NCBI GenBank assembly: GCA_038912545.1
Contig: JBCLFD010000002.1
Coordinates: 4,422-68,421 of the forward strand
Direction of reading: 5' to 3'
DNA from: Minisyncoccia bacterium
Lineage (GTDB): Bacteria > Patescibacteriota > Minisyncoccia > Phycocordibacterales > Phycocordibacteraceae
DNA length: 64,000 nt
The position numbers were made by a program, and so were the translations under genes. Positions within the stretch are counted from its first letter, which is position 1. Each line of letters opens with the position of its first letter. The notes under the pieces were generated by a model. The model was not told the DNA's origin. It did no database searches and was given only the letters and a program-made list of their open reading frames with translations. This document shows, piece after piece, positions 1 through 64,000 of the stretch.

Positions 1-588
1 CCTCTATTTCTTGTACTGCTACCGGAATAACTATCTGCGAAGGTAGGTCATAAATGGTGTGAATCGGTACCTGTACCTCTTCTTCTCTTTCTTCTTCATC
101 TGTTTCTATTTCTACTTCTTTTTCTAACTCTTCCTCGACGTCGGAAGCCCCGACATACTGCGTCGAAGTTAGCGTCTCACCTTGCCCTATACGACTAAAC
201 CACGTTTGCCAAGAGTCTTCTAAGTTTTGTGCCGGTTTTTCCGTCTCTGAGATCTGTTCCTGCTCCCTGTTTATCCGTAGACGATTTATCGACGGTAGAT
301 TCTCGCCATCGCTCGCCTCATATCTAGGAGATTCCCATGTTTTTGGCAATATTTCAGGCGTTTCTTCTACTTTTGGTTCTTCTTTGATTACATCTTTGAG
401 AGGGGTTGGAGCACCGAATCTATGGTCCTGAATAGCGCTCTCTAGTACATACCAGCCCCGTCCGACGAGTCGAGCAGGGACTCGTCCCTCTCTGCAGAGT
501 TGACCTACATAATCTTTTGCATACCCAGTAAGCTTCGCGGCGCGTTTAGACGATATGTAAACTTTCTCGCCAATGAGTATCTCATCCA
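1..588 (-). CDS. Partial CDS (3' end beyond window): N-terminal helix-turn-helix-like domain followed by an acidic low-complexity region. Hypothetical protein.
   Basis: Not in the ORF track because it runs off the window edge. Hand translation of the minus strand from the ATG at 586-588 gives MDEILIGEKVYISSKRAAKLTGYAKDYVGQLCREGRVPARLVGRGWYVLESAIQDHRF..., followed by an E/K-rich segment. The frame stays open to position 1. Confidence 0.55.
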
Positions 589-643
589 TAACAAGCATTA
601 TATGCCTATCTCGGCTCGTATGGAAGTGCTGTACACAAGCCCG

Positions 644-719
644 GTATGCAGTAGGCAGAAAGCAGTATGCGGTAGGCGGTATGCATTTCTCTGCCTTCTG
701 CTTACTGCTTACTGCTTAC
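644..719. repeat. Heptad-repeat hairpin element, copy A: 6 forward heptads (644-685), a TTTCTC loop, and 4 reverse heptads (692-719).
   Basis: Read directly: GTATGCA GTAGGCA GAAAGCA GTATGCG GTAGGCG GTATGCA tttctc TGCCTTC TGCTTAC TGCTTAC TGCTTAC. The arms are complementary at 21/28 positions by hand alignment. The gatB stop codon (702-704) lies inside the reverse arm. Confidence 0.85.
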
Positions 720-2108
720 TTTCTCGGTAATGAGTCTTCGAATTACCGCCGGGTTCCCTGCCCCTCCGCTCTCTCTCATTGCTTTGCCGATGAGATACTG
801 GAGTGCTGTTTGCTTCCCTGCACGATACTCGGCAACCACCTTTATCTCTCTTGCGAGTACGGTATCAATAACCGCACCGAGCGCATCCGTATCGTGAATC
901 TGGATGAGACCTTTTTCTTTAGCAATATTCTCTGGATCGCCACCTTCCCTGACGAGAATCGCGAGAATATCTTTCATGCCCCGAGAAGAAAGCTCTGCGC
1001 TCACGAACATACGGAGAAGTTTTGCGAATGCAGTGGGTGTAACATTTTTCTGTTCGCCGGCTAAATCAGAGACAAAATAATTTGCTGCGAGAAGTGTAAG
1101 CTCTTTCTTATTTCCAATTTCTCCCAACACTGCATCAAAAAATGCACTGCGCGGAATCGTCGCGATGATGAATTCTATATCGGGCTGTTTGAGTCCTCCG
1201 TGGGCATATCGTGCGCGTCGTTCCCACGGCAATTCGGGTAACGATGCTGTAATCGTCTCGAGAGAAAATTCCGGAATCTCGCCACAATATAACTTCGGCA
1301 AGTCCGGCTCCGGGAAGTAGCGGTAGTCGGCGCCCCCTTCCTTAAACCGCTGATGGAATGTCTCCTGCTTCGCTTCGTCCCACCCACGTGTCTCTTGTAC
1401 TACCTTCCCTCCCGAGTCAATAAGTTTGCTCTGGCGCTCTATCTCGTATGCAATAGCACGTTCAACCGACCTGAAGGAATTGAGGTTTTTCACCTCTACT
1501 TTCGTCCCCAACTGCTTACTGCCTACTGCATTCTGCTTACTGACACTTATATTCGCTTCAATACGCATCTCCCCTTTCTCGAGATTCGCTTCACCAGCAC
1601 CAAGCGTGCGCAGTAAGAGCTGGAGTTCGCGCGCAAAACGACCAGCCGTCTCCGCATCGGGAATAACCGGTTCGGTAACGAGTTCCATAAGTGGGATGCC
1701 GGCACGATTAAAATCAACAAGACTTTTATTATTTCCGTGCGTAGAGCGGGCGGTATCTTCTTCCAGATGCACGCGAGTGACGGCGATTCCGATGATCTCG
1801 CCGCCTTTAATGAGCGGGTTCTCATACTGACTGATTTGGTAGCCCTTCGGAATGTCAGGATAGAAATAACTCTTACGATCAAACTCAGAAAAATCGGCAA
1901 GCTTCCCTCCAATCGCCGTCCCTATGCGCAGGACGTGTCGTACCGCTTCGCGATTAATCACAGGCAGGGTGCCGGGGTGCGCGAGACAGACGGGGCACAC
2001 GTTCACATTCGATCGCGTCTCGTCCGGATTATTCGCCGAGTCGCAGAACATCTTGGTTCTAGTCTTGAGCTCCGCGTGGACCTCGAGACCGATGGTGGGG
2101 CGATACAT
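702..2108 (-). CDS. gatB: Asp-tRNA(Asn)/Glu-tRNA(Gln) amidotransferase subunit B
   Basis: ORF 702..2192 trimmed to the internal ATG at 2106-2108 (MYRPTIGLEVHAELKT, the canonical GatB N-terminus). Motifs: FDRKSYFYPDIPKGYQISQ, NRAGIPLMELVTEP, KNLNSFRSVERAIAYEIERQ. The 28 upstream codons are read-through of the heptad repeats. Confidence 0.95.
   Translation of the reverse strand: MYRPTIGLEVHAELKTRTKMFCDSANNPDETRSNVNVCPVCLAHPGTLPVINREAVRHVLRIGTAIGGKLADFSEFDRKSYFYPDIPKGYQISQYENPLIKGGEIIGIAVTRVHLEEDTARSTHGNNKSLVDFNRAGIPLMELVTEPVIPDAETAGRFARELQLLLRTLGAGEANLEKGEMRIEANISVSKQNAVGSKQLGTKVEVKNLNSFRSVERAIAYEIERQSKLIDSGGKVVQETRGWDEAKQETFHQRFKEGGADYRYFPEPDLPKLYCGEIPEFSLETITASLPELPWERRARYAHGGLKQPDIEFIIATIPRSAFFDAVLGEIGNKKELTLLAANYFVSDLAGEQKNVTPTAFAKLLRMFVSAELSSRGMKDILAILVREGGDPENIAKEKGLIQIHDTDALGAVIDTVLAREIKVVAEYRAGKQTALQYLIGKAMRESGGAGNPAVIRRLITEKVSSKQ
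1513..1540. repeat. Heptad repeat copy B: 4 reverse heptads lying in frame inside gatB.
   Basis: TGCTTAC TGCCTAC TGCATTC TGCTTAC. On the minus strand this encodes ...SKQNAVGSKQ... in the segment between the GatB NIS and GTKVEVKNLNSF blocks. Confidence 0.75.
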
Positions 2109-2109
2109 A

Positions 2110-2232
2110 GTAGGCAGTATGCGGTATGCAGTATGCAGAGGCAAGCCCAGATAGCCAAAAACAGTATGCAGTAGGCGGTATGCCGTATGCAATATGCATT
2201 TTTCTGCTTACTGCTTACTGCTTACTGCCAAC
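2110..2232. repeat. Heptad-repeat hairpin element, copy C: 4 forward heptads (2110-2137), a 26-nt spacer, 5 forward heptads (2164-2198), a TTTTTC loop, and 4 reverse heptads (2205-2232).
   Basis: GTAGGCA GTATGCG GTATGCA GTATGCA ... GTATGCA GTAGGCG GTATGCC GTATGCA ATATGCA tttttc TGCTTAC TGCTTAC TGCTTAC TGCCAAC. It fills the whole gatB-obg intergenic space, and the obg stop codon (2208-2210) lies in the reverse arm. Confidence 0.85.
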
Positions 2233-3191
2233 AGCTTTGAAAGTTCGTCGGAGAACTTTTTTAGGGCGACAGGGTCTTCTACGGAGACCGAGAACACTTC
2301 CCTACCCGTCTCACGCTCTAGAAGTTGGACTTTAGTTTCTTGTTCTTCTGGCAAAATCAGGTCTATTTTAGACAAGATAATCATTTCTCGCTTCTCGGAT
2401 AGTCCGTGTCCGAATGCTTCTATCTCTTTCCGTACCTCTGTATATGCCGAGAGAGGGTCATCTTGGTCAGCCGAGACGAGATGTAGCAGAATTCCAGTGC
2501 GTTCTACGTGCTTTAAAAATTTTATACCGAGCCCCTTACCGGTCGATGCTCCTTCTATGAGTCCTGGGATATCCGCGATGATGTGACCATAAAAGTCACC
2601 GAGATGCGGTTCAAGAGTGGTGAAGGCATACGCACCGACCTTTGACTTCGCCCTTGTAAGAGCGTTCAGAAGCGACGACTTCCCTGCATTCGGGAGTCCG
2701 ATGAATCCTGCATCGGCAATAATCTTTAGAGTGAGTTCTATATCCCCATCCTTACTTGGCTTCCCGTCGGTCTGTTGAAAAGGGTTCTGATTCGTTGAGC
2801 TCTTAAAGCGTGCATTACCTTTCCCGCCCGTACCGCCCCTAAAAACAATAATTTCTTCATCTTCTTTCGTAATCTCATATTCCTCACCGGTCTCTACAAT
2901 ACGTGCAACGGTGCCGACAGGAACTTTTAACATCATCGGTTTACCATTCTTGCCGTGTTGGAGTTCGCCACGACCCGCTTCACCCTCTTCGGCACGAAAC
3001 TTTTTTTCGTAGCGATACGTGGCGAGTGCGGCGAGATCACGCATCCCGAGCAGGATGACGTCCCCGCCTCTACCGCCGTCACCGCCCGAAGGACCACCCT
3101 TCGCCGTCTCCTTAGTGCGCAACCAGCGAATGACGCCATTACCGCCCTTGCCCGAGGCGGCATAAATCTTCACCTGATCAGTAAATGCCAT
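2208..3191 (-). CDS. obg: GTPase Obg/CgtA
   Basis: ORF 2208..3260 trimmed to the ATG at 3189-3191 (MAFTDQVKIYAASGKGGNGV). Motifs: GGDGGRGGDV, G1 GLPNAGKSSLL, DIPGLIEGAS, LSKIDL. Confidence 0.95.
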   Translation of the reverse strand: MAFTDQVKIYAASGKGGNGVIRWLRTKETAKGGPSGGDGGRGGDVILLGMRDLAALATYRYEKKFRAEEGEAGRGELQHGKNGKPMMLKVPVGTVARIVETGEEYEITKEDEEIIVFRGGTGGKGNARFKSSTNQNPFQQTDGKPSKDGDIELTLKIIADAGFIGLPNAGKSSLLNALTRAKSKVGAYAFTTLEPHLGDFYGHIIADIPGLIEGASTGKGLGIKFLKHVERTGILLHLVSADQDDPLSAYTEVRKEIEAFGHGLSEKREMIILSKIDLILPEEQETKVQLLERETGREVFSVSVEDPVALKKFSDELSKLLAVSSKQ

Positions 3192-3197
3192 GGAATA

Positions 3198-3254
3198 GTA
3201 AGCAGTATGCAGTAAGCGGTAGGCAATAGCAATCGGAACGGTAAACAGTAGGCG
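3198..3254. repeat. Heptad repeat copy D: forward arm only.
   Basis: GTAAGCA GTATGCA GTAAGCG GTAGGCA (3198-3225), then degenerate heptads ending with GTAGGCG at 3248-3254. It lies between the obg start and the stop of the four-helix-bundle gene. Confidence 0.8.
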
Positions 3255-3260
3255 ATACAA

Positions 3261-3623
3261 CTACAGTTTGTTCATGAGTGATTCGAGCATTCGTTGTAAT
3301 TGATTAAGTTCTTGTAACGCTTCAGTTGCATCAATATGATACTCGTTCTGCATTAGTAACAACTGTGTCTCGAGCTCCGCTGCCGAACCACTAGCAATTC
3401 TTAAAAACTGAAGAAAATCTTTCTTAGTCCCTCGTTTAGAACCCTCTGCAATGTTAGACGGTACAGAAACGGCACATCTCCGTACTTGGCTTGATAGTGC
3501 GAATAATTCTTCCTTGGGTAGTTGGCGTGCAAGTCGGTAGACGAGACTAACTAATGTCATTGCCTTTTGCCAAACGCGCATGTTTTGAAATGCGCTACCA
3601 GTTTGTGTTCGTATTTCCTGCAT
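3261..3623 (-). CDS. Four-helix-bundle protein of the 23S rRNA intervening-sequence protein / DGR Avd family
   Basis: The sequence ...SAFQNMRVWQKAMTLVSLVYRLARQLPKEELFALSSQVRRCAVSVPSNIAEGSKRGTKKDFLQFLRIASGSAAELETQLLL matches the family hallmarks as I remember them (F-x-x-L-x-VWQKA, Q-x-RRAA-S-x-x-x-NIAEG, FL-x-x-A-x-GS-x-x-E). The start was chosen at the ATG at 3621-3623, which lies inside a heptad. An alternative ATG is at 3581. Confidence 0.85.
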   Translation of the reverse strand: MQEIRTQTGSAFQNMRVWQKAMTLVSLVYRLARQLPKEELFALSSQVRRCAVSVPSNIAEGSKRGTKKDFLQFLRIASGSAAELETQLLLMQNEYHIDATEALQELNQLQRMLESLMNKL

Positions 3624-3646
3624 ACCGCCTACCGCATACCGCCTAC
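3619..3646. repeat. Heptad repeat copy E: reverse arm only, preceded by loop-like TTTCC.
   Basis: gtaTTTCC TGCATAC CGCCTAC CGCATAC CGCCTAC. It contains both the start codon of the four-helix-bundle gene (3621-3623) and the secA stop codon (3629-3631). Confidence 0.8.
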
Positions 3647-6172
3647 TTCGACAATGGTCCATCCTTCAGTGAGAAGTTGCTCCACTTTTTTATATTTAAG
3701 CGTACGCGATTCATCGCCCTTCTTAATAGTCACGATATCGTTCCGACCGTAGCTCACGCCTTTCTTGATTGGCGCGGGTGCACTGCCCTCTTCAGCTCCT
3801 GCGGTGACAAGTGCCGAGCGCACTTTTGCATTTTTTTGTTCTTGTTCAGCGCGAATACGCGCATCGTCGGCAGACGCGAGTCGGGGCAACATCTCCCGAA
3901 GCGTCGCTTGAATATTCGCTTCCAAGAGGCGAAAGCGCTGAAGTCCTTCGCGACGATACTCAATTAAGGGATCGCGTTGACCGTATGCGCGAAGCGACAC
4001 CGAGTGACGTAAATATTCCATTGTTTCCAAGTGCTCCAGCCAGAACATGTCCACGATCTGCAAGAGCATGTGGCGCATGTGCGCAACAAAAGTCGTGCCG
4101 AGCTCTGCCTTCTTTGCGTCGTACGCCGTGCGCTCTGCTTCGGCCTCGCCGAGCAGGGCGAGCATAATCCCTTCCACCTCTTCGTCAGAGCCGACGAGCG
4201 CGGCACGACGCCGTGCATACATCGCGAGCCGTTGAGTATTCATCACGTCGTCATACGCGAGAACCTGCTTGCGCGAGTCAAAGTTGAACCCTTCAATACG
4301 CGTTTGCGCCGTCTCGAGAGATTTGGTAATCATTGCGCTCTCAATCGGTTCGTCTTCGGGGATACCGAACTTGCCCATCACCTTCTTCAGCGCCTCAGAG
4401 GCGAAGACGCGCATAAGCTTGTCTTCAAGGGATACAAAAAATCTCGTCTCGCCGGGATCGCCCTGACGACCCGCACGACCGCGGAGTTGATTATCAATAC
4501 GCCTCGCGTCGTGACGCTCGGTGCCGATAACCGCGAGTCCGCCCCGCTCTATAACTGCCGAGCGTTCTTCAGCGGTGGCGAGCGCACCGCCGAGCTTGAT
4601 GTCCACACCTCGGCCAGCCAAGTTTGTCGCCACAGTGATACGGCCCTGCTTCCCCGCTTCTGCAATAATCTCGCCTTCGCGTTCGTGATTCTTTGCATTC
4701 AGAAGCTCGTGGGGGACACCCGCATCGCGCAAACAATTACTCACCACCTCGTTGTCCTCAATAGAGACGGTGCCGACCAAGACCGGCTGACCCTTTTCAT
4801 ATTTCTCTTTCACCGCGCGCGCGACGGCACGATACTTCCCAGCTGTTGTTTGGAAGATAAGGTCGTCGTGGTCCTTGCGCGCGACCGGCTTATTCGTCGG
4901 CACCGCAATCACTTCAAGACCGTAGACCGTATAAAATTCCTCTTCAGAGGAGAGAGCGGTACCCGTCATGCCCGAGAGACGCCCGTACATACGAAAAAGG
5001 TTTTGGAACGTGACGGAGGCGTAGGTGCGCGTCTCGGCCTTAATCGACACATGCTCCTTCGCCTCTACTGCCTGATGCAGACCATCCGACCAACGGCGAC
5101 CGGGCTGCATCCTCCCCGTGAATTCGTCAACGATGATAATCTCGCCGTCTTTTACGACATATTCTTTATCGTTATGAAAGAGCGCCTGCGCCTTCACGGC
5201 GGTCTCCAGGTGATGCGCATATTTCACACCGCCTTCGGTATAAATATTTTCCATACCGAGTGCTATCTCTGCCTTATGGATTCCCACTTCGGTAAGCTGA
5301 ATCGCGTGCTGTTTCTCATCAATCGTATAATCCTCACCTTCTTTCAAAGAGCGCACGATACCCGCAAATTGTTCATACAAGAGAGTGGCGTCGCCTGCGG
5401 GACCGCTAATGATAAGCGGAGTGCGTGCCTCGTCTATTAAAATAGAGTCCACTTCGTCAACGATGGCATACGAAAAACCTCGTTGCATTATCTGTGAAGA
5501 ATCGTAGGCGGTATTGTCGCGCAGATAATCAAAGCCGAGTTCATTGTTCGTCGCGTAGGTGACGTCCGTGGCATACGCTTCTTTCTTAGTGACGGGACGA
5601 AGATAATCGTAAAATACGCGGAACGAACCTTCAGTATCGCGCAATGCGTCCTCTTCCTTCTCTACGTGTGCGGAGTCGTAGCAGTACGCGCCGACAGAGG
5701 TCACGACGCCGACCGTGAGTCCGAGAAAATCATACACTTGTCCCATCCACGCGCCGTCGCGCCGCGCGAGGTAATCGTTCACGGTTACTATTTGCACTCC
5801 CGTACCCGCGAGCGCGTGATAGGTCGCGGGCAATGTCGCCACGAGAGTCTTGCCTTCGCCGGTGCGCATCTCGGCGATTTTCCCCTTCGCGAGCGCGAGA
5901 CCGCCGATGAGCTGGACGTCAAAATGAGATTGCTGGAGTGTGCGCTTCGCCGCTTCGCGCACAAGCGCGAATACGAGCGGAATATCCGTTTCTGGTGCGC
6001 CACCGGCGACGCGCGCTCGCGCGCGTACTTCAGTAAAGCGCGTTCTGATTGCCTCATCAGGAAGCCCCTTCAGCTCCTCGGTGAAGATATTGGTCGCCAC
6101 GACCACCGGCGCCGCTTGCTTAATAAAGCCAGCAGATTGATTCTTCGTGAAAAGGCGATCCAGTCCGAACAT
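3629..6172 (-). CDS. secA: Preprotein translocase ATPase SecA
   Basis: ORF 3629..6199 trimmed to the ATG at 6170-6172 (MFGLDRLFTKNQ). Motifs: MRTGEGKTLVATLP, DEVDSILIDEARTPLIISG, TNLAGRGVDIKLGG, GRAGRQGDPG. Confidence 0.97.
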   Translation of the reverse strand: MFGLDRLFTKNQSAGFIKQAAPVVVATNIFTEELKGLPDEAIRTRFTEVRARARVAGGAPETDIPLVFALVREAAKRTLQQSHFDVQLIGGLALAKGKIAEMRTGEGKTLVATLPATYHALAGTGVQIVTVNDYLARRDGAWMGQVYDFLGLTVGVVTSVGAYCYDSAHVEKEEDALRDTEGSFRVFYDYLRPVTKKEAYATDVTYATNNELGFDYLRDNTAYDSSQIMQRGFSYAIVDEVDSILIDEARTPLIISGPAGDATLLYEQFAGIVRSLKEGEDYTIDEKQHAIQLTEVGIHKAEIALGMENIYTEGGVKYAHHLETAVKAQALFHNDKEYVVKDGEIIIVDEFTGRMQPGRRWSDGLHQAVEAKEHVSIKAETRTYASVTFQNLFRMYGRLSGMTGTALSSEEEFYTVYGLEVIAVPTNKPVARKDHDDLIFQTTAGKYRAVARAVKEKYEKGQPVLVGTVSIEDNEVVSNCLRDAGVPHELLNAKNHEREGEIIAEAGKQGRITVATNLAGRGVDIKLGGALATAEERSAVIERGGLAVIGTERHDARRIDNQLRGRAGRQGDPGETRFFVSLEDKLMRVFASEALKKVMGKFGIPEDEPIESAMITKSLETAQTRIEGFNFDSRKQVLAYDDVMNTQRLAMYARRRAALVGSDEEVEGIMLALLGEAEAERTAYDAKKAELGTTFVAHMRHMLLQIVDMFWLEHLETMEYLRHSVSLRAYGQRDPLIEYRREGLQRFRLLEANIQATLREMLPRLASADDARIRAEQEQKNAKVRSALVTAGAEEGSAPAPIKKGVSYGRNDIVTIKKGDESRTLKYKKVEQLLTEGWTIVEVGGMR

Positions 6173-6204
6173 TATTTGTATTATACCATTTGGACACAAA
6201 AACA

Positions 6205-6243
6205 GCTCAAAACAAAAATGTCCCGCTAAGAGCGGGACATTTT
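6205..6243 (-). terminator. Rho-independent terminator candidate
   Basis: Perfect inverted repeat aaaatgtcccgct / agcgggacatttt (6215-6227 / 6231-6243, loop aag). On the minus strand the stem is followed by a TTTTTGTTTT tract. It sits between the small basic ORF and the secA start. Confidence 0.7.
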
Positions 6244-6255
6244 GACGAGACTTGA

Positions 6256-6321
6256 TTAGCGGCGGCGCTTTGCTGCCTTTCGCTTCGTTGTCTTCTTTGC
6301 AGCCTTTCTTTTTTTTGCCAT
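6256..6321 (-). CDS. Possible 21-codon highly basic peptide (MAKKRKAAKKTTKRKAAKRRR)
   Basis: Hand translation from the ATG at 6319-6321 to the TAA at 6256-6258, immediately followed by the strong terminator. No clear Shine-Dalgarno sequence. Too short for homology-free confidence. Confidence 0.3.
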   Translation of the reverse strand: MAKKRKAAKKTTKRKAAKRRR

Positions 6322-6420
6322 GGTTGTGTGCGAATTAAAATTATTAGTAGGTCGACCCTGCGTGTATTATCGCGCGTGTAGAAAATATTTGTGAGATTTT
6401 TTTTCAAACTGTGGATAAGT

Positions 6421-6450
6421 ATTAAAATGTTTTTGAAAATTATTTTTCAA
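6421..6450 (-). promoter_or_regulatory. Sigma70-like promoter candidate (TTGAAA - 18 nt - TTTAAT)
   Basis: Minus-strand reading of 6450->6421 gives TTGAAAaataattttcaaaaacatTTTAAT, in the AT-rich gap after the murB stop. Pattern match only. Confidence 0.25.
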
Positions 6451-7453
6451 TGTCGCCGAATGTTTCTACTTCTCTTTCAATCGTAATTCCGGTCGCGTCC
6501 TGCACGCGCCGCGCGACGTCGTGCGCGAGCGCATCAACATCAGAAGCAGTCGCACCCTTTTGCGCGACGATGACGAGCGGGTGCTTTTCATACAGTCGCG
6601 CTCCGCCGACACGAAGTCCCTTGAGCGACAGCGCGTGATCAAGAATCCAGGCGAGCGATATTTTTGTTGTGTCGTCACCTTGTGGAAACATTGGCAATTC
6701 TGGAAATCTGCGTGCGAGTTCATCGGCTTTTGTTTTTGATACGACTGGATTTTTAAAGAAAGAGCCCGCCGTTCCCGTCTCTCCGTCACTCGGGAACTTA
6801 TTCGCACGAATAACACGGACTGCGTGTGCCACCTCTCTCGGCGTCGCGAGTGCTACTCCCGCTTCGCGCGCCTTAACGAGATCGGGGTATGAAATATTCA
6901 GCGCGCCCTGCGCATTCAACATAAGCGCAACGCGCGTGATAATAAAATCTTTTTTCTCTTTGAAGACGCTTGTGCGGTATCCGAACTCCGCCTGTTCGCG
7001 TGAAAAGCGAATTGGTTCACTCGTTACGCGATTAATCGCGTCAACATATTCAACAGTTGGCGCGAGCTCGGCGCCGTAGGCGCCGATATTCTGCACCACC
7101 GCACCGCCCACCGAGCCGGGAATGCCCGCAAGATTTTCAATGCCGTACAAATTGTGTGCAGTCGTCGCATCAACCACGTCGTCCCATCGCGCTTCCGCAC
7201 CCGCTATCAAACGTGGACATCCCATGGACACGCTTGTGATGGCGACTTTGAGCACGACACCCGCGATGCCTTCGTCTGGTACGAGTATATTGCTCCCTGA
7301 ACCGAGTATAAAAAGTTCCAAATTTTTCGCGCGCGCAAACTCAAGCGCTTCGCGAATGTCGTCGTCGTTTTTCGCTTCAATAAAATACCGCGCGGGACCG
7401 CCGATGCGGAATGTCGTGAATGGAGCGAGCGCGACATCCTCGCGAACGATCAT
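6440..7453 (-). CDS. murB: UDP-N-acetylenolpyruvoylglucosamine reductase
   Basis: 337 aa. MIVREDVALAPFTTFRIGGPARYF, LGSGSNILV, and the FAD-binding/MurB C-terminal pattern GYRTSVFK ... GSFFKNP. Confidence 0.93.
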   Translation of the reverse strand: MIVREDVALAPFTTFRIGGPARYFIEAKNDDDIREALEFARAKNLELFILGSGSNILVPDEGIAGVVLKVAITSVSMGCPRLIAGAEARWDDVVDATTAHNLYGIENLAGIPGSVGGAVVQNIGAYGAELAPTVEYVDAINRVTSEPIRFSREQAEFGYRTSVFKEKKDFIITRVALMLNAQGALNISYPDLVKAREAGVALATPREVAHAVRVIRANKFPSDGETGTAGSFFKNPVVSKTKADELARRFPELPMFPQGDDTTKISLAWILDHALSLKGLRVGGARLYEKHPLVIVAQKGATASDVDALAHDVARRVQDATGITIEREVETFGDIEK

Positions 7454-9645
7454 TGTGGAACCGTCTTCCCTGCCTGGCCGGCAGGCAGGCCTTCTATTTG
7501 CTTGAGTGCTTCGGCACCGGCGGCGGCGACATCGGGAAAGAGTTCAACCGCTTTACGAATTATTTTAATCGCGTTCGCATTATCGCCGGCGGCATAGTAG
7601 ACGGCGGCGAGCCCGAACCACGTTTGTGCCGAAGCGTTTTGCGCCGAGGTGCGCAGCTGCCAGAGCGCGGTGAGTCGCGGCCAATTCTTCGTGCGATAGT
7701 ACGCGATGCTCAAGATGTCGCTATCCACTACGGTGGTGCCATATGCCTTCATCAGCACAGCGTCGGCCCGAGCGAGGTCGCCCGCAACGATATTGCCCAC
7801 GGCCGCATACGTGGCCAGGTTAGTGAACTGTGGTCCGAGCTCATACGCCGTATTAAAATCAATTTGAACCTGCTTCAGATTACCCGCCTCCCATTCCGTT
7901 TGACCGGCTTCAAGCCACATCTGCTCCTTCCGCGGAGAGAGAGATATCGCGATTCTAATTTGTTCTAGCGCGCTCTTCGTATCGCTAACGATACGGTACC
8001 CGTAGGCGAGCTGGAGCCGTATGCGCGCGTCAGCCGGATAGCGCGCCACTTGTTTCTGCATCTCTTCTATCGCGAGTGTGACCGCCTTCTGCTTCACCTC
8101 GTTAGTGACCGCAGTACTCTGTACAATGCCACCGGCAAAAGAAATAAGCTGTTCGCGTATTTCTTGTGCGGCAAACGAAGGATGCTGTACGAGGTTTTGA
8201 AAGAGCGCGAGATTCCCTTCTGGCCCTTTCTGGTTCGGCGAAATCGCTCTCACGAGTTCTCCGGCAGCACGCATGCTGGGGACGTTCACGAACCAGACGA
8301 GCGCGAACAGCACCACTGCAGCGACTGGAAGTGCGTACGTAACCCCGAGCTCGGCATCGAGCTCGGGAGCTTTTTCAAGTCGTTCGATAGGGCGTGCGGC
8401 TTGCGAATCAATCAGTGCGAGGATAGCGAAGAAGTAGATATAAGAATAGAGATTATCAAATACGAACACATTGTGGGCAGCGTAGCCGACGATGGCGGCG
8501 GTGAGCAGGATGCGTTCGGGTCGTGAAAATTCGGAGCGTCGCCAGAGTAAAACAATCGCCGATATGAAAAGCGATATGTAGAACACGAATGCCGGCAGAC
8601 CGCCCGCCAAGAGCCAATCAATAAATGCATTGTGTGCGCGGTCAAACCAGACCTCCTGCGCGTAGAGCGACGGGTCGTAATACTTATTGAAGACATAATT
8701 AAATCCTTCTTGTCCCCATCCGACAACGGGTCGCTCGCGGAATCCTTGCCACGCCATATGCCAGATAGTGAAGCGCGTTTGGCCGTCGGCGAGCGAGATT
8801 GAAGCGATGCGCTGCAAAGTGCTGTTGCCTTGAACGAATGCGGAGCCGCGCGCGAGATAGAAACTGCCGACGAACACGATTATAGCCACACATACCCACG
8901 CGGCCGCGCGCCGCGCCTTGCCGCTTGCCGTAAAAGTGAAGAGCACCGCCGAGAGAAACAGCGCGAGCGTGAGACCGATAATCGCACCGCGCGTTTCAGT
9001 ATAGAAAATGAGAACGGCTTCAAGCACTGCAAACGCAATGAGCGAATACTTCAGCCACATGCGTTTCTCGGTGAGCGCGAGCCACCCTGCAATGAAGACA
9101 TTGAAGAGCAGGTAGATCGCGAGATACGCAGAATTGCCGAGTGAAGCATCAATACGAACCGAACCCTGATGAATGTCCAACTTCCCCGCGAGCTGGAGCA
9201 GAGCGTACGCGCTCACGACAAGTGCGACACCGAGCGAGGTGAGGAACCAGGCACGCCACTTCTTTTCCACGCGCAGGACGTTGGAAGCGGCGAAGAAGAG
9301 ACCGAGCAAGTGCGCGAGGAGTACCCATCCCTCCATCCGCTCAAAGTTGCTCCAAAACGCTTTAACGGCATTCGGTGCGAATGCGTCTGCGATAAACATC
9401 CAGACGACAAATGCGGTGACGAGTGCGCCGAGCCAGGAGAAGCGCGGACGGTATGCCTTATCAAGTAGTGCGAGCACGACCCACGCCACCACAGCTATCT
9501 CAATAAGTATGCGTAGATAAAACGCCTTGCCGGTGATAAACGGGAAGAAGAACGAGCTCGCAACGATGAGCGGCGTAATAGGTAGAAGAAAAAGCGCGGT
9601 AAGCGCCACCCATCGAGCTGTCTGTTTCGCCGTCCCACTCTGCAT
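7450..9645 (-). CDS. O-antigen ligase-like (Wzy_C) polytopic membrane protein with a C-terminal TPR domain
   Basis: 731 aa with about 12 hydrophobic segments. Contains the TETRGAIIGL and FDRAHNAFIDWLLAGGL blocks typical of the O-antigen ligase/Wzy_C family. The C-terminal ~200 aa has TPR-like A/Y-rich repeats. ATGA overlap with murB. Confidence 0.75.
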   Translation of the reverse strand: MQSGTAKQTARWVALTALFLLPITPLIVASSFFFPFITGKAFYLRILIEIAVVAWVVLALLDKAYRPRFSWLGALVTAFVVWMFIADAFAPNAVKAFWSNFERMEGWVLLAHLLGLFFAASNVLRVEKKWRAWFLTSLGVALVVSAYALLQLAGKLDIHQGSVRIDASLGNSAYLAIYLLFNVFIAGWLALTEKRMWLKYSLIAFAVLEAVLIFYTETRGAIIGLTLALFLSAVLFTFTASGKARRAAAWVCVAIIVFVGSFYLARGSAFVQGNSTLQRIASISLADGQTRFTIWHMAWQGFRERPVVGWGQEGFNYVFNKYYDPSLYAQEVWFDRAHNAFIDWLLAGGLPAFVFYISLFISAIVLLWRRSEFSRPERILLTAAIVGYAAHNVFVFDNLYSYIYFFAILALIDSQAARPIERLEKAPELDAELGVTYALPVAAVVLFALVWFVNVPSMRAAGELVRAISPNQKGPEGNLALFQNLVQHPSFAAQEIREQLISFAGGIVQSTAVTNEVKQKAVTLAIEEMQKQVARYPADARIRLQLAYGYRIVSDTKSALEQIRIAISLSPRKEQMWLEAGQTEWEAGNLKQVQIDFNTAYELGPQFTNLATYAAVGNIVAGDLARADAVLMKAYGTTVVDSDILSIAYYRTKNWPRLTALWQLRTSAQNASAQTWFGLAAVYYAAGDNANAIKIIRKAVELFPDVAAAGAEALKQIEGLPAGQAGKTVPQ

Positions 9646-9692
9646 GATGGAGCAACTATATCACAGAGCCCCGCCTTCGGCGGGGCTCTGTG
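9643..9692 (-). repeat. Direct-repeat unit 1: a 31-nt GC-rich hairpin (9662-9692), a -10-like TATAGT (9655-9660), and a CATCATG start context.
   Basis: Minus sense: CACAGAGCCCCGCC-GAA-GGCGGGGCTCTGTG ATATAGTTGCTCCATCATG. This is a near-copy of 10345-10391. It probably terminates the TA pair, although there is no U-tract. Confidence 0.7.
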
Positions 9693-9701
9693 CGCAGGAG
9701 T

Positions 9702-10079
9702 TTATGGTTGAGTATCAGCCGGAAACGGCGGGAACGTCTGCTCGACGTACGCACGAATGACTCTTTCCGCATCCGGTCCAGCGGTTGTGACAGTCTCCCA
9801 TACGACCGACAGTTCGAGACTGAAGTAATCGTGAGCGGCCCAGTCGCGCATTCCGGCCATTTTCTTCCAGGGCACGTCAATCTTCACACGTGTCTCATCC
9901 GATACCTTTTTTGCGAGCTGACCAACGACCTCGAGTTGCATGATAACGGCGCTTTGCGTTTTATTATCCTTGAGAAACGCAGCTTCATCCATTCCAGCCG
10001 TGAATTCACGTAGCTTGCCGAACGCATCCAGCATCAGCCGGAGATAAGCCGAATCATCTTTCATAGAGCGGTTGGACAT
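9702..10079 (-). CDS. hepT: HepT-like (DUF86/HEPN) RNase toxin
   Basis: ORF 9702..10259 trimmed to the ATG at 10077-10079 (an alternative ATG is at 10062-10064). Has the HEPN R-x4-H motif in GMRDWAAHDY. Overlaps the 3' end of the upstream nucleotidyltransferase gene, as is typical for this TA family. Confidence 0.8.
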   Translation of the reverse strand: MSNRSMKDDSAYLRLMLDAFGKLREFTAGMDEAAFLKDNKTQSAVIMQLEVVGQLAKKVSDETRVKIDVPWKKMAGMRDWAAHDYFSLELSVVWETVTTAGPDAERVIRAYVEQTFPPFPADTQP

Positions 10080-10347
10080 CACGATAGATTGAATCGCGAA
10101 AGTATGGGATGACAGCTCCTTCAGAAACAATGTCGACCGAACGTTTGAGACTCTCAGCCAACTCTTCTCGCAGACCGACAAGATCCCAAAGCGATGTATG
10201 GTCCAGGTACTCGACAAGAAAATCAACATCACTGTCCGGTCGCGCATCGCCACGAGCAAAAGAGCCGAATATACACGCGCGCTTCACGCCGTATTTTTTG
10301 AACACAGGCGTGGCCTTTTCGCGAATCTCCTGAAGAGTCGGTGTCAT
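10054..10347 (-). CDS. mntA: MNT-type nucleotidyltransferase antitoxin
   Basis: 97 aa. The motif GSFARGDARPDSDVDFLV (G-S-x-x-R-G ... D-x-D) marks the minimal nucleotidyltransferase fold. Confidence 0.85.
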   Translation of the reverse strand: MTPTLQEIREKATPVFKKYGVKRACIFGSFARGDARPDSDVDFLVEYLDHTSLWDLVGLREELAESLKRSVDIVSEGAVIPYFRDSIYRDVQPLYER

Positions 10348-10391
10348 GATGTGATTATACCACAGCGCCCCGCCTTCGGCGGGGCGCTGTG
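10345..10391 (-). repeat. Direct-repeat unit 2: a 31-nt hairpin (10361-10391), TATAAT (10354-10359), and a CATCATG start context.
   Basis: Minus sense: CACAGCGCCCCGCC-GAA-GGCGGGGCGCTGTG GTATAATCACATCATG. It differs from unit 1 in the stem by one compensatory pair (A/T -> C/G). Confidence 0.7.
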
Positions 10392-10412
10392 TTTCTAATC
10401 TCTTCTAATTAT

Positions 10413-11195
10413 TTAGAATCTCCAACTGAAGAAGCCCCACAGCTTCGCTTGCGACGACGCGACATCTTGGAGGCGCGTCTGTTGCGCCTGCATAGCGGTG
10501 AGCTGTGTTTCCAGCATCGCCTTCACTTCTGCCGAAAGGTTTGCACTTTTCAAGAGTTCGGTAAGTTTCGCAATATTCTCCCCATTGCGTTCTACTGCTT
10601 TACTAATATCTTTGGACGCTTTCTTATCACCACCGAAGAAAAGCTTGGCGATAAACCCGCGCGACTCAATCCGCGCTTCGGCACTCGTCGTGGTCGCGAC
10701 CGAATCGTTCATATGCTTCGCTATTTCCGAGACCTGCGGACCGATACCACCCAAAAGGTCCTTAGACGCGAGCAGGGCGTGCACTGCGAGCCGGACCTCG
10801 TTCGCATTCTTCATCACTTTCCGAAGTTTTGGTGTCGTGCTCGCCTCTTCATCGTCCAATTCATGCTTGCGCTCTTCGATGGACTGTTTCCACTGACCCC
10901 ACGAGAGCGCGGGAGTCGTCGTGCTCTCGCGTTGCAGCTCAAAGCGTTCTATTAACATCTCGCGAGTCTGTTCGCGCATCTCCTTCGCCTGCTCACGTCT
11001 CTGCTCTGCCTGTTGCTTCACGACTTCGCGCACCGTCGCTGACGCGTCACTACCGTCGTCTGAAACACGCACCGAGGTGACTCCCGTCACCTGCGCCGAT
11101 GAATCTCCACGATCTTCATCCGCATGCGCAAGCACCGCCGGCATCCCGCTCAAAACAAGCGCGAACACCCCTGCCATCAATATGTATTTTTTCAT
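10413..11195 (-). CDS. Secreted hypothetical protein (signal peptide followed by coiled-coil / low-complexity sequence)
   Basis: ORF trimmed to the ATG at 11193-11195. MKKYILMAGVFALVLSGMPAVLAHA looks like a Sec signal peptide. The rest is E/R/Q/K-rich helical sequence. No family recognised. Confidence 0.5.
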   Translation of the reverse strand: MKKYILMAGVFALVLSGMPAVLAHADEDRGDSSAQVTGVTSVRVSDDGSDASATVREVVKQQAEQRREQAKEMREQTREMLIERFELQRESTTTPALSWGQWKQSIEERKHELDDEEASTTPKLRKVMKNANEVRLAVHALLASKDLLGGIGPQVSEIAKHMNDSVATTTSAEARIESRGFIAKLFFGGDKKASKDISKAVERNGENIAKLTELLKSANLSAEVKAMLETQLTAMQAQQTRLQDVASSQAKLWGFFSWRF

Positions 11196-11208
11196 ACCCG
11201 TAATGATA

Positions 11209-12978
11209 TCACGCTTTTTGCATTTTATAAAAATACGACTCATGATTCTTAAGGAGGTCTTCGGGCGTTCCTTGTTCTATGATGCGACCATGATTCAAAA
11301 CCAGAATGGTATCGGCTTCGGCGACCGTAGATGGGCGATGCGCGATGATAAACACGGTCACCTTTCCGCGAAGCGCGCGAATGGATTCATGAATGAGCTT
11401 CTCTGATTCGTGGTCCAACGCGCTTGTCGCTTCATCCAAGATGAGTAAGGACGGATTATCAACGAGTGCGCGAGCGAGCGCAATGCGCTGGCGCTGTCCA
11501 CCCGATATCATCACACCACGGTCGCCAACGCGCGTATCGAATCCTTCAGGAAGCGACATCACGAAATCATAAATATTCGCCTGTTTTACAGCCGCAATGA
11601 TATCGTCCATCGATAGTTCGGGTCGATAGAACCGTATATTCTCTTCTATACTGCCGTTGAACATAAAAACATCTTGGGCGACGTAGCCTATATGTGACCG
11701 CCATTCGTTAAGTGAAATATTCTCGGCTGGTACGCTATCAAGTGTCATCTGCCCTGAAGTCGGGGTAAAGAGACGCAAAATGATGTCTGCTACTGAAGTC
11801 TTCCCAACTCCCGAGAGGCCAATAAGGCCCACAGTCTCTCCGCGCTTCACAGAAAAACTTACATCATATAACACTGGCTTACTGTCCGATGCATACGCGA
11901 ACGATACATTCTCAAAAGCAAATTCTTTTTCAAATACAAATTTGTGCGTGCCGTGTCCTTCGTGCTGTGCGTGTTCAGCGAGTGAATTCTTGAAAGTCGT
12001 CATGTTTTCTGCATACGGGAGAAGAGAGACCATGCTATTGAATGCTCCCTGTCCAGATTCTAGATACGTAAATATTTTTTGAATCAAGTAAAGCGCCGCA
12101 GCGAAGGAGATGAAACTGAAACCAGGAGTGTTATACATCACCGCGAAAAGTATCAAGACGAAAATAATACTGAATGGCTGAAAGAGGCTCGTGCCGAGAG
12201 ATTGTGTGAGGGCGAAGCGTGTTTGTAGGGTACGCAAGTTATTCATTAACACATTGCCAGAGGTGAGCGCGTCCTTCTCTTTGCCAGCCACTTTAATAGC
12301 TTTCATGCCGATGACATGTTCGGTTAAGAAATTAGAAATGTCCTTCTCAATCTTTGAGGTCGCGTTACCTATTCGCTGCATTCGCAGCGTAAACGGGCGC
12401 ACGACTCCAAGCAGGACCGCCCCGCCAGCCGCGGCACTTATTGTAACGATTGGTGAGATGTTAATAGCAACTAATAGATACATCAGGAGACCGCTGAATG
12501 ACTGAATAACCTGACTTACCGTTCCGAGTAGACCACTCGTGCACTGCAGATCTCGCACCATCGTGTTGTGTACGTAGCCAAGCTTCTGCTTGAGCAGGAA
12601 TGGCCACGACGCTGAGAAAGCGCGTTTCAAGAGCGCTTGACTCTCGCTGTTGTAATAATCTGCAGATATCCATCCGCGTATATATCCGAACACAACCATA
12701 GATATCGCCCGCACCATAAACATGAAAAGAATGAACGCAATAAGATAGCGAAACTTGAATGGAATCCCGATAAACGCGAAGACGCCCTGTATGGCGCGAG
12801 AAATGAAGTCGGTAGGCACACCACCGCTCGTGAAGAAAGACGCGAGCGGGATAACCGCGTTGACCCCGATACCCTCGACAATAGCCGCCAAAAATCCGAG
12901 AGTGGTGAGTGCCACTATATGCCAACGGTATTTACCGAAAGTATTCCAGAGAGTCCTTGGTGTAGTACCTATTTTCAT
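11209..12978 (-). CDS. ABC exporter, fused permease/ATPase (MsbA-like)
   Basis: 589 aa with an N-terminal 6-TM region. Walker A GLSGVGKTS, signature ISGGQRQRIALARAL, Walker B LLILDEATSALD. Confidence 0.9.
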   Translation of the reverse strand: MKIGTTPRTLWNTFGKYRWHIVALTTLGFLAAIVEGIGVNAVIPLASFFTSGGVPTDFISRAIQGVFAFIGIPFKFRYLIAFILFMFMVRAISMVVFGYIRGWISADYYNSESQALLKRAFSASWPFLLKQKLGYVHNTMVRDLQCTSGLLGTVSQVIQSFSGLLMYLLVAINISPIVTISAAAGGAVLLGVVRPFTLRMQRIGNATSKIEKDISNFLTEHVIGMKAIKVAGKEKDALTSGNVLMNNLRTLQTRFALTQSLGTSLFQPFSIIFVLILFAVMYNTPGFSFISFAAALYLIQKIFTYLESGQGAFNSMVSLLPYAENMTTFKNSLAEHAQHEGHGTHKFVFEKEFAFENVSFAYASDSKPVLYDVSFSVKRGETVGLIGLSGVGKTSVADIILRLFTPTSGQMTLDSVPAENISLNEWRSHIGYVAQDVFMFNGSIEENIRFYRPELSMDDIIAAVKQANIYDFVMSLPEGFDTRVGDRGVMISGGQRQRIALARALVDNPSLLILDEATSALDHESEKLIHESIRALRGKVTVFIIAHRPSTVAEADTILVLNHGRIIEQGTPEDLLKNHESYFYKMQKA

Positions 12979-13850
12979 TTTTTGAAAATCAGGCTCAGCA
13001 TATTACCGTAGAACGCTGGCGATGAAGTCACTTTGTTCCCATCTCCAGTAGACAAAAGTCGCGCGTCCTCAATTATTTTTTTATAATCCTCGATCTCATG
13101 CGCATACGGAGTCTCCAAGTAGAAATAGGTCGAGTCGAGCAAGGAGAGATTAAGCGTTTTAAATAAGTCGATGACTGTGCGCTTCGGAAAATGCAACTGA
13201 TGATCAGCAGTAAAGAGTTTCCATTTATCTCTATAGAGTTCCGCACAAAGACTTTCGGCATTTGGCGTAGCGGTTATGTATATGAGGCCGCCAGTTTTTA
13301 GCCATTTTACTAATTGCGCAATCATAGTTTTCGGATCGGCCATGTGCTCAATAACACCGCGCAAAACAATCACATCAAAATAGTTATCCTGAAACTCGGC
13401 CTCATTCGCTTCTCCTTGCGTAATGTTTAAGTTGAAGACCTCTCGCGCATGTTTAGCTGCTTTTTCGTCAAACTCGATGCCATATTTTTCCCAAGACTCG
13501 CCGAACTTATTTAGTAGAAACCCCCCTCCGCAACCAACATCGAGAATTTTGCCTGATTTGAGATGTTTCTCAAGGAAGCCGATTTCCACTTCGTACATTT
13601 TGTCTCGAGCAATCGAATCTTCATGGTTATTCTGCAATTCGAAATATCCATCCTCATAGAACAAATCACGGCCCTCTCTGTTCAGCTGCAGATTATGATA
13701 TACCAGCCCGCAATCGCCACACTTGTACGCCACGATTGGATCACTCTTTGCCCACTCCTCTCGGCTGGCGGACCCGCAGACATTGCACAACTCAACCTCC
13801 ACAAGGTACTTGGTGAATTTTTTAAGACCTTCGACAGAGTTAGGATTCAT
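12975..13850 (-). CDS. Class I SAM-dependent methyltransferase with an N-terminal Cys4 zinc ribbon
   Basis: CNVCGS...CGDCG followed by ILDVGCGGGFLL and VIEHMADP. ATGA overlap with the ABC gene. Confidence 0.8.
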   Translation of the reverse strand: MNPNSVEGLKKFTKYLVEVELCNVCGSASREEWAKSDPIVAYKCGDCGLVYHNLQLNREGRDLFYEDGYFELQNNHEDSIARDKMYEVEIGFLEKHLKSGKILDVGCGGGFLLNKFGESWEKYGIEFDEKAAKHAREVFNLNITQGEANEAEFQDNYFDVIVLRGVIEHMADPKTMIAQLVKWLKTGGLIYITATPNAESLCAELYRDKWKLFTADHQLHFPKRTVIDLFKTLNLSLLDSTYFYLETPYAHEIEDYKKIIEDARLLSTGDGNKVTSSPAFYGNMLSLIFKK

Positions 13851-13854
13851 GTGT

Positions 13855-15171
13855 CTAGTTAAGTCGTTGAAACCCAGAATGAGCTATTGGGCCTCGCAGA
13901 TGCTTTTCTACTGTCTCAGTATCTATCGCTTTCTTCATGATCGTAAATACTTCGTCAATGGTAGCAAGGTACTTCTTGATGTCTTTCTTCGTGTGAGCGT
14001 ATGACGGATAAAACCTGTTTGCGGCAAGAATGCCGCGTTTGAGCATTTCCTGGGTAAATAATGTCCGCACAGCATTGCTCTTCTCTCCATATACAAAAGA
14101 GAATGATCCCATTGTTGCTGTGCCTTCAATTTTCACATTAATGCCATGCTTTTCCCCACACCTTTTCAAACCTGCGCGCGCCGTCTCACCTATTTGATTA
14201 ATATACTTTGGAACATTCAATCGACGCATTTTTTTAATTGTAGCTAATGCTGCTGCTGGGCCAATACGCTCAGTCCAATACGTGCTCGATATGAAAGTAT
14301 CTTGGGCCGCCTGCATTACATGCTTGCGTCCAATAATAGCCGCCATAGGAAATCCATTGCTCATTCCCTTGCTGAATATTGCTAGATCTGGATTCACTTT
14401 ATATATGAGATGTGAACCTCCTACGTTCATTTTCCAACCAATCGATATCTCGTCGAACACGAGTACGGCTTTCTCGCGTGTCGCTATAGCTCTAATCTTA
14501 TGCAAAAAATCATCCTTTGGTTCCTCCTCATGAATCGGTTCCATTACAATTGCTGCAAGGTTGCCTTTTGCATCATCGACAATTTTATCTAACTCGTCTA
14601 TGCGGTTGTAATGAAAAGGAAGGATGGTTCCGCTCAGACCCTGAGGTACCCCCTTCGGCGAGAGTCCAGAAAGCAAATGATCATTTAGGCCTTTTGGGTC
14701 TTTTAAGTTAGTGGCCAAATACCAGTCGGACCAGCCGTGATAGCCACAAAAAGCTATGATGTCCTTGCCTGAATAAGCTCGGGCGATTCGAGTTGCAACG
14801 GCCATTGATTCCCCGCCTGTACGCGCATATCTCACCATATCTGCCCAGGGGTGAATCTTGCACAGTAGTTCGGCTAGCTCAACTTCCTCCGGTGCGTTCC
14901 ATGTTGCCATTGAACCCTTATCGACCGCCTGCTTTACAGCCTTGTTAACGTCTGCGTCAGCATACCCGAGCGGACACGCGCCGATTCCCATAATCGACAT
15001 GTCTAGGTATTTCTTACCGTCCATATCCCATATATATGCGCCCTTAGCCTTTGAGTAATACGCTGGCCACTGATCCGGAAGGAACATCTCGGCCCGTTTT
15101 GAAAGTAGTTGATTGCCACCAGGAATCAGCTGCTTCGCCCTATTCCATAACTTTTGTCCAGTTCTTTTCAT
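13855..15171 (-). CDS. Class III aminotransferase (glutamate-1-semialdehyde aminomutase / HemL-like)
   Basis: Trimmed to the ATG at 15169-15171 (MKRTGQKLWNRAKQLIPGGNQLLSKR). Other matches: YIWDMDGKKYLDM, VRYARTGGESMAVATRIARA, VFDEISIGW. Confidence 0.85.
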   Translation of the reverse strand: MKRTGQKLWNRAKQLIPGGNQLLSKRAEMFLPDQWPAYYSKAKGAYIWDMDGKKYLDMSIMGIGACPLGYADADVNKAVKQAVDKGSMATWNAPEEVELAELLCKIHPWADMVRYARTGGESMAVATRIARAYSGKDIIAFCGYHGWSDWYLATNLKDPKGLNDHLLSGLSPKGVPQGLSGTILPFHYNRIDELDKIVDDAKGNLAAIVMEPIHEEEPKDDFLHKIRAIATREKAVLVFDEISIGWKMNVGGSHLIYKVNPDLAIFSKGMSNGFPMAAIIGRKHVMQAAQDTFISSTYWTERIGPAAALATIKKMRRLNVPKYINQIGETARAGLKRCGEKHGINVKIEGTATMGSFSFVYGEKSNAVRTLFTQEMLKRGILAANRFYPSYAHTKKDIKKYLATIDEVFTIMKKAIDTETVEKHLRGPIAHSGFQRLN

Positions 15172-15194
15172 AGTATATTGATGAGTATAACAGC

Positions 15195-15950
15195 CTATGT
15201 GGCCTTCCAAGAAGCATTCCTTTCCACTTCAGAAGTCAATTTTTTGATGTCCGGGCTTTCGTCAAGAAATTCCAATATGTCCTTCATGGTAAAGATTGGT
15301 TTCCTGGACGCAAGACTCTCGTAAACTCGCTTAAGCAGTTCGTAATCTTCCGGATAATCTAACGTAAGGCGGTAGCACGCCTGGTTACTTATGCTGTTTC
15401 TATACTGCCCAATTTTAAATATCTCTGGGTTCTTCCAGAAATAAAACGTGACGTGTTCTCGGTGGGACGTTTCAGTTGCCTCTTTCCACGCTTTTTCTAG
15501 GGCAGCAAATGTAAATACCTCGGTGTCCATTCCGTCAGGATACGTGTACGGCTCTAGATTATTGGACGCATAGTCATAATCTCCCGATCTAAAGAACTGA
15601 ATGGTCTCGTCAATAATCTTAGGATCTATAAGCGGACAGTCTGAAGTCATGCGTACGATGATATCTTCCTTTTGTGCACCAAATGCTTTCGCGGTTTTAT
15701 AATACCTATCAAGAACATCATCCTCGCTTCCTACAAAATACGGCTGATGAATTTTCTCAAGAAATTGAACAAGGGCCACGTCTTTTGGGTTTTCAGTAAC
15801 CGCTACTACAATTTTATCTATACTTTTGCTGGCTGTTACACGTTCAAGCATGCATTCTAGAATCGATTTGCCCGGGGCGATTTCTAGTAGCACCTTGCCA
15901 GGCAGACGAGTTGAGTTCATGCGTGCTTGAATGATTGCGATTGTGGACAT
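15195..15950 (-). CDS. Cytidylyltransferase, SpsF / acylneuraminate cytidylyltransferase family
   Basis: The N-terminus MSTIAIIQARMNSTRLPGKVLLEI is typical of the CTP_transf_3 family. Confidence 0.8.
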   Translation of the reverse strand: MSTIAIIQARMNSTRLPGKVLLEIAPGKSILECMLERVTASKSIDKIVVAVTENPKDVALVQFLEKIHQPYFVGSEDDVLDRYYKTAKAFGAQKEDIIVRMTSDCPLIDPKIIDETIQFFRSGDYDYASNNLEPYTYPDGMDTEVFTFAALEKAWKEATETSHREHVTFYFWKNPEIFKIGQYRNSISNQACYRLTLDYPEDYELLKRVYESLASRKPIFTMKDILEFLDESPDIKKLTSEVERNASWKAT

Positions 15951-15965
15951 GGAATATTTTACTTG

Positions 15966-17003
15966 CTACGCAATGCCAAGATATTTTTTTAGCATTTTTA
16001 TTTGCTTTTCAACGGATGGCGTATTCTTTTTAAGAAGGCCGTTACCGGCTGAAATACCTATAATCGACGTTGGGTGTTCAATGTCATCAACGATAACCTC
16101 ACCACGACGACCGAAGATTCCGAGGGACACTAGCATAGTGTCTATTTCTTTTATTTCCCTACGGCCCAGAGGCTTCTTGTAGAGATCCTTCTGCCCGACA
16201 AGCGCCGAAAAGAAATGTTTCTGAACTATCGACACATCAAGACGGTAAACGACACCCGATGAGTTCTTAGTAACATCATCAGCAAAACAGCCCTTGCCAA
16301 CATCGATCAGTACTGCAGATGACGACGCTGTCTCCAGCATTTTTTTGCTGACAATCTCTTTTTCATTTGTAACCGCAATGACTACGTTTGCACCTCTGCA
16401 GGCACTTTCGATACTCGTTGCAGAAATAATCTTAGCCATGGTGTTTTCAGATTTAATGCTATTTAGGCCTGCAACAATAAATCTTAGCTTCTTCTTATTT
16501 CTACGAAACGCAGACACGTTGACGCCCCTTTCGACCAGCTTAAGAGCGATTTTTGACCCGAGATTTCCAAGACCGATAATTGCACACGTGGTGCCGCTTA
16601 CAACTGGTATGCTGTTCCCGACCAGCATGTTTGTCGCCTCTGCCGCCAAATCATTACCTTTGTAGGTAAGCATTCTAGATTTCTTGATAATCGCACGTAG
16701 CGGTTTTTCTATATTACCCCTGTCATAGTCATGTGGTCCGTAATATATCTTCCGTATCTTTTTCTCGTCATCGACAAAAATGTTGTCGACCTTGCCGTCT
16801 ACCAAGAGCGCAATGTCCATCGCCGTTTCAACATCTCGCACAATTACCCCTCCATAAACAATGGAGGACGTTTCTCGGTTTGGTATTTCGTAGAATCTAC
16901 CGCGCGGAAATATATCGGACGTATTTCCTATAACAAATCCTGTCGGCCGTCCGTTCGCAATCTCCTTTATCTTTTTAACCTGCTCGGCTATTTTAGCTTT
17001 CAT
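15966..17003 (-). CDS. Rossmann-fold NAD(P)-binding protein, family not recognised
   Basis: CAIIGLGNLGSKIALKLVERG is a dinucleotide-binding loop. The start was chosen at the ATG at 17001-17003 (ATGA overlap with the upstream gene); the track start is 17021. Confidence 0.45.
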   Translation of the reverse strand: MKAKIAEQVKKIKEIANGRPTGFVIGNTSDIFPRGRFYEIPNRETSSIVYGGVIVRDVETAMDIALLVDGKVDNIFVDDEKKIRKIYYGPHDYDRGNIEKPLRAIIKKSRMLTYKGNDLAAEATNMLVGNSIPVVSGTTCAIIGLGNLGSKIALKLVERGVNVSAFRRNKKKLRFIVAGLNSIKSENTMAKIISATSIESACRGANVVIAVTNEKEIVSKKMLETASSSAVLIDVGKGCFADDVTKNSSGVVYRLDVSIVQKHFFSALVGQKDLYKKPLGRREIKEIDTMLVSLGIFGRRGEVIVDDIEHPTSIIGISAGNGLLKKNTPSVEKQIKMLKKYLGIA

Positions 17004-19426
17004 ACGATAACGTGCTCCCATCTAATCGGATAGTCGGCTGCGATGGTTGTTTTTGCAACTTTGCCCACCACCGAATCTAGATACTTCGGCAAGATTGCAC
17101 CGCCAGGACCCTTAATCGCAAGCATCGCTACAGTAATTTTCTGACCCTCTTTGATATTCACCTTGGCGTAGAGGCCTTTCTTGAAACGGCTTATTGTTTC
17201 TATCTCACTTCCCATTATCTTTTTTTCCGCATGTCCCTTTATGAGATGTATCGTGCGGCTTAATCTAACCAATTCTTTCATCTCTTCTGGATCAGACGAT
17301 AATATGTGGTCAGGACCTTCCATAAATCTATCAAACGTGAAGTGTCGTTCTATCGCCACAGCTCCTAATGAGAGCGCTACAGTAGCTGCGGTAAGTCCTA
17401 TTGAATGGTCCGAAAAGCCGACCGGCACGCCAAAGGTTTTGTGAAGTGTCTTCATGACACGAAGATTCATATCTTCTGGTGACGCCGGGTACGAGGAGAC
17501 GCACTGCAACAAAATTAGGTTTTTATTTCCGGTGCCCCAAATGACGTTAATTGCATCACTAATTTCACTGAGAGTGGACATGCCGGTAGACATAATGATT
17601 GGCTTGCCGGTCTCTGCAACTCGTCTAAGGAGTGGCAAATTTGCCACATCCATAGATGCTATCTTATAGAACTCGCAGCCGACTTTCTCCAAAAGTTCTA
17701 AATTCTCTATGTCGAATGGAGAGGAAAAAATTGGTATCCCAACTTTTCGTGCATACGAAAACAGCTCCTCGTGCTCCTTGGGACCAAACTCAAGTCTCTT
17801 AAGCATCGAAAACGCGGACTCTTCAGTGTCTATAAGCTCCTCGGCATATCGACTGTCTTTCACTTTTTTTGACAGTCGGTTCTCAGCGCGATAACTCTGG
17901 AATTTTACAGCCGAGCACCCAGCTTTGTGCGCAGCGTCAATTAATTGCTTCGCGAGCTTTACCGAGCCATTATGATTAAGTCCAATTTCGGCAATTATAA
18001 AAGCCGGTAAGTCGTACGCAACACGATGAGAACCGAGCATGACCTCCACATTAGTACGTGAACTCTTGGTGCTTCTATTTTCTTCAACATTGTGTACCTC
18101 GCTCGCCTCATTAACAAGTCTTTCTGCGAGGTCACGGCCTTTTACTGCGAGAATTTGCAAATCAGCGTAGTGATAATCGCCACCTGTCCCGATAAGGTGG
18201 AGCTGTTTGAATGCTGCCACCTTTGCACGCACATTTGTGAGGTCATTTTCCATGCCGATTGTCAAAAGAGGATACACGTACGGCAAAGATATAACCTTTC
18301 CAGCGTACGCCTCACCTTTTTTTATTAATCCAACTTTTATGAGATCCTGTATCCCGCGATTCAACATCTGTTTATCCGATACGGCATCGAGCGAGTCATC
18401 TTTTCTATAGGACGCTTCGAGGGTTAAAACGGTTTTGCCTTTAGGAAACCCGTAGCTGCAAAACTTCTTCTGTTCGCTAAGTCTGTGAAATAATACGTCT
18501 TCGTTGTCGTAGTAAAGGAAACTGGCTTCTTCTGGAATCACCTGGTCTTTGTTTATGGCTACAAAAATAAGTTTTGCACCACGATACAAAAGCGAGTTAC
18601 GGACACCGAGCAAATCGGCAAGAACTGGAAGTGGCATTGTTGAAACAACAGTATCGTTCTCACCGACACTTACTTTCTCTGATCCAAATACAAGACTCGA
18701 TATTGTAGTGTCATACGTTTCTATATCAGTTAACGCACAATTGAGGCGAAGTTCCCCGCCTAATGTCGAAAATTTTTCTGCCATACGGGAAAGAATGGCA
18801 CCTGACCCATACTTACCCACAGCACTCCATTGTCCGGCATGAAAATGACCCTTTGTCCGCCCAAAGTTTACGCGTTTAGGCGCCCAATTGGCGGTCATCT
18901 CTTCTACTGAAACGCCCCAGAGTTTTTCTGGATATTTAATGAAGAACAATTTCATGAGCGTCGGTCCGACTAGCTCGAGCACGTACTGACGATAATTCCT
19001 TGCAAGAGCTCTGCGTGTTTCGTCGACGCCAGCAATTTCTTTAAGAATCTTTGCGCGCAACTTACCAGGAAACGCTTGGAGCGAATCGAACGAAAGTGGG
19101 TAATCAAAATATTGATCGAAGTTTTTACCCTTCACGTTCTTACCCCAGAACTCATTCTTATGAAATAAATCTCCATACTCCTTCTCCCATATCTCGGCTT
19201 GCTGTTCGTCAGGGGTATGATAAATGTGTGGTCCGTAGTCGAGGCCATGAAACTCCTTCCAATCAAAACTGCCGGCCAAACCTCCGATCTCAGACCCTTT
19301 TTCAAAAATGGTAACTGGCATGCCGAGTTCCGCCATACGAAGTCCGACCGAGAGTCCGCTCATTCCGGCTCCGATGATAAAAGCCCTTCGTTTAGGGAAA
19401 ACTTTTCTGACTGACTTGTTTACCAT
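17000..19426 (-). CDS. Fusion protein: N-terminal FAD-dependent oxidoreductase (amine-oxidase / UDP-galactopyranose-mutase-like) plus C-terminal NeuB-type nonulosonic acid synthase with a SAF domain
   Basis: 808 aa. The N-terminus has AFIIGAGMSGLSVGLRMAELGMPVTIFEKGSEIGGLA (FAD GxGxxG). From about residue 470 it has PAFIIAEIGLNHNGSVKLAKQLIDAAHKAGCSAVKFQSY, GFSDHS and a C-terminal SAF-like tail. The domain boundary is near 18020. Confidence 0.85.
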   Translation of the reverse strand: MVNKSVRKVFPKRRAFIIGAGMSGLSVGLRMAELGMPVTIFEKGSEIGGLAGSFDWKEFHGLDYGPHIYHTPDEQQAEIWEKEYGDLFHKNEFWGKNVKGKNFDQYFDYPLSFDSLQAFPGKLRAKILKEIAGVDETRRALARNYRQYVLELVGPTLMKLFFIKYPEKLWGVSVEEMTANWAPKRVNFGRTKGHFHAGQWSAVGKYGSGAILSRMAEKFSTLGGELRLNCALTDIETYDTTISSLVFGSEKVSVGENDTVVSTMPLPVLADLLGVRNSLLYRGAKLIFVAINKDQVIPEEASFLYYDNEDVLFHRLSEQKKFCSYGFPKGKTVLTLEASYRKDDSLDAVSDKQMLNRGIQDLIKVGLIKKGEAYAGKVISLPYVYPLLTIGMENDLTNVRAKVAAFKQLHLIGTGGDYHYADLQILAVKGRDLAERLVNEASEVHNVEENRSTKSSRTNVEVMLGSHRVAYDLPAFIIAEIGLNHNGSVKLAKQLIDAAHKAGCSAVKFQSYRAENRLSKKVKDSRYAEELIDTEESAFSMLKRLEFGPKEHEELFSYARKVGIPIFSSPFDIENLELLEKVGCEFYKIASMDVANLPLLRRVAETGKPIIMSTGMSTLSEISDAINVIWGTGNKNLILLQCVSSYPASPEDMNLRVMKTLHKTFGVPVGFSDHSIGLTAATVALSLGAVAIERHFTFDRFMEGPDHILSSDPEEMKELVRLSRTIHLIKGHAEKKIMGSEIETISRFKKGLYAKVNIKEGQKITVAMLAIKGPGGAILPKYLDSVVGKVAKTTIAADYPIRWEHVIV

Positions 19427-20184
19427 AAAGTAAAACCGCCATCGACCGCGATGTTCTGTCCTGTAATATACCGCGCATCAGAAGAGGCCAAAAAAAGAAC
19501 TGTTCCGACCAGATCATCCGTTGTCGCCATGCGCGCAAGAGGCGTCTTCTTTTCATACTTCCTCACAAATGAGGAGTCTTGGGCACGGGCGACACCACCT
19601 GGAGAAATCGCGTTTACCGTAATTCCGAATTTAGCCAGATACACAGCGAGATAGGACGTAAAGTGAATGATGCCGGCCTTTGTTGCGCCATAAATCTCCG
19701 AACTGTTTCGACCAGAATTACCGTAAATCCGAAAGTCTGGAGTGGTTATGCCGTAGATCGAACCGAAATTAATAATCGTCCCTTTACGGCGCGTTTTCAT
19801 TTTTTCCATAACAGCTTTTGACATCAGGATAGTTCCCTTTAAGTTTGTTGCCATAACGTCATCAAGTTCTTTTTCGGTACGCTTTTCGAGCGGGGTGTAT
19901 ACTCCTATTCCTGCGCAGTTTATCAGAATATCTATAGAGCGAGATGCTTTGCGAAGAATGGACTCTATGGACTTTGTCGTCTTTATATCTCCCGATACAA
20001 ATATATAATTTTTGCGCAATTCGCCGAGTGAGTCTATGTATTTTTGGTTTGGTTTTTTCTTCAAGTCAATAGCGTACACAAAGGCGCCATTCGCAAGAAA
20101 GGCTAGCGACAGCGCGCGACCAATTTGGCCATCGGCGCCAGTAATGAGCACCGTTTTGTCGGTCAGGTCGTAGCGGTTTGCCAT
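19420..20184 (-). CDS. Short-chain dehydrogenase/reductase
   Basis: VLITGADGQIGRAL, NCAGI, YGATKAG (YxxxK). ATG at 20182-20184; the track start 20193 is a TTG. Confidence 0.85.
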   Translation of the reverse strand: MANRYDLTDKTVLITGADGQIGRALSLAFLANGAFVYAIDLKKKPNQKYIDSLGELRKNYIFVSGDIKTTKSIESILRKASRSIDILINCAGIGVYTPLEKRTEKELDDVMATNLKGTILMSKAVMEKMKTRRKGTIINFGSIYGITTPDFRIYGNSGRNSSEIYGATKAGIIHFTSYLAVYLAKFGITVNAISPGGVARAQDSSFVRKYEKKTPLARMATTDDLVGTVLFLASSDARYITGQNIAVDGGFTLW

Positions 20185-20196
20185 ATGTAACAATTA

Positions 20197-22110
20197 CTAT
20201 AACCTAGTGACTGTACCAGAGGTAGCAGGAACTTTGGTCGCAAAGGATTGTATAAAAGCTGCAGCCCGCTCACTAGAATGCCCATCAAAAAGGTAGTTCT
20301 TCTTAAGAAATGCCTCCGCGCCTGCGGAAAGAGCCTCTCGAAGCTTCGGGTCGCTCACTAGACTCGAGATTTCATTGGTAAGCTCAGCCTTTGTGGTGGC
20401 GATGCGCATGGCTCCCTCTTTTTCATAATAAGAGAAGTGATGAAGCCCCATCATTTTCTGTTCTGGTGAAAGCCCTAAATAAATGGACGGGACACCGGCT
20501 TGGAGCGACTCAATTAGCGCAGTCGAGTAACAAGATATCGCAATGTCTATCCTTGGCAACAAGCTCGCAAGCGTCTCGAATTGCGCTATTTCATACGGTG
20601 TCTCCACAAATAATCTCGCCAGCGACGTTCGTACAAATGTGTCGCGATTTGGCCCGGGTCGGAACTTAAATATTACGCGCGCGTTTGGTATTTGTCGCAC
20701 AGCCTCTGCGACGGCCTGGTAGTAATCGTACGTCTCATAGGTGTCAGGCGAGTCACCTCCAGGGTCAATTGCTGGTGAGACACACAATATTGTAATCTGA
20801 TCTTTATCTTTAGATGCAGATACTGGAGCTCTACTATTCTTCGCTCGAACATAAACATCAAAACGTGGTGAACCAATTTCAATGGCCGTGGTAGAAGTGT
20901 CGCCAACCCCCTCCATTTGCTGTCTCGTTAGCGGTCCATATACGCAGGTGAATTCTGCATGATGACGCAGACTAACCGAGCCTGGCCCGTAATACTCGAG
21001 ACCGTGCTGCATCTCAATAGATGGAATACCAAGTGATTTCGCTACTTGTGCTAACACGACAAAATGCGTCTGTGTGCTTACGGTAGAGCGCAAGATGACA
21101 ACATGTGGAGAGACACGCTCAAGCATCGCGTGAGTATCGTCAATATCCTTTAGGACACGCGTGACAGCATCGCCAATGATCGAATCCAGGGCACTGGTCA
21201 ACAGCCCGCCCAGGCCAACGCCACGATAGGCGAACGCGTCTAGGCTGTGGTCACCTTTAATAGCCTTCCATTCCTTTCTTATGTTTTCACTCGCCTCTTC
21301 ACGATGCTTCGTACTTGTCACTACAAATGAGTCTCCGTGTATGAAACGCATTCGAAACCGCCAAATGTTTCCAAGTCCTGCGTTAAATGATTCCAATCGA
21401 TCATTCAATATTATTTCTGCAGAATCAAGATTCTTCACGTACGGGGAGATATTCTTCCAATAATCACTCGCGAGGATCCGTATCTTCTTAGGGCGCACAA
21501 GTATTGCAATTACAGTATTCAGTAAAAATATACAGACGCCAAACATAGTCCTCTTGAGCGCAAATATCGTCTGTCCAGACTTCATGGAAAGTGTCGTTGA
21601 TGTAGGTACAACGAGTATCTCCTTCTTAGTTTGAACAGCGACAGCGCTTACTGCATCAACGCATGCGTTGATGACATGACGTACGAGAACACTGCCGAAA
21701 GAAGGTCCGCCAGTTCCATGCGAAAAAACAATGAGTCGTTCGATACTTGGGTGCTTTGCAAGAACAGCTGCCACAATATCCACGTAATAAAAAAGATGCG
21801 TGAGGTACCCCTGAAGTGAAAGGAAGTACAGCTGCGACAGATTTACTCCGCGATACGAAAAAAACGACCATCTCTTGCTCTCCAATATTTGAGCTGGCCA
21901 CTGTTCCCCGAGCTCAACGGAAGAAGTGTCGGGCGTCCGATATCGCAACCCAGAGATGAAAGGCATTCCACGCGAAGACATGTAGTCTTCTATCTCGGCG
22001 TCGAGTGGAATAACTAACAATGTGTCGCGATATTCTTCTGCAATTGCCACGAGAGACTCTATTTGTTCTATCCTATGCAAAAAAATGACCACCTTCTTCT
22101 TGTTGTCCAT
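20197..22110 (-). CDS. Hypothetical 637-aa protein; the C-terminal half is possibly a GT-B / capsule-biosynthesis-like transferase
   Basis: Long intact ORF. The C-terminal region (ITILCVSPAIDPGG ... IAISCYSTALIESLQAGVPSIYLG) resembles the nucleotide-sugar-binding half of GT-B / TagF-like enzymes. The assignment is weak. Confidence 0.4.
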   Translation of the reverse strand: MDNKKKVVIFLHRIEQIESLVAIAEEYRDTLLVIPLDAEIEDYMSSRGMPFISGLRYRTPDTSSVELGEQWPAQILESKRWSFFSYRGVNLSQLYFLSLQGYLTHLFYYVDIVAAVLAKHPSIERLIVFSHGTGGPSFGSVLVRHVINACVDAVSAVAVQTKKEILVVPTSTTLSMKSGQTIFALKRTMFGVCIFLLNTVIAILVRPKKIRILASDYWKNISPYVKNLDSAEIILNDRLESFNAGLGNIWRFRMRFIHGDSFVVTSTKHREEASENIRKEWKAIKGDHSLDAFAYRGVGLGGLLTSALDSIIGDAVTRVLKDIDDTHAMLERVSPHVVILRSTVSTQTHFVVLAQVAKSLGIPSIEMQHGLEYYGPGSVSLRHHAEFTCVYGPLTRQQMEGVGDTSTTAIEIGSPRFDVYVRAKNSRAPVSASKDKDQITILCVSPAIDPGGDSPDTYETYDYYQAVAEAVRQIPNARVIFKFRPGPNRDTFVRTSLARLFVETPYEIAQFETLASLLPRIDIAISCYSTALIESLQAGVPSIYLGLSPEQKMMGLHHFSYYEKEGAMRIATTKAELTNEISSLVSDPKLREALSAGAEAFLKKNYLFDGHSSERAAAFIQSFATKVPATSGTVTRL

Positions 22111-22112
22111 AA

Positions 22113-23342
22113 CTAAATAACAGTTACATCTGGTACCGTGACAATAAATTTGACTCCCTTCTCGCGCAGAGCTTTTTCTTTTTCAAGAATCGCATCTTTG
22201 AAGTTCCATGCCAACAATAGAATATAATCGGGCGTATCGATTAAAAGTTTCTCTGGCGGAACGATAGGGATATGCATGCCCGGACTATAGAGCCCCTGTT
22301 TCAGCGATGTCGTATCGGTCAAATAATCGAGCGTCTCTGTACCGAGCCCGTAGTAATTGAGGAGGGTGTTCCCTTTTGCAGGCGCACCGTATCCTACAAT
22401 TTTCTTCCCTTGCGCCTTGAGGCCGCAGAGGAGCTCGAGCAATTTCTTCTTATTCGTCTCCACCGTACGAGCGAATTCCTGATAGACCTCTTCGGTGGTG
22501 AGTCCTGCCGCTTCTTCCTCTTTGAGAATTCGTGCCACGTTCGAAGTGGCTACCCCATTTCTTGACGCATAGACACGGAGTGATTTGCCCTGCATGGGGA
22601 CGATTTCTACGTCAAAAACCTTCATCCCCGTCGCTTCAACCAGATATTTCGCGGCATGCAGCGAGTAGAAACAGAGGTGCTCGTGATAAATTTGGTCAAA
22701 TGCACCCTCCTCGACAAGATGTTTCGCCCAATGCACTTCAAAGATGAACGTCCCTTCATCCCCGATAAGCTTCGCCACCCCCTTGAAAACGTCTCTGATT
22801 GGGTCCGTATGCGCGAACACATTATTTGCAACCACCACTTTCGCTTGACCGTATTTCGCAATGATATCGTCCGCAATATTTGATGAGAAGAACGCCGGAT
22901 AGAACGGCACGCCCTTTTCTTCCGAGATTGAAGCAAGATTGTCGGCCGGGTCAACATTTAATACGCGCGCGTAGTTCTTTACATAGCTTAAAAGGACGCC
23001 GTCGTTACCTCCGATATCAATTACCAAATCCTGCGGTGACGTAATGAGCGGATGTATAACTTCTTCTGCATATTTCTTAAAATGTTCAACTGAGGGAGAG
23101 CTTGCGCCGGTCAGAAAGTGATAATCCTTGAACAAAATATCTGGGTTCACAACATCGAGAAGCTGGGCGAGCGAGCACGTCCTGCAGAAATACAGCGCCA
23201 ACGGGAACGTCGCTTCCGGTTTCCCAAGATCTTCTTCTTTAAGATATGCATTCGCTGGCGGTGTGGAGCCAAGATCAAGTATTTTTACCAAGTCGATCCC
23301 CTTGCACACTCGACAGGTCTCCTTATGTGTATAGTTTTTCAT
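22113..23342 (-). CDS. NDP-sugar C-methyltransferase (TylCIII-like: zinc ribbon, SAM MTase domain, C-methyltransferase C-terminal domain)
   Basis: CRVCKGIDLVKILDLGSTPPANAYL ... CRTCSLAQL, VIDIGGNDGVLL, NVFAHT. Confidence 0.75.
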   Translation of the reverse strand: MKNYTHKETCRVCKGIDLVKILDLGSTPPANAYLKEEDLGKPEATFPLALYFCRTCSLAQLLDVVNPDILFKDYHFLTGASSPSVEHFKKYAEEVIHPLITSPQDLVIDIGGNDGVLLSYVKNYARVLNVDPADNLASISEEKGVPFYPAFFSSNIADDIIAKYGQAKVVVANNVFAHTDPIRDVFKGVAKLIGDEGTFIFEVHWAKHLVEEGAFDQIYHEHLCFYSLHAAKYLVEATGMKVFDVEIVPMQGKSLRVYASRNGVATSNVARILKEEEAAGLTTEEVYQEFARTVETNKKKLLELLCGLKAQGKKIVGYGAPAKGNTLLNYYGLGTETLDYLTDTTSLKQGLYSPGMHIPIVPPEKLLIDTPDYILLLAWNFKDAILEKEKALREKGVKFIVTVPDVTVI

Positions 23343-23379
23343 ACGTCTTAATTAGAACCGAAGATACCACAGTTTTGTT

Positions 23380-24261
23380 TCAACGTAATGGCTCACGGCC
23401 AGTGAGTGCACGAACACAAGCACGAATGACGCGATCAAATGGGAGGGCGATGTCCCGCACGAGAAATGCATATGGATAGTGTTTACCAAGATACACGCGA
23501 ATACTTCGGTTATACTCGCATCGTCGCCAAACATCGCTCGTCCTTCCAAACGATGCCGATTTCAGATGGGTCACTATCGCTTGTGGTACCAGATATATTT
23601 TGTACCCACAGTTGTAGACGCGTTTGCTCATATCAACATCAACAAAATAGAACGGAATCTCCTCGTCAACAATATATTCCCCAAGTGCCTCGCGCCGCCA
23701 TATCAGGCACGGCCATGGAGGTTGTTCAACCTCGGACACCGCATTCAAATCCAAGTCATCGTAGCGATAACGCTTGAATTCACGCAGATCGAGAAAATAT
23801 TTATCAATGACGCGCCCGATAAGCGTTGTGAAAAAAGCCAGATATGGCGTCATGATGCGACGATAGTACAACTGCGGCGAGCCGTCGCTATTAAGCAATT
23901 TTGCTGTGGCGGCGCCTGCATCGTGTGTGTGGTCCATAAACGCGACCAGCGCCTGAAGCGCGCCTGAATGAAGCACGGCATCCGGATCTATCGTAACGAT
24001 ATATCTCCCCTTGCGCGCGAGCATGATATTTATGGCTGCCCACCCAATATTCGTATCTCGCTGTATAAAAGAGAAGTGCGGATTATTTTTTATTGCGGTG
24101 CTCAATTGGATGAATCCGCCATCTTTTGAGGCATTGTCTATCACCACGACCTCATACGAGAGGTCTCCGACAGTCGCCACAATGGACTGCAGCGCTCCCT
24201 CCAGCAGATCGGAGGTGTTGTAATTCAAAACCACTATAGAGATATTAAAAATTTCTTTCAT
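23380..24261 (-). CDS. Glycosyltransferase family 2
   Basis: ISIVVLNYNTSDLL ... VVVIDNASKDG ... DPDA. Confidence 0.85.
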   Translation of the reverse strand: MKEIFNISIVVLNYNTSDLLEGALQSIVATVGDLSYEVVVIDNASKDGGFIQLSTAIKNNPHFSFIQRDTNIGWAAINIMLARKGRYIVTIDPDAVLHSGALQALVAFMDHTHDAGAATAKLLNSDGSPQLYYRRIMTPYLAFFTTLIGRVIDKYFLDLREFKRYRYDDLDLNAVSEVEQPPWPCLIWRREALGEYIVDEEIPFYFVDVDMSKRVYNCGYKIYLVPQAIVTHLKSASFGRTSDVWRRCEYNRSIRVYLGKHYPYAFLVRDIALPFDRVIRACVRALTGREPLR

Positions 24262-24270
24262 ATAATTTTA

Positions 24271-25101
24271 TTATATCTTCCACTCGATTTCTATGTATTC
24301 CGCCAGTGCCTCTTGCCACGGACGCACATAGGACGAAGAAGACATGCTTTCATTTTCTCCGCTTAGATACACATTTGAGAACTCTGTAGAGAGAACTGGC
24401 ACGACGGATGCCTTTGAACCAATTAGTGCGAGTGCTTCGCGCGAAACGTCATAACGCGTTGCCACTCCACCACCTACATGCACGATACCTTTTCTATTTT
24501 CTTCAATCAGCTTTTTAAGCGCACCTGCGAGGTCCTTTGCATACGTCGGCGAACCGCGCTTGTCCGTTACTGCACGAACTTCGATTGCGTTCTGTTGCGC
24601 GAGTATTTTACCGACAAATTTTTTATCACTGTCTCTCCCGCCTCCAAACAACCATGAGGTGCGCACGATGAGATAATCGTTGAGTATGCCACGCACAGCG
24701 AGCTCGCCGAGATATTTTGAATGGCCGTACACATTGACCGGATTCGGCACGTCTTCTTCGGTATAGGGTTCTTTCTTGGTGCCATCAAATACACCCGAGG
24801 TGGACACATAGACCAGTTTCGCTCCGATCGCTCGTGCCGCGAGCGCCAGATGATAGGTCCCGGTCGTGTTGACTAGATAGGCCTCTCTAGGATTGCGTTC
24901 GCAGAATACCAAGTCCGTGAGGCCAGCTAGATGTACGACAGTGCTCGGCTTGTACTCATGGCAGACGGACAAAACTGCATCAAGATTAGTGACATCAAGC
25001 GTTTGTTTTGTGAAACGTACACCGAAATTCACATACGAGCCGAGCATCCCTTCGCTCCCTGTGACCAAAATGTGTTCGTCGTTTATTGGAGAGGAGTCCA
25101 T
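24271..25101 (-). CDS. rfbD: dTDP-4-dehydrorhamnose reductase
   Basis: ILVTGSEGMLGSYV, YGHSKYLGE, RGSPTYAKDLA. ATG at 25099-25101; the track start 25143 is a TTG. Confidence 0.85.
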   Translation of the reverse strand: MDSSPINDEHILVTGSEGMLGSYVNFGVRFTKQTLDVTNLDAVLSVCHEYKPSTVVHLAGLTDLVFCERNPREAYLVNTTGTYHLALAARAIGAKLVYVSTSGVFDGTKKEPYTEEDVPNPVNVYGHSKYLGELAVRGILNDYLIVRTSWLFGGGRDSDKKFVGKILAQQNAIEVRAVTDKRGSPTYAKDLAGALKKLIEENRKGIVHVGGGVATRYDVSREALALIGSKASVVPVLSTEFSNVYLSGENESMSSSSYVRPWQEALAEYIEIEWKI

Positions 25102-25622
25102 AAAGTGTCTTTCTCCGAGAGGATTGGGTTGATAATCGGCCAAGCGATATTCAGACGAGAATCATCAAACCGTGCTCCACCGACTGTTTCCGGATGATAG
25201 GTGTCGCTCAGCTTATATTCAACTACCGCTTCATCGCTGATAACGCAAAACCCGTGAGCATATCTGCCAGGGATAAAGAGCATTTTTTGCTCGTCTCCAT
25301 TCAAACGCGCTGAGACGTATTTCCCGTAGGTAGATGATGCGGGATCGCAGTCGGCCGCAACATCAAATATCTCTCCTTTCGTACACCGCACAAGCTTGTC
25401 CTGCATATGCGGCGCACGCTGAAAATGCAGACCACGGATTACATTCTTTTGAGAATACGAGGTGAAATCCTCTACGAAAGAGGTTTGTATTCCGAGAGCA
25501 GAAAAATCAGCAGAGTTGTATACATTGACCGAGAATCCTCGTTCATCACGCCGAAGCTCTGGTGTGATTAATAACACGCCAGGAAGATTGAGTTCTTCTG
25601 TTTTAAAAAGAAGAGTACTCAT
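25083..25622 (-). CDS. rfbC: dTDP-4-dehydrorhamnose 3,5-epimerase
   Basis: MSTLLFKTEELNLPGVLLITP..RDERGF, IRGLHFQ, YAHGF. ATGA overlap with rfbA. Confidence 0.9.
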   Translation of the reverse strand: MSTLLFKTEELNLPGVLLITPELRRDERGFSVNVYNSADFSALGIQTSFVEDFTSYSQKNVIRGLHFQRAPHMQDKLVRCTKGEIFDVAADCDPASSTYGKYVSARLNGDEQKMLFIPGRYAHGFCVISDEAVVEYKLSDTYHPETVGGARFDDSRLNIAWPIINPILSEKDTLWTPLQ

Positions 25623-26341
25623 AGACGCGTCTTGCATGCATGGAAAAATGCTGAAGCTTCAAACAAGGATTCCAGTGTCCCTGCGTCAAGCCACGCGCCT
25701 TTAACAAAATGAAACTCCATTTCTCCAATTCTCACGTACTGATTTATCGCATCAGTCATTTCGAGCTCGCCTCGTGCCGACGGTTTGAGTGATTTCGCAA
25801 AGGAAAATATTTTATTATCAAAGATATAGAATCCTGTTTGTGCGTACGGCGATTTCGGCTTTTTCGGTTTTTCTTCAATACGTATAATCTTCTTTCCGTC
25901 TTTTGAAAAAACTGGCACTCCGAACCGTCTCGGGTCTGGAACTTTCTTAAAAAATCCTACTGCCCCAGTTTTAAATTTACTAACTTCTTTGCTAAAGTTG
26001 TTTTCAAAAATATTGTCTCCTAGAATAACGGCAATACTTCCTTCGTCCGCAAAATCTTCGGCGTAGGCGAGCGCATCCGCAATCCCGCCGTTGTTCACGT
26101 CCTGAAGCGCATACGAAAGCTTTACTCCATATTCCTTACCGGAACCGAGAAATTGCATAAAATGTCCTGCGTGTTCTCTACCGACGACAATCATAATATC
26201 CGTAATACCCGACTGCTTCAGCGTCTCAAGCGGATAGAGAATCATCGGCTTGTCGTAGACAGGCAAGAGGTGCTTGTTTGTTATTTTGGTGAGTGGATGT
26301 AGGCGTGTGCCCAAACCGCCGGCAAGTATGACCCCTTTCAT
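25619..26341 (-). CDS. rfbA: Glucose-1-phosphate thymidylyltransferase (short form)
   Basis: MKGVILAGGLGTRLHPLTKITNKHLLPVYDKPMI. ATGA overlap with rfbB. Confidence 0.85.
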   Translation of the reverse strand: MKGVILAGGLGTRLHPLTKITNKHLLPVYDKPMILYPLETLKQSGITDIMIVVGREHAGHFMQFLGSGKEYGVKLSYALQDVNNGGIADALAYAEDFADEGSIAVILGDNIFENNFSKEVSKFKTGAVGFFKKVPDPRRFGVPVFSKDGKKIIRIEEKPKKPKSPYAQTGFYIFDNKIFSFAKSLKPSARGELEMTDAINQYVRIGEMEFHFVKGAWLDAGTLESLFEASAFFHACKTRL

Positions 26342-27360
26342 ATGTGTGTGTTGGCGACCCCGGCGCGTTTTAGTGCGCGCTGCACCCAATCAGTGTTTTT
26401 TACATACCACGCGATAGTCGGCTCAAATGAAGTGCGGAACGAGTGCTTTGGCTTCCATCCAAGCTCTCTTTTTATCTTAGATGCGTTAATCGCATACCGG
26501 CGGTCATGCCCTGGTCGGTCTTTCACGAACACTATTCCTGTTTCGTCTTTTTTGAAATACTTAAGCATTCGTTTTGCAAGCGTAAGATTGTCTACTTCTT
26601 CATCTGTCCCGATATTGTATATTTCGCCCGGCACTCCTTTTACGAGCGCGCGGATGAGTGCTGAGCAATGGTCGGCGACGTGGATCCAGTCGCGTACATA
26701 CCGTCCATCGCCGTATATTGCTATTGGTTCTCCCTTCATAAGCCGTGTAATTGAATACGGAATGAGCTTTTCAGGATGCTGATAGGGGCCATAGTTATTA
26801 GAACACCGAGTTATCACAATAGGTGACCCATAGGTCACCTGAAAAGACCGTGCGATAAGGTCCGCAGCCGCCTTGGACGCAGCATAGGGAGAATTTGGAG
26901 CCAGAGGCGATTCTTCTGTGAATTTCCTCTTTGAGTCCAACGATAAACTGCCATACACTTCATCCGTGCTCACTTGTACGAATTTCTTCACCGATGGAGT
27001 GCGTCTGAGCGCCTCAAGCAATATCGTAACGCCAAGCACATTCGTACGAATAAATGCTTCGGCCCCACCATGAATACTTCTATCAACGTGCGACTCAGCT
27101 GCAAAATTGATCACATAGGATGGTGCATATTTCTTGGAAACACGCGTCATGAGCCCTACGTCAGTAATATCTCCTTTTATAAAAACAAACCGTTTCTTCG
27201 GAAGACCTCTGAAATTGTCTTTGTTGCCGGCATATGTGAGCGCATCAACGCATATCACTCGTGTCTTCCTGTGTTTGGACAGCACCATACGTATAAAGTT
27301 GGAGCCGATGAAACCGGCCCCGCCACACACTAAAATGGTTGCGTTCCCAAAGCTTTTCAT
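26338..27360 (-). CDS. rfbB: dTDP-glucose 4,6-dehydratase
   Basis: ILVCGGAGFIGSNFIR, STDEVYG, YAASKAAADL. Confidence 0.92.
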   Translation of the reverse strand: MKSFGNATILVCGGAGFIGSNFIRMVLSKHRKTRVICVDALTYAGNKDNFRGLPKKRFVFIKGDITDVGLMTRVSKKYAPSYVINFAAESHVDRSIHGGAEAFIRTNVLGVTILLEALRRTPSVKKFVQVSTDEVYGSLSLDSKRKFTEESPLAPNSPYAASKAAADLIARSFQVTYGSPIVITRCSNNYGPYQHPEKLIPYSITRLMKGEPIAIYGDGRYVRDWIHVADHCSALIRALVKGVPGEIYNIGTDEEVDNLTLAKRMLKYFKKDETGIVFVKDRPGHDRRYAINASKIKRELGWKPKHSFRTSFEPTIAWYVKNTDWVQRALKRAGVANTHI

Positions 27361-27387
27361 ACCTCTACGCTACTCCACTACTCCTCG

Positions 27388-28458
27388 TTAATCAACGTGC
27401 CTTTGAAGCGTTCTAATAATTTCAACATACTTCGGTATAACCGCTGCAAAACAATACTCTGTGCGTACCAGATCCTGGCCAGCGTGGCCGAACCGAACCC
27501 GCAGCTCTTTTTCGGAGAGAAGTTTCTCCAGTTTTTCCACCCACTGTTCGTCTGTACTAGCGATATAACCGTTCACGTCATCCTGAATGATATAAGGCAT
27601 CTCGCCGAACGCGCTCACCACGGCAGGCACGGAGCACGCCATATATTCTAATATCTTCATTGACGTCTTTCCCTTGTTCCATTCCCCCTCGCTTTGATGC
27701 GGAACGACACCTATATCAAATTTCTGGATTTCTCGCGGCACACTCTCCGGGTCAGTCCAATTTAAACTATCTATGAATTCAATGTTGAGGCCGAGGACAT
27801 TCTGGAACAAATCGTATACTTTTTTATTCTTTAATGCTCCGATAAGGACAAATTTGAAAGGAACGGTGGTCGTGGTAACGAGCTTCGCAAGAACGGGCAC
27901 AAGAATTTCAAGATTTCGAACATGCTCGGGTCCTGTTCCAACCCAACCAATGATGAGTGGACTTTGTGTGTACTCGTAGTTCTTGGTGAACTTCTCATAC
28001 GCGGGGAAATCAACCACGATGTGTAGAATATGCACATTTGAATTAAATTGCCGTGCCCAAATAGCTTGTCCGTGTGTACACGTAATAACGGCGTCGGCTA
28101 TTTGTGTAAGTGTTTTTGTTTTGAAATAACTGTGAGTCCACACTGGGTCATCAAAGTCGAAAATCATTTTTCTCCGAAAAATGAAAAGATACACGACCAT
28201 AATAACGAAGAAATACTTGTTTGAAATGGTTCGCTGTAAAAAAATGATGTCACCTTTTTTGATTGAAAAGAGTGAGCGGATGGTCTGCATGATTAATACA
28301 AATTTCTTCGGCCACGGCGTATTGGAAATAGCGAGTACTGGCGGTGTATGAATAACCGTCTTGAAACCGTGCGTATGTAATCCCTCAGCTATTCGGAATG
28401 CTCGTTGCCGGGAAGTCCCGCTACGCGCATCACTAAAGGTATAAAAATGCATTGTCAT
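27388..28458 (-). CDS. Glycosyltransferase family 4 (GT-B)
   Basis: C-terminal block HQSEGEWNKGKTSMKILEYMACSVPAVVS. Start uncertain: ATGs at 28458 and 28452, GTG at 28467. Confidence 0.75.
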   Translation of the reverse strand: MTMHFYTFSDARSGTSRQRAFRIAEGLHTHGFKTVIHTPPVLAISNTPWPKKFVLIMQTIRSLFSIKKGDIIFLQRTISNKYFFVIMVVYLFIFRRKMIFDFDDPVWTHSYFKTKTLTQIADAVITCTHGQAIWARQFNSNVHILHIVVDFPAYEKFTKNYEYTQSPLIIGWVGTGPEHVRNLEILVPVLAKLVTTTTVPFKFVLIGALKNKKVYDLFQNVLGLNIEFIDSLNWTDPESVPREIQKFDIGVVPHQSEGEWNKGKTSMKILEYMACSVPAVVSAFGEMPYIIQDDVNGYIASTDEQWVEKLEKLLSEKELRVRFGHAGQDLVRTEYCFAAVIPKYVEIIRTLQRHVD

Positions 28459-28490
28459 GGTGCACACAGTACCATTTCTCTTGGTCAGAG

Positions 28491-28525
28491 CAAAAGAAAC
28501 GCCACGACCGATTAAGGAAGTGGCG
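28491..28525 (-). terminator. Weak intrinsic-terminator candidate
   Basis: Stem cgccac/gtggcg (28500-28505 / 28520-28525) with a 14-nt loop, followed on the minus strand by TTTCTTTTG. It lies in the 72-nt gap after the radical SAM gene. Confidence 0.3.
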
Positions 28526-28539
28526 CGGGCGAAAGCATG

Positions 28540-30375
28540 TTACTGCTTCGCAATTGGAACACTGGCAGGAGTGGTCTTGTAGAGCGACTTTTCAAAGAGC
28601 CATCGGCGAGCGACACCGCCCAGCTCATCAAACTGCCGTCCGGGCAACGCATCCATCTTGATTGCTCCGCTTAGAACCACGTGCCGCGTAAATTCGGCGC
28701 TTGAAGGAAAGAAGACAAAATAGTAGGGATTGTCACGTACCACGCTAGGAAGCTCGTCTTGTGAACGGCATCCGAGCGCTTCGACGAGTTTATGTACCCA
28801 CTGCTGCGCCTCATGCCCTTCTTCGGCCATCTCGAAGTGTGCCTTGGCGACCTGCCCAAGCTTCTTCCAGGACCACTCCTCTCTCGGGAGTGTTAGGTAC
28901 CGCTCCGCCAAGTCGCGCGCCCCTGGAATAAGCGCGAACCACATGAAGAGTCGCTGGAGGATGACGATCTGGTCGGCATACCGATCGTTCTCGACATCAT
29001 CCATAAACTCAATCGTGCAGAGCGGTTTCGGCCCCGGCAAGTACTTGCGGGAAAATTCATCCCGCTCATCACGAACCGATACTTCCGCAACCAGTGGCGC
29101 CACTTCCCGTGCCTCGAGACGCTCGAGCGGGCTCTTTTTGTGACGTTGGGCTCGCTCCAGCTCCTTGTTGGCTTGCACCATTGCTCGCACCACCGGTTCG
29201 ATGACATTTCGTGCCGTTTTCGAATGGCGCATGACGCTCCGGTCGAAGAACAACTCATGTAGATCATCATTTTCACCCTTGTAGTACCCGAATGCTTTGG
29301 CAACATCCCCCATTTCCGTGCCCCCATAGGGAGCGAGAATCGAGGTCCATGCCATCTCGGGTCCAATGCGACTGTTAAGATCAAGCGTCGAGAGATCAGT
29401 TTCGAGATTGCTGAACGGCACAGCGAGGATTTGTTCCGTCCGCAGAGTCATCCCCCGCGAACGAATCTTTGCACACCCCTCGAGAATGAGCTCATCCGTC
29501 ATTTCACGATGCAACACATGCTCGCGCAAAAATGAATCCCCCGATTCAATAGCAAGCGTAATGCCGGTGCACCCTGCGGTTGTGAATAAGTCCAACCGTT
29601 CATCGCCCGAACGATTTTCCGTGAGCTCCAACCGAATCTGGCAGTGGAAAGGAATTCTAACTTCCTCTTTCCACCGTTGTGCAAACTCCCGAAGCCATGT
29701 CAGTTTGAAGCCAAAGATGTCGTCCTGCAGATAGACCATGCCAGCTCCCCAGCGCTCGCGGATTTCAACACCTTCACTGATGATGTCGTCCACGGAACGC
29801 TGTGTATGAGTGAATCCGCCGTACATCTTGTTCCACTCCGGCGCATAGCAGTAACTGCAAGTGAACGGGCACCCCACCGAGGTAATCATACTCCTGATGG
29901 GGCTGTCGCGAAGCACTGGGTACTTGTCGTACACAATGCTTCGGTTCGGCATGGGAAACTTCTCCGCCAATTGCTCGGTGTCGAAGTGCAATCCCGGCCC
30001 GATTTCTCCCTCAAGAATGCGACGAAAGTTTCGAAACCCATCGCCACGGACTACGTAATCCGCGTGCTTCAGACACTCGTCGGTGAAATAAGTCACATGT
30101 GGCCCGCCAATGATGACTTGTGGTCCCTTGAGACGTACCCGATCGCACGCAGCAAAGGTCTGTAGATGCCACCCGGTCCAGATCTGGAAGCCGACGAAGT
30201 CTGGCTTCCACTCCTCCACGCGCCGATAGAGGCCTGTGAAGTCATTCTCTGGAATGAGTTCTACGTCCACTTCGCAACCGATTGATGAGGCGAGCCCGAT
30301 GAGATGCAGAAGTCCCAAGGGCTCGATGATGTAATACCGTGCTACGAGCAGCACTTTCGTTCTGTTCGTGTTCAT
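28540..30375 (-). CDS. B12-binding-domain radical SAM enzyme with an unrecognised ~230-aa C-terminal extension
   Basis: Start at the ATG at 30373-30375, preceded by AGGAGG. The N-terminus KVLLVARYYIIEPLGLLHLIG is cobalamin-binding-domain-like. CPFTCSYC is the CX3CX2C cluster motif. Confidence 0.85.
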   Translation of the reverse strand: MNTNRTKVLLVARYYIIEPLGLLHLIGLASSIGCEVDVELIPENDFTGLYRRVEEWKPDFVGFQIWTGWHLQTFAACDRVRLKGPQVIIGGPHVTYFTDECLKHADYVVRGDGFRNFRRILEGEIGPGLHFDTEQLAEKFPMPNRSIVYDKYPVLRDSPIRSMITSVGCPFTCSYCYAPEWNKMYGGFTHTQRSVDDIISEGVEIRERWGAGMVYLQDDIFGFKLTWLREFAQRWKEEVRIPFHCQIRLELTENRSGDERLDLFTTAGCTGITLAIESGDSFLREHVLHREMTDELILEGCAKIRSRGMTLRTEQILAVPFSNLETDLSTLDLNSRIGPEMAWTSILAPYGGTEMGDVAKAFGYYKGENDDLHELFFDRSVMRHSKTARNVIEPVVRAMVQANKELERAQRHKKSPLERLEAREVAPLVAEVSVRDERDEFSRKYLPGPKPLCTIEFMDDVENDRYADQIVILQRLFMWFALIPGARDLAERYLTLPREEWSWKKLGQVAKAHFEMAEEGHEAQQWVHKLVEALGCRSQDELPSVVRDNPYYFVFFPSSAEFTRHVVLSGAIKMDALPGRQFDELGGVARRWLFEKSLYKTTPASVPIAKQ

Positions 30376-30430
30376 GAGACCTCCTAGTAGAAAGAACATT
30401 CGACGGAATGCCGAAATCTGCACCAAAGTA

Positions 30431-31450
30431 TCACATACCTATGAAGACGGCGCCAGCCGATTGTAGTATCTCTTCGTTTGTTATTTCGCCCAGACAATCC
30501 GGGAAATCCTTGTTTAGGTGGCTATGGGCGCAGAGCGCGTCGTGCGAAAGCACACGTATAGAGTCGTCTGGATACTGGTCCTTATTCCACCAGTTGTAGC
30601 CCCAACAGGTACGTAGGACGACGAGGGGCGTCCCTGTCTGCGCGGCGATATGCGCGACGCCGGTATCCAAACTCACGACGCCGGCGCTTTTTGACACGAG
30701 CGTGATGAGCTCTTGCATAGAAAGGCCTGGTGCTGCTACAAGTTCGGGCACTGCATCTTTAATTTTTGATACGAGAAGTTCGTCCGATGGTCCGCCCGTA
30801 AGGATAATTTTCTTTTGCGCCCCGAATTGTTCGTGGAGGGCACGAACAATTCGTATCTGATGCGTGAGCGAAAGACCTCGTTTGGTGCTTCCGGAAAACA
30901 AATTGACGACAATGTAATTTTTTTCTTGCAGATTTAATTTCTCCACTATCGGATTGCCAGGGAGAGCTGTGAGAGTGATGTGAGAGATTGTAGGTTCAAT
31001 TCCAAGCGAGCGAAGCGCGTCGCATTCGTGGAGACGAAGTGCGCGACGCGAGTCAAACAGTATGAGCTTGTCATATAAAAAACGATTGAATGACCAGGTA
31101 TCAGTGAACCCAACCATTCTGCCCCTTTTTGTAATCATTCGGGCAAATAATTTGCTTCCCATGCCAAATTGGCCGCGACCAGAATATTGAGTGACCGTCA
31201 CATCGCTCGGATATAGTTTTTTGAACGCGTTAAAAACATCCTTGGGATGATTTTTATTCGCCTCAATAACTTCTATCCACGGATATGCAGCGAGTAAATC
31301 GCGAATCATTCCACTTTTGCTGGAAACCAAAATGGCGCATGTGGCATCCGGATACGCAGCATGAATATTTTCAAGCAAGTATTTTGCCATCAACGAATCC
31401 CCTATTGAAGAGGCGCGGAAGGTCAATGCTTTTTGTACGGGGAATTTCAT
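30431..31450 (-). CDS. Glycosyltransferase family 9 (heptosyltransferase-like)
   Basis: FRASSIGDSLMAKYLLENI, LDTGVAHIAAQTGTPLVVL. ATG at 31448-31450 in an ATGA overlap with the upstream gene. Confidence 0.8.
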   Translation of the reverse strand: MKFPVQKALTFRASSIGDSLMAKYLLENIHAAYPDATCAILVSSKSGMIRDLLAAYPWIEVIEANKNHPKDVFNAFKKLYPSDVTVTQYSGRGQFGMGSKLFARMITKRGRMVGFTDTWSFNRFLYDKLILFDSRRALRLHECDALRSLGIEPTISHITLTALPGNPIVEKLNLQEKNYIVVNLFSGSTKRGLSLTHQIRIVRALHEQFGAQKKIILTGGPSDELLVSKIKDAVPELVAAPGLSMQELITLVSKSAGVVSLDTGVAHIAAQTGTPLVVLRTCWGYNWWNKDQYPDDSIRVLSHDALCAHSHLNKDFPDCLGEITNEEILQSAGAVFIGM

Positions 31451-32298
31451 ATATGCCACTGCTTCGCTTTGTTACGGACATATTCAGTAACGACCCACTG
31501 CATTGTCTTCATTGGCGAGCGACGAGGGAGCGGCAATTGCTTTTCTTCTGGAACGGCAAGCACATCAAATGGCGCGCTCGGGCCGCCAAAGAGCAGCGCA
31601 CGCGGTGCGATGCAAGCAGTCAGTAATGGCAAGCTCATAACACTCCCAAGTTCAAGACCGCGAGAAGTCCGCACCGGGATATACAGCGCATATTCGTGCA
31701 TGCTGAAAAATGATTGCAGTACGGAGAGCGCAGTGTCGTGCGCGCGCAGCTGATACAGATTGACTTCAAACAATACGCTCGGGCGAGAGTTCTTGATGAG
31801 ACGCATTCCTCCCCTCAGCACGCCAAGTTCCATGCCTTCTACATCTATCTTAATGAAATCGGCACTCTCCACTTCGTCATCAAGTATTGAGAGAACGAGC
31901 TCGCCCTCTCCCGGCGTGAGGGTGTTCGCTCCAGCGTTACTGACATTCACCACTTTGAGTCGGGCGTGGCCCCGATGCTCGGCGAGTCCTTTATTGCGTG
32001 TGTCGATAGAAACGCCGTTCAGTTCTACGTTCTGTTTCAGAAGAGCGAAGGAGCTGGGAACCGGCTCAAATGCGATTACCTTCTTCGCTCTTCGCGCGAG
32101 CGGTATCGCGAGCGTACCGATATGCGCGCCAATATCTATGACGATACTTTCTTTATGTATGAATGCTGAAATGAGGTCTATTACATCTTCTTGATGATGC
32201 GTGCCTCGTGCGAACATTTCTGCCATCTTCGCATCCGCAATCGTATCAATGGCAAATCGTCCGTGTAGCGTGGTGAATGTCTCTATGCGTGTGCCCAT
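31447..32298 (-). CDS. FkbM-family methyltransferase
   Basis: VIDIGAHIGTLAIPLARRAKKVIAFEPVPSSFALLKQN ... FIKIDVEGMELGVLRG. Confidence 0.85.
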   Translation of the reverse strand: MGTRIETFTTLHGRFAIDTIADAKMAEMFARGTHHQEDVIDLISAFIHKESIVIDIGAHIGTLAIPLARRAKKVIAFEPVPSSFALLKQNVELNGVSIDTRNKGLAEHRGHARLKVVNVSNAGANTLTPGEGELVLSILDDEVESADFIKIDVEGMELGVLRGGMRLIKNSRPSVLFEVNLYQLRAHDTALSVLQSFFSMHEYALYIPVRTSRGLELGSVMSLPLLTACIAPRALLFGGPSAPFDVLAVPEEKQLPLPRRSPMKTMQWVVTEYVRNKAKQWHI

Positions 32299-32304
32299 AC
32301 TATT

Positions 32305-33183
32305 TTAAAAAACCTTGCGAACACGTTGCACAAAAGCGTAGAACGGTAATTTTCTCGCCGTATATTTGAACATTCGCACGAGAGGACTCGGACTGATCAT
32401 CGCTGGATAGATACGCTTGCGCTTCGGCAGTACCTGCAATTTTTCTTCATCCATCGGCAGATTGTGCCAGATAAGCTTTGTGTTCCCCGCTATCTTCAGC
32501 GTACCATCGTAGAGCTGGAATATTTTCGTCTCAAACGTATTGTCGGTGTGTAGAGCATCAAGCGCATTATCCGCGATGCCAAATTTGGAGAACAGCTCTT
32601 TAAGCACAAAGAACGCATTCACTTTGTTCGCTGCGACAAGCTCATACCCTTTCTGCTTTCCTAATTCTACAAACGCGCGGAGTGACGAACCTTGATACAC
32701 CGACATATCGCGTGGCTGGATAAACGAGATGTCGTTTGGGATAGAGGGATTAAATTCAACTACCATAACGCGCGGTCGGTACTGCGTCATGGATTCCCAG
32801 AGATGATACTCATTGCCGTCAATATCAAGCGAGAACAGGTCGAATGTATTTGGTAACGGTGTGCGAGCAAAGAGCGCATCAAGCGACGCCTCGCCCTCGA
32901 AAGAAACGAATACGTTTATGCAATGCGTGGTGTCACGACCAGCGTATTCCTTCTGTAATTTCTCAAAATACGTCTGGTCGGCTTCAATGAGCACGCCGGC
33001 CCATCCGCACTCTTTGATCAAGTGCCACACGTTACTGCCATGCACTCCGTTGAGTGCGCCGAGCTCTACACACCATTTTTTTCCCTCGCCAATAACATCA
33101 AAGACTCGTTCAATAACACCATCTTCGCCGTGTTCGGAGGTGACATTGCGCTTAAAGTCGAGAAGACTGTTGGGGTGAGGCAT
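32305..33183 (-). CDS. FkbM-like methyltransferase-fold protein (tentative)
   Basis: SEHGEDGVIERVF..WCVELGALNG ... FSLDIDGNEYHLW resembles FkbM-related proteins. Confidence 0.5.
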   Translation of the reverse strand: MPHPNSLLDFKRNVTSEHGEDGVIERVFDVIGEGKKWCVELGALNGVHGSNVWHLIKECGWAGVLIEADQTYFEKLQKEYAGRDTTHCINVFVSFEGEASLDALFARTPLPNTFDLFSLDIDGNEYHLWESMTQYRPRVMVVEFNPSIPNDISFIQPRDMSVYQGSSLRAFVELGKQKGYELVAANKVNAFFVLKELFSKFGIADNALDALHTDNTFETKIFQLYDGTLKIAGNTKLIWHNLPMDEEKLQVLPKRKRIYPAMISPSPLVRMFKYTARKLPFYAFVQRVRKVF

Positions 33184-33203
33184 AAGGGGCTCGTCGGTGA
33201 CTT

Positions 33204-34094
33204 CTAGTATATCGCGACCTGTTCTTTCTTACGCGCGAGGAAAAAGAGGTTGTCGCGCAGGTCAAGGGGAATAGCGAGCTTTCCGAGCCAGGTTGCACGC
33301 AGTGCAGATCCTATGCGGCTCAAAAGCGGTATATGCAACCAGCGGGCAGCCGTTTGAAGAATATAGGGGAGACTGAAGCGTTTTGTTATGCGGCCGGTCC
33401 ATATTGTTTCGAACCCGTTCTGCAAAAGAAGGAGACGTATACTATAGTCATTAAGAAGCACAAGATGCTCCGGGGGAAAGAGCATGTGCCAGTGTTTGCC
33501 CAGAAGACGCGCATACAGACTGCCGCTGTCAGGCGTGCTACCCATCAATATTCCTCCTGCGGGAAGCAGATAGGCAGTCTGCTGTATGAGGGTATTTGGA
33601 TGCGGAACGTGCTCGAGTACGTCAAACATAGTCACTACATCATAGGAAGACGGGGTGTGCGAGACCGTTTCGAGAGTTCCAACTTCCACAGTAATCCCTT
33701 TCTTCTTTGCTTTCTCTGCGGCAGTGGAAGAAATGTCTATACCGGAAACGTTAAACCCACGGTTCTTTGCGAGCGCAAGAAAATATCCCGTGGCGGCACC
33801 CACGTCAAAGAGTGCGTCGCCACTACGGTACGTCGAGATGAGATCAAGACAGTGTTCGAAAGTATTCCGCATCATTTCTTTCTCTGCATCATAGGAGCCA
33901 TATCCTCCAGTTTGCTCACCCCCAAAAAAGTAACCTTCGTCGTAAATGGCTGAAGTGTCGGCAGGCGGATCTTCAATAAAAAGGGTCTTGCAATTGCTAC
34001 AACGCGCGACACCAAAACCATCTTTGGTGTAGCAATGACGCGTGGCACCACGACAGACCGGACAGTTTATCTTTGCTTGAATCGTAGTTTCCAT
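33204..34094 (-). CDS. Class I SAM-dependent methyltransferase with an N-terminal zinc ribbon (paralogous architecture to 12975-13850)
   Basis: CPVCRG...CSNCKTLF, LFDVGAATGYFL, FDVLEHVPHP. Confidence 0.8.
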   Translation of the reverse strand: METTIQAKINCPVCRGATRHCYTKDGFGVARCSNCKTLFIEDPPADTSAIYDEGYFFGGEQTGGYGSYDAEKEMMRNTFEHCLDLISTYRSGDALFDVGAATGYFLALAKNRGFNVSGIDISSTAAEKAKKKGITVEVGTLETVSHTPSSYDVVTMFDVLEHVPHPNTLIQQTAYLLPAGGILMGSTPDSGSLYARLLGKHWHMLFPPEHLVLLNDYSIRLLLLQNGFETIWTGRITKRFSLPYILQTAARWLHIPLLSRIGSALRATWLGKLAIPLDLRDNLFFLARKKEQVAIY

Positions 34095-34777
34095 GGGGTA
34101 AGCAGTCCTTCACGTATGATGTGTCCCGAGATTTTCGACTCGCCTTCCCAGCGAGCTTTAAAAACTATAGGAAGTTCTTTGAACTTACCATGGAATGTAC
34201 GAATGGTGTGGAATTTCAATTCCATAAGAAAGGCGTACCCCGATGCCTGCACTTTTGATAGATCAATGGCGCGCAGGATGTCCGCGCGGAAACACATATA
34301 TCCCGCAGTGAGATCCCGGATGGGAAGTCCCATCACGGTACGCGCATAGACATTCCCCCATGCCGAAAGCAGATAGCGCCAGCGCTCCCAATTCTCGATA
34401 CCGCCGCCCTTCACGTACCGGGAGCCGATAACCAGATCATACGTCTCGCTTGCCGCGAGGATGCCCGATAGGTATTCCGGCGCGTGCGAACCATCGGCGT
34501 CCATCGTGCACACTCTCCCTACGGTTGGGTCCGCGAGCACGCGCAGTATGCCCGCCTTATATGCTGCGCCGAGACCCTGTTTCTCTGGACGAGACAGGAG
34601 ATCGAGATTCGGATAGGTTCGCATGAGGAGACGCGCCTCTTCTGCCGTGCCATCAGGAGAATTGTCATCGATAACCAATATATGCAGATCAGGATTAATC
34701 ATGAAAATCTCTGGAATAATGCGTGCTATACTGCCACGTTCATTATAGGTGGGCAGTAATATAATAGTCTTACTCAT
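34067..34777 (-). CDS. Polyprenyl-phosphate sugar synthase (GT2, dolichyl-phosphate mannosyltransferase-like)
   Basis: ATG at 34775-34777. MSKTIILLPTYNERGSI ... VIDDNSPDGTA ... MDADGSH. Confidence 0.85.
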   Translation of the reverse strand: MSKTIILLPTYNERGSIARIIPEIFMINPDLHILVIDDNSPDGTAEEARLLMRTYPNLDLLSRPEKQGLGAAYKAGILRVLADPTVGRVCTMDADGSHAPEYLSGILAASETYDLVIGSRYVKGGGIENWERWRYLLSAWGNVYARTVMGLPIRDLTAGYMCFRADILRAIDLSKVQASGYAFLMELKFHTIRTFHGKFKELPIVFKARWEGESKISGHIIREGLLTPWKLRFKQR

Positions 34778-34779
34778 GT

Positions 34780-35820
34780 TTATAATAGTCCAGCTTCGTG
34801 TAATTTTTTTATCCACTCGTAGTCCGCTTTCGCCATCATGGCGGCCAGCTGCTCAAAAGAGGTCGTGGGTTTCCATCCAAGTATTCGTTTCGCTTTACGA
34901 GTATCGCCAAGCAAATGATGTACTTCGTTCGGTCGATAAAACTCTCTTGAGATTGTAAGAATAGTGTGATTGTCTTTTGTTTTCCCAACTTCTTTCAATC
35001 CTTTGCCGCTCCAATGAATAGGCATATCGAGAGCCTGTGCAGCTGCCTCGACAAATTGTCGCACGGTATGACTCTTTCCAGTTGCAATGACAAAATCTTC
35101 TGGCTTTTTTTGTTGAAGCATTTTATGCATCATTTTGACATACTCACCAGCATACCCCCAGTCACGCCGTGCTTCTAAATTACCGAGTGCGAAAGAATCC
35201 TGGAGGCCTAGTTTTATTTTTGCGAGCGATATGGTTATTTTCCGCGTGACAAAATGTTCCCCACGACGCGGTGACTCGTGATTGAACAAAAAGCCTGAAC
35301 AAATAAAAAGCCCGTGCTTCTCGCGATATCCTTTCACAAAGTATTCGTGTGCGAGAAGTTTCGCTTTTCCATACGGACTTACCGGTTGAAACGGCGATGT
35401 TTCATTTTGCGGCGGTTTTGTCTTTCCAAACATCTCGCTCGTCGAGGCCTGATAGATGCACACTTTAGGATTGATTACCATCGCCTCATGCACGAGACGG
35501 CCGAGACCAAAATAATTAATTTCCATCGTCTCATCGGAACATTTAAAAGAGATTCCGACATCCGACTGCGCCGCAAGGTTGTATATTTCATTGGGCCTGC
35601 TTTGTTGAAGAGCCTCCCGCAAGGTTGCTGCGTCGCGCATATTCCCATACACGATATGTACGCGCCGAGAAAGCACCAAATGCTCAATGCGCATCAACGG
35701 ATCAAGGCTGGTTCGACGCATAAGTCCCCACACTTCGTACCCAAGACTCACAAGATATTCAGCTAGATATGATCCGTCTTGTCCTGTTATGCCAGTAATT
35801 AGAGCTCGTTTGCCTGCCAT
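34780..35820 (-). CDS. gmd: GDP-mannose 4,6-dehydratase
   Basis: ATG at 35818-35820. ALITGITGQDGSYLAEYL, YGKAKLLAHEY, FNHESPRRGEHFVTRKI. Confidence 0.92.
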   Translation of the reverse strand: MAGKRALITGITGQDGSYLAEYLVSLGYEVWGLMRRTSLDPLMRIEHLVLSRRVHIVYGNMRDAATLREALQQSRPNEIYNLAAQSDVGISFKCSDETMEINYFGLGRLVHEAMVINPKVCIYQASTSEMFGKTKPPQNETSPFQPVSPYGKAKLLAHEYFVKGYREKHGLFICSGFLFNHESPRRGEHFVTRKITISLAKIKLGLQDSFALGNLEARRDWGYAGEYVKMMHKMLQQKKPEDFVIATGKSHTVRQFVEAAAQALDMPIHWSGKGLKEVGKTKDNHTILTISREFYRPNEVHHLLGDTRKAKRILGWKPTTSFEQLAAMMAKADYEWIKKLHEAGLL

Positions 35821-35866
35821 GTGAATAATCCTATCACACCTCTCTTTTATCAACAATTTATGACAC

Positions 35867-36319
35867 TTATGAGTGCTCCCTTGTGCGGAATGTTAGAAAA
35901 TAATTTGAAATAAAACTCGCAACCGCCAGAAACGCGATAATAACTGCTTGGACTATAAGATATGCAATGTGGAAAAAATCGAATCCAAGCGATTCTAAGA
36001 TCATTTTACTCAGATGTAGAAATAGCACGGTTAACCCGAGATTGATAAGTGCGATGAAAGTATAAAAGAAGAGTTGCCCTTTTAATTTTGTATGAACAAA
36101 ATCTCTGAACGTCCAGTATTTTTGAAACGTAAAAGTAACTAACAGAGCCAGACAAAAACCGACTATTGCACCAAAAAGATACTGGGACTGGAGATGGAAC
36201 ACTCCCACCCATAGGTAGAGTGTCCCCATTTGTATTAATCCCCCACACACACCTACAATGCCATAACGCACAAGAAACCAATAGTTTGAGAGTATAGTCA
36301 ATATTTTCTCCTGAATCAT
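35867..36319 (-). CDS. GtrA-family membrane protein
   Basis: 150 aa with 4 hydrophobic helices. VRYGIVGVCGGLIQMGTLYLWV. Confidence 0.8.
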   Translation of the reverse strand: MIQEKILTILSNYWFLVRYGIVGVCGGLIQMGTLYLWVGVFHLQSQYLFGAIVGFCLALLVTFTFQKYWTFRDFVHTKLKGQLFFYTFIALINLGLTVLFLHLSKMILESLGFDFFHIAYLIVQAVIIAFLAVASFISNYFLTFRTREHS

Positions 36320-37755
36320 ATCCGGGGAACGTTAGTCATCAATACAATATAGCTGTCTACTCTTCTTTCAATTTTATAATGTATAAACAATGTATTGTTA
36401 TGTGTAGTATATAAATCCTCGTAGGTTATGACTCGCAATACTTGTCCAGAAAGAATAAGATTGGTATATCGCTCACCGGCACGGATTGAGGGCGTTATTT
36501 CAACGTATTGATACAGAGGACGCTTTCCTACAAATGGGACCACTTCTGGTGCTTGGTACACAAAAATCTCTTGTGAGAGCGGGAGAGTGGCAAAATATTC
36601 TTTAAGTTCGTTTGTCCGCGTTGAATTATAGTGCACTGCCGTCCACGAACGAAACATGGTTTCATACGCTTGAAAGAGAATGAGTCCGCACACACAAATG
36701 ATTGCTGCACGCGTAAAAGACCGTCCGTACCCCCTTGCGAGATAGAATGCGGACTGTGGGAGATATAATAGTGTGAACACTTGCGCCGGAAAAAAATAAC
36801 GATAATATCCTGCCGTCCGAAGGTAAGCAAGAAACACGAGCACAGAAAAAAATAATAATACTTCTTCGGGAAGCGAAATATACTCACGCCGAAAACGACG
36901 TACCCCATAACTTGTTACCCAGAGAACGAGTGCGCCAAAGAAATACAGGGGTTGCATTTCAGTACCTATTCTTTTCAAATTCGTGATTATCGCATTGCCT
37001 ATATTGACGTCATGAGGATTCGCATACACGGACAGCACTTGTGAGAGCGTTACGTGGTCGAATTGTATAAAAGCCCACAACACGAGCGGTACGAACATGC
37101 CGATAGCTCCGAACAAAAACACTTTTGTAAGTTCTAGTTCTTTCCATCGCAATGCGAGAGCGAGCAGTAGCGCCGGGAGGAAAAGAATGAAAATTGGCTT
37201 TGTGGCAACAGCGAGACCAGTCGCTACTCCCGTCCATATAATTCTTTTGCGCGTAAGCGCCCCGCTTCGTATAAACGGCAAGAGGGCAATTAATATAAAC
37301 AAAAGACCGGGAATCTCGCCGAGCACGTTGCGGCCATTGCCATATATCGGCCCAAAAAAGACCAAGAGGAAAATACCGAACCAGGCCGCAACGGCACCGA
37401 GCGTCCTACGCGCATACAGAAAAAGCACGACGTAGAGACAGAGCAGAAACGCCAGCATCAGGAGCCGTGCGGCTTCAAGCGAGACGTCAAATATAGAAAA
37501 TACTCCCGCAAGCGGAAGGGTCAGCGGGAACCCAGTGGTGATGTACCACGCCGGCTCGTATATGCTGGGCGCCACCGGAAGCGAGGCCTTTCCGGTATGA
37601 AGAAGTCCCTCGGCCGACTGAATTATCAATCCTTCGTCCATCCAAGTCTCCGGGCTTTGAAATAAATGGAAAGAGGAAAAAAACAGCACGAAGACAAAAC
37701 CAACACAGAGAAGCACTGTATTCCACCTACCGAAATCAGATACGGCTTTAGGCAT
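36316..37755 (-). CDS. GT-C fold glycosyltransferase (GT39/ArnT-like, polyprenyl-phosphate-sugar dependent)
   Basis: 479-aa polytopic membrane protein with an early periplasmic-loop acidic motif (WMDEG). Genomic context with the GtrA and polyprenyl-P sugar synthase genes. Confidence 0.7.
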   Translation of the reverse strand: MPKAVSDFGRWNTVLLCVGFVFVLFFSSFHLFQSPETWMDEGLIIQSAEGLLHTGKASLPVAPSIYEPAWYITTGFPLTLPLAGVFSIFDVSLEAARLLMLAFLLCLYVVLFLYARRTLGAVAAWFGIFLLVFFGPIYGNGRNVLGEIPGLLFILIALLPFIRSGALTRKRIIWTGVATGLAVATKPIFILFLPALLLALALRWKELELTKVFLFGAIGMFVPLVLWAFIQFDHVTLSQVLSVYANPHDVNIGNAIITNLKRIGTEMQPLYFFGALVLWVTSYGVRRFRREYISLPEEVLLFFSVLVFLAYLRTAGYYRYFFPAQVFTLLYLPQSAFYLARGYGRSFTRAAIICVCGLILFQAYETMFRSWTAVHYNSTRTNELKEYFATLPLSQEIFVYQAPEVVPFVGKRPLYQYVEITPSIRAGERYTNLILSGQVLRVITYEDLYTTHNNTLFIHYKIERRVDSYIVLMTNVPRI

Positions 37756-38884
37756 GGACTACGTCTTCTATAAAACACATGATGCGCTCCGCGCGAACTT
37801 TCCATGAAGACGAAGCTGCTTTGCGCTTTGCCGCTTCGCTGTGCGGACGAAGTTCTTCAGCATGCGTAACCGCATACTGCGCCGCGCGCGCAAGATCATT
37901 CACATCGTCCGGCTCATAGAACAGCACTTCCTCTTCAGATACTATCTCTTGAATGGCAGGCGTGCGGCTCGCAATAATGGGACGTCCGGCCGCCAAATAC
38001 TCGAAAAGCTTCATGGGTGAAGTATAGCGGTAGGATTGTATGTCGCGGGCAGTGCCAAGCACGATGAGCGCGTCGGCGGCAGCGAACCAGAGTGGCATTT
38101 CGCTGTGCGGGCGGCTCCCCGCTAAGAAGAAATTCGCGGGCAAAGGATCCTTTACGACGCGGGCAAATTCCTCCTCTGTACCGCCAACCATCTGCCAGCG
38201 CATGAAAGGCGTGAGAACTGCTGCGTGCGGCAAGATCTCTAATCCCTTCCAGCCAAAGAACCTTCCGGTGTAGAGAACAATCGGTATATCGTGCGGGAGT
38301 CCGAGTCGCGTGCGTGCGTCGCGCTTATCTATACCGGCAAACACGGAGAGATCAACACCGTTCGGTTCGACAATATAACGTGCGGACGAACGAGGAAAGG
38401 TCTCTTGCAATTTTTTCACAATAATTTTATTGATGGCGACGATGCCGTGTGCTCGGCGAAAGAGTGTTCTCTGCGGAATAGTAGATGGTTTGGCACCATG
38501 CATCTCGGAAAAAAGCGGCAGACCCAACAATACAAGCGCCGAAGAAGAGTAGTTGTCCGTATCAACCGTGTAGAGAATGAAGTTCTCACCCGCTACTTTC
38601 TTGTATCCTATGTAGAGTAGGTACGAGAGCATGAAGGAAACTGAAGAAAGAAAATAGCCGAGGCGACCGCCTCTATACCAATCAAGAACGGGTAGCCGGA
38701 CCAGCGGCACGTCGACACGTAAATGGTAGTAGTCGCGTACCGACCGCTCGTCGGTCGCACGGCGCGGCACGACGAGGGTAACATCTACCCCCGCCTCGAT
38801 AAACGCCTCGCACATCTTGGCTATCTGGATGCCGTGCGCTTTTTCTATCGGCATTCGCGCATTCGCGATGTAGTACAGCTTCAC
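37748..38884 (-). CDS. Glycosyltransferase family 4 (GT-B)
   Basis: GTG start at 38882-38884. C-terminal YTSPMKLFEYLAAGRPIIAS. Confidence 0.8.
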   Translation of the reverse strand: MKLYYIANARMPIEKAHGIQIAKMCEAFIEAGVDVTLVVPRRATDERSVRDYYHLRVDVPLVRLPVLDWYRGGRLGYFLSSVSFMLSYLLYIGYKKVAGENFILYTVDTDNYSSSALVLLGLPLFSEMHGAKPSTIPQRTLFRRAHGIVAINKIIVKKLQETFPRSSARYIVEPNGVDLSVFAGIDKRDARTRLGLPHDIPIVLYTGRFFGWKGLEILPHAAVLTPFMRWQMVGGTEEEFARVVKDPLPANFFLAGSRPHSEMPLWFAAADALIVLGTARDIQSYRYTSPMKLFEYLAAGRPIIASRTPAIQEIVSEEEVLFYEPDDVNDLARAAQYAVTHAEELRPHSEAAKRKAASSSWKVRAERIMCFIEDVVHA

Positions 38885-38920
38885 ATCTACTATAATCCCA
38901 CAGAGGAAGATAAAGTCACA

Positions 38921-39328
38921 ATGGAGTATACTGTCTCAATATCTATGGACGCCCATACCCGACTGACGGTATCAAAAGCTGAACACCATCCGAAGGGATG
39001 GGGGGAAGAGGTATGGATCATCAATACTGACAAGTACTGCGGGAAGCTCCTCAAATTCAAGAAAGGGGCGTCATTCAGCGATCATTACCATATTAATAAA
39101 GACGAGGCGTGGTATGTGCTCGAGGGAACACTTGAACTTCGCTATTACAATCTCGCGAACGCCGACCGGCTCACTGTCGAACTGGGCCCCGGCAGTGTTG
39201 TCCATATCCCGCCGAATACACCGCATCAGCTTGTAGCACGCGAGGAGGCAACTATTATAGAAGTATCGACGCCGCACGAGGAAACAGACTCATACCGTAT
39301 TGCTAAAGGAGACAGTCAGAAGAAGTAA
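38921..39328 (+). CDS. Cupin-domain protein (possible sugar isomerase/epimerase); the only plus-strand gene
   Basis: ORF 38723..39328 trimmed to the ATG at 38921 (MEYTVSISMD). G-x5-HYH-x-x-x-E-x-WYVLEG ... PPNTPHQL are the cupin motifs. TATAAT at 38891-38896 and GAGGAAG lie upstream. Confidence 0.7.
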   Translation: MEYTVSISMDAHTRLTVSKAEHHPKGWGEEVWIINTDKYCGKLLKFKKGASFSDHYHINKDEAWYVLEGTLELRYYNLANADRLTVELGPGSVVHIPPNTPHQLVAREEATIIEVSTPHEETDSYRIAKGDSQKK

Positions 39329-39335
39329 GACGAGA

Positions 39336-40490
39336 TCACAAAAGAGTAAATACTTCAAAATCGCTTTTTGTTTTCATAAGTTTGTGAGTTAAGGACGGAA
39401 TATCTACGAGAGCACCGAGCGGCTTGTTCATATGCGCCATCTGTATAAAAAGCCGGAGATAGATCTTTTCGGAACCGTGTTTTGACTCCACCATCTCTCT
39501 GTCGGAACCGCCAAATGACTCAATGTCGCTAAAGTCATAGAAATCGTAACCATATTCCCTATACACCTCCGTAAGCACGCGCCCTAGGTTGTGGAATGCA
39601 TAGGCATACGAAGCCTCGGGAAACGCTTGGAGACGCTCATACACCGCATGCGAGAGAGGTGGCAAAAACCCTATGACTTCACTGTTATTCTTCTTTGCCG
39701 TGTCCAGGAATCTCCGGACTTCGGCAAGGGCCTCTGGCGAGATGCCGCTACCGTACTCGTCTCCATACGTTTGCGAAATGCGCTCCGCAAGAGCAAGAAT
39801 GCCTGCACGCACCTTTTCCTGATTGCGCTTATCGTGTATGACGTCACCAAAGTAATTACTGCCGTCATTTAGAAATCCATTACTATCGGCGACAGCCCGT
39901 AGCCCTACCAGAGTCGGCCCGCCAACGCGCGGACCAAACACATTCTTCAAGGTGAATTTACCTGTCGCATAATCTCTGTATATTCTCCACCAGCCGCCTC
40001 CAGTAAAAAGACTGCTGAAAAAGGGTTCATACCACGAAACACGCTTAAGGAACGGGTCCGGCCTCACCACCACACTGTTTTTCGCCTCTTCAGGATTGAA
40101 AAAATAGGGATCCATCCCGGCGATAATGATGCGCGGCGGATGCTTCAGTTTCTCGAGGAAATACCGGAAATTGCTTAATACTCCTCCCGTTCCTGTATCA
40201 TTGTAAAAGATGTTCGGATCGGTGAAAAATGCCGACCGAAATCCTCCGACGCGCGAGGTGCCGAGCGCGATGACGAGTGGCTTTCGTAAAAGCGTCTCCT
40301 GCAATTGGTAACCACTGCGTACATTGCTATAGGCATTCCCGACGACGATTGCGTGACCTTCGCGTGCGAGTTTCCCTACGGTTTCTGGTGCATAAAATTC
40401 ACCCACAGAAGAAAGTAGAATTATCGCCGGTGCAAAAAGAAGCACGAGAGGGGCGAGAAAGAGAGCACAGATTGTAAGAAAAAGACGCAT
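39336..40490 (-). CDS. Membrane-anchored extracytoplasmic protein, DltD/AlgJ-like putative O-acyltransferase partner (tentative)
   Basis: ATG at 40488-40490. Has an N-terminal TM helix (MRLFLTICALFLAPLVLLFAPAIILL). It lies immediately downstream of the MBOAT gene, as dltD and algJ/X do. The family call comes from context plus weak motif resemblance. Confidence 0.45.
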   Translation of the reverse strand: MRLFLTICALFLAPLVLLFAPAIILLSSVGEFYAPETVGKLAREGHAIVVGNAYSNVRSGYQLQETLLRKPLVIALGTSRVGGFRSAFFTDPNIFYNDTGTGGVLSNFRYFLEKLKHPPRIIIAGMDPYFFNPEEAKNSVVVRPDPFLKRVSWYEPFFSSLFTGGGWWRIYRDYATGKFTLKNVFGPRVGGPTLVGLRAVADSNGFLNDGSNYFGDVIHDKRNQEKVRAGILALAERISQTYGDEYGSGISPEALAEVRRFLDTAKKNNSEVIGFLPPLSHAVYERLQAFPEASYAYAFHNLGRVLTEVYREYGYDFYDFSDIESFGGSDREMVESKHGSEKIYLRLFIQMAHMNKPLGALVDIPSLTHKLMKTKSDFEVFTLL

Positions 40491-40494
40491 AGAA

Positions 40495-41955
40495 TTAAAA
40501 TTGGAAGTATATAAAGGCCGTTGGTGCAAAATAACCTGTCAGTAGCGTAAAAATCAAAAGAGCGTAATATGCTGGCCAGCGAACCCAGCGATAGTTCCAA
40601 AGCCGCGGAGCGCGCCCTGACTGCAGTATGTATTCAATAGCAAATAAAAGCACGATAGAAAGAACCGCAAGCGCCAGGCCTTTTTTGCTTATTCCGAGCA
40701 TATAAAAAGAGCAGTAGTCCGCACAGCGCAGGTAGTGGAAAGCGTTACTTCCCCACTCCGTGCCTAAGCGGCGGATAACGAGGAGCGCTTCGGAAAAGTT
40801 TGTCGACCGGAAGAATATCCACGCAAAGGTGGTGAGTAGAAACGTAACCGCGGTCTGAAAAATAGCGCGCGGTGTCCCGGAGAATCCGATTGCCTCTGCA
40901 AAGGTGTCGCGCCATTTCTTCGTCCAAAGAGAAACGCAGATGTACAATCCGAACAGAAGCCCCATGACAGCATAATTCCATCCGGCCCCATGCCAGACGC
41001 CGGTGAGGATAAAGGTGACGATAATTGCGCCAAAGAGAGAAGCTGGGTGAGCGTTGTATTTCCATGCAAGTGGCAGATACACATAATCCCGGAACCACGA
41101 CGAGAGTGAGATATGCCAGCGTCGCCAAAACTCCGCAATGGAGCGGGAAAAATACGGCTGCTTAAAATTCTGCACCAGTTCGATACCCAGCATTCGTGCC
41201 GAACCGACGGCGATATCGGAGTATCCCGAGAAGTCGGCATACAGCTGTATCGAGAAAGCACAGACCGCAAGAAGGAGTATTGAGGCATCTGCTGACCCAA
41301 CGCGGGCATATACAAAATTGACGAGGACGGCGAGATTGTTCGCAATGACTATTTTCTTGAAGAACCCCCACATCATCAAGAGGAGGCCCGAAACAATCTG
41401 GTCGTACTTGAAAATGTGCACGGTTTTAAGTTGCGGAATAAGCTGTGCGGGGCGCTCAATGGGGCCCGCCACCAATTGTGGAAAGAACATGACATACAGG
41501 GCATAGATGAAATAGTTTCTTTCAGCTTTGAAATTGCCTCGGTACACTTCGATAATATAAGCAAGGCTCTGGAAGATATGGAACGAAAGTCCGAGCGGAA
41601 GTAGAAGCGACAAGGCACTAAGCGAATAGTTCCAATGGAGCGCTTGCGCAAGGACTGCTATGTTTTCATTAAAAAAATTGAAGTACTTGAATACGAAGAG
41701 TATGCCTATGTTGGAGAAAACGCTTGCGTAGAGATAGAGTTTTTTATGCGTGGTGCTCTGCTCGATTCTGTGGGCTAAGACATAATTAAGCGTGATGAGA
41801 AAGAACAGAATAAGGATGTACGAAGGCACAAATGCCATATAAAAATAACAGCTCGCGGCAAGGAGTAGCCACGGCCGTAGTTTCGGAGATAGCATCCAAT
41901 ACAAAAAGAAAACAAGCGGAAAAAAGACAAGGAAGGATACTGAATTAAAGAGCAT
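40495..41955 (-). CDS. MBOAT-family membrane O-acyltransferase (AlgI/DltB-like)
   Basis: ATG at 41953-41955. MLFNSVSFLVFFPLVFFLYW, FWRRWHISLSSWFRDYVYLPL (conserved His). Confidence 0.9.
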   Translation of the reverse strand: MLFNSVSFLVFFPLVFFLYWMLSPKLRPWLLLAASCYFYMAFVPSYILILFFLITLNYVLAHRIEQSTTHKKLYLYASVFSNIGILFVFKYFNFFNENIAVLAQALHWNYSLSALSLLLPLGLSFHIFQSLAYIIEVYRGNFKAERNYFIYALYVMFFPQLVAGPIERPAQLIPQLKTVHIFKYDQIVSGLLLMMWGFFKKIVIANNLAVLVNFVYARVGSADASILLLAVCAFSIQLYADFSGYSDIAVGSARMLGIELVQNFKQPYFSRSIAEFWRRWHISLSSWFRDYVYLPLAWKYNAHPASLFGAIIVTFILTGVWHGAGWNYAVMGLLFGLYICVSLWTKKWRDTFAEAIGFSGTPRAIFQTAVTFLLTTFAWIFFRSTNFSEALLVIRRLGTEWGSNAFHYLRCADYCSFYMLGISKKGLALAVLSIVLLFAIEYILQSGRAPRLWNYRWVRWPAYYALLIFTLLTGYFAPTAFIYFQF

Positions 41956-41962
41956 GACGAGG

Positions 41963-42709
41963 TTACAACGGAGCCGCCTCTCCCGTCGAGACAAGAAGTG
42001 AGCTTCCAGAAGGCACTTCGCCCTCAGCTACCCTCAACAGTGCCTGTGCTACTTCACGCGGGGTCATTAATTTCTGATGCGGGCTCCCCGCTTGCGCAAA
42101 TTCAAAATATTTATCCGGCAAATCCGCCGTCAGCGCAGTTTTCAAAAGATCGGGCGCCACCCCATACACACTAATTCCTTCAACCGAAAGCTCCCGATGG
42201 AGCTCCCGCAGAAGTCCACGGAGGGCGTATTTGGCCGTGCTATAGGCGCCCATGCGGGCGGCGCCCTTCCCTTCGATCACTGCAGAGGTGACCCCTATAA
42301 GCGTGCCCGTGTGCCGCGCTTTCATATGCGGCGCAACAGCCGAAAAGAGCGCATGTGCTCCGAAAAGCCCGACGTCGAATTCCCTTCTGAATTCAGCATT
42401 CGTCATATCGAGTACTGGCTTTCGTGTAATGGCCCCCACAGCCGCATGCACACATACATCGATCCTCCCATAATGGACAAGCACTGCCTGCACCGCATTC
42501 TGAATCTGCTTCGGATCGAGCATGTCACCATGCACGAAGAAAGAATGCTCCCCAAGTTCACGTTTCCTTTCCGACACATGCTCCTCTGTGGAATTCCGAT
42601 ACAGAAGCGCGATCCGATATCCCTTGCGCACAAACAAATCCGCAGCGGCGCTTGCCACTCCCCCCATGCCGCCACTTACCAACACAACCTTCATTTCCTT
42701 GCGGGTCAT
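41963..42709 (-). CDS. SDR oxidoreductase (FabG-like)
   Basis: VLVSGGMGGVASAAA, YSTAKYALRGL. ATGA overlap with the MaoC gene. Confidence 0.8.
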   Translation of the reverse strand: MTRKEMKVVLVSGGMGGVASAAADLFVRKGYRIALLYRNSTEEHVSERKRELGEHSFFVHGDMLDPKQIQNAVQAVLVHYGRIDVCVHAAVGAITRKPVLDMTNAEFRREFDVGLFGAHALFSAVAPHMKARHTGTLIGVTSAVIEGKGAARMGAYSTAKYALRGLLRELHRELSVEGISVYGVAPDLLKTALTADLPDKYFEFAQAGSPHQKLMTPREVAQALLRVAEGEVPSGSSLLVSTGEAAPL

Positions 42710-43140
42710 AGTATCTTGACGATCGCTTCGCCATCGGCCAGAACGTCTCCCGATTGTTTCTCCGCTACGCGCATGTGCATCGAGAGCGTATGGAGCGATT
42801 CACCTTTATGCAGAACTTCACCCGATACGAGAACTTCAGCCCCTATCCGCATTGGTTTTCTGAAAAAAAGCGATTGCGATAAATACACTGAATGTTTCCC
42901 CGGCAGACACATGCCAATCAGACGGGAGAAAAAAGCACCCGCGAGCATGCCATGCGCTACCCGCCCCTTAAAAGGAGTGCTCTGTGCATACGCTTCTTCC
43001 GTGTGAAGAGGATTCATATCTCCAGACACTTCCGCAAACGCATCCACTAATTCAGGAGTCAGGACGACTTCAAATTGGGCGCGTTGACCCACAGTAATGT
43101 CTTCGAAAGCCCTGACTGCCGCGCGGCGTGACGTGTTCAT
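42706..43140 (-). CDS. MaoC-like hotdog-fold dehydratase
   Basis: FAEVSGDMNPLHTEEAYAQSTPFKGRVAHGML. Confidence 0.85.
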   Translation of the reverse strand: MNTSRRAAVRAFEDITVGQRAQFEVVLTPELVDAFAEVSGDMNPLHTEEAYAQSTPFKGRVAHGMLAGAFFSRLIGMCLPGKHSVYLSQSLFFRKPMRIGAEVLVSGEVLHKGESLHTLSMHMRVAEKQSGDVLADGEAIVKIL

Positions 43141-43367
43141 AGAATGCCTCCCTTGGAGCGGATGAGGGAAACCGCACCCGCAAAGTTCTTCACCGCCATT
43201 GCCTCATCAAATGAGAATTTGACCTTAAACGCTTTCTCAATTTCGGTGAGCAGGATGATGGCATTCAAGGAATCCCATGTCGGAGTGGTGTCGGGTGCCA
43301 ATTCATCCGTGATATTCTCTATGGGCACGCCGAGAATCGAAGAAAATATGTGTTTAAGCGTATCCAT
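43137..43367 (-). CDS. Acyl/peptidyl carrier protein (76 aa)
   Basis: ATG at 43365-43367. WDSLNAIILLTEIEKAF contains the DSL phosphopantetheine-attachment serine. ATGA overlap with the MaoC gene. Confidence 0.8.
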   Translation of the reverse strand: MDTLKHIFSSILGVPIENITDELAPDTTPTWDSLNAIILLTEIEKAFKVKFSFDEAMAVKNFAGAVSLIRSKGGIL

Positions 43368-43371
43368 ACCG

Positions 43372-45090
43372 CTAGTCCATGATGGCAACAGGAGACCTCT
43401 TCGTACGAATAACAAGCTTTTTGCAAAAGTCTGAAACGGCAAGAACATAGTCACCCCTTCCCCCTTTCGGCTTCATGCCCTCACCAGGAAGAAATAGCGC
43501 GGCAGGCTCATTTTTCGCAGTGCGTAGATACGAGGCGCGCAAGGTCTCTGTGCCTTTCGCATGGAGCTGTGTTACGAGATATTCAAAAAAGGCGCGCTCC
43601 ACATCGCGGCCCATGACACGGCAGCTCATCAAGAATGTATCAAGCACCGCTTCTTTCTTTTTGCAGGTGACAATCGCAAGCAGTACGACACCATACCCGC
43701 CGAATGTGTCGGCCACTTCTGCGGTATATACTAGCGATCCTTTTTTGATCAAATCCTGTATAACGGCTTGTGAGTACCGCTTAGTCGTGAGATTGAATTG
43801 ATTAGTTTTCTGAGTCAGCTGTGCTACGCGCGCGATGTCGACGTCTTCGCCCTCAAGGATTCTCATGGTGATATTGAGCCGCGCAAGGTACTCATCGGCG
43901 CTCCGGGAAGCATGCTGAACTTCTTTTCTCTTCTTCTCTTCGACATACTGGACTCCACGCTTCCTATCTTCCGAGGTCAGTGATAACTGATCGAATACCG
44001 CGAGCCCGAAAAGATCTTTTACGTACTGCTCCGGTTCCGTGGTCCATTCTGGCGTGAGCACCTGTGGAGCTTCTTCGCGCATGCGCGCTCGCTCGAGCGG
44101 CGAATCATCAATGAACACCATGCTGTCGAGACCTATGTTGAGTTCTTTTGCGAGACTCTTGATGTTTGCGCTTTTATCAGACCAGTTCACCCGTAATGCC
44201 GCGAAATGCTCTCTCTTCAAGATCATGTGCAGATTGCTCCGAAATACCTCCTCCACTTCTGCTTCATTATTCTTGCTGTTTACGGCAAGAATAACTCCGC
44301 GGTTATAGAACGAAAGGAGCGCCCGCTGGAAATTCTGGTAAGAAAGCCCTGGGTAGTCGCTTCCAAGCGAAATACCCAGCGGCCCTTCCTCCCCAAGCAC
44401 TCCGCCCCAGAGCGTATTATCAAGATCGAGCACGATGCATTTACGGGAGCGCCCGAGCAGGGCGCGCGCATAGGAAAGCCATTCATGCGCAAGCAGGGCC
44501 AAGAAATCGGTCGTAAACGGCATATCGAATGCATGATGACTGCGCAAATCGCGAGCATGCATCTCACCGACCTGGCTCAGTACCTTATGCGTATCGAATA
44601 CGTATACGGAATGAGTCCTTTCCGCAAGCGAGCGTATGCCGGCATTGAATTCCGAGAGCGCGTGGAAGAGCGGTTCTTCGCTGAAGAAGCGCCCGTATGG
44701 ACCGTGATACGGAAGGGTGCACAAACTTACGACCACGATGCCGCGTACGGAGGCTACATAGGCTTCAATCTCGGCAAGTATTTCTTTCCCATGAGAGGGG
44801 TCTGCGAACTCCGAATGCCGGTACGGGCTGGCATCGAAGAAAATATAGGAAATATCGGATTTTGAACCGTAGATGGAGCTTTTGGCATTTTTAAACGCCA
44901 ACGCATATTGCTTATACGGCACACGGGTAATACGAGGATATATGTTCTCTGCAATGCACATGCCGCCGAGAATGCGTTCGAGCACGTCATCAGTGAAATT
45001 GGTAATGAGATTGATAGACAAAGAAGACATTCCCGCTTTTTTGCGAGTCGGCCGATGCATATAGGAGGCAATAAACGGGAGCGAGTCCAT
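43372..45090 (-). CDS. FkbH-like HAD-IIIC family protein
   Basis: 572 aa. The motif IVLDLDNTLWGGVLGEEG is the hallmark of the FkbH/HAD-IIIC subfamily. There are additional N- and C-terminal domains. Confidence 0.8.
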   Translation of the reverse strand: MDSLPFIASYMHRPTRKKAGMSSLSINLITNFTDDVLERILGGMCIAENIYPRITRVPYKQYALAFKNAKSSIYGSKSDISYIFFDASPYRHSEFADPSHGKEILAEIEAYVASVRGIVVVSLCTLPYHGPYGRFFSEEPLFHALSEFNAGIRSLAERTHSVYVFDTHKVLSQVGEMHARDLRSHHAFDMPFTTDFLALLAHEWLSYARALLGRSRKCIVLDLDNTLWGGVLGEEGPLGISLGSDYPGLSYQNFQRALLSFYNRGVILAVNSKNNEAEVEEVFRSNLHMILKREHFAALRVNWSDKSANIKSLAKELNIGLDSMVFIDDSPLERARMREEAPQVLTPEWTTEPEQYVKDLFGLAVFDQLSLTSEDRKRGVQYVEEKKRKEVQHASRSADEYLARLNITMRILEGEDVDIARVAQLTQKTNQFNLTTKRYSQAVIQDLIKKGSLVYTAEVADTFGGYGVVLLAIVTCKKKEAVLDTFLMSCRVMGRDVERAFFEYLVTQLHAKGTETLRASYLRTAKNEPAALFLPGEGMKPKGGRGDYVLAVSDFCKKLVIRTKRSPVAIMD

Positions 45091-45094
45091 ATCG

Positions 45095-45454
45095 TTACCT
45101 CGTCTGGACGATTGCTACGGCGGCGGCTATGGAAGCAGTGTGTGTAAGACTGGCAAGGACGATATATGTTTCGTTCCTTTTTTTATCGGCAAATACAATG
45201 CTGGGCCGCTTTTTTCTTTTCTCAATACTGAAATCAAACGGCGAGAGAGGCTCGGGGAATGCCTTAATGACCGCTTCTTTGAGTGCGAATCGCGACGCGA
45301 GATGTTCTCCAATTCGAGATTCGTGCGGTAGCTGTTTGAGCTCTTTGCCGGTCAAAAAATACTCGGCCACTCTCCTTTTAAATCTGGCCTTTTGTAGGTT
45401 GCTCACTTCTACTATATCAACCCCAACACCCACGATAGAAGCCATTCTGTGCAT
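45095..45454 (-). CDS. acpS: Holo-ACP synthase (4'-phosphopantetheinyl transferase)
   Basis: IVGVGVDIVEV ... FALKEAVIKA. An alternative ATG is at 45445. Confidence 0.85.
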   Translation of the reverse strand: MHRMASIVGVGVDIVEVSNLQKARFKRRVAEYFLTGKELKQLPHESRIGEHLASRFALKEAVIKAFPEPLSPFDFSIEKRKKRPSIVFADKKRNETYIVLASLTHTASIAAAVAIVQTR

Positions 45455-45505
45455 CGGCCCATCATACTGCGCCTAAAAACGGACGGCAAGTGACCAAAAA
45501 GGGTT

Positions 45506-46243
45506 CTATTTTTGTATTACGGACACTCCTTTGTGCTTGACCACTTCAGCCGCGCATTTGTTTGCAAACATTATCGCTTCTTCAATGTTCTCGGTTTCAA
45601 TATATTTCACCAGCAACGCTGCGAAGAAAGAGTCCCCCGCGCCTGTTAAATCCTTCACATCCACCTTTTCTACGGGATACATCTTTCCGCGAAATTGGGC
45701 CCCAAGGCTGCCCTTTGTGCAGATGACCTTCTTGGCGAGCGAAGGTCCGATCGCATGCTTAGAGCGTTCGTATTCGAAATTGTTTATCTTTATATATTTC
45801 GCCTTCGCCGCCCAGTTGCCGAGGATTTTCTTTGTATCAATAAACACTTTGTCATGGTGTTCGCATATATACTTGATATCCTCTTCGGTGAGAAACCCTT
45901 TGTTGTAGTCAGAGATGGCGACGATGTCGTATGTGTTGAGCGAAATCTTGTGCATCTTGATGCGCGGAAGGCGCGGCTCCGCATCCACGCGGATGAACAT
46001 GTGATTACTGTTCTGGTGCACATAGCGGGTCTTGGTGACGCCCTTCCATCCTGGGTTGGTGATTAGATCGCAGTGCGGGTATATCGCTTTCACGTTGAGT
46101 GCGAGATTGCTCGCCATACCGGGATTACGCGTCTCGTCGACAATGCGCAGTATCGGCACAGGGAGGTCGGGCGCAAGGCGTTCAGCATCACAATAAACGA
46201 ACACATCCTGACAGCTGTCGCCGATAATTAATATCTTTTTCAT
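45506..46243 (-). CDS. PfkB-family sugar(-phosphate) kinase, RfaE/HldE domain-I-like
   Basis: MKKILIIGDSCQDVFVYCDAERLAPDLPVPIL...NPGMASNLALN, ISDYNKG, GAGDSFFAALL. Confidence 0.75.
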   Translation of the reverse strand: MKKILIIGDSCQDVFVYCDAERLAPDLPVPILRIVDETRNPGMASNLALNVKAIYPHCDLITNPGWKGVTKTRYVHQNSNHMFIRVDAEPRLPRIKMHKISLNTYDIVAISDYNKGFLTEEDIKYICEHHDKVFIDTKKILGNWAAKAKYIKINNFEYERSKHAIGPSLAKKVICTKGSLGAQFRGKMYPVEKVDVKDLTGAGDSFFAALLVKYIETENIEEAIMFANKCAAEVVKHKGVSVIQK

Positions 46244-47274
46244 TAAAGAGTTATTGTTGGTGGGAGATGCAATTCTTCAAATGAGAGCTTTAGTTTAATC
46301 GGTGCTTTGCCAAGCATTTTGAGAATCGCATTCGCGATTGTCACCTTGGTCGGATACCAGAATTCACTGAGAGATGGTGGAGTTGGACACGGCACATCCG
46401 GCGGTGCCAACGCGAGAGGTGTCTTTTTAAAGATAAGGCCGCTCTGTGCAGCCTTCGCGATAACCTCAGACCCAAAACCAAATGCTCCGTTTGTTGTATC
46501 AACCGTAAGGAGACGTCCTGTTTTTTTAATTGATTTCTGTATGGACTTATGGTCGATTGGATTTATGCTCACAGCATCAATCAGCTCAACTCGTTTTGCG
46601 TCCTTACCCAGAAGAGTTATGGCCTGGCGGGCAGTAAAAAGTCCGTCACCATATGCAACAAGAGTTATATCACCACCCCTTTGCACGACCCTAGCCTTGT
46701 CGAGTGGTATTGAATACATTTTTTCAGGTACTGACTCTTTTACGCCATAGATCCAGCGCGATTCCATTATTACCACAGGATTTTTGTCACGCGCGGCCGC
46801 TATCAAGAGTCCCTTAGCCATGTACGGTGATGATGGCACCACAACTTTTAGCCCAGGCACGTTGCCAAACAGCGAATAGAGCGCCTGAGAATGTTGTGGG
46901 CCGTTACCCCACTGACGGCCAACCACGATTCGGAAAATAATCGGAACGGGCCCGCCGCCTCCGAACATGTAGTTCCATTTCGCCGCCTGGGTAAAGATCT
47001 GATCTGCGGCAAGGAGACTGAATTCGACGCGATCATGATGCACGATGGGGTGCAGTCCACTGATAGCGGAGCCGACCGCAAGTCCGGTAAGGGCGGCTTC
47101 GGACGTGGGCGTATCCAAAATACGGTCTGGATACTTTGCCTTCAGCCCATTCGTGGTCCCGGCAGCGCCCTGCGCTATACCAAGACCAAGTACATACACC
47201 GATGAATCCGTTGCCATTACCTGGTCAGTTGCTTCGCGTATCGCGTCTACCAGTTTGATTATTCGGTCATTCAT
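46243..47274 (-). CDS. ThDP-dependent dehydrogenase E1 beta-like / transketolase C-terminal-like subunit
   Basis: ATG at 47272-47274. ILDTPTSEAALTGLAVGSAISGLHPIV. Confidence 0.85.
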   Translation of the reverse strand: MNDRIIKLVDAIREATDQVMATDSSVYVLGLGIAQGAAGTTNGLKAKYPDRILDTPTSEAALTGLAVGSAISGLHPIVHHDRVEFSLLAADQIFTQAAKWNYMFGGGGPVPIIFRIVVGRQWGNGPQHSQALYSLFGNVPGLKVVVPSSPYMAKGLLIAAARDKNPVVIMESRWIYGVKESVPEKMYSIPLDKARVVQRGGDITLVAYGDGLFTARQAITLLGKDAKRVELIDAVSINPIDHKSIQKSIKKTGRLLTVDTTNGAFGFGSEVIAKAAQSGLIFKKTPLALAPPDVPCPTPPSLSEFWYPTKVTIANAILKMLGKAPIKLKLSFEELHLPPTITL

Positions 47275-48226
47275 AGAATACATCCGTAAACATTTCTCTC
47301 TTTTGCAAATACGGTGAGGCCTTTGCAAACTTTATTGCATCCAAAACTTTCCGTCGCGTCGCATTTTCAAGAGTTTGTAGTTGCTTATCGCTCATTCCTC
47401 CATCACGCATCTTGGATTTTATGAGCTTCATGGGATCTCGATCGAGACGGCGATCGAGAGTGTCTTCCTTTCTGTAGCCATTCTTATCATCCATTAGCGG
47501 GGTAGAGTGTGCCATGTGACGATACGTTAGGCATTCGAGAACCGCAGGCCCACCGCCAGCACGAATGCCCTTGAGTAGCTCTGCTGTCTTTGTACTAACA
47601 TCGCCATAATCGTTCCCGTCAGCTTGAAGATATGGAAGACCGAATCCCTTCACTATCGTTCCGATGTCATATTTCTTACCACGACGGTCGCTGATGTGAG
47701 AATTGACAGACCATGAATTATTTTCTATGACGAACAGTAGTGGGAGATTATAAAGAGTAGCGATGTTATATGTTTCGTACACCACGCCTTCTTCAGAAGC
47801 TCCGTCCCCCATAAACCCAACAGTCACTCCTTTTGAGCCCCTGTACTTCTGTTCAAATGCAGTACCCGCAGCAAGCGGCACAGAACTTCCAAGTAGTGGA
47901 GTCGAGCCAACAAAGTTTACGGACTTGTCAATCAGGTGCATCGAACCTCCCTTCCCTCGCGCGGCCCCTGTGCTCCTTCCGAATAACTCGGCTATCATCC
48001 TATTAAGATCCCCTCCTTTGGAGAGATAATGGCCGTGGGAACGATGTGTCGAGAGCACTTTGTCGCTAGAACCAAGTTCATGGCAGACACCCACGCCAAC
48101 CGCTTCCTGACCAATATAAAAATGCACCATACTAAAAATCTTTTCAGTCAAGTAGATCTTTACAAGTTCTTCCTCGGTTGCACGAATGAGCAACATTTTT
48201 TTATATGCTGAAAGTAGTTCTTTCAT
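47267..48226 (-). CDS. ThDP-dependent dehydrogenase E1 alpha-like subunit
   Basis: ATG at 48224-48226. YIGQEAVGVGV, HRSHGHYLSKGGD, GDGASEEG. Confidence 0.85.
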   Translation of the reverse strand: MKELLSAYKKMLLIRATEEELVKIYLTEKIFSMVHFYIGQEAVGVGVCHELGSSDKVLSTHRSHGHYLSKGGDLNRMIAELFGRSTGAARGKGGSMHLIDKSVNFVGSTPLLGSSVPLAAGTAFEQKYRGSKGVTVGFMGDGASEEGVVYETYNIATLYNLPLLFVIENNSWSVNSHISDRRGKKYDIGTIVKGFGLPYLQADGNDYGDVSTKTAELLKGIRAGGGPAVLECLTYRHMAHSTPLMDDKNGYRKEDTLDRRLDRDPMKLIKSKMRDGGMSDKQLQTLENATRRKVLDAIKFAKASPYLQKREMFTDVFYE

Positions 48227-48227
48227 A

Positions 48228-49265
48228 TCATTCCATTTCGATGAGTATTCGGGCCGCCTGTCCACTACGGAGCAATTCTATTGCCTCATTAATTCCGTCG
48301 AGTTTAAAACGGTGAGTTATCAAATCATCGACAGTCAGCTTCCCAGACTTATATAGCTCTAGATAAAGAGGAATGTCTTCCTCTGGCTTAAATTGTCCGC
48401 CCTGTGTTGCCTTAATGCTCTTGCCGTCGCCCCCAAACATATGTATCGCATTCGTAAGTTCGATGGTCTCGCCTGGTTTTGGCTGCCCTAGCATGATAAA
48501 CCTACCTTTCCCGGACAGCAGAGGTATCGTAGCCTCAATGGCACTTTTGGCACCCGAAGTTTCGATAATCACGTCCACATCCTTCAGTTGTGTTCCTTCC
48601 TGCAGCGCCGTGCGCAAATCTTCTTTCGCGGTGTTGATGTATAGGTCAGCTCCGAGTGATTGTACAAAGTCGCGCTTATGCTCATGAATGTCTACAGAAA
48701 TAATTTTCCCGGCACACGCGAGTTTCGCCGCCTTTATTAGATTTGCACCTAGGCCGCCAGCACCGACAATCATGACACTCTCCCCTGGCTTCACCTTCGC
48801 TTCGACGTTAATAGCGCCGAGTGCAGTCGAAAGTGAACATCCCAAAAGCACGCAGAGCTCGTTTGGGGCATCGTGTGGTACAGCCGTAACTCGATTTTCG
48901 GACACAATAGAATACTCGCTGAAAGTCGTAACTTTACCGCTCGGCATTTCTTTACCATGATACATATACTTCGGAAAATCTGACTCAATTCCAGCCCCCT
49001 TCCGCCAATGCATAACGACCTTGTCTCCCTTCTTTACTTTAGTGACCCCTTCACCAATTTCTTGAACTATTCCTACACCCTCGTGACCCATCAGATGGGG
49101 TACAAATTTTGCATTGCCCTTATGGCCCGCTATCTCCTGAAGCTGTGAGCCGCAGATGCCGCTTACGAGCACCTTGACGAGCACCTGTCCACGCGACAGA
49201 GGAGTCAGCCCGACTTCCGCCACGACGAAGGGTTCGTTTATACGCTCCAATACGGCAGCCTTCAT
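48228..49265 (-). CDS. Zinc-dependent medium-chain alcohol dehydrogenase
   Basis: GICGSQLQEIAGHKG, GHEGVG, VGAGGLG. Confidence 0.88.
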   Translation of the reverse strand: MKAAVLERINEPFVVAEVGLTPLSRGQVLVKVLVSGICGSQLQEIAGHKGNAKFVPHLMGHEGVGIVQEIGEGVTKVKKGDKVVMHWRKGAGIESDFPKYMYHGKEMPSGKVTTFSEYSIVSENRVTAVPHDAPNELCVLLGCSLSTALGAINVEAKVKPGESVMIVGAGGLGANLIKAAKLACAGKIISVDIHEHKRDFVQSLGADLYINTAKEDLRTALQEGTQLKDVDVIIETSGAKSAIEATIPLLSGKGRFIMLGQPKPGETIELTNAIHMFGGDGKSIKATQGGQFKPEEDIPLYLELYKSGKLTVDDLITHRFKLDGINEAIELLRSGQAARILIEME

Positions 49266-49313
49266 AATAATTCGATATTACCAAAAAGACTCCATAGCGT
49301 CCACTCGGGTTAA

Positions 49314-50009
49314 TTATGAGAACAGATAATTGGTTGATCTTTCATTCCCTAATAATTTCATATTCGTATAGCCGAGTGAAAAGAGAAAATCAGCCTCTCC
49401 TTTATTCTCTGTGATGACTATTGGCTTATGCTTCTTAAGCATTTCCTGTGCGCCGCGAAGTACTTCCTTCTCGTGCCCCTCAACATCTATTTTGATAACT
49501 GTCGGTATAACTGCAAACTGATCAAGAGATGTTGCGGCAACCCGCACCGTTCCATGTGGAGAAATGGTATTCCACCCAGAAAAATTTGCGTATCTGTCAT
49601 CGTGCTTCATGTAACGAGTCTCGTTACTGTCTGAGACGGCAACGTTCCAAGTCAATATATTCTTCCCGTCGCAATTTTTCCTTAGCAACTTAAACGTTGA
49701 AGGGAACGGCTCGAATGCGTGCACTTTGGCACCTTTGTGTGCAGCAAGCAGAGCATACCATCCTGCATTAGCTCCTATATCGAAGAATGTGTCCCCCCCC
49801 CTCAATGTTTCCCAAAGATATGAGGTAAGCGCGATATCGCCAGCAGCGTCTAGAATACCCTTGTCTTTGATGCATCTAAACTCTGGGAACGTTACAATCA
49901 TTGTGTCACCAAATATAGTCTTTCCTTTGATAACACCGGTCATATAGTTCGGCATCCAGCGGATATAACGTGGATAATTCTTTACCTGCAAGAGTTTTCT
50001 TAAGTTCAT
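49314..50009 (-). CDS. FkbM-family methyltransferase
   Basis: FFDIGANAGWYALLAAHKGAKVHAFEPFPSTFKLLRKN ... KIDVEGHEKEVLRG. ATG at 50007-50009; the track start 50024 is a GTG. Confidence 0.85.
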   Translation of the reverse strand: MNLRKLLQVKNYPRYIRWMPNYMTGVIKGKTIFGDTMIVTFPEFRCIKDKGILDAAGDIALTSYLWETLRGGDTFFDIGANAGWYALLAAHKGAKVHAFEPFPSTFKLLRKNCDGKNILTWNVAVSDSNETRYMKHDDRYANFSGWNTISPHGTVRVAATSLDQFAVIPTVIKIDVEGHEKEVLRGAQEMLKKHKPIVITENKGEADFLFSLGYTNMKLLGNERSTNYLFS

Positions 50010-50039
50010 TGATTCAATGTACACCCGAAATATGTGCGG

Positions 50040-50801
50040 TCAAGTGTTTAGAGCGCCGTACGCGAAGGTGGCATATTTGTTATAAAAATAAGTCTTTTTG
50101 CCGTGGTGGTACTGCCAATCGACAGCGTCGTCAGTCGTAACGATATGCGGCACATTGCCTAGCCACGCAGCGAGATTGCTGAAGGTGGAATTATCGCCAA
50201 TGACGACTGAACAGTGCGATAAAAGAAAAAGACCCTCGATGTCGTCTTTGTGTATGCCGATATCACTAACTTCAACGAACACAACGGCCCTTTCTTCAAG
50301 CAACTGATCATGTAGATATTCGCGTGCGATCTCATACACGCGTTCTCGCGATACGAGATACTCGCCATTCGGGAACGCTTTAAATGGTTTCTGCTTCAAA
50401 TGAAGGCCTATGAGTATCTTGTTTCTGTTCTCACCGATTACTTGCTCAATGCTCTTTTTTGCGGCTCGTGGTGGTGCAAAATGTCTTTGTATGTCTTCAC
50501 GATGCTTCTCCATTCCTGCAGGATTGCGAAACATCCAACCAAAAAAATAGGTCGTATCGCAAGAATTTGGCGATGGGGACTTTGGTGCTCCCGTCGCCCA
50601 CAGGCAGCAAGTTTTACGCATCAGGCGGTCAATGATGCGAGCATATATCATATGCAGAAATGCGAATGGCCCGTGTTCAAGCCGTGTTGTGTTGACGAAT
50701 CGTGCATTGGTTTCGCGCGCACATGCATAAATACTCATGTCGTTCCAGAGTTGGTTTGCTAATTCATGCGCACGATGTTCAACAATGACAAGTGTTTTCA
50801 T
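50040..50801 (-). CDS. Hypothetical protein, possibly GT11-like (fucosyltransferase-like)
   Basis: The C-terminal LLSHCSVVIGDNSTFSNLAAWLG resembles the GT11 NSTFSWW-A-L block. The rest is not recognised. Confidence 0.35.
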   Translation of the reverse strand: MKTLVIVEHRAHELANQLWNDMSIYACARETNARFVNTTRLEHGPFAFLHMIYARIIDRLMRKTCCLWATGAPKSPSPNSCDTTYFFGWMFRNPAGMEKHREDIQRHFAPPRAAKKSIEQVIGENRNKILIGLHLKQKPFKAFPNGEYLVSRERVYEIAREYLHDQLLEERAVVFVEVSDIGIHKDDIEGLFLLSHCSVVIGDNSTFSNLAAWLGNVPHIVTTDDAVDWQYHHGKKTYFYNKYATFAYGALNT

Positions 50802-50807
50802 ATTCTT

Positions 50808-51509
50808 TCAGATGAGTATGGTCCAATTCTTTTTTAAGACCGGAATATACCAGGAAGGATTCGTGCGCGCATACCGATGCACAAAGAGTTTTTGCCGCGG
50901 ATTGTCGTACGACATTAGGTCAACTAAAAACATAAAGACCGAGTCAACTACATGTATCTCCTCGGCACGCTCAATAATTTTGCCGTAGTCAAAAATGTTG
51001 TTCGTAAGGTACCGTTTAGGAGCGATGATAGGCAATGATGGTATCTTATTCGTATCCATACGGCTCCCATAAGTTGTATCATCGTGTACAAAGATATACG
51101 GTTCTTTCAGTACGACACGAGCATAAAATTCGTGTTCGCGCTCACTATCCTGTTCCACATAAAAACTCTCCCACTTCTTTTCATGCGGGACGCCAGCCAG
51201 ACCATAGAACTGCCGCTCGGCGAGTATCCCCACCTCTGGATCGTTATAGATAGTTCGCACCTCGCTATAGTGGTGCTTTGTGAGGTGCAGTGAGTGCCGC
51301 CACAAAAAGTATTGTTTATGGCGATGATCTCTCACAACCTCGAGTTGTAGATTCTTCAAATCTCTAAACATAAAAGAAACGGATTCGAGATACTGCGGAA
51401 TGCAGAAAATCCCCACACGCTCATATGTCTTGCAGTATTCGCGTACTACACCATTACAGATGAGACTGTCGCCGAGCTTGTTATGAAAATCGAGTAAGAT
51501 GCTAGACAT
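50808..51509 (-). CDS. Hypothetical protein
   Basis: Intact 233-aa ORF in the glycan locus. No family recognised. Confidence 0.4.
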   Translation of the reverse strand: MSSILLDFHNKLGDSLICNGVVREYCKTYERVGIFCIPQYLESVSFMFRDLKNLQLEVVRDHRHKQYFLWRHSLHLTKHHYSEVRTIYNDPEVGILAERQFYGLAGVPHEKKWESFYVEQDSEREHEFYARVVLKEPYIFVHDDTTYGSRMDTNKIPSLPIIAPKRYLTNNIFDYGKIIERAEEIHVVDSVFMFLVDLMSYDNPRQKLFVHRYARTNPSWYIPVLKKNWTILI

Positions 51510-52551
51510 GGCCTATGTGTAGTCGGTGCGAGAAATAATAACTAAAGAATGAGGATTGTCGCAAATACTGCTCATAGGTCGCACGAGCAAGGCGCTGTTT
51601 GTCCCGCCATTCTTCTTCGCCGAGAACATCATAGAAATCGCGTATGTATTGTGCAACGTCGTGAATGCGATTCATCGGCACCCGCACGATAATTGAGTCG
51701 TAATCGACAACGCCTTCTAGCGGCAATGCGATATCTGTGTCGATAATGACAGGTATCCTGCCGAGCGCGAGCACTTCGATAAAACGATTTGAATAGTTTC
51801 CGTCCCCTTTCGGTGCGAGAACGAAGTCAGACTTTACGATGCTGTTTAAGAATTCCTCTCTGGCTTTAGCGGGAGAGAGTTCAATAGTCCGAACTGCTGC
51901 CGAGAATGATTTCCTGACTATAAAGTCAGTCTGCACGAGGGGCGACTTCTCCAATGCTCGCATTGCAATGCGACGCCAATATATCCCGAGCTTATGGGCG
52001 CGCATCACGGGATTCACAAGTGCACGAAAGTCCCACAGAAAATTCTTCACGCCATACATTACCCATTGGCGCATGGTTTTATATCCGGCAAAACCACAGA
52101 ATGATACAATTGGTGTCTCATTTTTCTTTCGGTACACCACCATTTCCTCGTCGAACTCGCGAACCGTGGTCGGTACTATTATGTCCCGCACGCATAGCGA
52201 ACTTTGATAACCAGACAGGCGAAAAACAATCACTCGCGGGTCGAATCTCATGCGATCATTTAGGTCTGCGAACGAAAAGACGTGCACTGGAATCTTAATT
52301 CGTTCTGCCATATCGGCATGCTTGGCTATGTAGGCGCGTGTTGCAGAATCAAGAGTGGCGAAATTATGCGGCAGCAATACGATGTCGGCATATTCAATGT
52401 GCTCCACAAAAATCGCCTCCTTTTTAAAAAAATTCTCAGCTTGATCCTCGTTAAAAACTCCACGTGACACTGCCACCCCAAACCGAAATGCTAAGAGCGG
52501 ATGCGGGTCGCGCCCTGGAATGAGTGATGGTGTGTATATTTTGAGCGCCAT
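51502..52551 (-). CDS. Exostosin (GT47)-like glycosyltransferase
   Basis: SDFVLAPKGDGNYSNRFIEVLALGRIPVIIDTD resembles the conserved C-terminal exostosin block (FCL-P-GD...S-R..-A...GCIPVI). Confidence 0.55.
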   Translation of the reverse strand: MALKIYTPSLIPGRDPHPLLAFRFGVAVSRGVFNEDQAENFFKKEAIFVEHIEYADIVLLPHNFATLDSATRAYIAKHADMAERIKIPVHVFSFADLNDRMRFDPRVIVFRLSGYQSSLCVRDIIVPTTVREFDEEMVVYRKKNETPIVSFCGFAGYKTMRQWVMYGVKNFLWDFRALVNPVMRAHKLGIYWRRIAMRALEKSPLVQTDFIVRKSFSAAVRTIELSPAKAREEFLNSIVKSDFVLAPKGDGNYSNRFIEVLALGRIPVIIDTDIALPLEGVVDYDSIIVRVPMNRIHDVAQYIRDFYDVLGEEEWRDKQRLARATYEQYLRQSSFFSYYFSHRLHIGHV

Positions 52552-52552
52552 A

Positions 52553-53566
52553 TTAGGATGATTTGAGAACTTCGCGCATAGCAGCGATGATATCCTCTGT
52601 TTTTATGTCGTACAGACATCGGTATACAGAACCCTCCGAAGTTTTTACGCCGCACTCGCCGGTCTTATCCCCATTACAGAGACAATGCTCTCGCTCCGCG
52701 AGCATCACTACGTTCGGATTATAAGTCGGGAGCCAGCACGGATCCGAGAGATTACAGAGCACCACCGATGGAACATCGAGATGTGCGGCTATGTGCATTA
52801 CTCCAGACGCCACGCCGACACATACGCTTGACTGCTTGAGCAGACAGAGCAACCGCTCTATTGGAGGACTTATGAGAACGCGCGTATCCTTCATGCCTTG
52901 TGCGATGCGCCAAGCATGTTCCTCCTCCCCATGCGCACACGTGAGAACAAAATCATATTCGGGGAAACTCGTATGGACCTGCGCAAGCAATTCTCTCGCA
53001 TGATTGACTGGTATGCTTCGCCGATATGACCCAGCAAAAAAATGAAAAAGCAGGTATGGTTTTCCGACTTGTTCTTCACAGAGCGGTTCGGGGAGGTGCG
53101 GCCGCGTATGCACAGGGTTCATTCCCCACCGCTCTATCACGTCATCTATCATCGAAAATAGATTATCGGTCTTAGAGTTGTACCGTACTATCCGGACGCG
53201 AGAAGGTGCCGAGATATCGCGCATATGACAACGCACTTCTCTGCCACCTCGTATAGTCGCAACCCGTGAAATGATTCTCCACCATAATGGAGTAGCATCG
53301 CGAAAAGGCGCCAAGTAGGCAACCCCATTCGGCAGAAAGGATAGTTGGAGAAGTTTGAGCCACGACCGCCACTCATTCTTTAACATCTCTTGATACGCCA
53401 CGAAAGGCACTGTCCCAACAAGTTGCCGAACGATATCGCTTTTCCGCGTGGAAACGAGAGTGAGAACACTCCCTGGATCTGTGGCGACAAGTGTACGACC
53501 CAAATGTATTCCGAGAAGAGTATCGCCTATCGCTCCGCCGAAGATAAAGAGATAGCGTTTAGGCAT
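52553..53566 (-). CDS. Glycosyltransferase family 9 (heptosyltransferase-like)
   Basis: LFIFGGAIGDTLLGIHLGRTL, GVASGVMHIAAHLDVPSVVL. Confidence 0.75.
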   Translation of the reverse strand: MPKRYLFIFGGAIGDTLLGIHLGRTLVATDPGSVLTLVSTRKSDIVRQLVGTVPFVAYQEMLKNEWRSWLKLLQLSFLPNGVAYLAPFRDATPLWWRIISRVATIRGGREVRCHMRDISAPSRVRIVRYNSKTDNLFSMIDDVIERWGMNPVHTRPHLPEPLCEEQVGKPYLLFHFFAGSYRRSIPVNHARELLAQVHTSFPEYDFVLTCAHGEEEHAWRIAQGMKDTRVLISPPIERLLCLLKQSSVCVGVASGVMHIAAHLDVPSVVLCNLSDPCWLPTYNPNVVMLAEREHCLCNGDKTGECGVKTSEGSVYRCLYDIKTEDIIAAMREVLKSS

Positions 53567-54185
53567 GATGAAGTTCTATCACGAAGAAGTGGTGATAGTC
53601 GCTGTTGAAGGGGATGAAATCTGAAATAACAGTGCCGTGCTTGGCGAGCTCCTGCCGAATACGAGCGATGGCATAGCCGCGCTTTCCGATTTCCCAGTAA
53701 TGTTCGTCATTAAAAATATGCTTCTTCGGTATCGGAATCTTCCATGCAAATTGGAGACGAGGCAGAAAAGGAATCTTGAGAGAAAATGAGAGCATTGGTC
53801 CGAAATGTGGCAGACTCATAATTACGTGAGTGCGTGCAACACGACAAAGTTCTGTTACTGCCTGATCAAACTGCTCGAACGGGAGATGCTCCAGAACTTC
53901 AAATGCACAAACGACATCAAATGACTTATCTGCCACTGGAATATTCGTAACGCTCCCTACTATGTCAGGAGCTAAATCGCTCGCGATATCGAGCGATTGA
54001 TATTTGATGTTCGTATTGTTCTTAATGAAACAGCCGAAGACGCCGTCACCAACGCCGACTTCAAGGACCGAAGACGGCTTAAGCTCTAGAACTTCGCGTA
54101 ACTGCCAAAAGTAGCTTACGAACCGGCCCTCGAAGCCGTATCGAGCAAAATCGTAATGATCTCTCGTAACCTGTTGCTTTTCCAT
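53559..54185 (-). CDS. Class I SAM-dependent methyltransferase
   Basis: VLEVGVGDGVFG ... FDVVCAFEVLEHLP. Confidence 0.8.
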   Translation of the reverse strand: MEKQQVTRDHYDFARYGFEGRFVSYFWQLREVLELKPSSVLEVGVGDGVFGCFIKNNTNIKYQSLDIASDLAPDIVGSVTNIPVADKSFDVVCAFEVLEHLPFEQFDQAVTELCRVARTHVIMSLPHFGPMLSFSLKIPFLPRLQFAWKIPIPKKHIFNDEHYWEIGKRGYAIARIRQELAKHGTVISDFIPFNSDYHHFFVIELHHA

Positions 54186-54191
54186 ACTTCG

Positions 54192-55073
54192 TTATGCAAG
54201 TGTAGCAAGTATTCTCGGGATAAGTGCCGAGAGCGAATGATGCTCGCGCACATACTGCGAATCTTCGTTCTCAAGCATTTTAAGCGCGTGGTCATTCGTC
54301 TTGACGGGCAATCCGCAGGCGAGCGCTTCAAGCACTACTTTATCCAAGCTCCCCGTTTCGCTCGTGTGGATGAGATAGGCGGCTTTGCGGTACTCATCGC
54401 GCAGTCGCACCTGTGTCAGCCCACCGAGGAACTGTACATGAGCGCCCATCTCATTCGCCAATGCCTCCAGATGAGAGCGTTCAGGTCCTTCGCCCACAAT
54501 GCGTAGCTCTCTCCCCTCCCGTACCGCCTCGGCAATGGCGAGGTCATGTCGCTTGCTTCTCATGAGCCGACCAGCCGAGAGAATCCAATCGCCACGATTG
54601 ATGCTCGGATCGGGCGAAAAAAAGTCTGTATCAATACCGTGTCCCATCACTCGAACTTTGTCGCTTTTCAAACGGAAACTTTTGCGCGACGCGGTGAAGA
54701 CGATGTTGGCGAATAAAACAGCCAAACGAAGGCGTACATTAACGCTTTTATGCGTATACCAAAATGCTATTTTTTTACCGAGCAGGCGCCACAGCCATCC
54801 TGCTACCACGAGATACTCAGGATTCATGTGTACGAAGACCGTGTCATAGGTAAGCGTAGTGCTGAGGTAGAGGAACTCAAAGGAGCGACCAAGTTTGTTG
54901 GCTGAGCGGAGTTGGTGTATGTGTATGTTCTGCGGAAGTGTGTGTTCCCCCATACGTAAGCAAATAACCTCTATCTCTTCGCAGTGTTTGGAAAACTCTT
55001 GGAGCCATCGTACGAAAAAACCTAAGTAGGAATCATTCTGATCAACTGCTTGCGTGACAATGAGTAATCTCAT
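54192..55073 (-). CDS. Glycosyltransferase family 4 (short form)
   Basis: ORF trimmed to the ATG at 55071-55073 (MRLLIVTQAVDQNDSYLGFF), in an ATGA overlap with the upstream GtrA gene. C-terminal SETGSLDKVVLEALACGLPV. Confidence 0.75.
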   Translation of the reverse strand: MRLLIVTQAVDQNDSYLGFFVRWLQEFSKHCEEIEVICLRMGEHTLPQNIHIHQLRSANKLGRSFEFLYLSTTLTYDTVFVHMNPEYLVVAGWLWRLLGKKIAFWYTHKSVNVRLRLAVLFANIVFTASRKSFRLKSDKVRVMGHGIDTDFFSPDPSINRGDWILSAGRLMRSKRHDLAIAEAVREGRELRIVGEGPERSHLEALANEMGAHVQFLGGLTQVRLRDEYRKAAYLIHTSETGSLDKVVLEALACGLPVKTNDHALKMLENEDSQYVREHHSLSALIPRILATLA

Positions 55074-55474
55074 ACGACGAAGATTCTGCGGTACATAAAG
55101 AAGCTGTAGCACGCGATGCTGGCCGCCGCGATGACTTGTGCGGCGACATACCACACATTCGCGTACTCCACGAGAATGAAGACCGTGGCGGTGTTTATTA
55201 ATGTATTCATGACCGCAACCGTAAAATATAACATCGAATGGTGTGCGAGACCCTTTATATTCAACACCTCGAATGTCCACAATCGTTGCAGTACGAAACT
55301 TACTTGCAAAGCGATAAGAAAAGCGATTATGGACGACGTGAGGTACCATACGCCGAAAAAATGTGTGAGTACAAAAAGCGTACCGATGTTCACGACGGCT
55401 CCGGTGCCGCCCGAGATCACGTATCGTACCGTTTTCGGCACTCGAGAAGAAACAGTGGGGACCGCTTCAGTCAT
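55070..55474 (-). CDS. GtrA-family membrane protein (second copy)
   Basis: RYVISGGTGAVVNIGTLFVLTHFFGVWYL, with 4 hydrophobic helices. Confidence 0.8.
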   Translation of the reverse strand: MTEAVPTVSSRVPKTVRYVISGGTGAVVNIGTLFVLTHFFGVWYLTSSIIAFLIALQVSFVLQRLWTFEVLNIKGLAHHSMLYFTVAVMNTLINTATVFILVEYANVWYVAAQVIAAASIACYSFFMYRRIFVV

Positions 55475-55476
55475 AG

Positions 55477-56475
55477 TTATTGCTTCGGTTCACGCAAGGT
55501 GGAGAGAAACGCATGATTTTCACGGAACCAGGCAACAAACTCGGCAATGCCCTTCTTCATGTCGGTCTTCGGCACAAATCCGAAATCCCTGTGCGCCTTG
55601 CTCCAATCGGCGACCGTCTCGCGCACGTCGCCCGCCTGCATCGGCATAAGATGTTTCTGCGCCTTCTTGCCTACCTCTTTCTCAATAAGGTCAATGAAGC
55701 GCATAAGCGGAACGGCCTCTGCACCGCCGAGATTGTAGATCTCATTTTTGCCTTGTGGCTTCTTCTTAATTAGAGCGATGATGCCGGACACGACATCGCT
55801 GACGTGCGTGAAGCTTCGCTTCATCTTGCCTCGGTTGTAGACATCAATCGGTTTGCCGGCCAGAATGTTCTTCGTGAACTTGAAAAGCGCGAGGTCCGGC
55901 CGCCCCCAAGTGCCGTAGACCGTAAAGAAGCGCAGACCCACCATTTCTATGCCGTACAGGTGATTGTAGGCGTGTGCGAGCGCCTCATTCGCCTTCTTGG
56001 TCACACCGTAGACCGCGAGCTGTTTATCTGTGCGATCGCTCTCTTTCATTGGCGACTCGGTATTCCCACCATAAACCGAGCTTGAGGAGGCGTATACTAC
56101 GCGCGAGAGTTTCAAATTTTTTGCCGCCTCAAAAATATTCAACGTTCCGAGCTCGTTGGACTCAATATAGGTCCACGGATTTGAGAGTGAATAGCGCACG
56201 CCCGCTTGCGCCGCAAGATGCACGAGCTCATCCGGCTTCTCCTTTTTCAAGATTTTTAGAAGTGCCGAAAAATTCGCGATGTTCGCTTTGTAGAAACGAA
56301 ACGCTGGATATTTTTTCAGAATGCTTAACCGTTTCTGCTTAATGCGCGGGTCATAGTAATCGGTAATGCTGTCAACGCCCGCGACGGACCATCCCTGCAA
56401 GAGCAGTTCGTTCGTGAGATGAAAGCCGATGAACCCTGCGACTCCGGTCACTACTACTTTTTTTGTTTTTTTCAT
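55477..56475 (-). CDS. NAD-dependent nucleotide-sugar epimerase (UDP-glucuronate 4-epimerase-like)
   Basis: VVVTGVAGFIGFHL, ASSSSVYG, YGVTKKANE. Confidence 0.8.
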   Translation of the reverse strand: MKKTKKVVVTGVAGFIGFHLTNELLLQGWSVAGVDSITDYYDPRIKQKRLSILKKYPAFRFYKANIANFSALLKILKKEKPDELVHLAAQAGVRYSLSNPWTYIESNELGTLNIFEAAKNLKLSRVVYASSSSVYGGNTESPMKESDRTDKQLAVYGVTKKANEALAHAYNHLYGIEMVGLRFFTVYGTWGRPDLALFKFTKNILAGKPIDVYNRGKMKRSFTHVSDVVSGIIALIKKKPQGKNEIYNLGGAEAVPLMRFIDLIEKEVGKKAQKHLMPMQAGDVRETVADWSKAHRDFGFVPKTDMKKGIAEFVAWFRENHAFLSTLREPKQ

Positions 56476-57362
56476 TTTCTCTTTTTGAGTACGCTTTTAC
56501 CGTACACGCCTTCGAGCAGATCAAGATCTTTCCCGCTTTGTTTAAGTAGATCGATGTTCTTCTTCTCGAGCGCGGAGAATACCGAAATGCCGGCTTCGTC
56601 TCCAAAATTCTTTTCGTACAATTCGCGCAGCGCTGCGAAATCCTTGATGAAGCAGTGACCGCCCGCGCCCCTCCCTTGCTTCGCGCTATGGCCACTCGCG
56701 TGTACCGGATGCATATGCGACGTGCCGATACGCGGATCAGCGGAGATGTTCTCTGCAAGAGAATCCCAGTCGACATTCAATTTCTTCGCGAGGTCATAGA
56801 GCATATTCATATACACGACCTTGATGTAGAGGTGAACGTTCCCCGCATATTTGACGAGCTCTGCTTCTTCCGCCGTACAGATGCTCTCATGCGACGCGCA
56901 CGGGAGGATGCTCATCACCTGCTCGGCAGCCGGCCGATGTTCCTCGCGAGTGATGCCGATGATGTTGCGGTCGGGAGTATTCACGTCTTGCCGCGCGCTC
57001 GCCTCTCGCAGAAATTCTGGGCTGAAGAGTACAACGATATTCAGATACGCCTCTTGTAGTGTGCGTGTCGTACCGGGCAGAATAGTTGATTTTATGATGG
57101 CAATTTTCCCTTTCCCGACGAGCGCAATAGATTTGCGCACGATGGAATCGTCAAACCCTTTTGGCGTTGTCGGGGTTGGTACGGCGATAATGACGATGTC
57201 GCATCCGGCGATTTTTTCTTTGTTGGAAATATGCGGTTCCTCAAGCGCATATCGTACGGTCTTGAAACCGCGTTTTTCAAAATCATCGGCATAATTCTTG
57301 CCGATGTACCCCTGTCCTATAAAACCAATAAGCGGTTTTACCGCTTTTCTCCTACCTTTCAT
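56472..57362 (-). CDS. Nucleotide-sugar (UDP-glucose/GDP-mannose) dehydrogenase family protein, short form
   Basis: ORF 56472..57581 trimmed to the ATG at 57360-57362 (MKGRRKAVKPLIGFIGQGYIG). Catalytic-Cys block GGHCFIKDF. At 296 aa it appears to lack the usual C-terminal UDP-binding domain. Confidence 0.7.
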   Translation of the reverse strand: MKGRRKAVKPLIGFIGQGYIGKNYADDFEKRGFKTVRYALEEPHISNKEKIAGCDIVIIAVPTPTTPKGFDDSIVRKSIALVGKGKIAIIKSTILPGTTRTLQEAYLNIVVLFSPEFLREASARQDVNTPDRNIIGITREEHRPAAEQVMSILPCASHESICTAEEAELVKYAGNVHLYIKVVYMNMLYDLAKKLNVDWDSLAENISADPRIGTSHMHPVHASGHSAKQGRGAGGHCFIKDFAALRELYEKNFGDEAGISVFSALEKKNIDLLKQSGKDLDLLEGVYGKSVLKKRK

Positions 57363-57405
57363 GTTCGTGACATTACCATATACAACCAGCTGATGCTCAC
57401 TCAAG

Positions 57406-57510
57406 TTACTCCAATACGCGCGCCAGATCGTCCTGGATACGCTCGGCGAGAATGCCCTGCGTCGCGAGGTGAATGGCGTCGCCGACGAGGCGTGAGGTTC
57501 TTTTATTTCC
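57406..57510 (-). pseudogene. Relic 3' end of a GT4 glycosyltransferase paralogue
   Basis: Hand translation of the frame bounded by TAA-TAG (57511-57516) and TAA (57406-57408) gives GNKRTSRLVGDAIHLATQGILAERIQDDLARVLE*. By hand alignment, 15 of 21 residues are identical to the C-terminus (AHLAAQGNLAERIRDDLTRLLVS*) of the intact GT at 57712-58854. Confidence 0.6.
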
Positions 57511-57581
57511 CTATTACTGGCTTGACCGTTTTTTCGTACAAATTCCAGAGTATTTAATTGTCGGCTACTCAATTTATTCAT
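57498..57581 (-). pseudogene. Possible truncated N-terminus of a winged-helix/HTH regulator
   Basis: MNKLSSRQLNTLEFVRKNGQASNREIKE looks like the start of a wHTH domain. It then runs straight into the out-of-frame GT relic and the dehydrogenase gene. Weak. Confidence 0.3.
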
Positions 57582-57585
57582 CTTG

Positions 57586-57652
57586 TAATTGCATCATTAT
57601 TTTCACTTAATTGCATCATTTTGCGACAATTATGGAAGACTTGTGCGACAAT
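57586..57652. promoter_or_regulatory. Operator-like direct repeats in the largest non-coding gap of the locus
   Basis: TAATTGCATCATT occurs at 57586-57598 and 57608-57620 (22-nt period). TGCGACAATT occurs at 57622-57631 and 57643-57652 (21-nt period). The region is AT-rich. Confidence 0.4.
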
Positions 57653-57674
57653 TGAAAAACCCTATATTTTGTCA

Positions 57675-57701
57675 AATTTATGGTTTCTAATACCATAAAT
57701 T
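57675..57701 (-). terminator. AT-rich hairpin 10 nt downstream of the GT stop codon (weak terminator candidate)
   Basis: aatttatggt / accataaatt (57675-57684 / 57692-57701) with a 7-nt loop. No adjacent U-tract. Confidence 0.3.
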
Positions 57702-57711
57702 CAAAAGAGCC

Positions 57712-58854
57712 TTACGAGACAAGAAGACGGGTCAAGTCGTCACGAATGCGCTCGGCGAGGTTGCCCTGCGCCGCTAGATGGGCGCGGGCGGCGGCCTCAG
57801 CGTGCATAGGCAGTTCAATGCGCACTAACGTGTCCTCCAAGAATCCGACGATGCCGAGCGAGAGCGCGGTTGGGTCGGCCACCGGCACAGAGAGCACATC
57901 TTCGTAGCCCTTAAATACTTCGCCGACGATGCCAACGTCGGTGGTGATGATTGGAATCTTCGCGAGCGCCGCCTCAATAAGCGTCCTGCCGTACCCCTCA
58001 TGTGCGCTCGCTTGGATAAAGGCCTGCGCGCTCCGCATAAGTCCGCGCGCGTCCGCGCGCGCACCGAGAAAGATGACATTCTTCTCCAGACCAAGCCGGC
58101 GCGTCATACGCTCTAGCCGGCCGCGTTCGCGCCCCTCCCCGACGATAAAGAGCCCTACTATCGGATAATGCTTAACGACAAGCGCGAGTGCCGCGAGAAT
58201 GTCCTCAATGCGCTTCTCGCGCTCTAAACGGCCCACTGCAATGAGCGCGAAGGTGAAGGGGTGGGGTGGTAGAAGAACCGCTTCGGGCACCGTCGCATCA
58301 ACCGTAATGGGAATAACAGAGGGCTCTTTGATGCGTGTGCCGTACCGCACGATGAGCGACTCTTTCACGCGCTCTGATACTGCGCGAATACCGTCGGCCA
58401 CAGGCAGGACACGGTCGGCCCAGTGCCGACGCAAGCGATTCAAGAGAGGCATACGCACGGTAGGCGAACGCCAGTTCCCGCTTCGCACAAACCATGGCGA
58501 GAGGAAGTCGGTGTGCACTTGGATATGCAGTTTGGGTTTTGGTGCTTGAGTTTTGGCTATTGCTTGCAGAGCTGCGAGTCCATGTTCAAATGGATCCTGC
58601 GCCGATACGACTTCAATTCCCTTCTCCACAATAATCGCGTGGGCACGTTTCGCGAGCGCGCCAATGCGGAAAAGTCGCCACGCGTGCACGGGATAGAGAT
58701 GCAGTGGCCCATCGTCTGTCGGCGCCGCGCTTCGCGGCGCCGATGACACGATATGCAGTTCGCCAATTGTTTTTGCATACTCGCGCATGCGTGCATGCGC
58801 TTCGCTCTGCGGATTAAAAATACTCGGATCGTTGGAAATAAATAATACTTTCAT
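57712..58854 (-). CDS. Glycosyltransferase family 4 (GT-B)
   Basis: MKVLFISNDP ... SAHEGYGRTLIEAALAKIPIITTDVG. Confidence 0.85.
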   Translation of the reverse strand: MKVLFISNDPSIFNPQSEAHARMREYAKTIGELHIVSSAPRSAAPTDDGPLHLYPVHAWRLFRIGALAKRAHAIIVEKGIEVVSAQDPFEHGLAALQAIAKTQAPKPKLHIQVHTDFLSPWFVRSGNWRSPTVRMPLLNRLRRHWADRVLPVADGIRAVSERVKESLIVRYGTRIKEPSVIPITVDATVPEAVLLPPHPFTFALIAVGRLEREKRIEDILAALALVVKHYPIVGLFIVGEGRERGRLERMTRRLGLEKNVIFLGARADARGLMRSAQAFIQASAHEGYGRTLIEAALAKIPIITTDVGIVGEVFKGYEDVLSVPVADPTALSLGIVGFLEDTLVRIELPMHAEAAARAHLAAQGNLAERIRDDLTRLLVS

Positions 58855-58863
58855 ATTCGTATG

Positions 58864-59883
58864 TTAGGACATCCGATGTCCTAATTCTAGGAGGACATCG
58901 GATGTCCGGGACAGCATCGTTTCGGTCGAGAAACGTTTCGAGAATTCTTGTGCGGCAACAGCACGAACATGCGCGGCAATAGGATTTTGTTCCACCTGCC
59001 GGAGCGCCGCATAGAGCGCCTCATCGTCGCCCGACGGAATAAGCAGACCGGTCTCTCCATCTTCTATAAGCTCCGGGTTCCCTCCCACACTCGTCACAAC
59101 TATCGGTGTACCGAACATCATCGCTTCAAGAAGTGCGTGCGAGAGTCCTTCGTAGCTTGAATTAAGAACGAAGACATCTGCCACTTTTACCCAGCCAAGC
59201 GCTTCACTGCGCGGTAGGCCCTCGGCAAGGAAGAAATGCCAACTCGGTTCGCGTGCGACGACACGTTCAATCGCTTCAAAACCCTTCCAGGGCACACGAC
59301 GGCCGGAGGAGACGACGAGGAATCCATTTGGTCGTTCGACTGTCTTCAACGATGAAGGCACTTCTATGCTGTTATAGATAACCTCTATTTTATCTCCAAA
59401 TATACCCCACGCTGTCACGATGCCTTTCAAGTATCGGCTCGGTACGATGACCAGTGTCGCGCTCCGTGCGACACGGGTCTGAATTCGCTGAAGCAATCGT
59501 ACAGAAAATGATTTCTGTCGCTTTTGCACGAACTCATCGAGCAACTGTGTCACACCAAAGCGTTGCTGCCCTTGTTCCCACGCGTAATCTCCAACAATCT
59601 TTACCACGAACGGTTTTTTCGCGAGCCACGCGGCGAGACATGCCGGCAGACCGACCGATACCGGATCAAGCGCGAGCACGAGATCAGCGCTCCGAATCGC
59701 GCGACGCACACGCCAGAAATACGCGATGTGCCGAATGAGCTTCGGCAAATGCCGTACCTCGCTGAACTTCACCAAGTCAACCTCAATCCCCTTTGCCGGC
59801 AACCCTTCTTCCAAGAGCTTGGCGTAGGTCGCCGGTCCGCCAATCTCAGGCGGATAGAGGGGGGTCGCAAGTACGAGCTTCAT
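58864..59883 (-). CDS. Glycosyltransferase family 4 (GT-B)
   Basis: MKLVLATPLYPPEIGGPATY ... SSYEGLSHALLEAMMFGTPIVVTSVGGNPE. Confidence 0.85.
   Translation of the reverse strand: MKLVLATPLYPPEIGGPATYAKLLEEGLPAKGIEVDLVKFSEVRHLPKLIRHIAYFWRVRRAIRSADLVLALDPVSVGLPACLAAWLAKKPFVVKIVGDYAWEQGQQRFGVTQLLDEFVQKRQKSFSVRLLQRIQTRVARSATLVIVPSRYLKGIVTAWGIFGDKIEVIYNSIEVPSSLKTVERPNGFLVVSSGRRVPWKGFEAIERVVAREPSWHFFLAEGLPRSEALGWVKVADVFVLNSSYEGLSHALLEAMMFGTPIVVTSVGGNPELIEDGETGLLIPSGDDEALYAALRQVEQNPIAAHVRAVAAQEFSKRFSTETMLSRTSDVLLELGHRMS
58866..58907. repeat. Twin 15-bp palindromes GGACATC-S-GATGTCC
   Basis: aGGACATCCGATGTCCt at 58866-82 and aGGACATCGGATGTCC at 58892-907. The centres are 26 bp apart. They overlap the last codons of the GT gene 58864-59883 and lie 12-53 nt upstream of the next GT start (58854). 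Confidence 0.6.
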
Positions 59884-61007
59884 ACTCCCATTGTAGCGAA
59901 TACGCCTCGCATCTGCTTCGTGATGATATCCCAGTCATACTTTTCAACCGCGAGCTGACGCGCAGTCGCCGTGACCCGCGCAACCTGTTCCGGATGCGCG
60001 AGAATGTCCTGCACAGCTGTTGCGATTTGCTCGGGTGAATCCTTGTCTACCGCCCAGCCGGTCGTCTCCTTATTGGGATTGCGTTTCGCATCAAAAAGAA
60101 AGTCAGCGATACCGCCCTCCTGCGTCGCGATAACCGGCAATCCTGCCACCATCGCTTCAATGAATGAATTGCCCATGCCTTCGGAACGGGAGGGGCGGAT
60201 GAAAATGTCTGCCCCGTGGAGGAGTGCCGGGATTAACGCGTGGTCAATATGTCCCTTAAACTCTACTCGGTCTTCCACACCAAGTGTTTTCGCCAGCTTT
60301 TTTAATACTTGTTCTTCGGGACCAGTACCGAGAATACTGAAGCGCACCTCCGGGAGAAGTGGAAGTGCTCGTATCACATCATCAATCGCGTTTTTATGCA
60401 CCAACCGCGAGGTAGTTATTAGAATCACTCCGTCGTGTGGCACCAACTCGCCAACGAAACGCACGGCCTCTACGCCATTCGGGATTATCTCCATCTCACC
60501 TCGGTACCCGCGCCGTCGCGCCCACTCTCCTAAAAAGTGTGACTCTCCCACCACCATATCTGCGGTAGTAAAAGCGCGTGAGAAAAGTGGCCAGAATGGG
60601 CGCATTAATCGCTCTATATACTCCGGTGGGTCGCCCTCCTGAAGCACCAAGAGATACGGCAGACGTGGGAGCAACAGTTTGGTGAGCGCCGCCGGGACAC
60701 CGGCGGTGTGCGCCATCATTGCCCACAGCGCGTCAAAATGTTTCGTGCGATTGAGAGAATATGCTTTAAAAGCCGCCGCAAATTGATAATAAAACTTATT
60801 GAAACGGCTTGTGTTGCCGAAACCGATGCGATGTACCTGCACATTGCCGATTTTCTCCAGCTGTAGCGCCGTGCGTTCGTAGCGCAGGCAAATGAGATGG
60901 AACTCAATGTCCGTGGGCGCTATACGATCGGTAATTTCTTTAATCGCGACTTCCGCTCCGCCAACGTGCGGATAATACGCGAGTGAAAGAATAAGTATTC
61001 GTCTCAT
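59880..61007 (-). CDS. Glycosyltransferase family 4 (GT-B)
   Basis: MRRILILSLAYYPHVGGAEV ... SRSEGMGNSFIEAMVAGLPVIATQEGG. ATGA overlaps at both ends. Confidence 0.85.
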   Translation of the reverse strand: MRRILILSLAYYPHVGGAEVAIKEITDRIAPTDIEFHLICLRYERTALQLEKIGNVQVHRIGFGNTSRFNKFYYQFAAAFKAYSLNRTKHFDALWAMMAHTAGVPAALTKLLLPRLPYLLVLQEGDPPEYIERLMRPFWPLFSRAFTTADMVVGESHFLGEWARRRGYRGEMEIIPNGVEAVRFVGELVPHDGVILITTSRLVHKNAIDDVIRALPLLPEVRFSILGTGPEEQVLKKLAKTLGVEDRVEFKGHIDHALIPALLHGADIFIRPSRSEGMGNSFIEAMVAGLPVIATQEGGIADFLFDAKRNPNKETTGWAVDKDSPEQIATAVQDILAHPEQVARVTATARQLAVEKYDWDIITKQMRGVFATMGV

Positions 61008-61861
61008 GCTGTACGCACATCTCTGATGTAGTCCGCGAGTGATTTTTGTGGCGCCCAGCCGAGCGCGCGCGTCTTCGCCGTATCAATGTCCGAACCCATA
61101 CGATTACCGGCAGTTGCCGGACGCATTTCTATTGCGCCACCAAACAGTTTTGCTATTTCAAGAATTGAATATGCTTTCTCATCGCCGATACCATAATCAT
61201 CTCCCGTTCCATTCTCGCCAACGAGCACCAGCCCGTCGATAATGTCGTCGACATATGTGAAGTTGCGTTTCTGCGTTCCTGGAGCCGTTACAGCGAGTGG
61301 CTCCCCTGCGGCATGCTTTTTTCTGAAAATTTCTATGACAGTACCATACGCGCCAGAACGTTCGCCCGGACCGTAGACGTTATAGAAATAGGTAATAGCG
61401 TACGAGAGCGAGTACCATCTGCCATAATTTTGTACGAGTTCAGTATTAGAGGCCTTGGTCCACGCATACGGGCTTTGTGCACGCCCCAAACCGCCATCGC
61501 CGAACTTGGTGGACGAGCCGGCATAGATAAGTTTGCCTCCGCGTTTGCGCCAGAATTCAACCACTCCGAACGTGCCGTCCTTATTCAAATCCCAAACAAG
61601 TGCCGGTTCCGTCAAGCTTTTTTCTACGCGCGAGTATTCGCCGAGGTGGTAGATGAGGTCGGGTGTCTCGGAGATATGTTTTTCAATATCTTTGGTGTGG
61701 CCCTCGCGGTACTCAACACCAGCCACATGATTCTCGCGGCTACCGGTAAAGTAGTTGTCTAGAGAAATGACCCGATGGCCGTCTTTCGTAAGGCGTGCGC
61801 AAAGGTGTGAGCCGATAAAGCCCGCACCACCGGTCACGAGTATAAGTTTTTGATTATTCAT
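61004..61861 (-). CDS. NAD-dependent epimerase/dehydratase, UDP-glucuronate decarboxylase (UXS)-like
   Basis: ATG at 61859-61861 (TAATG overlap). LILVTGGAGFIGSHLCARL..DNYFTGSRENH, YAWTKASNE. Confidence 0.65.
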   Translation of the reverse strand: MNNQKLILVTGGAGFIGSHLCARLTKDGHRVISLDNYFTGSRENHVAGVEYREGHTKDIEKHISETPDLIYHLGEYSRVEKSLTEPALVWDLNKDGTFGVVEFWRKRGGKLIYAGSSTKFGDGGLGRAQSPYAWTKASNTELVQNYGRWYSLSYAITYFYNVYGPGERSGAYGTVIEIFRKKHAAGEPLAVTAPGTQKRNFTYVDDIIDGLVLVGENGTGDDYGIGDEKAYSILEIAKLFGGAIEMRPATAGNRMGSDIDTAKTRALGWAPQKSLADYIRDVRTA

Positions 61862-63030
61862 TAAAGGAAGATAAATGCCGCGCCCGCGAGAAGCATGACG
61901 CCGATGAGACCGAGCGTCCACGGCGAGCGCAGAAGGGCGGGAGTGGAGCTCTTGGTCGGCTCGGCAGGCGATTGTTCAGCAAGATCGGGCAATGCCGCCC
62001 CGAGTGCGGCGAGCTGTGTCGTCGCGCTCGGGGCAGCTATCTGAGACATCTCACGTGCGGGAGCGTTTATCGTTCTGCTAACAACAGATTCGACCTGTCT
62101 CGCCGGAGCTTCGCCAAGGCGGACCGTCTGTACTACAGAAGAACCGCTACTTGTTGCCGTCGGTTGCACATCACTTACCGGCGCAGGCAGGTACCGTGCC
62201 GCGACAATGCCGTTGGGATACCAGAGCGTCACGTCACGCGACATCGGGAGACGCGTGATCTCGTAGGGAAAGAGGACGCTTGATTCTGGAAGAATCTGAG
62301 TGCCTGGCGGAATGCGGAAGGAACTGAAATCAACGGAGAGCCGCCAATCGGAAAGATCCAACCGTTTGTTTGAATCATTCGCGATGGTGATGCCTTGACC
62401 TACAATGACGATGATATGTACCTGCGCCGGCACCACGCGCACGATGAGGTCGTCGCTGTCTGTCACAGATCCGTCGGTCACCGTCGCCGTGACGAGATAG
62501 GTCCCGGCGTAGCGATAGGTTTTTTCAACCGCAGTTCCCTCCATGGATGAGCCGTCGCCAAAATTCCATATGATCCGCGCCGACGTGTACGCGGTACCAC
62601 TCTTCGTCTTCACTTGCGCCGAAAAGCGCAGAGGCACTTCAAGAAGCGCGGTCACATCGTGTCCCGCATTCACAATGAGCGCCGATGGCGGCGGGATATG
62701 GGTTGGTGATCCTCCGCCTCCCGTTGTCGTTGGCGTGGAGCTGGCCGTGTCGGGAGTTGAACTTGCCACAGGTGCGGCATCGCCAACCGTGATAAGGTCT
62801 TTAATCTTCTCATACGAGCTTGAACCGGGATCTCCGATACCATCGGCGCGACTGATGTCCTCGATCGAGGTATAGGGCCGATTGGCGATTATACTCGCGG
62901 CCGTCGCAGGGCCGACGCCGGGGAGCGTATCTAGAAGCTCCGCGTTCGCTGTATTGATATTTATCAGCGCCGCATGCGCGAAGGCGGGAAATATGAGAAG
63001 GGCAAGTAGAAGCAAACCGACAGTGCGCAT
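61861..63030 (-). CDS. Secreted/anchored protein with a ComEA-like helix-hairpin-helix domain, a PKD domain, a lamin-tail-like domain and a C-terminal TM helix
   Basis: Signal peptide MRTVGLLLLALLIFPAFAHA. NINTANAELLDTLPGVGPATAASII (HhH). IIWNFGDGSSMEGTAVEKTYRYAGTYLVTATVTDG (PKD). C-terminal WTLGLIGVMLLAGAAFIFL. Confidence 0.7.
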   Translation of the reverse strand: MRTVGLLLLALLIFPAFAHAALININTANAELLDTLPGVGPATAASIIANRPYTSIEDISRADGIGDPGSSSYEKIKDLITVGDAAPVASSTPDTASSTPTTTGGGGSPTHIPPPSALIVNAGHDVTALLEVPLRFSAQVKTKSGTAYTSARIIWNFGDGSSMEGTAVEKTYRYAGTYLVTATVTDGSVTDSDDLIVRVVPAQVHIIVIVGQGITIANDSNKRLDLSDWRLSVDFSSFRIPPGTQILPESSVLFPYEITRLPMSRDVTLWYPNGIVAARYLPAPVSDVQPTATSSGSSVVQTVRLGEAPARQVESVVSRTINAPAREMSQIAAPSATTQLAALGAALPDLAEQSPAEPTKSSTPALLRSPWTLGLIGVMLLAGAAFIFL

Positions 63031-63037
63031 AAAAATA

Positions 63038-64000
63038 CTACCTATCGCCTTTCAGCACATTTTTTAATGTTTCTTCGGATACTTCGTACGGAATTTTTCC
63101 GACACGCGGCGGCTCTACCGCCGGACTCGGTATTGGCATTTCCTGCCTACCGCCTACTGCCTTCTGCATACTTCTCTCAAGCACGTCCGCGAGCGCGCTC
63201 TTCAACGATTCGTCTTTCTGCTTCTCCTTTTGCTCGCGCTCGGCGCCCGTCTTTTGCGTCATATTCCGCAGAATGGTTTTGAGCTCCTCGTGGCTCTTGC
63301 CTGGTGCAATCGGGCGAATCATTGGCTTGGGAGGTAACTGGCGAAAAATGGGTTTCTCTATTTTCGGCTCTGGGCGCTTGGGTATGTACATCGCCTTCTT
63401 ATTCGCGCGCGCGTCGGCGGGTAGGGGCGCGGCAGTACTCTCGGCGAGCTCTTTCAAAATTGTTTCTTCAACTCCCGCGCGAGGTGCCGTGAATTGCTCT
63501 CTTGATGCAGCAATGATTTGTTCTCGATACGACACCTTTGGCGCCTCTATCGGCGGGAGCGTCACCGCCGAGAAGGGCGCCGAACCGACACCGTCTATCA
63601 TGAGCGATAAATACACCTGCCGTTTATCCAGCGTGACCAAATCTTCTTTGGTAAACTTCGGCATAAAAATAGTTTCTAGCAGTTCGGCATCAAGAGGCCC
63701 CACACGAAAAGAGACCGTTGTACCTACGTTGCCGAAGACCGCATCGCGCACCTCCTCTTCCATCTGTTCAATGTACTGGTGCGTGATGATGAGATTCAAT
63801 TTATATTTGCGTGACTCGGAGAGAATCTCGGCGAACGTCTCATTCGCGAAGTTTTGGAACTCGTCAACGTAGAAGTAGAAGTTCGGTTTCTTCGCTAATT
63901 CTGCCGCAGAGAGATTGGCACGACTCATCGCACCGAGGAAGATGCGCGTGGTGAGCATGCTCCCGAGAAGCCGCATATTGGTCTCGCCGACAAGCCCTTT
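63038..64000 (-). CDS. VirD4/TraG-like (type IV coupling protein / DUF87-like) ATPase, 3' portion; the 5' end is beyond the window
   Basis: FYFYVDEFQNFA (Walker B-like DE), SESRKYKLNLIITHQYIEQ. The frame remains open from 63976 to 64000 (KGLVGETN upstream of the track Met). Confidence 0.55.
   Translation of the reverse strand, partial: KGLVGETNMRLLGSMLTTRIFLGAMSRANLSAAELAKKPNFYFYVDEFQNFANETFAEILSESRKYKLNLIITHQYIEQMEEEVRDAVFGNVGTTVSFRVGPLDAELLETIFMPKFTKEDLVTLDKRQVYLSLMIDGVGSAPFSAVTLPPIEAPKVSYREQIIAASREQFTAPRAGVEETILKELAESTAAPLPADARANKKAMYIPKRPEPKIEKPIFRQLPPKPMIRPIAPGKSHEELKTILRNMTQKTGAEREQKEKQKDESLKSALADVLERSMQKAVGGRQEMPIPSPAVEPPRVGKIPYEVSEETLKNVLKGDR
63144..63171. repeat. Heptad repeat copy F: 4 reverse heptads plus a loop remnant, in frame inside the ATPase C-terminal tail
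   Basis: ggcaTTTCC TGCCTAC CGCCTAC TGCCTTC TGCATAC. It encodes ...SMQKAVGGRQEM... on the minus strand. Confidence 0.75.

Follow-up and report, generated by a model that had tools for sequence, protein, structure and literature searches.

What are the tandem 7-nt repeats found at the ends of gatB, obg and secA in a Kaiserbacteria-like member of the Candidate Phyla Radiation, and to which kind of genetic element do they belong? A preliminary description of the window, i.e., the whole 64,000-nt stretch of DNA analyzed here, had reported runs of degenerate heptads at six loci. A regular expression, TRF and our own scan located period-7 arrays at all six (644-685, 692-719, 1513-1540, 2110-2137, 2164-2198, 2205-2232, 3198-3225, 3619-3646 and 63144-63171), with the array at 3198-3225 extended by degenerate heptads up to 3254. 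The window held nine matches to (GTADGCR)x3 compared to 0.00 expected from 100 dinucleotide shuffles, which is far above chance. From ~4 kb to 63 kb the period-7 signal consisted of trivial two-copy matches only, in agreement with the reported lack of arrays in the ~49-kb glycan locus. The features under discussion, including a gene for a four-helix-bundle (4HB) protein, are:

644..719, no strand assigned: gene-less hairpin A, 3' of gatB; same heptad family as the cassette arms
702..2108, minus strand: gatB, host gene; its 3' end enters hairpin A
1513..1540, minus strand: in-frame array within gatB; GTAAGCA GAATGCA GTAGGCA GTAAGCA
2110..2232, no strand assigned: gene-less composite hairpin C; fills the obg-gatB spacer
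2208..3191, minus strand: obg, host gene; its 3' end enters hairpin C
3198..3646, minus strand: complete cassette, 449 nt, between secA and obg; G-rich heptad arm, 4HB gene, C-rich heptad arm
3198..3254, minus strand: 3' (C-rich) arm; two heptads, 15-nt gap, four heptads
3261..3623, minus strand: 4HB protein gene, 120 aa; TIGR02436 / PF05635 "23S rRNA intervening sequence protein", homologue of XCC0516
3619..3646, minus strand: 5' (G-rich) arm; GTAGGCG GTATGCG GTAGGCG GTATGCA
3629..6172, minus strand: secA, host gene; final codons and stop within the cassette 5' arm
63144..63171, minus strand: in-frame array in a VirD4/TraG-type coupling protein; GTATGCA GAAGGCA GTAGGCG GTAGGCA

Several parts of the initial picture required correction. 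Heptad position 4 can be A, G or T, rather than the K of the proposed formula GTAKGCR, and in the reverse arms GTAAGCA is the most frequent unit. The arrays had been said to share one polarity on the plus strand, where both GTA-type (644-685, 2110-2198, 3198-3254) and TAC-type arrays (692-719, 1513-1540, 2205-2232, 3619-3646, 63144-63171) were in fact observed. The full GTA-arm/loop/TAC-arm hairpin is strand-symmetric and therefore without orientation relative to transcription, contrary to the constant orientation suggested. Nor are the arrays confined to non-coding spacers at every junction of four consecutive housekeeping genes: two lie within protein genes (1513-1540 in gatB and 63144-63171 in the VirD4/TraG-like ORF), and the 4HB gene, which that description overlooked, separates secA from obg. 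Arrays also contain the stop codons of gatB (702-704), obg (2208-2210) and secA (3629-3631), together with the 4HB start codon.

The 4HB gene is a secure member of TIGR02436 (120.5 bits, cutoff 24), and genes of this kind are known from insertions in rRNA genes. Its protein matched XCC0516 (PDB 2GSC) with an E-value of 3e-19, carries a precomputed PF05635 match and has 6573 homologues. The arrays on either side (3619-3646 and 3198-3254) are two arms of one 449-nt unit, and the complete form is composed of ~4 G-rich heptads, the 4HB ORF, a short spacer and ~4 complementary C-rich heptads. The host gene upstream takes its stop codon (TAG of secA) from the GTA-type arm, whose last heptad, GTATGCA, provides the 4HB start codon (ATG, 3621-3623), which lies 5-12 nt downstream of the host-gene stop. 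On the minus strand, the 3' arm reads CGCCTAC TGTTTAC, a 15-nt gap and TGCCTAC CGCTTAC TGCATAC TGCTTAC, and terminates 6 nt upstream of the obg ATG. In the predicted sense RNA (MFE and centroid), pairing of the two arms gives an unbroken closing stem of ~25 bp (MFE -142.9 kcal/mol, z -3.4); by hand, 27 of 28 positions were paired when G.U was counted.

In its anatomy, this 449-nt unit corresponds to an ORF-bearing 23S rRNA intervening sequence, here placed in a protein-coding operon. For comparison, we used ORF-bearing (Leptospira and Coxiella burnetii, with an S23p ORF) and ORF-less (Salmonella) intervening sequences. The Coxiella element is 444 nt long, with a 28-bp terminal stem, the S23p ORF and heptamers before its ATG, and is cleaved by RNase III inside the stem (PMC4990558). 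The window cassette is of similar length and shares terminal inverted repeats giving a ~28 bp stem, an enclosed ORF of PF05635/TIGR02436 and tandem heptamers directly upstream of the ORF start; in both cases ORF-less hairpin versions exist and the distribution is sporadic, with signs of horizontal transfer (PMC4990558; window data). Unlike the rRNA elements, it lies between protein genes (secA|obg) and not in 23S helix 25 or 45, both of its arms consist wholly of heptads, and its 5' arm doubles as host-gene stop and ORF start. No rRNA was found among 40 related metagenomic 4HB loci checked. The earlier statement that the repeat is no described element holds for Rfam, in which no family matched the heptad elements, but not for the 449-nt unit with its resemblance to intervening sequences.

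We consider it moderately probable that the six heptad loci represent one family, comprising an intervening-sequence-like selfish cassette and its gene-less derivatives, and related to STRR and other heptamer repeats. Within a polycistronic transcript, the arms would pair into a stem of ~28 bp that RNase III may cut, as in ORF-bearing 23S rRNA intervening sequences; this processing, and excision of the window cassette, we infer purely by analogy. Cleavage would liberate the 4HB mRNA and split the host cistrons apart, making the insertion tolerable. Termination on the host gene and translation of the 4HB gene would be coupled, and the gene-less hairpins would have descended from cassette arms. 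No mobility enzyme was found, a point against this reading.

Comparison with relatives demonstrated that the elements are insertions into gene junctions that are otherwise 3-15 nt long. In L002 and L003, secA, obg and gatB are separated by gaps of 3 and 15 nt, and the 4HB gene and the arrays at these junctions are absent, including hairpin C from the 15-nt obg-gatB gap. The cassette architecture is common to L128, L129, L210, L211 and L213; in L210 and L211 it occupies the same site and has 4+4 heptads from the window's family, and L213 has a like arrangement. Heptad number and loop sequence change fast between strains. Hairpin A is identical in L128, has a variant loop in L129 and is absent from L002, while hairpin C differs in content in L128, L129 and L001; L128 has two extra heptads in the 3' arm and a rebuilt obg|gatB hairpin. 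The heptads of L001 are CCAAGMA-type, and a half-array of this type replaces hairpin A. Both boundaries match those of the window at its gatB|HTH junction, and only the upstream boundary coincides at the other two. The L001 secA-obg junction holds a heptad hairpin without the 4HB gene, which counts against the intervening-sequence-like reading. The cassette has also been exchanged between diverged lineages. Between the window and L129, the 4HB ORF is 97.2% identical and obg 72.1%, with a high-identity block that covers the cassette and drops at the arms; in L210 and L211, obg is 71-73% and the 4HB ORF 66-72% identical to the window's.

These comparisons bear on a rival view, which we regard as unlikely, that the arrays are neutral heptanucleotide microsatellites produced by polymerase slippage in slack DNA and only incidentally linked to 4HB genes. 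Heptamers are reported to be the commonest of the long SSRs in prokaryotes and have been ascribed to slippage (Mrazek 2007, as cited in PMC4679880; PMC4692102), and the variation of heptad copy number among strains agrees with such an origin. However, slippage does not explain a 97%-identical cassette in a 72%-identical background, nor the maintenance of 4+4 heptads across lineages that are ~28% diverged.

The same question was addressed with 4HB loci from other bacteria. Among 69 metagenomic loci, a bracketing inverted repeat (score of at least 18) was present in 38, compared to 1.3% of mismatched flanks. An upstream period-7 array was found at 44 of these loci and a downstream one at 50, with 39 having both; the median arm length was 4.6 heptads. 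Junctions adjoining a 4HB gene carried an array in 64 of 119 cases versus 22 of 129 (17%) for other junctions of these loci (p = 1e-9); arrays at the latter speak for slippage and against the intervening-sequence-like reading. Viral contigs with a 4HB gene had arrays upstream in 28/36 and on both sides in 22/36. In finished cyanobacterial plasmids, heptamers flanked the 4HB gene in five of eight examined (Nostoc, Calothrix, Anabaena and Pseudanabaena), usually as complementary arms, and two more had octamer arms. The analogy to cyanobacterial STRR drawn at the outset was therefore apt, as tandem heptamers flank 4HB homologues in Nostoc, Calothrix and Anabaena, and flanking heptamer arms are generally associated with 4HB genes in different phyla. 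Paired inverted arrays of matched length, with ~4-5 units to either side of a single gene family and present in three independent collections, are not expected from slippage alone. Slippage also leaves unexplained the invariant order of ~20 inverted pairs from other phyla, which all read GTA-arm, spacer, TAC-arm.

Arrays also occur away from 4HB genes. In support of a link between gene-less arrays and cassettes, 35% of those located >400 nt from the 4HB gene belonged to its heptad family versus 3.4% of controls, and 43% of arrays versus 5.7% of random positions contained the stop codon of an ORF 100 or more codons long; the constant arm order of the inverted pairs and the arms of L177 and L188 (see below) point the same way. 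Among 120 cross-phylum GTADGCR loci, a 4HB gene lay within the locus in only two and was adjacent to the array in neither; on these data most gene-less arrays therefore cannot be assigned to a cassette, which weighs against the intervening-sequence-like reading, and their lack of a nearby 4HB gene is a further point for microsatellites. Causation might even be reversed, with 4HB genes landing or surviving in already existing heptad arrays.

A different role for the arms, which we think improbable, is that of protein-binding sites, possibly for a pentameric 4HB protein with about one heptad per subunit, arm pairing being secondary. Such sites would serve autoregulation, mobility or the propagation of repeats at the DNA or RNA level. 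The G-T-A-x-G-C-x skeleton is invariant on both arms, a constancy that fits pairing, sequence-specific recognition or concerted repeat evolution equally. The cassette arms have a mean column identity of 91%, whereas the 4HB ORF of L210 and L211 is 66-72% identical, as given above; conservation is therefore higher in the arms than in the ORF. Binding is also favored by the lack of covariation beyond shuffles in six cassette arms (88% pairing) and of a bias to G.U pairs on the sense strand at 69 loci (sense better in 21, antisense in 39). Both results weigh against the intervening-sequence-like reading, as does the stem of the L129 cassette, which was noticeably poorer when its arm sequences were paired by hand. 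The distantly related Avd (24.7 bits), a component of diversity-generating retroelements, binds a reverse transcriptase as well as RNA. Arms cluster at 4-5 heptads, and XCC0516 is reported to be homopentameric (PMC4990558), in keeping with the five deposited chains of 2GSC. Against binding, heptad sequence does not follow 4HB phylogeny: GTADGCR arms (GTATGCA/GAAGGCA) surround the 4HB proteins of L177 and L188, only 41-42% identical to the window's, whereas quite different heptads accompany proteins of 50-55% identity. Moreover, Coxiella S23p was concluded to be probably not produced in vivo (PMC4990558).

Two further loci, 644-719 and 2110-2232, look like gene-less copies of the same heptad family. 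On the minus strand, hairpin A consists of (GTAAGCA)x3 GAAGGCA, the loop GAGAAA and six TAC-type heptads, with the gatB stop (TAA) within its first arm producing the protein tail VSSKQ. Hairpin C begins with (GTAAGCA)x3, the loop GAAAAA and a five-heptad TAC-type array, the obg stop (TAA) lying within its first arm, and continues with a 26-nt spacer and a four-heptad TAC-type array touching the gatB ATG. The TTTYTC loops described previously were reconfirmed (TTTCTC and TTTTTC), and the arms (28-30 nt) are 82-83% complementary; both hairpins were more stable than 200/200 shuffles (z -3.0 to -6.6). A dispersed heptad-repeat family able to form hairpins is real.

Stable hairpins exactly at gene 3' ends could be host-selected, acting as REP-like but non-selfish terminators, 3'-end stabilizers or operon punctuation, and stabilization of upstream mRNA by REP-like hairpins is well established in E. 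coli. We consider this very unlikely here. U-tracts are absent and no terminator-like site overlaps any heptad element, in line with the initial exclusion of an intrinsic terminator. Close relatives manage with 3-15-nt gaps, the corresponding site of another strain is occupied by a different heptad family, and half-arrays and in-frame coding copies are unable to act as hairpins. Hairpins A and C are more stable as antisense RNA, an observation that also weighs against the intervening-sequence-like reading.

The inverted arms and dispersed multicopy family also recall REP/REPIN- or MITE-type non-autonomous transposons, moved in trans by a tyrosine (RAYT) or other transposase elsewhere in the genome. 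Like REP/BIME/REPIN of Proteobacteria, the elements include short dispersed intergenic palindromes at gene ends and doublets forming long hairpins, and hairpins A and C resemble copies of one element in arm composition and loop. The heptad start GTAG/GTAA is similar to the GTAG head of REPs (PMC3333891). Nevertheless, such an origin is extremely improbable: neither an associated RAYT nor any recurrent transposase or other protein family was seen near the 120 arrays, and no transposase stood out on inspection of the list of ORFs in the window. Target-site duplication and target motif are absent, with only partial-heptad continuation. The arms are variable-number tandem repeats and not a fixed palindrome, and the family has a cargo gene and in-frame coding copies.

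These coding copies are fixed in frame within tolerant protein loops. The gatB array encodes part of a hypervariable surface loop (SVSKQNAVGSKQ) and has the same sequence in L001 and L128, while L002, L124, L125, L127 and L129 have a different loop without the array. The array at 63144-63171 falls in the variable, indel-rich C-terminal linker of the VirD4/TraG-type protein, whose closest homologue (78% identity) is without this segment. Rickettsia palindromic elements are comparable in that these selfish palindromes can sit in frame in tolerant surface regions of proteins, but they are 100-150-bp units of fixed sequence without a cargo gene, unlike the tandem heptads of the window family.

With other dispersed heptanucleotide repeats (Calothrix/Nostoc STRR, Xanthomonas GGGAATC, Nostoc GGGGAYT and Beggiatoaceae TAACTGA), the window's arrays share tandem 7-nt units, usually in 3-6 copies, dispersed and mainly intergenic near start and stop codons, inverted pairs in some cases, a family sequence that is not the same in different genomes, and a length that varies among related strains (PMC4692102; PMC4679880). 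The unit GTADGCR matches none found in our literature search, which also revealed no link of such repeats to the 4HB gene family, and the window's host belongs to the Candidate Phyla Radiation, unlike the STRR hosts. Overall, the layout around the 4HB family in many bacterial groups may partly explain why 7-base repeats are so common.

Period-7 arrays in the window were agreed on by a regular expression, Tandem Repeats Finder (TRF) and a phase-aware scan, which together placed nine arrays, each 4-6 heptads long, at six loci.

Heptad arrays in the window, each found by regular expression, TRF and phase-aware scan
644-685, heptad array (hairpin A, gene-less, after gatB)
692-719, heptad array (hairpin A)
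1513-1540, heptad array
2110-2137, heptad array (hairpin C, gene-less, in the obg-gatB spacer)
2164-2198, heptad array (hairpin C)
2205-2232, heptad array (hairpin C)
3198-3225, heptad array, continued by two degenerate heptads to 3254
3619-3646, heptad array
63144-63171, heptad array

The motif (GTADGCR)x3 was matched nine times in the window against 0.00 times in 100 dinucleotide-preserving shuffles, and no comparable array was detected by tandem-repeat scans from 4 kb to 63 kb. The glycan-biosynthesis block (~49 kb, 7000-62000), in which all genes lie on the minus strand and overlap or abut, contains no heptad array, as first described. The two arms of hairpin A (644-719), like those of hairpin C (2110-2232), measure 28-30 nt and show 82-83% complementarity, and both hairpins out-fold every shuffle. 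Because the scans agree, the shuffles give no arrays, the arms are complementary and the folds beat the shuffles, the repeats and their hairpins are real. The preliminary description was thus partly confirmed in what it observed and partly supported in how it was interpreted. Its fourth heptad position, given as K, is in fact A, G or T, and its single polarity on the plus strand did not survive, as copies differ and a full hairpin (GTA-type G-rich arm, loop, complementary TAC-type C-rich arm) reads identically on both strands. Folding of hairpins A and C was upheld against shuffles, but both are more stable as antisense than as sense RNA.

All genes of the window are carried by the minus strand, and gatB, obg and secA each have their stop codon within an array, with the same repeat-encoded tail, VSSKQ*, ending both GatB and Obg. 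The proposed placement at gene junctions holds for the arrays except 1513-1540 and 63144-63171, which lie inside genes. The former is in frame within gatB, where it codes for a portion of a surface loop (SVSKQNAVGSKQ); among relatives this loop is hypervariable. In Kaiserbacteria, this loop (1513-1545), between NISVSK and VEVKN, ranges from 4 to 23 residues and varies in both length and sequence. The conserved codons GTC AGT AAG upstream of it look like a heptad, which is why the gatB array might have grown out of a local seed. The array at 63144-63171 also keeps the reading frame, here that of a VirD4/TraG-type protein, and falls in its C-terminal linker, which is rich in indels; the closest homologue (78% identity) lacks the encoded segment.

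The view that the spacers separate only consecutive housekeeping genes had overlooked a 120-aa open reading frame (3261-3623, minus strand) between secA and obg. Its product is a secure member of the four-helix-bundle (4HB) family TIGR02436 (‘four helix bundle protein’; 120.5 bits, cutoff 24), which corresponds to Pfam PF05635 (‘23S rRNA intervening sequence protein’); homologues carry precomputed PF05635 assignments, and the protein is homologous to XCC0516 (PDB 2GSC, E 3e-19). The arrays at 3619-3646 and 3198-3254 flank this ORF on its two sides, forming a 449-nt cassette (3198-3646, minus strand). On the transcribed strand, secA runs into GTAGGCG GTATGCG GTAG(stop)GCG GTATG(start)CA, followed by the 4HB ORF, and the TAG of that ORF is followed by TGCCTAC CGCTTAC TGCATAC TGCTTAC TATTCC and the ATG of obg. 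The arms provide host stop codons as well as the 4HB start codon.

The 28-nt cassette arms pair by hand at 27 of 28 positions, G.U included. In the sense RNA of 3185-3665 they make a continuous closing stem of ~25 bp in both the minimum free energy and centroid structures (-142.9 kcal/mol, z -3.4), whereas on the antisense strand the stem is broken at every heptad (z -1.7). Across six cassettes, 88% of stem cells are paired, compared with 18-45% when the register is slid. The covariation proposed as a check was no greater in the stem of these six sequences than in shuffles. Recognition by a protein, or concerted evolution of the repeats, would fit the arm sequence as well as pairing does, since the heptad skeleton is invariant on both arms.

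The architecture of this unit resembles that of the intervening sequence (IVS) in the 23S rRNA of Coxiella, which is 444 nt long, is closed by a 28-bp terminal inverted-repeat stem, encloses an S23p ORF preceded by tandem heptamers and is excised by RNase III cutting within the stem (PMC4990558). Likewise, the 449-nt unit has a terminal-inverted-repeat closing stem of the ~20-30 bp class and encloses a PF05635/TIGR02436 ORF. It differs in location, as IVSs lie in the 23S gene (helix 25 or 45) and this unit lies between secA and obg; no rRNA was found by Rfam in window positions 1-8000. The same Rfam search (E<=1) returned no catalogued RNA family, only chance microRNA-precursor matches at hairpin A. 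Since the unit has the parts of the Coxiella IVS, though in a protein-coding operon, we read the feature by analogy as an apparent IVS-like 4HB cassette accompanied by putative gene-less derivatives and in-frame remnants. If so, stems would be processed by RNase III, translation of the 4HB gene would be coupled to that of its upstream neighbor by termination-reinitiation, and the gene-less hairpins may derive from cassette arms.

The suggested analogy to cyanobacterial short tandemly repeated repetitive (STRR) sequences stands in so far as the window has tandem 7-nt units in at least three copies at several dispersed loci, as does the STRR or long simple-sequence repeat (SSR) class. It fails for the unit itself, as GTADGCR differs from the published STRR units CCCCAGT, TTGGTCA and CAACAGT, which were reportedly described by Mazel et al. 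in 1990; Elhai et al. are said to have found small dispersed repeats within heptamer arrays in 2008. Overall, the element varies on known themes, being of the IVS/S23p type but situated outside rRNA and having arms that consist of STRR-type heptamers. Heptamers are stated to be the commonest long SSR in prokaryotes (Mrazek 2007, as reported in PMC4679880), with families in Calothrix and Nostoc (STRR), in Xanthomonas and Nostoc (PMC4692102, where inverted heptamer pairs were also noted) and in Beggiatoaceae (PMC4679880). Previous reports of 4HB genes place them within cas operons (PMC3936711) and, in the Candidate Phyla Radiation, within rRNA insertions (PMC11270868). In the non-subscription literature we found no paper tying the 4HB family in general to heptamer arms, and none containing the dimer strings of this heptad.

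Several other assignments were considered. As first argued, the hairpins are not intrinsic terminators, which need a GC-rich stem and a U-tract: both terminator-like sites in 400-3900 lie outside the elements, no T-run follows any hairpin, and a consensus terminator and promoter scan placed nothing on them. REP and REPIN elements have a cognate, typically repeat-flanked RAYT (Y1 transposase); near the 120 window-type arrays listed, no protein family recurs. A MITE was rejected on flank profiles, which contain partial-heptad continuation only, with no target-site duplication or target motif, and on arms that vary by whole heptads. The ORF scored 24.7 bits against NF033474 (cutoff 80), the model of the DGR accessory protein Avd, and its neighbors are secA and obg, so that assignment was also rejected.

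The window organism is Kaiserbacteria-like, within Patescibacteria, and its relatives provided a graded series at the same loci.

Relatives compared (nucleotide identity to the window; state of the junctions)
L002, L003: obg 81-82%; secA-obg-gatB gaps of 3 and 15 nt; junctions without arrays; no 4HB gene
L124-L127: obg 72-73% in L124, L125 and L127 (Obg protein of L126 identical to that of L125); junctions without arrays
L128: obg 93%; the window's cassette with two more heptads in the 3' arm; hairpin A identical; obg-gatB hairpin extensively rebuilt
L001: obg 93%; no 4HB gene; junctions hold a CCAAGCA/CCAAGAA family (complement TTGGTGC); gatB-internal GTAAGCA array kept
L129: obg 72%, gatB 77%; cassette present, 4HB ORF 97.2% identical
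L210, L211, L213: obg 71-73% in L210 and L211; cassette at the window's site, 4+4 heptads of the window's family

In L001, both boundaries of the element between gatB and the HTH gene match those in the window, and at secA-obg and obg-gatB the upstream boundary alone matches. The block of high identity in L129 covers the cassette and drops at the arms. The 4HB ORFs of L210 and L211 are 66-72% identical to that of the window, and the arms (91% mean column identity) are more conserved than the ORF. In cassettes at this site, the 4HB ATG always lies within the final GTATGCA heptad and the secA stop 5-12 nt upstream of it, inside the arm. L213 has a gene-less hairpin of the window's heptad family at obg-gatB. 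From this series we conclude that the cassette is old at the secA-obg site, has been lost or replaced in some lineages and has recently passed between two, and that the gene-less hairpins are younger and vary more. The comparison shows that the elements are insertions, that they turn over quickly and that the cassette has moved between lineages.

The second family of L001 (CCAAGCA/CCAAGAA, complement TTGGTGC/TTGGTTC; 545-700, 1690-1830 and 3225-3257) has the core AAGCA in common with GTAAGCA, a unit of the window, and traces of it occur in the obg-gatB spacer of a distant relative (L210, 3110-3165). Separately, a heptad hairpin of ~110 nt (CCAATTT/TCAATTT ... AAATTGA) is conserved between L001 (5470-5620) and L124 (14400-14550), two Kaiserbacteria whose obg genes are 72% identical to each other. 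It lies downstream of the HTH gene within an annotated giant ORF, and the corresponding ORF of L002 contains (AATTTCC)x4.3.

Arms of this kind were also found around 4HB genes elsewhere. A profile of 30 4HB proteins (A1) retrieved 80 metagenome loci, of which 69 had both flanks. In 38 of these 69, the top inverted repeat around the gene reached a score of at least 18, compared with 1.3% for flanks paired across loci, and these arms are tandem heptads with a sequence specific to each locus (median length 4.6 heptads). TRF detected period-7 arrays in the upstream flank of 44 of the 69 loci and in the downstream flank of 50, with 39 having them on both sides. Within the same loci, arrays were present at 64 of 119 junctions next to the 4HB gene versus 22 of 129 other junctions (Fisher p = 1e-9). 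The arms are rich in G upstream of the gene (36% G, 11% C) and rich in C downstream of it, and a stop codon occurs in two thirds of the upstream consensus heptads, compared with 31% of all possible heptamers. No overall bias toward sense-strand G.U wobble pairs was seen over the 69 loci, the slight trend being opposite, and Rfam detected no rRNA in any of the 40 related 4HB loci checked. In viral contigs, 28 of 36 4HB genes had an upstream array and 22 of 36 had arrays on both sides. Arms were also present in finished plasmids of Nostoc punctiforme, N. edaphicum, Nostoc PCC 7120, Calothrix, Anabaena sp. 90 and Pseudanabaena. Heptamer arms thus go with the 4HB family across phyla. A 4HB subtype matched to its own heptad is not favored, because arm sequence does not follow protein similarity; GTATGCA/GAAGGCA arms surround proteins only 41-42% identical to that of the window (L177, L188).

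In L177 (2380-2960) and L188 (1080-1650), on two different contigs, that cassette occupies one site in a DNA-methyltransferase-like frame (...EEAWEEQ, cassette, ...NLHGIDIDPRA) and has the look of an intervening sequence that interrupts a protein-coding gene. In the metagenome loci L130-L209, judged by a crude open-frame test, a same-strand ORF ended within 260 nt upstream of the 4HB gene in 67 of 73 and began within 260 nt downstream in 56 of 61, so cassettes are mostly co-directional inserts in operons; the host stop lay within a period-7 array in 22 of 67. Cyanobacterial plasmid 4HB genes with tandem-repeat arms are wedged into cas6-cas4 (L218, L221), cmr2-cmr3 (L219) and a ribonucleotide-reductase (nrd) gene pair (L217), with Pseudanabaena arrays reaching 14-16 copies. 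The period is not strictly 7, since the arms are octamers in Picosynechococcus, where the 4HB gene lies between cmr2 and cmr3 (L219, 644-684 and 1053-1079; AGGAGATA / ATCTCCTA), and in Gemmatirosa (L220, 520-600 and 1031-1064; GAGGGCAG / CTGCCCTC). In L209, an Acido-Lenti-1 sRNA (RF01687, 40.9 bits; 975-1020) was found ~1.3 kb from a CAGTTGT / CTGACAA-armed cassette.

A collection scan for (GTADGCR)x3 yielded at least 120 loci, which are informative on phyletic breadth. The matches listed came from Acidobacteriota, Bacteroidota, Chloroflexota, Planctomycetota, Verrucomicrobiota and some Proteobacteria, with Patescibacteria not among them. About 20 inverted pairs among the matches listed always ran GTA-arm, spacer (14-148 nt), TAC-arm and never the reverse. 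The arrays showed a positional bias toward stop codons: among the matches listed, 43% of arrays held the stop of an ORF of at least 100 codons in their first three heptads versus 5.7% of random positions, and very few arrays lay inside ORFs. In a search for a mobility gene, the 2028 ORFs lying within 2.5 kb of the 120 arrays listed were clustered all against all, and no family recurred. By phmmer and the A1 HMM, a 4HB gene was present in 2 of 120 loci among the matches listed, neither adjacent to the array, and most of these gene-less arrays had no cassette in view. Causation could also run in reverse, with 4HB genes surviving within pre-existing arrays. In the 4HB-centered set, the local arm family was shared by 35% of the arrays located over 400 nt away from the gene versus 3.4% of controls. 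One Fimbriimonadaceae locus (L056, 3560-4620) has GTAAGCG x3 and then about ten AACGGCY heptads ahead of groES; the 4HB gene just downstream of groES lacks tandem arms and has dispersed GGATGGCT motifs.

The heptamer-arm link is noteworthy because it held in three independent collections and is experimentally testable. A broader proposal, which we consider rather unlikely, is that armed 4HB (S23p/Avd-like) genes form an ancient selfish class spanning many phyla, in which the pentamer would recognize its own arms of about five heptads and drive spread or maintenance, with shed gene-less arrays explaining much of the heptanucleotide excess (STRR, TAACTGA, GGGAATC and others).

Two old puzzles may turn out to be one. 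One concerns the dominance of 7-nt repeats among the long simple-sequence repeats of bacteria; STRRs have been fingerprinting markers since 1990, and we know of no origin for them. The other is the nature of the very widespread ‘four helix bundle / 23S rRNA intervening-sequence’ proteins, whose genes are found wedged in rRNA genes and in both cas and housekeeping operons. An example that is clean and can be dated is offered by the window, from a tiny, compact genome: one heptad family makes up cassette arms, gene-less hairpins and in-frame coding inserts, and relatives display empty sites, slippage of arrays, replacement of one family by another and exchange of the cassette. For annotation, heptad arrays would mark recent insertions, and odd C-terminal tails such as VSSKQ* would come from the element and not from the host gene. 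If the 4HB-heptamer link holds genome-wide, it would define a novel class of small selfish elements that reside outside rRNA.

Follow-up and report, generated by a model that had tools for sequence, protein, structure and literature searches.

The small gene between secA and obg in the 64,000-nt stretch of DNA analyzed here (hereafter the window) is likely the cargo of a selfish, laterally mobile cassette of the intervening sequence (IVS) type, whose landing site was an mRNA operon and not rRNA. The open reading frame (ORF) is framed by inverted arrays of 7-nt repeats, referred to below as arms, and the arms and the ORF are one unit that is gained and lost together. Three independent lines of evidence show this, namely the presence and absence of the unit at orthologous junctions, its exchange with a diverged genome (L002), and the selection acting on it. 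The cleavage, co-transcription, and coupling that complete the picture are inferred, and no transcript data are at hand.

Results

A PF05635 gene lies between secA and obg

The first 6 kb of the window carry, on the minus strand and in the order of transcription, murB, secA, a small ORF, obg, and gatB. The small ORF and the two genes that border it are as follows.

3629..6199, minus strand: secA, the upstream host gene, whose last five codons (VGGMR) and stop codon come from the 5' arm.
3261..3623, minus strand: the ORF, 120 aa plus stop (363 nt including the stop), a member of PF05635 (23S_rRNA_IVP/S23p, a four-helix-bundle family).
2208..3191, minus strand: obg, the downstream host gene, whose stop codon (TAA, 2210-2208) lies inside a hairpin described below as hairpin C.

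The ORF matches PF05635 with an E-value of 3.2e-35 and 121 bits (cutoff 33.8) over profile positions 2-105 of 106. This is a whole-domain match above the curated threshold, and the ORF therefore meets the definition of PF05635/TIGR02436 membership ("four helix bundle protein"). The closest relative with a solved structure is XCC0516 from Xanthomonas (PDB 2gsc chain A, phmmer E = 3.2e-19), which is described as a four-helix-bundle pentamer (PMC4990558). A homology search returned 6581 homologues of the ORF, and it was by this route that relatives were reached, as neither the 120-aa nor the 133-aa version of the exact protein had a match in the assembly index. No homologue was found among phage records at E ≤ 1e-5. 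The ORF protein contains no recognizable catalytic domain or motif, and its match to the bAvd family PF22296 is weak (22.6 bits, under the Pfam cutoff of 40). It should be noted that gene callers placed the start codon of this ORF in three different ways in three genomes.

Within the 64-kb window, this ORF is the only PF05635-type gene. An Rfam scan of the 64 kb at gathering thresholds detected no family and no rRNA, and no RNase III signature was found in the same 64 kb, a search that did not cover the rest of the genome.

Inverted heptad arms form a long-range stem around the ORF

The ORF is bordered on both sides by arrays of heptads, which read as follows on the sense strand.

3619..3647, minus strand: 5' arm, heptads AGTAGGC GGTATGC GGTAGGC GGTATGC A, holding the secA stop and the ORF start.
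3226..3260, minus strand: degenerate heptads TTGTAT CGCCTAC TGTTTAC CGTTCCG ATTGCTA, which fill the space between the ORF stop and the 3' arm (repeat family D1).
3197..3225, minus strand: 3' arm, heptads TGCCTAC CGCTTAC TGCATAC TGCTTAC T, ending 5 nt ahead of the obg start codon (3191-3189).

A repeat search identified the segments 3197-3225 and 3619-3647 as an inverted repeat with arms of 29 nt each, 83% complementary and 393 nt apart, and both arms are tandem arrays with a period of 7. Within the 5' arm, only 5 nt separate the stop codon of secA (TAG, 3631-3629) from the ATG that starts the ORF (3623-3621), and stop triplets are present in two of the three reading frames. Neither ORF junction has a complete hairpin of its own; rather, a single hairpin is split around the ORF. 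Outside the arms (GTCGAA on one side and ATTCC ATG on the other), no direct repeat is visible that could represent a target-site duplication, although repeat arrays can mask a short one.

On the sense (minus-strand) RNA, the arms form a stem of 29 positions with 24 Watson-Crick pairs, four G-U pairs, and one mismatch. This long-range stem appears in both the minimum free energy (MFE) and the centroid folds of the 476-nt sense RNA spanning 3185-3660(-) (z = -3.6), with pair probabilities of 0.9-1.0 that were unchanged when 300-nt flanks were added. The arm-arm helix received a score of 62, as compared to 21.9 ± 3.6 (maximum 39) for controls of the same spacing placed across the 64 kb. The helix score is an ungapped pairing score that replaced duplex folding of the 115-nt flanks as our family-wide measure; the latter was discarded as too noisy, giving a z of only -1.45 for the window despite a perfect run of 25 bp. 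Since the arms are built of repeats, they are also able to pair in registers shifted by 7, as is seen in the fold of L002.

An earlier note, made from the sequence alone, had described inverted heptad arms around a four-helix-bundle ORF between obg and secA, and this description was upheld by the repeat search, the fold, and the controls. The arms had been placed at 3198-3225 and 3619-3646 with 23 Watson-Crick pairs among 28 positions, four wobbles, and one mismatch; the pairing held and the coordinates nearly so, as each arm proved to be one base longer. Also confirmed were a TTTCC beside the reverse arm, the 363-nt ORF between the arms (with its start codon lying inside the 5' arm), and two hairpins that lack an ORF, A and C, both with a loop of 6 nt. 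A fold in which the long-range stem was not favored over local structures would have refuted the cassette; the minus-strand RNA does favor the long-range stem, and the idea was not refuted. One argument fared less well. Four of the five mismatches had been taken to become G-U wobbles on the sense transcript, and for the cassette this is correct, with an arm duplex energy of -46.8 kcal/mol for sense RNA versus -31.0 kcal/mol for antisense. The asymmetry is not general, as hairpins A and C prefer the antisense strand and the family as a whole shows no preference, and we rejected it as proof of a role for the sense-strand RNA. Given this lack of a general strand preference, it cannot be excluded that the arms function as DNA.

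No T-run follows any of the heptad hairpins, so they are not intrinsic terminators, and the terminator-like sites identified in 400-6500 include none of them.

The arms and the ORF are gained, lost, and exchanged together

Orthologous secA-obg junctions were compared on the basis of a metagenome scan with Obg, which yielded 80 loci. In about 20 relatives, with Obg proteins 69-82% identical, the distance from the secA stop to the obg start is 7-18 nt, and there are no heptads or arms and no ORF (e.g., GAAATCATAAACAAAAACTAATATG). The ORF is present at this junction in only six genomes, the window and L001, L002, L003, L085, and L114. Every ORF carrier that could be read at secA-obg (L001, L002, L003, and L114) also has the arms, while L085 is truncated at the 5' end. 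A relative with the gene at this site and no arms would have counted against the cassette; no readable relative is of this kind, and the proposal again was not refuted. The insertion has left a mark on the upstream gene. In relatives, SecA ends in ...EGWEIVEQ, whereas in the window it ends in ...EGWTIVE-VGGMR, where both the tail and the stop codon are encoded by the arm. This demonstrates that insertion of the cassette clipped secA. In L002, the called secA does not end within the arm and instead ends 29 nt beyond the ORF start codon.

The comparison with L002 defines the extent of the unit. The SecA, Obg, and GatB proteins of the two genomes are 75-79% identical, whereas the ORF proteins are 98% identical. 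In DNA sequence, the two cassettes share 95.8% identity and their ORFs 97.2% (dS 0.08), as compared to 66% for the adjoining secA and 71% for obg, and the switch in identity falls at the outer ends of the arms.

3193..3643, minus strand: laterally exchanged unit, a block of 95.8% identity with L002 between flanks of 66-71%.

These data show that diverged genomes have recently exchanged the ORF together with its arms, and that the exchanged segment breaks off at the arms. It is possible that the L002 case represents replacement of an allele through recombination inside pre-existing arms instead of a fresh insertion.

A more distant comparison informs on selection. Against L003, the ORF has a pN of 0.12 and a pS of 0.84, indicating that synonymous sites are saturated, and despite this the arms remain 87-92% identical. 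Purifying selection thus maintains the ORF, and conservation of the arms far exceeds the neutral expectation. All five cassette homologues have the long-range stem in their MFE folds, with a register that is sometimes one heptad off, and the number of heptads varies, with two extra copies in L001 (14 nt, 3' array) and one fewer in L002 (5' arm).

The secA/obg junction is also used by other elements. In some relatives it is occupied by Y1_Tnp (IS200/RAYT-like) genes with flanking hairpins, and in L097 the Y1_Tnp gene and its hairpins lie between heptad-like arms.

ORF-less hairpins are separate insertions and not empty sites

Further heptad arrays are found downstream in the operon.

2163..2228, minus strand: hairpin C, ORF-less with a 6-nt loop, at the obg/gatB junction; the obg stop lies in its 5' arm.
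2109..2138, minus strand: array B, a second heptad array of the 3'-arm type, directly upstream of the gatB start codon (2108).
643..720, minus strand: hairpin A, ORF-less with a 6-nt loop, downstream of gatB, whose stop (TAA, 704-702) is contained in the 5' arm of the hairpin.

Together with the cassette, these place heptad arrays at three successive junctions of the operon; heptad arrays also occur within coding sequence. Hairpins A and C belong to the same heptad family as the cassette, and the hairpins and the cassette have a loop-proximal motif in common, GCAG-(A)GAAAT, after which the hairpins have GCATAC and the cassette has the ORF. For both hairpins, the antisense strand gives the more stable fold. 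Array B pairs with the 5' arm of hairpin C in the MFE fold of 2095-2240.

Hairpin C is an insertion relative to the obg/gatB gaps of 19-26 nt found in several relatives. Its distribution is independent of that of the cassette, as it is absent in L003, which carries the cassette, and a heptad hairpin is present at obg/gatB of L112, which does not. The earlier note had offered two readings of such hairpins, as empty sites or as non-autonomous relatives of the cassette. The former fails because true empty junctions carry no arms, and hairpins A and C are separate insertions. The latter, that they are ORF-less (non-autonomous) derivatives of the cassette, is plausible and possible, and it is unproven.

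Inverted heptad arms accompany PF05635 genes in many phyla

A survey was carried out on 80 loci with homologues (40-58% identical) from species-representative genomes of many phyla, of which 71 were analyzable. For each, the 100 nt that precede the start codon were paired with the 100 nt that follow the stop codon and the best helix was scored, with placements of the same spacing in the same locus as the control. The flanking helix exceeded every same-locus control in 50 of the 71 loci. Among these 50, the arms have a period of 7 in 43-44 and a period of 8 in 5-6, and the heptads themselves differ by lineage (TGGTTAG, AGTGGTT, GTGACRR, AGCCTTA, GGTAGTG, and others). The median flanking-helix score was 41, as compared to 21 for 352 other genes in the same loci (Mann-Whitney p = 2e-26), and scores of at least 35 were reached by 63% of PF05635 genes versus 3.7% of the other genes. 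On a Nostoc plasmid, (GTAGGGA)n and (TCCCTAC)n arrays enclose a four-helix-bundle gene. No rRNA was present in any of the 14 loci with the strongest stems.

The position and orientation of these genes are also constrained. The PF05635 gene is co-oriented with both neighbors in 38 loci and opposed to both in one, and the gaps to the neighbors, of ~45-58 nt, are filled by the arms. In ~37 of 49 loci, the upstream stop codon falls between -15 and +20 nt relative to where the 5' array begins, and in 18 it lies inside the array. Stop triplets are more common in the first arm than in the second (25 versus 8 loci, p = 0.005). Taken together, these data are good evidence that the arm-gene-arm layout, between co-oriented genes and outside rRNA, is likely the common state of the PF05635 family.

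Two other features of the survey deserve mention. The first arm is G-rich and not C-rich in 48 of the 50 loci; we considered this as evidence for the sense strand and rejected it, as the palindrome shows this bias when viewed from either strand, and stem stability shows no clear strand preference across the family. Additional ORF-less arrays of the same heptad within ±5 kb of the cassette were found in only 4 of 43 loci, which indicates that the clustering of arrays in the window is local and not general.

Discussion

A model for an IVS-type cassette in an mRNA operon

The earlier note had proposed an IVS-like cassette of stem plus ORF inserted between protein-coding genes. This proposal is supported by the fold, the empty junctions, the exchange with L002, the anatomy of the Coxiella IVS, and the survey. 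Its further suggestion, that RNase III processes the secA-obg transcript, is only an inference, for which a substrate-like stem has been shown.

In our model, the cassette would be a unit of ~450 bp (about 3193-3647) consisting of 5' heptads (RGTAKGC), the 120-aa S23p/IVP ORF, and complementary 3' heptads (GCMTACY). It would have inserted at the extreme end of secA, in place of the native secA-obg spacer of 7-18 nt, and its 5' arm supplies the clipped secA with a stop codon and the ORF with a start codon. A dsRNA stem of 29 positions is predicted to form between the arms in a secA-ORF-obg RNA, whose co-transcription is inferred. Bacterial RNase III excises rRNA IVSs and cleaves stems of dsRNA that are about two helical turns long. 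By inference, the enzyme would cut the cassette stem as it does in rRNA IVSs, removing the insert and parting the secA and obg messages. The insertion between two essential, tightly coupled genes would be tolerated because cleavage of the stem removes the insert.

Ribosomes finishing secA may melt the 5' arm, which would allow coupled initiation at the ORF start 5 nt downstream. The ORF protein, putatively an Avd-like nucleic-acid binder, would serve the element and not the host, and hairpins A and C would be related derivatives, inserted separately and built from the same heptads. A period of 7 is not a multiple of 3, so stop triplets would fall in successive frames, and insertion at a gene end could be independent of frame. 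This all-frame protection is imperfect, as the window arm covers two of three frames and the secA of L002 overruns its arm. Movement could possibly occur by recombination within the arms or through a trans-acting enzyme; the mechanism is unexplained because the ORF protein has no recognizable catalytic domain.

A bolder reading extends the model to the whole family. In this reading, PF05635 genes in general would be the cargo of widespread selfish cassettes with inverted heptads, which insert in the sense orientation at the stop/start junctions of operons in many phyla. The 23S IVSs would be a special case, the 7-nt period would deliver stops in all frames and thereby make insertion at a gene end harmless, and orphan arrays (STRR, the Geobacter pairs, and hairpins A and C) would be ORF-less derivatives. 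As a joint claim, we would not lean toward either its acceptance or its rejection.

Alternative explanations

It could be argued that there is no cassette and that the heptad arrays are native gene-boundary repeats of the REP/BIME or STRR kind, with one type following gene ends, its complement preceding starts, and the ORF merely lying in between. In favor of this explanation, arrays of the same family are found at three consecutive operon junctions and inside coding sequence, and paired inverted arrays without an ORF are known from junctions in Geobacter metallireducens (PMC2700814). Against it, secA/obg junctions of relatives that lack the ORF also lack the arrays, the ORF has one split hairpin and not a complete hairpin per junction, the L002 identity block comprises arms plus ORF and stops at the arms, and inverted heptad arms surround PF05635 genes in unrelated phyla with different heptads each time. 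We consider native repeats very unlikely. The same verdict applies to the stem as a domesticated host regulatory device, either a terminator/attenuator or a means of translational coupling or occlusion that controls obg, with the ORF as a bystander. The stem does bury the ORF start, contain the secA stop, and end 5 nt before the obg start, and the arms are highly conserved. However, no T-run follows any heptad hairpin, most relatives have the 7-18-nt secA-obg spacer and no such structure, and purifying selection acts on the ORF, which is passed on laterally along with the arms.

A more serious alternative, which we nevertheless regard as unlikely, is that the arms act at the DNA level as terminal inverted repeats or as hairpin/cruciform recombination sites of a non-autonomous element, with the RNA stem a by-product. 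The mover would be a transposase or recombinase encoded elsewhere, such as a Y1/RAYT-type enzyme that works on ssDNA hairpins in the way known from REPINs. This explanation is supported by the absence of a family-wide strand preference and the better folding of hairpins A and C on the antisense strand, by the Y1_Tnp genes with hairpins at the same secA/obg junction in relatives (between heptad-like arms in L097), and by heptad copy numbers that shift by slippage and exchange breakpoints that fall at the arms. However, no homologue of Y1 or any other transposase was found in the 64 kb, and no target-site duplication is visible at the cassette ends, although a short one could be hidden by the arrays. 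In addition, a purely DNA-level element would have no need of the 38 to 1 sense bias in operons, and the precedent of the rRNA IVS is an RNA stem cut by RNase III. The strong bias toward the sense orientation suggests that the transcriptional or translational context matters. It should be noted that roles at the DNA and RNA levels are not mutually exclusive.

Implications

For 35 years, IVS elements have been treated as a curiosity of rRNA genes, and the function of the S23p protein is unknown. Here, the complete IVS anatomy (long stem, heptamers, and S23p ORF) is found as a mobile unit in an essential mRNA operon, and the survey suggests that the non-rRNA cassette is the normal lifestyle of the PF05635 family, which has thousands of members. 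The model provides hypotheses for the function of the heptad arms (RNase III excision, stop codons in all frames, and pairing that tolerates slippage), for why the insertions are tolerated, and for the possible origin of unexplained intergenic heptanucleotide repeats in several phyla. There are also consequences for annotation, as the start of the ORF is called inconsistently and the arms alter the C-termini of neighboring essential genes. The element type is known, and its non-rRNA setting with heptad arms is apparently undescribed. Our literature search, which was incomplete, turned up no report that connects inverted heptad arms with PF05635 genes in non-rRNA settings, and novelty is a possibility that remains unproven.

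Comparison with known systems

The accessory protein Avd of diversity-generating retroelements (DGRs) and the window ORF belong to related four-helix-bundle fold families, with a weak match to bAvd. Unlike Avd, the ORF falls below the bAvd cutoff and its neighbors are secA, obg, gatB, and murB. REP/REPIN-RAYT systems offer a second point of comparison, as they too have short hairpin-forming repeats at operon junctions, a gene between inverted copies, and ORF-less copies nearby. The window cassette differs in that its protein is a four-helix bundle without an HUH/Y1 motif and its arms are tandem heptads and not a single REP palindrome. No RAYT was found in the window when two RAYT-like proteins from relatives were compared by phmmer to the six-frame ORFs, a search limited to the 64 kb.

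Tandem units of 7 nt (some of 8 nt) at gene junctions, as in the window, have been described as STRR in cyanobacteria, as TAACTGA in Beggiatoaceae, and as arrays in Geobacter (PMC2700814; PMC4679880). In Geobacter metallireducens, paired inverted heptad/octad arrays at gene junctions have been read as regulator-binding sites (PMC2700814). The members of these pairs are ~100 nt apart, between co-directional genes, with no ORF (PMC2700814), and these paired "global regulator sites" resemble hairpins A and C of the window. Unlike our reading, the reports on heptanucleotide arrays made no link to PF05635 or IVS and interpreted the arrays as protein-binding or regulatory.

The closest match is the 23S rRNA IVS. 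In Coxiella burnetii, the IVS in helix 45 is 428-444 nt long, with a terminal stem of 28 bp and an S23p ORF in the loop (PMC4990558). Directly before the S23p start codon are 2-3 tandem heptamers (GACAGAT) in a number that varies among strains, and cleavage by RNase III takes place where the first of these repeats begins (PMC4990558). The S23p ORF of Coxiella is reported to be decaying and is probably untranslated (PMC4990558). As in the Coxiella and Leptospira 23S IVSs, the window cassette encodes a PF05635 ORF in the loop of a stem of ~28-29 bp, and as in Coxiella it spans ~430-450 nt, with heptads that abut the start codon and vary in copy number. Like 23S IVSs, it is sporadic and laterally transferred. 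Unlike them, it lies between secA and obg and not inside helix 25 or 45 of a 23S rRNA, and its arm overlaps coding sequence and supplies stop and start codons; unlike the Coxiella S23p ORF, its ORF is under purifying selection. With RNase III excision inferred only, the window cassette is not a 23S rRNA IVS but is IVS-like in its anatomy.

Insertions at the secA-obg junction

The secA-obg junction, which in the window holds the cassette (a PF05635 four-helix-bundle ORF between inverted heptad arms), is an insertion hotspot among relatives, and its cargo differs by lineage. The spacer between the two genes is only 7-18 nt in most other relatives. Hairpins of the form GGACACG..CGTGTCC flank the IS200/RAYT-like genes at this site (RAYT, the Y1-type transposase of REP elements).

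Genes between secA and obg in relatives, by locus
L086, L097, L106, L129, L134: Y1_Tnp-like (IS200/RAYT-like) genes
L094, L103, L111, L117: Trp_repressor-like (TrpR-like) gene, 138 aa, opposite strand
L116: ParD/HigB-like pair (toxin-antitoxin)

The called start of the cassette ORF differs in three genomes of relatives that carry the cassette, and in L002 the called secA frame continues through the 5' arm, the overlap with the cassette ORF being 29 nt. Alignment of the family and the structure of the arms both favor starting within the last heptad, for a product of 120-121 aa.

Cassette ORF as called
L001 1751-2152: 133 aa
L002 10001-10321: 106 aa
L003 1728-2093: 121 aa

Alternative stems at the obg-gatB junction

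Hairpin C, the ORF-less heptad hairpin at the obg-gatB junction, has a 5' arm made up of a (GCAGTAA)n array. In three relatives without hairpin C (L088, L100, and L135), compared with window 2204-2228, the native obg 3' end reads AAGCAGTAAGC or AAGCAGTAAAC, which corresponds to a single unit of this array. The array could be an expansion of the target sequence, or it could have been inserted via microhomology to it. Immediately upstream of the gatB start codon lies array B (2109-2138), a second array of the 3'-arm type, and in the MFE fold of window 2095-2240 array B, not the adjacent arm, is the pairing partner of hairpin C's 5' arm (-49.6 kcal/mol). Since the 5' arm can pair with either partner, two alternative stems are available at this junction.

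Heptads in coding sequence and in relatives

Two arrays of the cassette's heptad family lie in frame within genes of the window.

In-frame heptad arrays
1511-1542: inside gatB
63143-63172: inside ORF 63038-63976, minus strand

The gatB array encodes SKQNAVGSKQ in a variable GatB loop, which is four residues longer in the window than in L003 and L089. The other array encodes SMQKAVGGRQEM in the ORF product and is followed by GGAAATGC, the same loop-like motif as at other heptad elements.

Relatives of the window contain further heptad-like inverted arms of two types, AGCACGA AATTTGA / TTCGAAT TTCGTGC TTCGTGC and AATTTTC / GAAAATT.

Heptad-like arms in relatives
L097 5060-5085 and 5945-5980: arms around a RAYT-like gene
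L111, obg-gatB gap: ORF-less hairpin
L127, both gaps: ORF-less hairpins

Because such arms surround a RAYT-like gene or occur without an ORF, heptad arms in this clade are not bound to a single cargo.

Arm polarity and comparison with cyanobacterial repeats

In 48 of 50 cassettes from homologous loci of many phyla (among L004-L083), the first arm met, whichever strand is read, is rich in G and poor in C. The palindromes are thus polarized in a fixed way, G/T/A-rich on entering and C-rich on leaving, for which stop-codon content accounts only in part.

On cyanobacterial plasmids, four-helix-bundle genes are bordered by classic heptads resembling STRR (the cyanobacterial heptanucleotide repeats), with (GTAGGGA)n on the upstream side and (TCCCTAC)n on the downstream side.

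Flanks of Nostoc four-helix-bundle genes
L165 1400-1460 and 1860-1895: Nostoc edaphicum plasmid pNe_5
L164 1860-1910: Nostoc PCC 7120 pCC7120alpha

The pNe_5 gene is an antisense insertion between nrdB and nrdA. It is possible that the cyanobacterial STRR repeats, long unexplained, are connected to PF05635 heptad-arm cassettes.

What the first reader, a model, noticed from the sequence alone, without database searches (positions are those of the whole stretch)
17000..19426. Unusual fusion of an FAD-dependent oxidoreductase to a NeuB-type nonulosonic acid synthase
A single 808-aa ORF combines two domains. The first ~470 aa form an FAD-binding amine-oxidase / UDP-galactopyranose-mutase-like domain (GAGMSGLSVG...FEKGSEIGGLA). 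This is followed by a complete NeuB/SpsE-like aldolase domain plus SAF domain (IIAEIGLNHNG...KFQSY...GFSDHS).

NeuB-family enzymes that I know (NeuB, PseI, LegI, SpsE) are stand-alone proteins. The fusion suggests channelling between a flavin-dependent oxidation or isomerisation of the hexose precursor and the PEP condensation. That would make a non-canonical 9-carbon (or related) keto-sugar acid.
Basis: partly seen in the sequence, partly recalled or inferred. Interest (0 to 1): 0.55.

Follow-up and report, generated by a model that had tools for sequence, protein, structure and literature searches.

The report
Flavin mutase-like domain fused to NeuB
One intact 808-residue protein joins a flavin enzyme built like UDP-galactopyranose mutase to a sialic-acid-type (NeuB) synthase; the fusion is real, occurs from ultra-small groundwater bacteria to ocean SAR11, has apparently never been studied, and probably starts an undescribed route to an activated acidic surface sugar.

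Summary
Window 17000-19426 (- strand) is one uninterrupted 808-aa ORF with three parts: a UGM-type FAD domain, a 30-residue flexible linker, and a complete NeuB barrel plus SAF domain.

It is not an assembly artefact. The same architecture is found in at least 55 species-level genomes of more than 10 phyla, including a cultured Arcobacter, a complete SAR11 chromosome and an archaeon. The fused NeuB domains form one clade (SH-aLRT 99), separate from true PseI and true NeuB/LegI.

The flavin domain is a mutase relative, not an amine oxidase. It keeps the two UGM arginines and the tyrosines that hold the nucleotide diphosphate. The synthase keeps every metal, PEP and catalytic residue, but the essential Arg314 is an invariant Gly.

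The gene almost always sits next to an unknown two-domain NAD(P) dehydrogenase (48 of 54 loci). It usually also has a PtmA-like SDR, a CMP-transferase and an aminotransferase. The window's genome and a complete SAR11 genome lack the NeuC/LegG and PseG hydrolases.

Best reading: this enzyme starts an undescribed CMP-ulosonic-acid pathway, and the flavin domain probably processes the NDP-sugar precursor for the synthase. The architecture is common but I found no study of it. This scan has met the family at least 10 times before on other DNA.

The parts
19420..20193 (-). PtmA-like short-chain dehydrogenase (257 aa); its stop overlaps the start of the fusion gene
   Evidence: Pfam adh_short_C2 2e-44. 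The best NCBIfam match is PRK09186 at 182 bits, and FlagModPtmA scores 129 bits; both are below their cut-offs. A homologue is present in 35 of 54 fusion loci.
18107..19387 (-). UGM-type FAD domain of the fusion (residues 14-440)
   Evidence: GxGxxG at 19-24. The best solved relatives are K. pneumoniae and E. coli UGM (phmmer 7e-12, profile 2e-23). The Foldseek matches for this half are UGMs 5hhf, 4dsg and 5eqf. R185, R315, Y165, W170, Y385, Y420 and D422 align with KpUGM R174, R280, Y155, W160, Y314, Y349 and D351, and all are invariant in 20-25 homologues.
18005..18106 (-). Flexible interdomain linker (residues 441-474)
   Evidence: Poorly conserved columns in alignment A1. Residues 441-456 have pLDDT below 50 in the AlphaFold2 model.
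17225..18004 (-). NeuB-type PEP-dependent aldolase barrel (residues 475-734)
   Evidence: PF03102 1.4e-87. E480, K508, Q510, K588, S591, S613, Y646, S672, H674, E693, H695 and D706 align with N. meningitidis NeuB E25, K53, Q55, K129, S132, S154, Y186, S213, H215, E234, H236 and D247, and all are invariant in the family. The clade-specific loop R517-E536 carries a 4-residue insertion.
17009..17173 (-). SAF / antifreeze-like domain (residues 752-806); the essential Arg314 of NeuB is replaced by the invariant G773 (KGPGG)
   Evidence: PF08666 8.8e-09. Alignment to 1xuu. Invariance of G773.
15966..17021 (-). Obligate partner: an uncharacterised two-domain NAD(P)-binding dehydrogenase (351 aa); its start overlaps the fusion's stop by 22 nt
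   Evidence: Present in 48 of 54 fusion loci, usually directly downstream. Only weak Rossmann hits in Pfam, NCBIfam and PDB sequences. AlphaFold2 pLDDT 92. The nearest folds are DpaA and D-2-hydroxyacid dehydrogenases at Z 16-17. It is fused to the enzyme in one marine contig, P0197.
15195..15950 (-). CMP-sugar-type cytidylyltransferase (CTP_transf_3, 251 aa)
   Evidence: PF02348 2.8e-31. The N-terminal part resembles KdsB. One of two CTP_transf_3 types, or a NeuB'-CTP_transf_3 fusion, is present in most fusion loci.
13855..15210 (-). HemL-like class-III aminotransferase (451 aa)
   Evidence: PF00202 6.4e-48. PRK06209 scores 280 bits, below its cut-off. Found in 18 of 54 loci; a DegT-type aminotransferase is found in 17.
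12975..13850 (-). SAM-dependent methyltransferase (291 aa)
   Evidence: Methyltransf_23/11. Found in 14 of 54 loci.
11209..12978 (-). ABC exporter (fused membrane and ATPase parts, 589 aa) closing the operon
   Evidence: ABC_tran and ABC_membrane. A homologue is found in 24 of 54 loci.

Best explanation
The ORF encodes a genuine bifunctional enzyme of a widespread, uncharacterised family. An N-terminal flavoenzyme of the UDP-galactopyranose-mutase type is tethered by a flexible linker to a catalytically complete NeuB-type synthase, which condenses phosphoenolpyruvate (PEP) with an aldose.

It works with an obligate, translationally coupled NAD(P) dehydrogenase of unknown family. In this window it also works with a PtmA-like SDR, a CMP-transferase, a HemL-like aminotransferase, a methyltransferase and an ABC exporter. 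Together these make a CMP-activated 3-deoxy-2-ulosonic (sialic-acid-like) sugar for a surface glycan. The route does not use the NeuC/LegG or PseG hydrolases of the known pathways.

Shown here:
- the fusion itself, its single origin and its wide spread;
- the conserved NDP-diphosphate-binding residues in the flavin domain;
- the conserved metal, PEP and catalytic residues in the synthase;
- the loss of the Arg that reads the substrate's acetamido group in NeuB;
- the gene linkage.

Inferred (about 1 chance in 3 for this specific step): the flavin domain binds the NDP-sugar precursor and uses reduced FAD N5 to displace the nucleotide, as UGM does. It then releases the sugar as free open-chain aldose directly to the neighbouring synthase. 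On this reading it takes over the job of the missing hydrolase.

The identity of the sugar is unknown, and so is the step catalysed by the dehydrogenase.
For: Intact ORF and domain calls.

The same 790-830 aa architecture occurs in at least 120 protein clusters at 45-95% identity, with both halves strongly conserved (mean column identity 64%) and a variable linker. It occurs in 55 species-level genomes, including Arcobacter iocasae KX21116 and the complete Pelagibacterales CODY6 chromosome.

The fused NeuB domains form one clade with SH-aLRT 99. This clade is distinct from sequences that pass the PseI or NeuB/LegI equivalog cut-offs.

A split version keeps the order SDR / UGM-like / NeuB / DH. 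One contig carries a triple fusion that includes the dehydrogenase.

The UGM residues R174, R280, Y155, W160, Y314, Y349 and D351 are all conserved. The structural neighbours are UGMs. The NeuB catalytic set is conserved, and R314 is G. The role of R314 comes from PMC11339185.

Linkage across 54 loci: DH 48, SDR 35, CTP_transf_3 21+15, aminotransferases 18+17, RmlA-like nucleotidyltransferase 19, NDP-sugar epimerase/dehydratase 25.

There is no PF02350 hit over the cut-off and no PseG in the window's genome (82% complete), in SAR11 CODY6 or in a 0.8-Mb Patescibacteria genome. 19 of 40 fusion-bearing genomes have no PF02350 hit over the cut-off. The window's genome has a single NeuB domain.
Against: No biochemical data exist for any member.

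Conservation of UGM residues fits an ordinary pyranose-furanose mutase equally well. Hydrolytic release of the flavin-sugar adduct has no known precedent as a physiological reaction.

The AlphaFold2 model gives no defined interdomain geometry (pTM 0.55), so channelling is not supported structurally.

About half of the fusion-bearing genomes do have a PF02350 gene. The absences are mostly in incomplete MAGs and SAGs.

Loss of Arg314 is also seen in mammalian Neu5Ac-9-phosphate synthase (PMC11339185). A sugar-phosphate substrate that needs no NDP-sugar cleavage is therefore possible.

A subset of loci carries a second, intact NeuB'-CMP-transferase directly after the dehydrogenase. The simple linear pathway does not explain this.
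Confidence: 0.6

Rival explanations
1. The flavin domain is an ordinary NDP-pyranose/furanose mutase. It makes an NDP-furanose for the same glycan. It is fused to NeuB only for co-expression or complex stability, and the synthase gets its aldose from elsewhere.
For: All UGM substrate-binding residues tested are conserved. UGM is the nearest fold. A large stand-alone sister family of 425-485 aa sits in glycan loci without NeuB. RmlA-like and NDP-sugar-modifying genes are frequent neighbours.
Against: The fused N-domain clade is essentially never found unfused. The rare split form keeps the two genes adjacent and in order. The fusion has been kept since a single origin across more than 10 phyla. 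That is more than co-expression usually explains. This reading also leaves the source of free aldose open in genomes without NeuC/LegG/PseG.
Confidence: 0.2
2. The flavin domain is a true oxidoreductase. It oxidises a hydroxyl or amine of the precursor (possibly C6 of an NDP-hexose) to the aldehyde that the NeuB domain then condenses with PEP. The product would be a non-canonical higher-carbon keto acid.
For: Pfam Amino_oxidase and DAO matches. The fold is shared with protoporphyrinogen oxidases. KpUGM R343 is lost and Y185 is Phe. The NeuB beta2-alpha2 loop is remodelled and basic (R517, K523, R526), so it could hold an anionic distal group. The partner resembles enzymes that act on 2-oxo or imino acids.
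Against: Sequence and profile searches rank UGMs far above any oxidase: 2e-23 for UGM, against about 4e-10 for protoporphyrinogen oxidase and 1e-7 or weaker for amine oxidases, and the oxidase matches cover little beyond the dinucleotide-binding stretch. The residues that are conserved are the ones UGM uses to hold the diphosphate next to the flavin.
Confidence: 0.12
3. The flavin domain acts after the synthase. It would act on the ulosonic acid or its CMP derivative, for example by ring contraction to a furanosidic ulosonic acid or another flavin-N5 adduct reaction at C2.
For: A CMP-transferase is usually in the operon. UGM chemistry needs a nucleotide-activated anomeric carbon.
Against: The anomeric carbon of a 2-ulosonic acid is quaternary, which is unfavourable for N5 attack. 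The conserved Arg pair fits a diphosphate rather than a CMP monophosphate. No precedent is known.
Confidence: 0.05
4. The two halves are separate genes that were joined by an assembly or frameshift error.
For: No read or contig from public runs bridges nt 18005-18055.
Against: More than 100 independent assemblies show the same continuous frame, including complete genomes of isolates. The linker has variable sequence but conserved length. No indel appears in the contigs that could be laid.
Confidence: 0.01

Closest known systems
Bacterial nonulosonic acid synthases NeuB / LegI / PseI / SpsE (PF03102 + SAF; N. meningitidis NeuB 1xuu, C. jejuni PseI 8h2c, B. subtilis SpsE 1vli, Leptospira 6ncs)
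   Same: Same TIM-barrel plus SAF architecture, at 31-38% identity. All metal (H674, H695), PEP (K508, K588, S591, S613, S672) and catalytic (E480, E693, D706) residues are conserved. It is followed in the operon by a CMP-transferase, as in the known pathways.
   Different: It scores below both equivalog cut-offs (TIGR03569 355.7 vs 399.65; TIGR03586 294.1 vs 340.25). It forms a separate clade. The essential Arg314 is an invariant Gly. The beta2-alpha2 loop, which contacts C6-OH in NeuB, is replaced by a longer conserved basic loop. It carries a 440-residue flavin domain at its N-terminus. The hydrolase of the known routes (NeuC/LegG/PseG) is absent from several carrier genomes.
UDP-galactopyranose mutase (Glf/UGM; K. 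pneumoniae 1wam/3gf4, E. coli 1i8t, T. cruzi 4dsg, A. fumigatus 3ute) and related NDP-pyranose/furanose mutases
   Same: Same fold. The FAD-binding GxGxxG, the GPH motif, the two diphosphate-binding arginines, the uridine-pocket Tyr/Trp and the Tyr-x-Asp C-terminal motif are all conserved.
   Different: Only about 20-25% identity. It is far below the UGM equivalog cut-off (TIGR00031 55.9 vs 303.75). KpUGM R343 is Thr/Gly and Y185 is Phe. It is always fused to NeuB. Its nearest unfused relatives are the uncharacterised PRK07208-type flavoproteins, not Glf.
Legionaminic / pseudaminic acid pathways (LegB-C-H-G-I-F; PseB-C-H-G-I-F)
   Same: Overall logic: NDP-sugar tailoring genes, an aminotransferase, a synthase, a CMP-transferase, and a PtmA-like SDR as in Campylobacter flagellin-modification loci.
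   Different: No hydrolysing 2-epimerase or PseG. In this window the aminotransferase is HemL-like (class III) rather than DegT. An obligate extra dehydrogenase of unknown family is present. The synthase is fused to a flavoenzyme.

Membership tests
NeuB-family nonulosonic acid synthases (PF03102 + SAF) | NeuB TIM-barrel domain above the Pfam gathering score | tested here: met
   293.6 bits vs 22.1, covering model positions 1-240 of 241.
NeuB-family nonulosonic acid synthases (PF03102 + SAF) | C-terminal SAF / antifreeze-like domain | tested here: met
   PF08666 36.2 bits vs 21, residues 752-806.
NeuB-family nonulosonic acid synthases (PF03102 + SAF) | Metal ligands (His215, His236) and catalytic and PEP-binding residues (Glu25, Lys53, Gln55, Lys129, Ser132, Ser154, Ser213, Glu234, Asp247; NmNeuB numbering) | tested here: met
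   All align with identical residues in P0001 and are invariant in 25 family members.
NeuB-family nonulosonic acid synthases (PF03102 + SAF) | SAF-domain Arg314, which H-bonds the substrate's acetamido carbonyl. It is essential in NmNeuB and conserved in bacterial NeuS enzymes (PMC11339185). | tested here: not met
   It aligns with G773 (KGPGG vs KRPGNG). Gly is invariant in the family. PseI, SpsE and stand-alone NeuB sequences keep Arg.
NeuB/LegI equivalog (TIGR03569) and PseI equivalog (TIGR03586) | Score above NCBIfam's curated cut-off | tested here: not met
   355.7 vs 399.65 and 294.1 vs 340.25. In the tree the fused clade is separate from sequences that do pass these cut-offs.
NeuB-family nonulosonic acid synthases (PF03102 + SAF) | PEP + aldose condensation activity, and the identity of the aldose | not testable with these tools
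   Needs an enzyme assay.
UDP-galactopyranose mutase family (PF03275 GLF / TIGR00031) | GLF domain above the Pfam gathering score | tested here: met
   29.2 bits vs 26.3, residues 161-342. This is a marginal pass.
UDP-galactopyranose mutase family (PF03275 GLF / TIGR00031) | UGM equivalog score | tested here: not met
   TIGR00031 55.9 bits vs 303.75.
UDP-galactopyranose mutase family (PF03275 GLF / TIGR00031) | The two arginines that bind the UDP diphosphate (KpUGM R174, R280) and Tyr155, Trp160, Tyr314, Tyr349, Asp351 | tested here: met
   The profile-to-3gf4 alignment maps them to R185, R315, Y165, W170, Y385, Y420 and D422. All are invariant. The roles of these UGM residues are recalled from the UGM literature and were not re-read here.
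UDP-galactopyranose mutase family (PF03275 GLF / TIGR00031) | Galactose-contacting Arg (KpUGM R343) and Tyr185 | tested here: not met
   R343 aligns with T414, which is Thr/Gly in the family. Y185 aligns with F195. The assignment of these residues to sugar or phosphate contacts is from memory.
UDP-galactopyranose mutase family (PF03275 GLF / TIGR00031) | Pyranose-furanose interconversion with reduced FAD | not testable with these tools
   Needs an enzyme assay.
Flavin amine oxidases (PF01593) | Full-length match and oxidase-type active site | tested here: inconclusive
   The Pfam hit (46.3 bits) covers only model positions 1-260 of 443. In the PDB profile search, oxidases match only the first ~55 residues, the dinucleotide-binding motif, whereas UGMs match along the domain. 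Oxidase active-site residues were not examined.

The most novel reading that the evidence does not exclude
The UGM-type domain is not a mutase. It is a flavin-dependent 'unmasking' enzyme. Reduced FAD N5 displaces the nucleotide from an NDP-sugar, and the ring-opened flavin-iminium adduct is hydrolysed. The acyclic aldose passes straight to the tethered NeuB active site. This would be a third, mechanistically new solution to the nucleotide-removal step of nonulosonate biosynthesis, replacing NeuC/LegG and PseG. With the obligate dehydrogenase, it would produce a so far undescribed ulosonic acid, possibly without a 5-acetamido group, on the surfaces of SAR11, CPR bacteria and many other environmental microbes.
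Probability: 0.27. Interest if true: 0.8.

Novelty: new variant of a known kind. Interest (0 to 1): 0.58.

Why it matters
Sialic-acid-like sugars shape how cells are seen by phages, predators and hosts. Their biosynthesis is thought to follow three well-mapped routes: Neu, Leg and Pse.

This family marks a fourth, uncharacterised entry point. It is present in some of the most abundant organisms on Earth (SAR11, SAR86, SAR116), in genome-reduced CPR bacteria with 0.5-1 Mb genomes, and in magnetotactic bacteria, Omnitrophota and an archaeon.

If the flavin domain really processes the NDP-sugar for the synthase, that would extend flavin-N5 covalent catalysis to a new reaction. It would also explain how these genomes make a nonulosonate without NeuC/LegG/PseG.

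The family also offers a defined three-protein unit (fusion, dehydrogenase, CMP-transferase) from a cultured carrier (Arcobacter iocasae) that can be tested directly.

Tried and rejected
Read-level check of the junction. One public run (a glacier metagenome, kept as contigs) holds 23% of the sampled words. Its 3-4x contigs cover most of the gene with strain-level substitutions and no indels, but none bridges nt 18005-18055. No RNA holder was listed. This is therefore not informative about the frame at the linker or about expression.

Complex prediction. I intended to test docking of the dehydrogenase on the NeuB half.

Foldseek on the dehydrogenase model. The top hits were ornithine and aspartate transcarbamoylases at TM about 0.4 and rmsd above 9 Å. 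I discarded these as generic two-Rossmann-like-domain matches. The exhaustive VIA search gave DpaA and D-2-hydroxyacid dehydrogenases at Z 16-17 with many near-ties, so only the fold class is claimed. The classical Arg-Glu-His triad of D-2-hydroxyacid dehydrogenases is not met, because the family has no invariant His.

ESM Atlas look-up of the dehydrogenase. It returned only 'hypothetical protein' clusters.

Literature. Eight full-text searches combined NeuB, nonulosonic acid or N-acetylneuraminate synthase with FAD-dependent oxidoreductase, UDP-galactopyranose mutase, fusion, flavin, Pelagibacter or Patescibacteria. None found a paper on this architecture. The large NulO-synthase phylogeny PMC8208679 contains no mention of fusion, FAD or oxidoreductase.

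Inference from loss of Arg314 to 'substrate lacks an N-acetyl group'. I weakened this because mammalian Neu5Ac-9-P synthase also lacks this Arg.

Dehydrogenase as a dedicated NAD(P)H:flavin reductase for the UGM-like domain. I considered this. I could neither test nor exclude it. The conserved charged residues in its N-terminal domain (R49, D84, E86, K87, K121, N123, D124) suggest a small-molecule substrate instead.

One P0099 contig look-up found no record.

Full report
THE OBSERVATION

Window 17000-19426 on the - strand is one ORF of 808 codons with an ATG start and no internal stop.

Pfam places an FAD/NAD(P) Rossmann motif, Amino_oxidase, DAO and GLF (UDP-galactopyranose mutase) matches in residues 14-342. 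It places a full-length NeuB domain at 495-734 (E 1.4e-87) and a SAF domain at 752-806.

NCBIfam scores the C-terminal half at 355.7 bits on the NeuB/LegI equivalog and 294.1 bits on PseI. Both are below the curated cut-offs of 399.65 and 340.25. The N-terminal half matches the 'PRK07208 hypothetical protein' models best, and UGM itself reaches only 55.9 bits against 303.75.

IS THE FUSION REAL?

A search of 5.8 billion proteins returned at least 120 cluster representatives of 783-841 aa with the same Pfam set at 45-95% identity. Source labels range from Paceibacterota and Kaiserbacteria to Elusimicrobia, Marinimicrobia, Gammaproteobacteria, Thermodesulfobacteriota, Margulisiibacteriota and Anaerolineales.

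In an alignment of 25 of these, both halves are strongly conserved, with 64% mean column identity and more than 150 invariant columns. Residues 441-474 are variable. The same stretch is disordered in the AlphaFold2 model, which has mean pLDDT 83.1 and pTM 0.55.

A scan of one genome per prokaryotic species gave 55 loci that carry both halves in one frame. They include the cultured Arcobacter iocasae KX21116, a complete Pelagibacterales chromosome (CODY6), many SAR11, SAR86 and SAR116 single-cell genomes, Magnetococcales, Omnitrophota, Nitrospirota, Planctomycetota, Terriglobia, Bacteroidota and a Nitrososphaerales archaeon.

Public reads could not add to this. The one run that holds the stretch gives 3-4x contigs with no indels, but none crosses nt 18005-18055. 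Given the comparative evidence, a frameshift artefact is effectively excluded.

WHAT THE TWO HALVES ARE

The N-terminal half is a UGM relative rather than an amine oxidase.
- The best solved sequence matches are all UGMs: phmmer 7e-12, and 2e-23 with a family profile. Oxidases match only the first ~55 residues.
- Foldseek pairs this half with fungal, trypanosomal and bacterial UGMs.
- The profile alignment to K. pneumoniae UGM maps R174, R280, Y155, W160, Y314, Y349 and D351 onto R185, R315, Y165, W170, Y385, Y420 and D422. All of these are invariant in the family.
- In UGM these residues hold the UDP diphosphate and uridine next to the flavin. I recall this from the UGM literature and did not re-read it here.
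- KpUGM R343 and Y185 are not kept; they become T414 and F195. This suggests a sugar moiety other than galactose.

The C-terminal half keeps every residue that NeuB uses for the metal, PEP and catalysis. E25, K53, Q55, K129, S132, S154, Y186, S213, H215, E234, H236 and D247 correspond to E480, K508, Q510, K588, S591, S613, Y646, S672, H674, E693, H695 and D706.

Two features set it apart.
- First, Arg314 of the SAF domain is an invariant Gly here. In NmNeuB this Arg H-bonds the acetamido carbonyl of ManNAc and is conserved in bacterial enzymes. It is absent from mammalian Neu5Ac-9-P synthase (PMC11339185).
- Second, the beta2-alpha2 loop, which contacts C6-OH in NeuB, is replaced by a longer conserved loop rich in basic residues (R517, K523, Y527-A-E529).

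SINGLE ORIGIN AND DISTINCT CLADE

I built a maximum-likelihood tree of 101 NeuB domains from the fetched loci. It places 52 UGM-fused domains in one clade with SH-aLRT 99. Their truncated or split versions fall in the same clade.

Control sequences from the same loci that pass the PseI cut-off (475-504 bits) or the NeuB/LegI cut-off (474-511 bits) fall elsewhere in the tree. Within the fused clade, taxonomy is scrambled. For example, the archaeal sequence sits among Zetaproteobacteria, Nitrospirota and Omnitrophota. The gene has therefore moved horizontally.

The N-domain clade is essentially always fused. An exhaustive profile search of 1.84 billion representatives lists about 27 fused clusters at 50% identity above 300 bits. 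Scores then drop to 278 bits or less for a large stand-alone family of 425-485 aa, with 1376 representatives at E below 1e-30. That stand-alone family sits in glycan loci without NeuB.

A rare split form keeps the order SDR / UGM-like / NeuB / dehydrogenase.

CONTEXT

The gene lies in a tightly packed - strand operon. From upstream to downstream:
- PtmA-like SDR (19420-20193; its stop overlaps the fusion's start);
- the fusion;
- a 351-aa NAD(P)-binding protein (15966-17021; it overlaps the fusion's stop by 22 nt);
- CTP_transf_3 cytidylyltransferase (15195-15950);
- HemL-like class-III aminotransferase (13855-15210);
- methyltransferase (12975-13850);
- ABC exporter (11209-12978).

Upstream of the operon lie a C-methyltransferase, a GT2, rmlABCD and a B12-radical-SAM enzyme.

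Unbiased clustering of ORFs in 54 fusion loci shows how often each neighbour recurs:
- the 351-aa protein in 48 loci, nearly always adjacent;
- the SDR in 35;
- CTP_transf_3 of two types in 21 and 15;
- class-III and DegT aminotransferases in 18 and 17;
- NDP-sugar epimerase/dehydratases in 25;
- RmlA-like nucleotidyltransferases in 19;
- ABC exporters in 24;
- methyltransferase in 14;
- aldo-keto reductase in 13.

Three layouts recur:
- Type I: SDR-FUS-DH-CMPT-AT3 (this window).
- Type II: FUS-(SDR)-DH-(MT)-CMPT-AKR.
- Type III: FUS-DH followed by a 586-aa NeuB'-SAF-CTP_transf_3 protein with an intact catalytic set.

THE DEHYDROGENASE PARTNER

The partner has no family assignment. Its model is confident, with pLDDT 92. 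It resembles dipicolinate synthase A, D-2-hydroxyacid dehydrogenases, the ornithine-cyclodeaminase/mu-crystallin group, PylD and shikimate-dehydrogenase-like enzymes at Z 14-17. These enzymes act on carboxylate-bearing substrates, often at C2.

The family has no invariant His, so it is not a classical D-2-hydroxyacid dehydrogenase.

One marine contig encodes a 1141-aa protein in which this partner is fused behind UGM-like+NeuB. That supports functional coupling, but it is a single, unreplicated assembly.

MISSING HYDROLASE

Known nonulosonate routes free the hexose from its nucleotide with NeuC/LegG (PF02350) or PseG. Three genomes have neither above the cut-off:
- the window's genome (534 kb, 82% complete, a single NeuB domain);
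- the complete SAR11 CODY6 chromosome;
- a 0.8-Mb Patescibacteria genome.

19 of 40 fusion-bearing genomes have no PF02350 hit over the cut-off. Many of these are incomplete, so this is suggestive rather than proof.

HOW IT MOST LIKELY WORKS

Firm inference: this is a bifunctional enzyme that starts an undescribed pathway to a CMP-activated 3-deoxy-2-ulosonic acid for a surface glycan.

Weaker inference, at about one chance in three: the flavin domain binds the NDP-sugar made by the neighbouring nucleotidyltransferase and tailoring enzymes. It displaces the nucleotide with reduced FAD N5, as UGM does. It then releases the ring-opened sugar to the tethered synthase, so it supplies the function of the absent hydrolase.

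The remaining alternatives are:
- an ordinary mutase fused for other reasons;
- a true oxidase that makes an aldehyde;
- action on the ulosonate or its CMP ester;
- a sugar-phosphate substrate, as in animal Neu5Ac-9-P synthase.

The second NeuB' in type III loci and the role of the dehydrogenase are unexplained.

COMPARISON AND NOVELTY

The protein works like a NeuB-family synthase and like a UGM-family flavoenzyme. It fails the equivalog tests for NeuB/LegI, PseI and UGM, and it lacks the essential NeuB Arg314.

Databases already carry automatic names for it, such as 'sialic acid synthase SpsE/protoporphyrinogen oxidase' and 'FAD-dependent oxidoreductase'. Eight literature searches found no study of it.

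The architecture is common rather than unusual.

Earlier notes of this scan describe the same family in at least 10 other genomes with the same general conclusion. I reached my reading before consulting them.

I rate it a new variant of a known kind, with moderate-to-high interest because of its breadth (SAR11, CPR) and the possible new flavin chemistry.

Noticed in passing
L015:13500-15260, L022:4699-6459, L018:6888-8654 and 10568-12337, L016:5742-7514, L040:13460-15211, L029:7253-8995, L020:8275-10032: A second family of fused NeuB proteins of about 586 aa: a divergent NeuB' barrel, a weak SAF domain and a CTP_transf_3 cytidylyltransferase. It sits directly after the dehydrogenase in 'type III' fusion loci. 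The catalytic residues are intact. It forms a deep separate clade (SH-aLRT 100). Why an operon needs two PEP-condensing domains is unexplained.
   Followed up: partly
L066:8405-10120, L067:1777-3489, L067:8861-11752: Further NeuB fusions in Elusimicrobiota: CTP_transf_3-NeuB-SAF (570 aa), and a 963-aa protein with an unassigned 400-residue N-terminus followed by NeuB-SAF-CTP_transf_3.
   Followed up: partly
L088:499-3924 (protein P0197, marine metagenome contig of 4.3 kb): A 1141-aa triple fusion of UGM-like + NeuB + the unknown dehydrogenase. Its dehydrogenase part, residues 875-1130, matches the window's partner at E 2e-13. It is seen on one contig only, so a lost stop codon cannot be excluded.
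   Followed up: partly
L083:561-4737: A split version of the system: SDR, a UGM-like protein (446 aa), NeuB+SAF (369 aa; the two ORFs overlap by 56 nt) and the dehydrogenase, in the same order as the fused operon. In the NeuB tree it is closest to the Arcobacter sequence.
   Followed up: partly
window 20197-22110 (-): A 637-aa ORF with no Pfam family and only a faint BFO_1060 glycosyltransferase-like C-terminus (26 bits). It is conserved only in the two closest relatives (L004, L011). It is a candidate transferase for the unknown sugar, as another first-stage note also suggested.
   Followed up: no
L086:6001-7401, L087:6001-7401: The stand-alone PRK07208-type sister family of the flavin domain (about 466 aa). 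It sits among methyltransferases, PMT-type and GT9/GT2 glycosyltransferases and Wzm/Wzt exporters. It is itself an uncharacterised UGM-like family, with more than 1000 clusters at 50% identity.
   Followed up: no
L003:20089-21606; window 28540-30426; L004, L011, L015, L021, L040: B12-binding radical SAM enzymes recur within 10 kb of the fusion in 7 of 54 loci. Radical SAM/SPASM enzymes recur in 9 loci, mostly type III. This hints at further unusual tailoring of the sugar.
   Followed up: no
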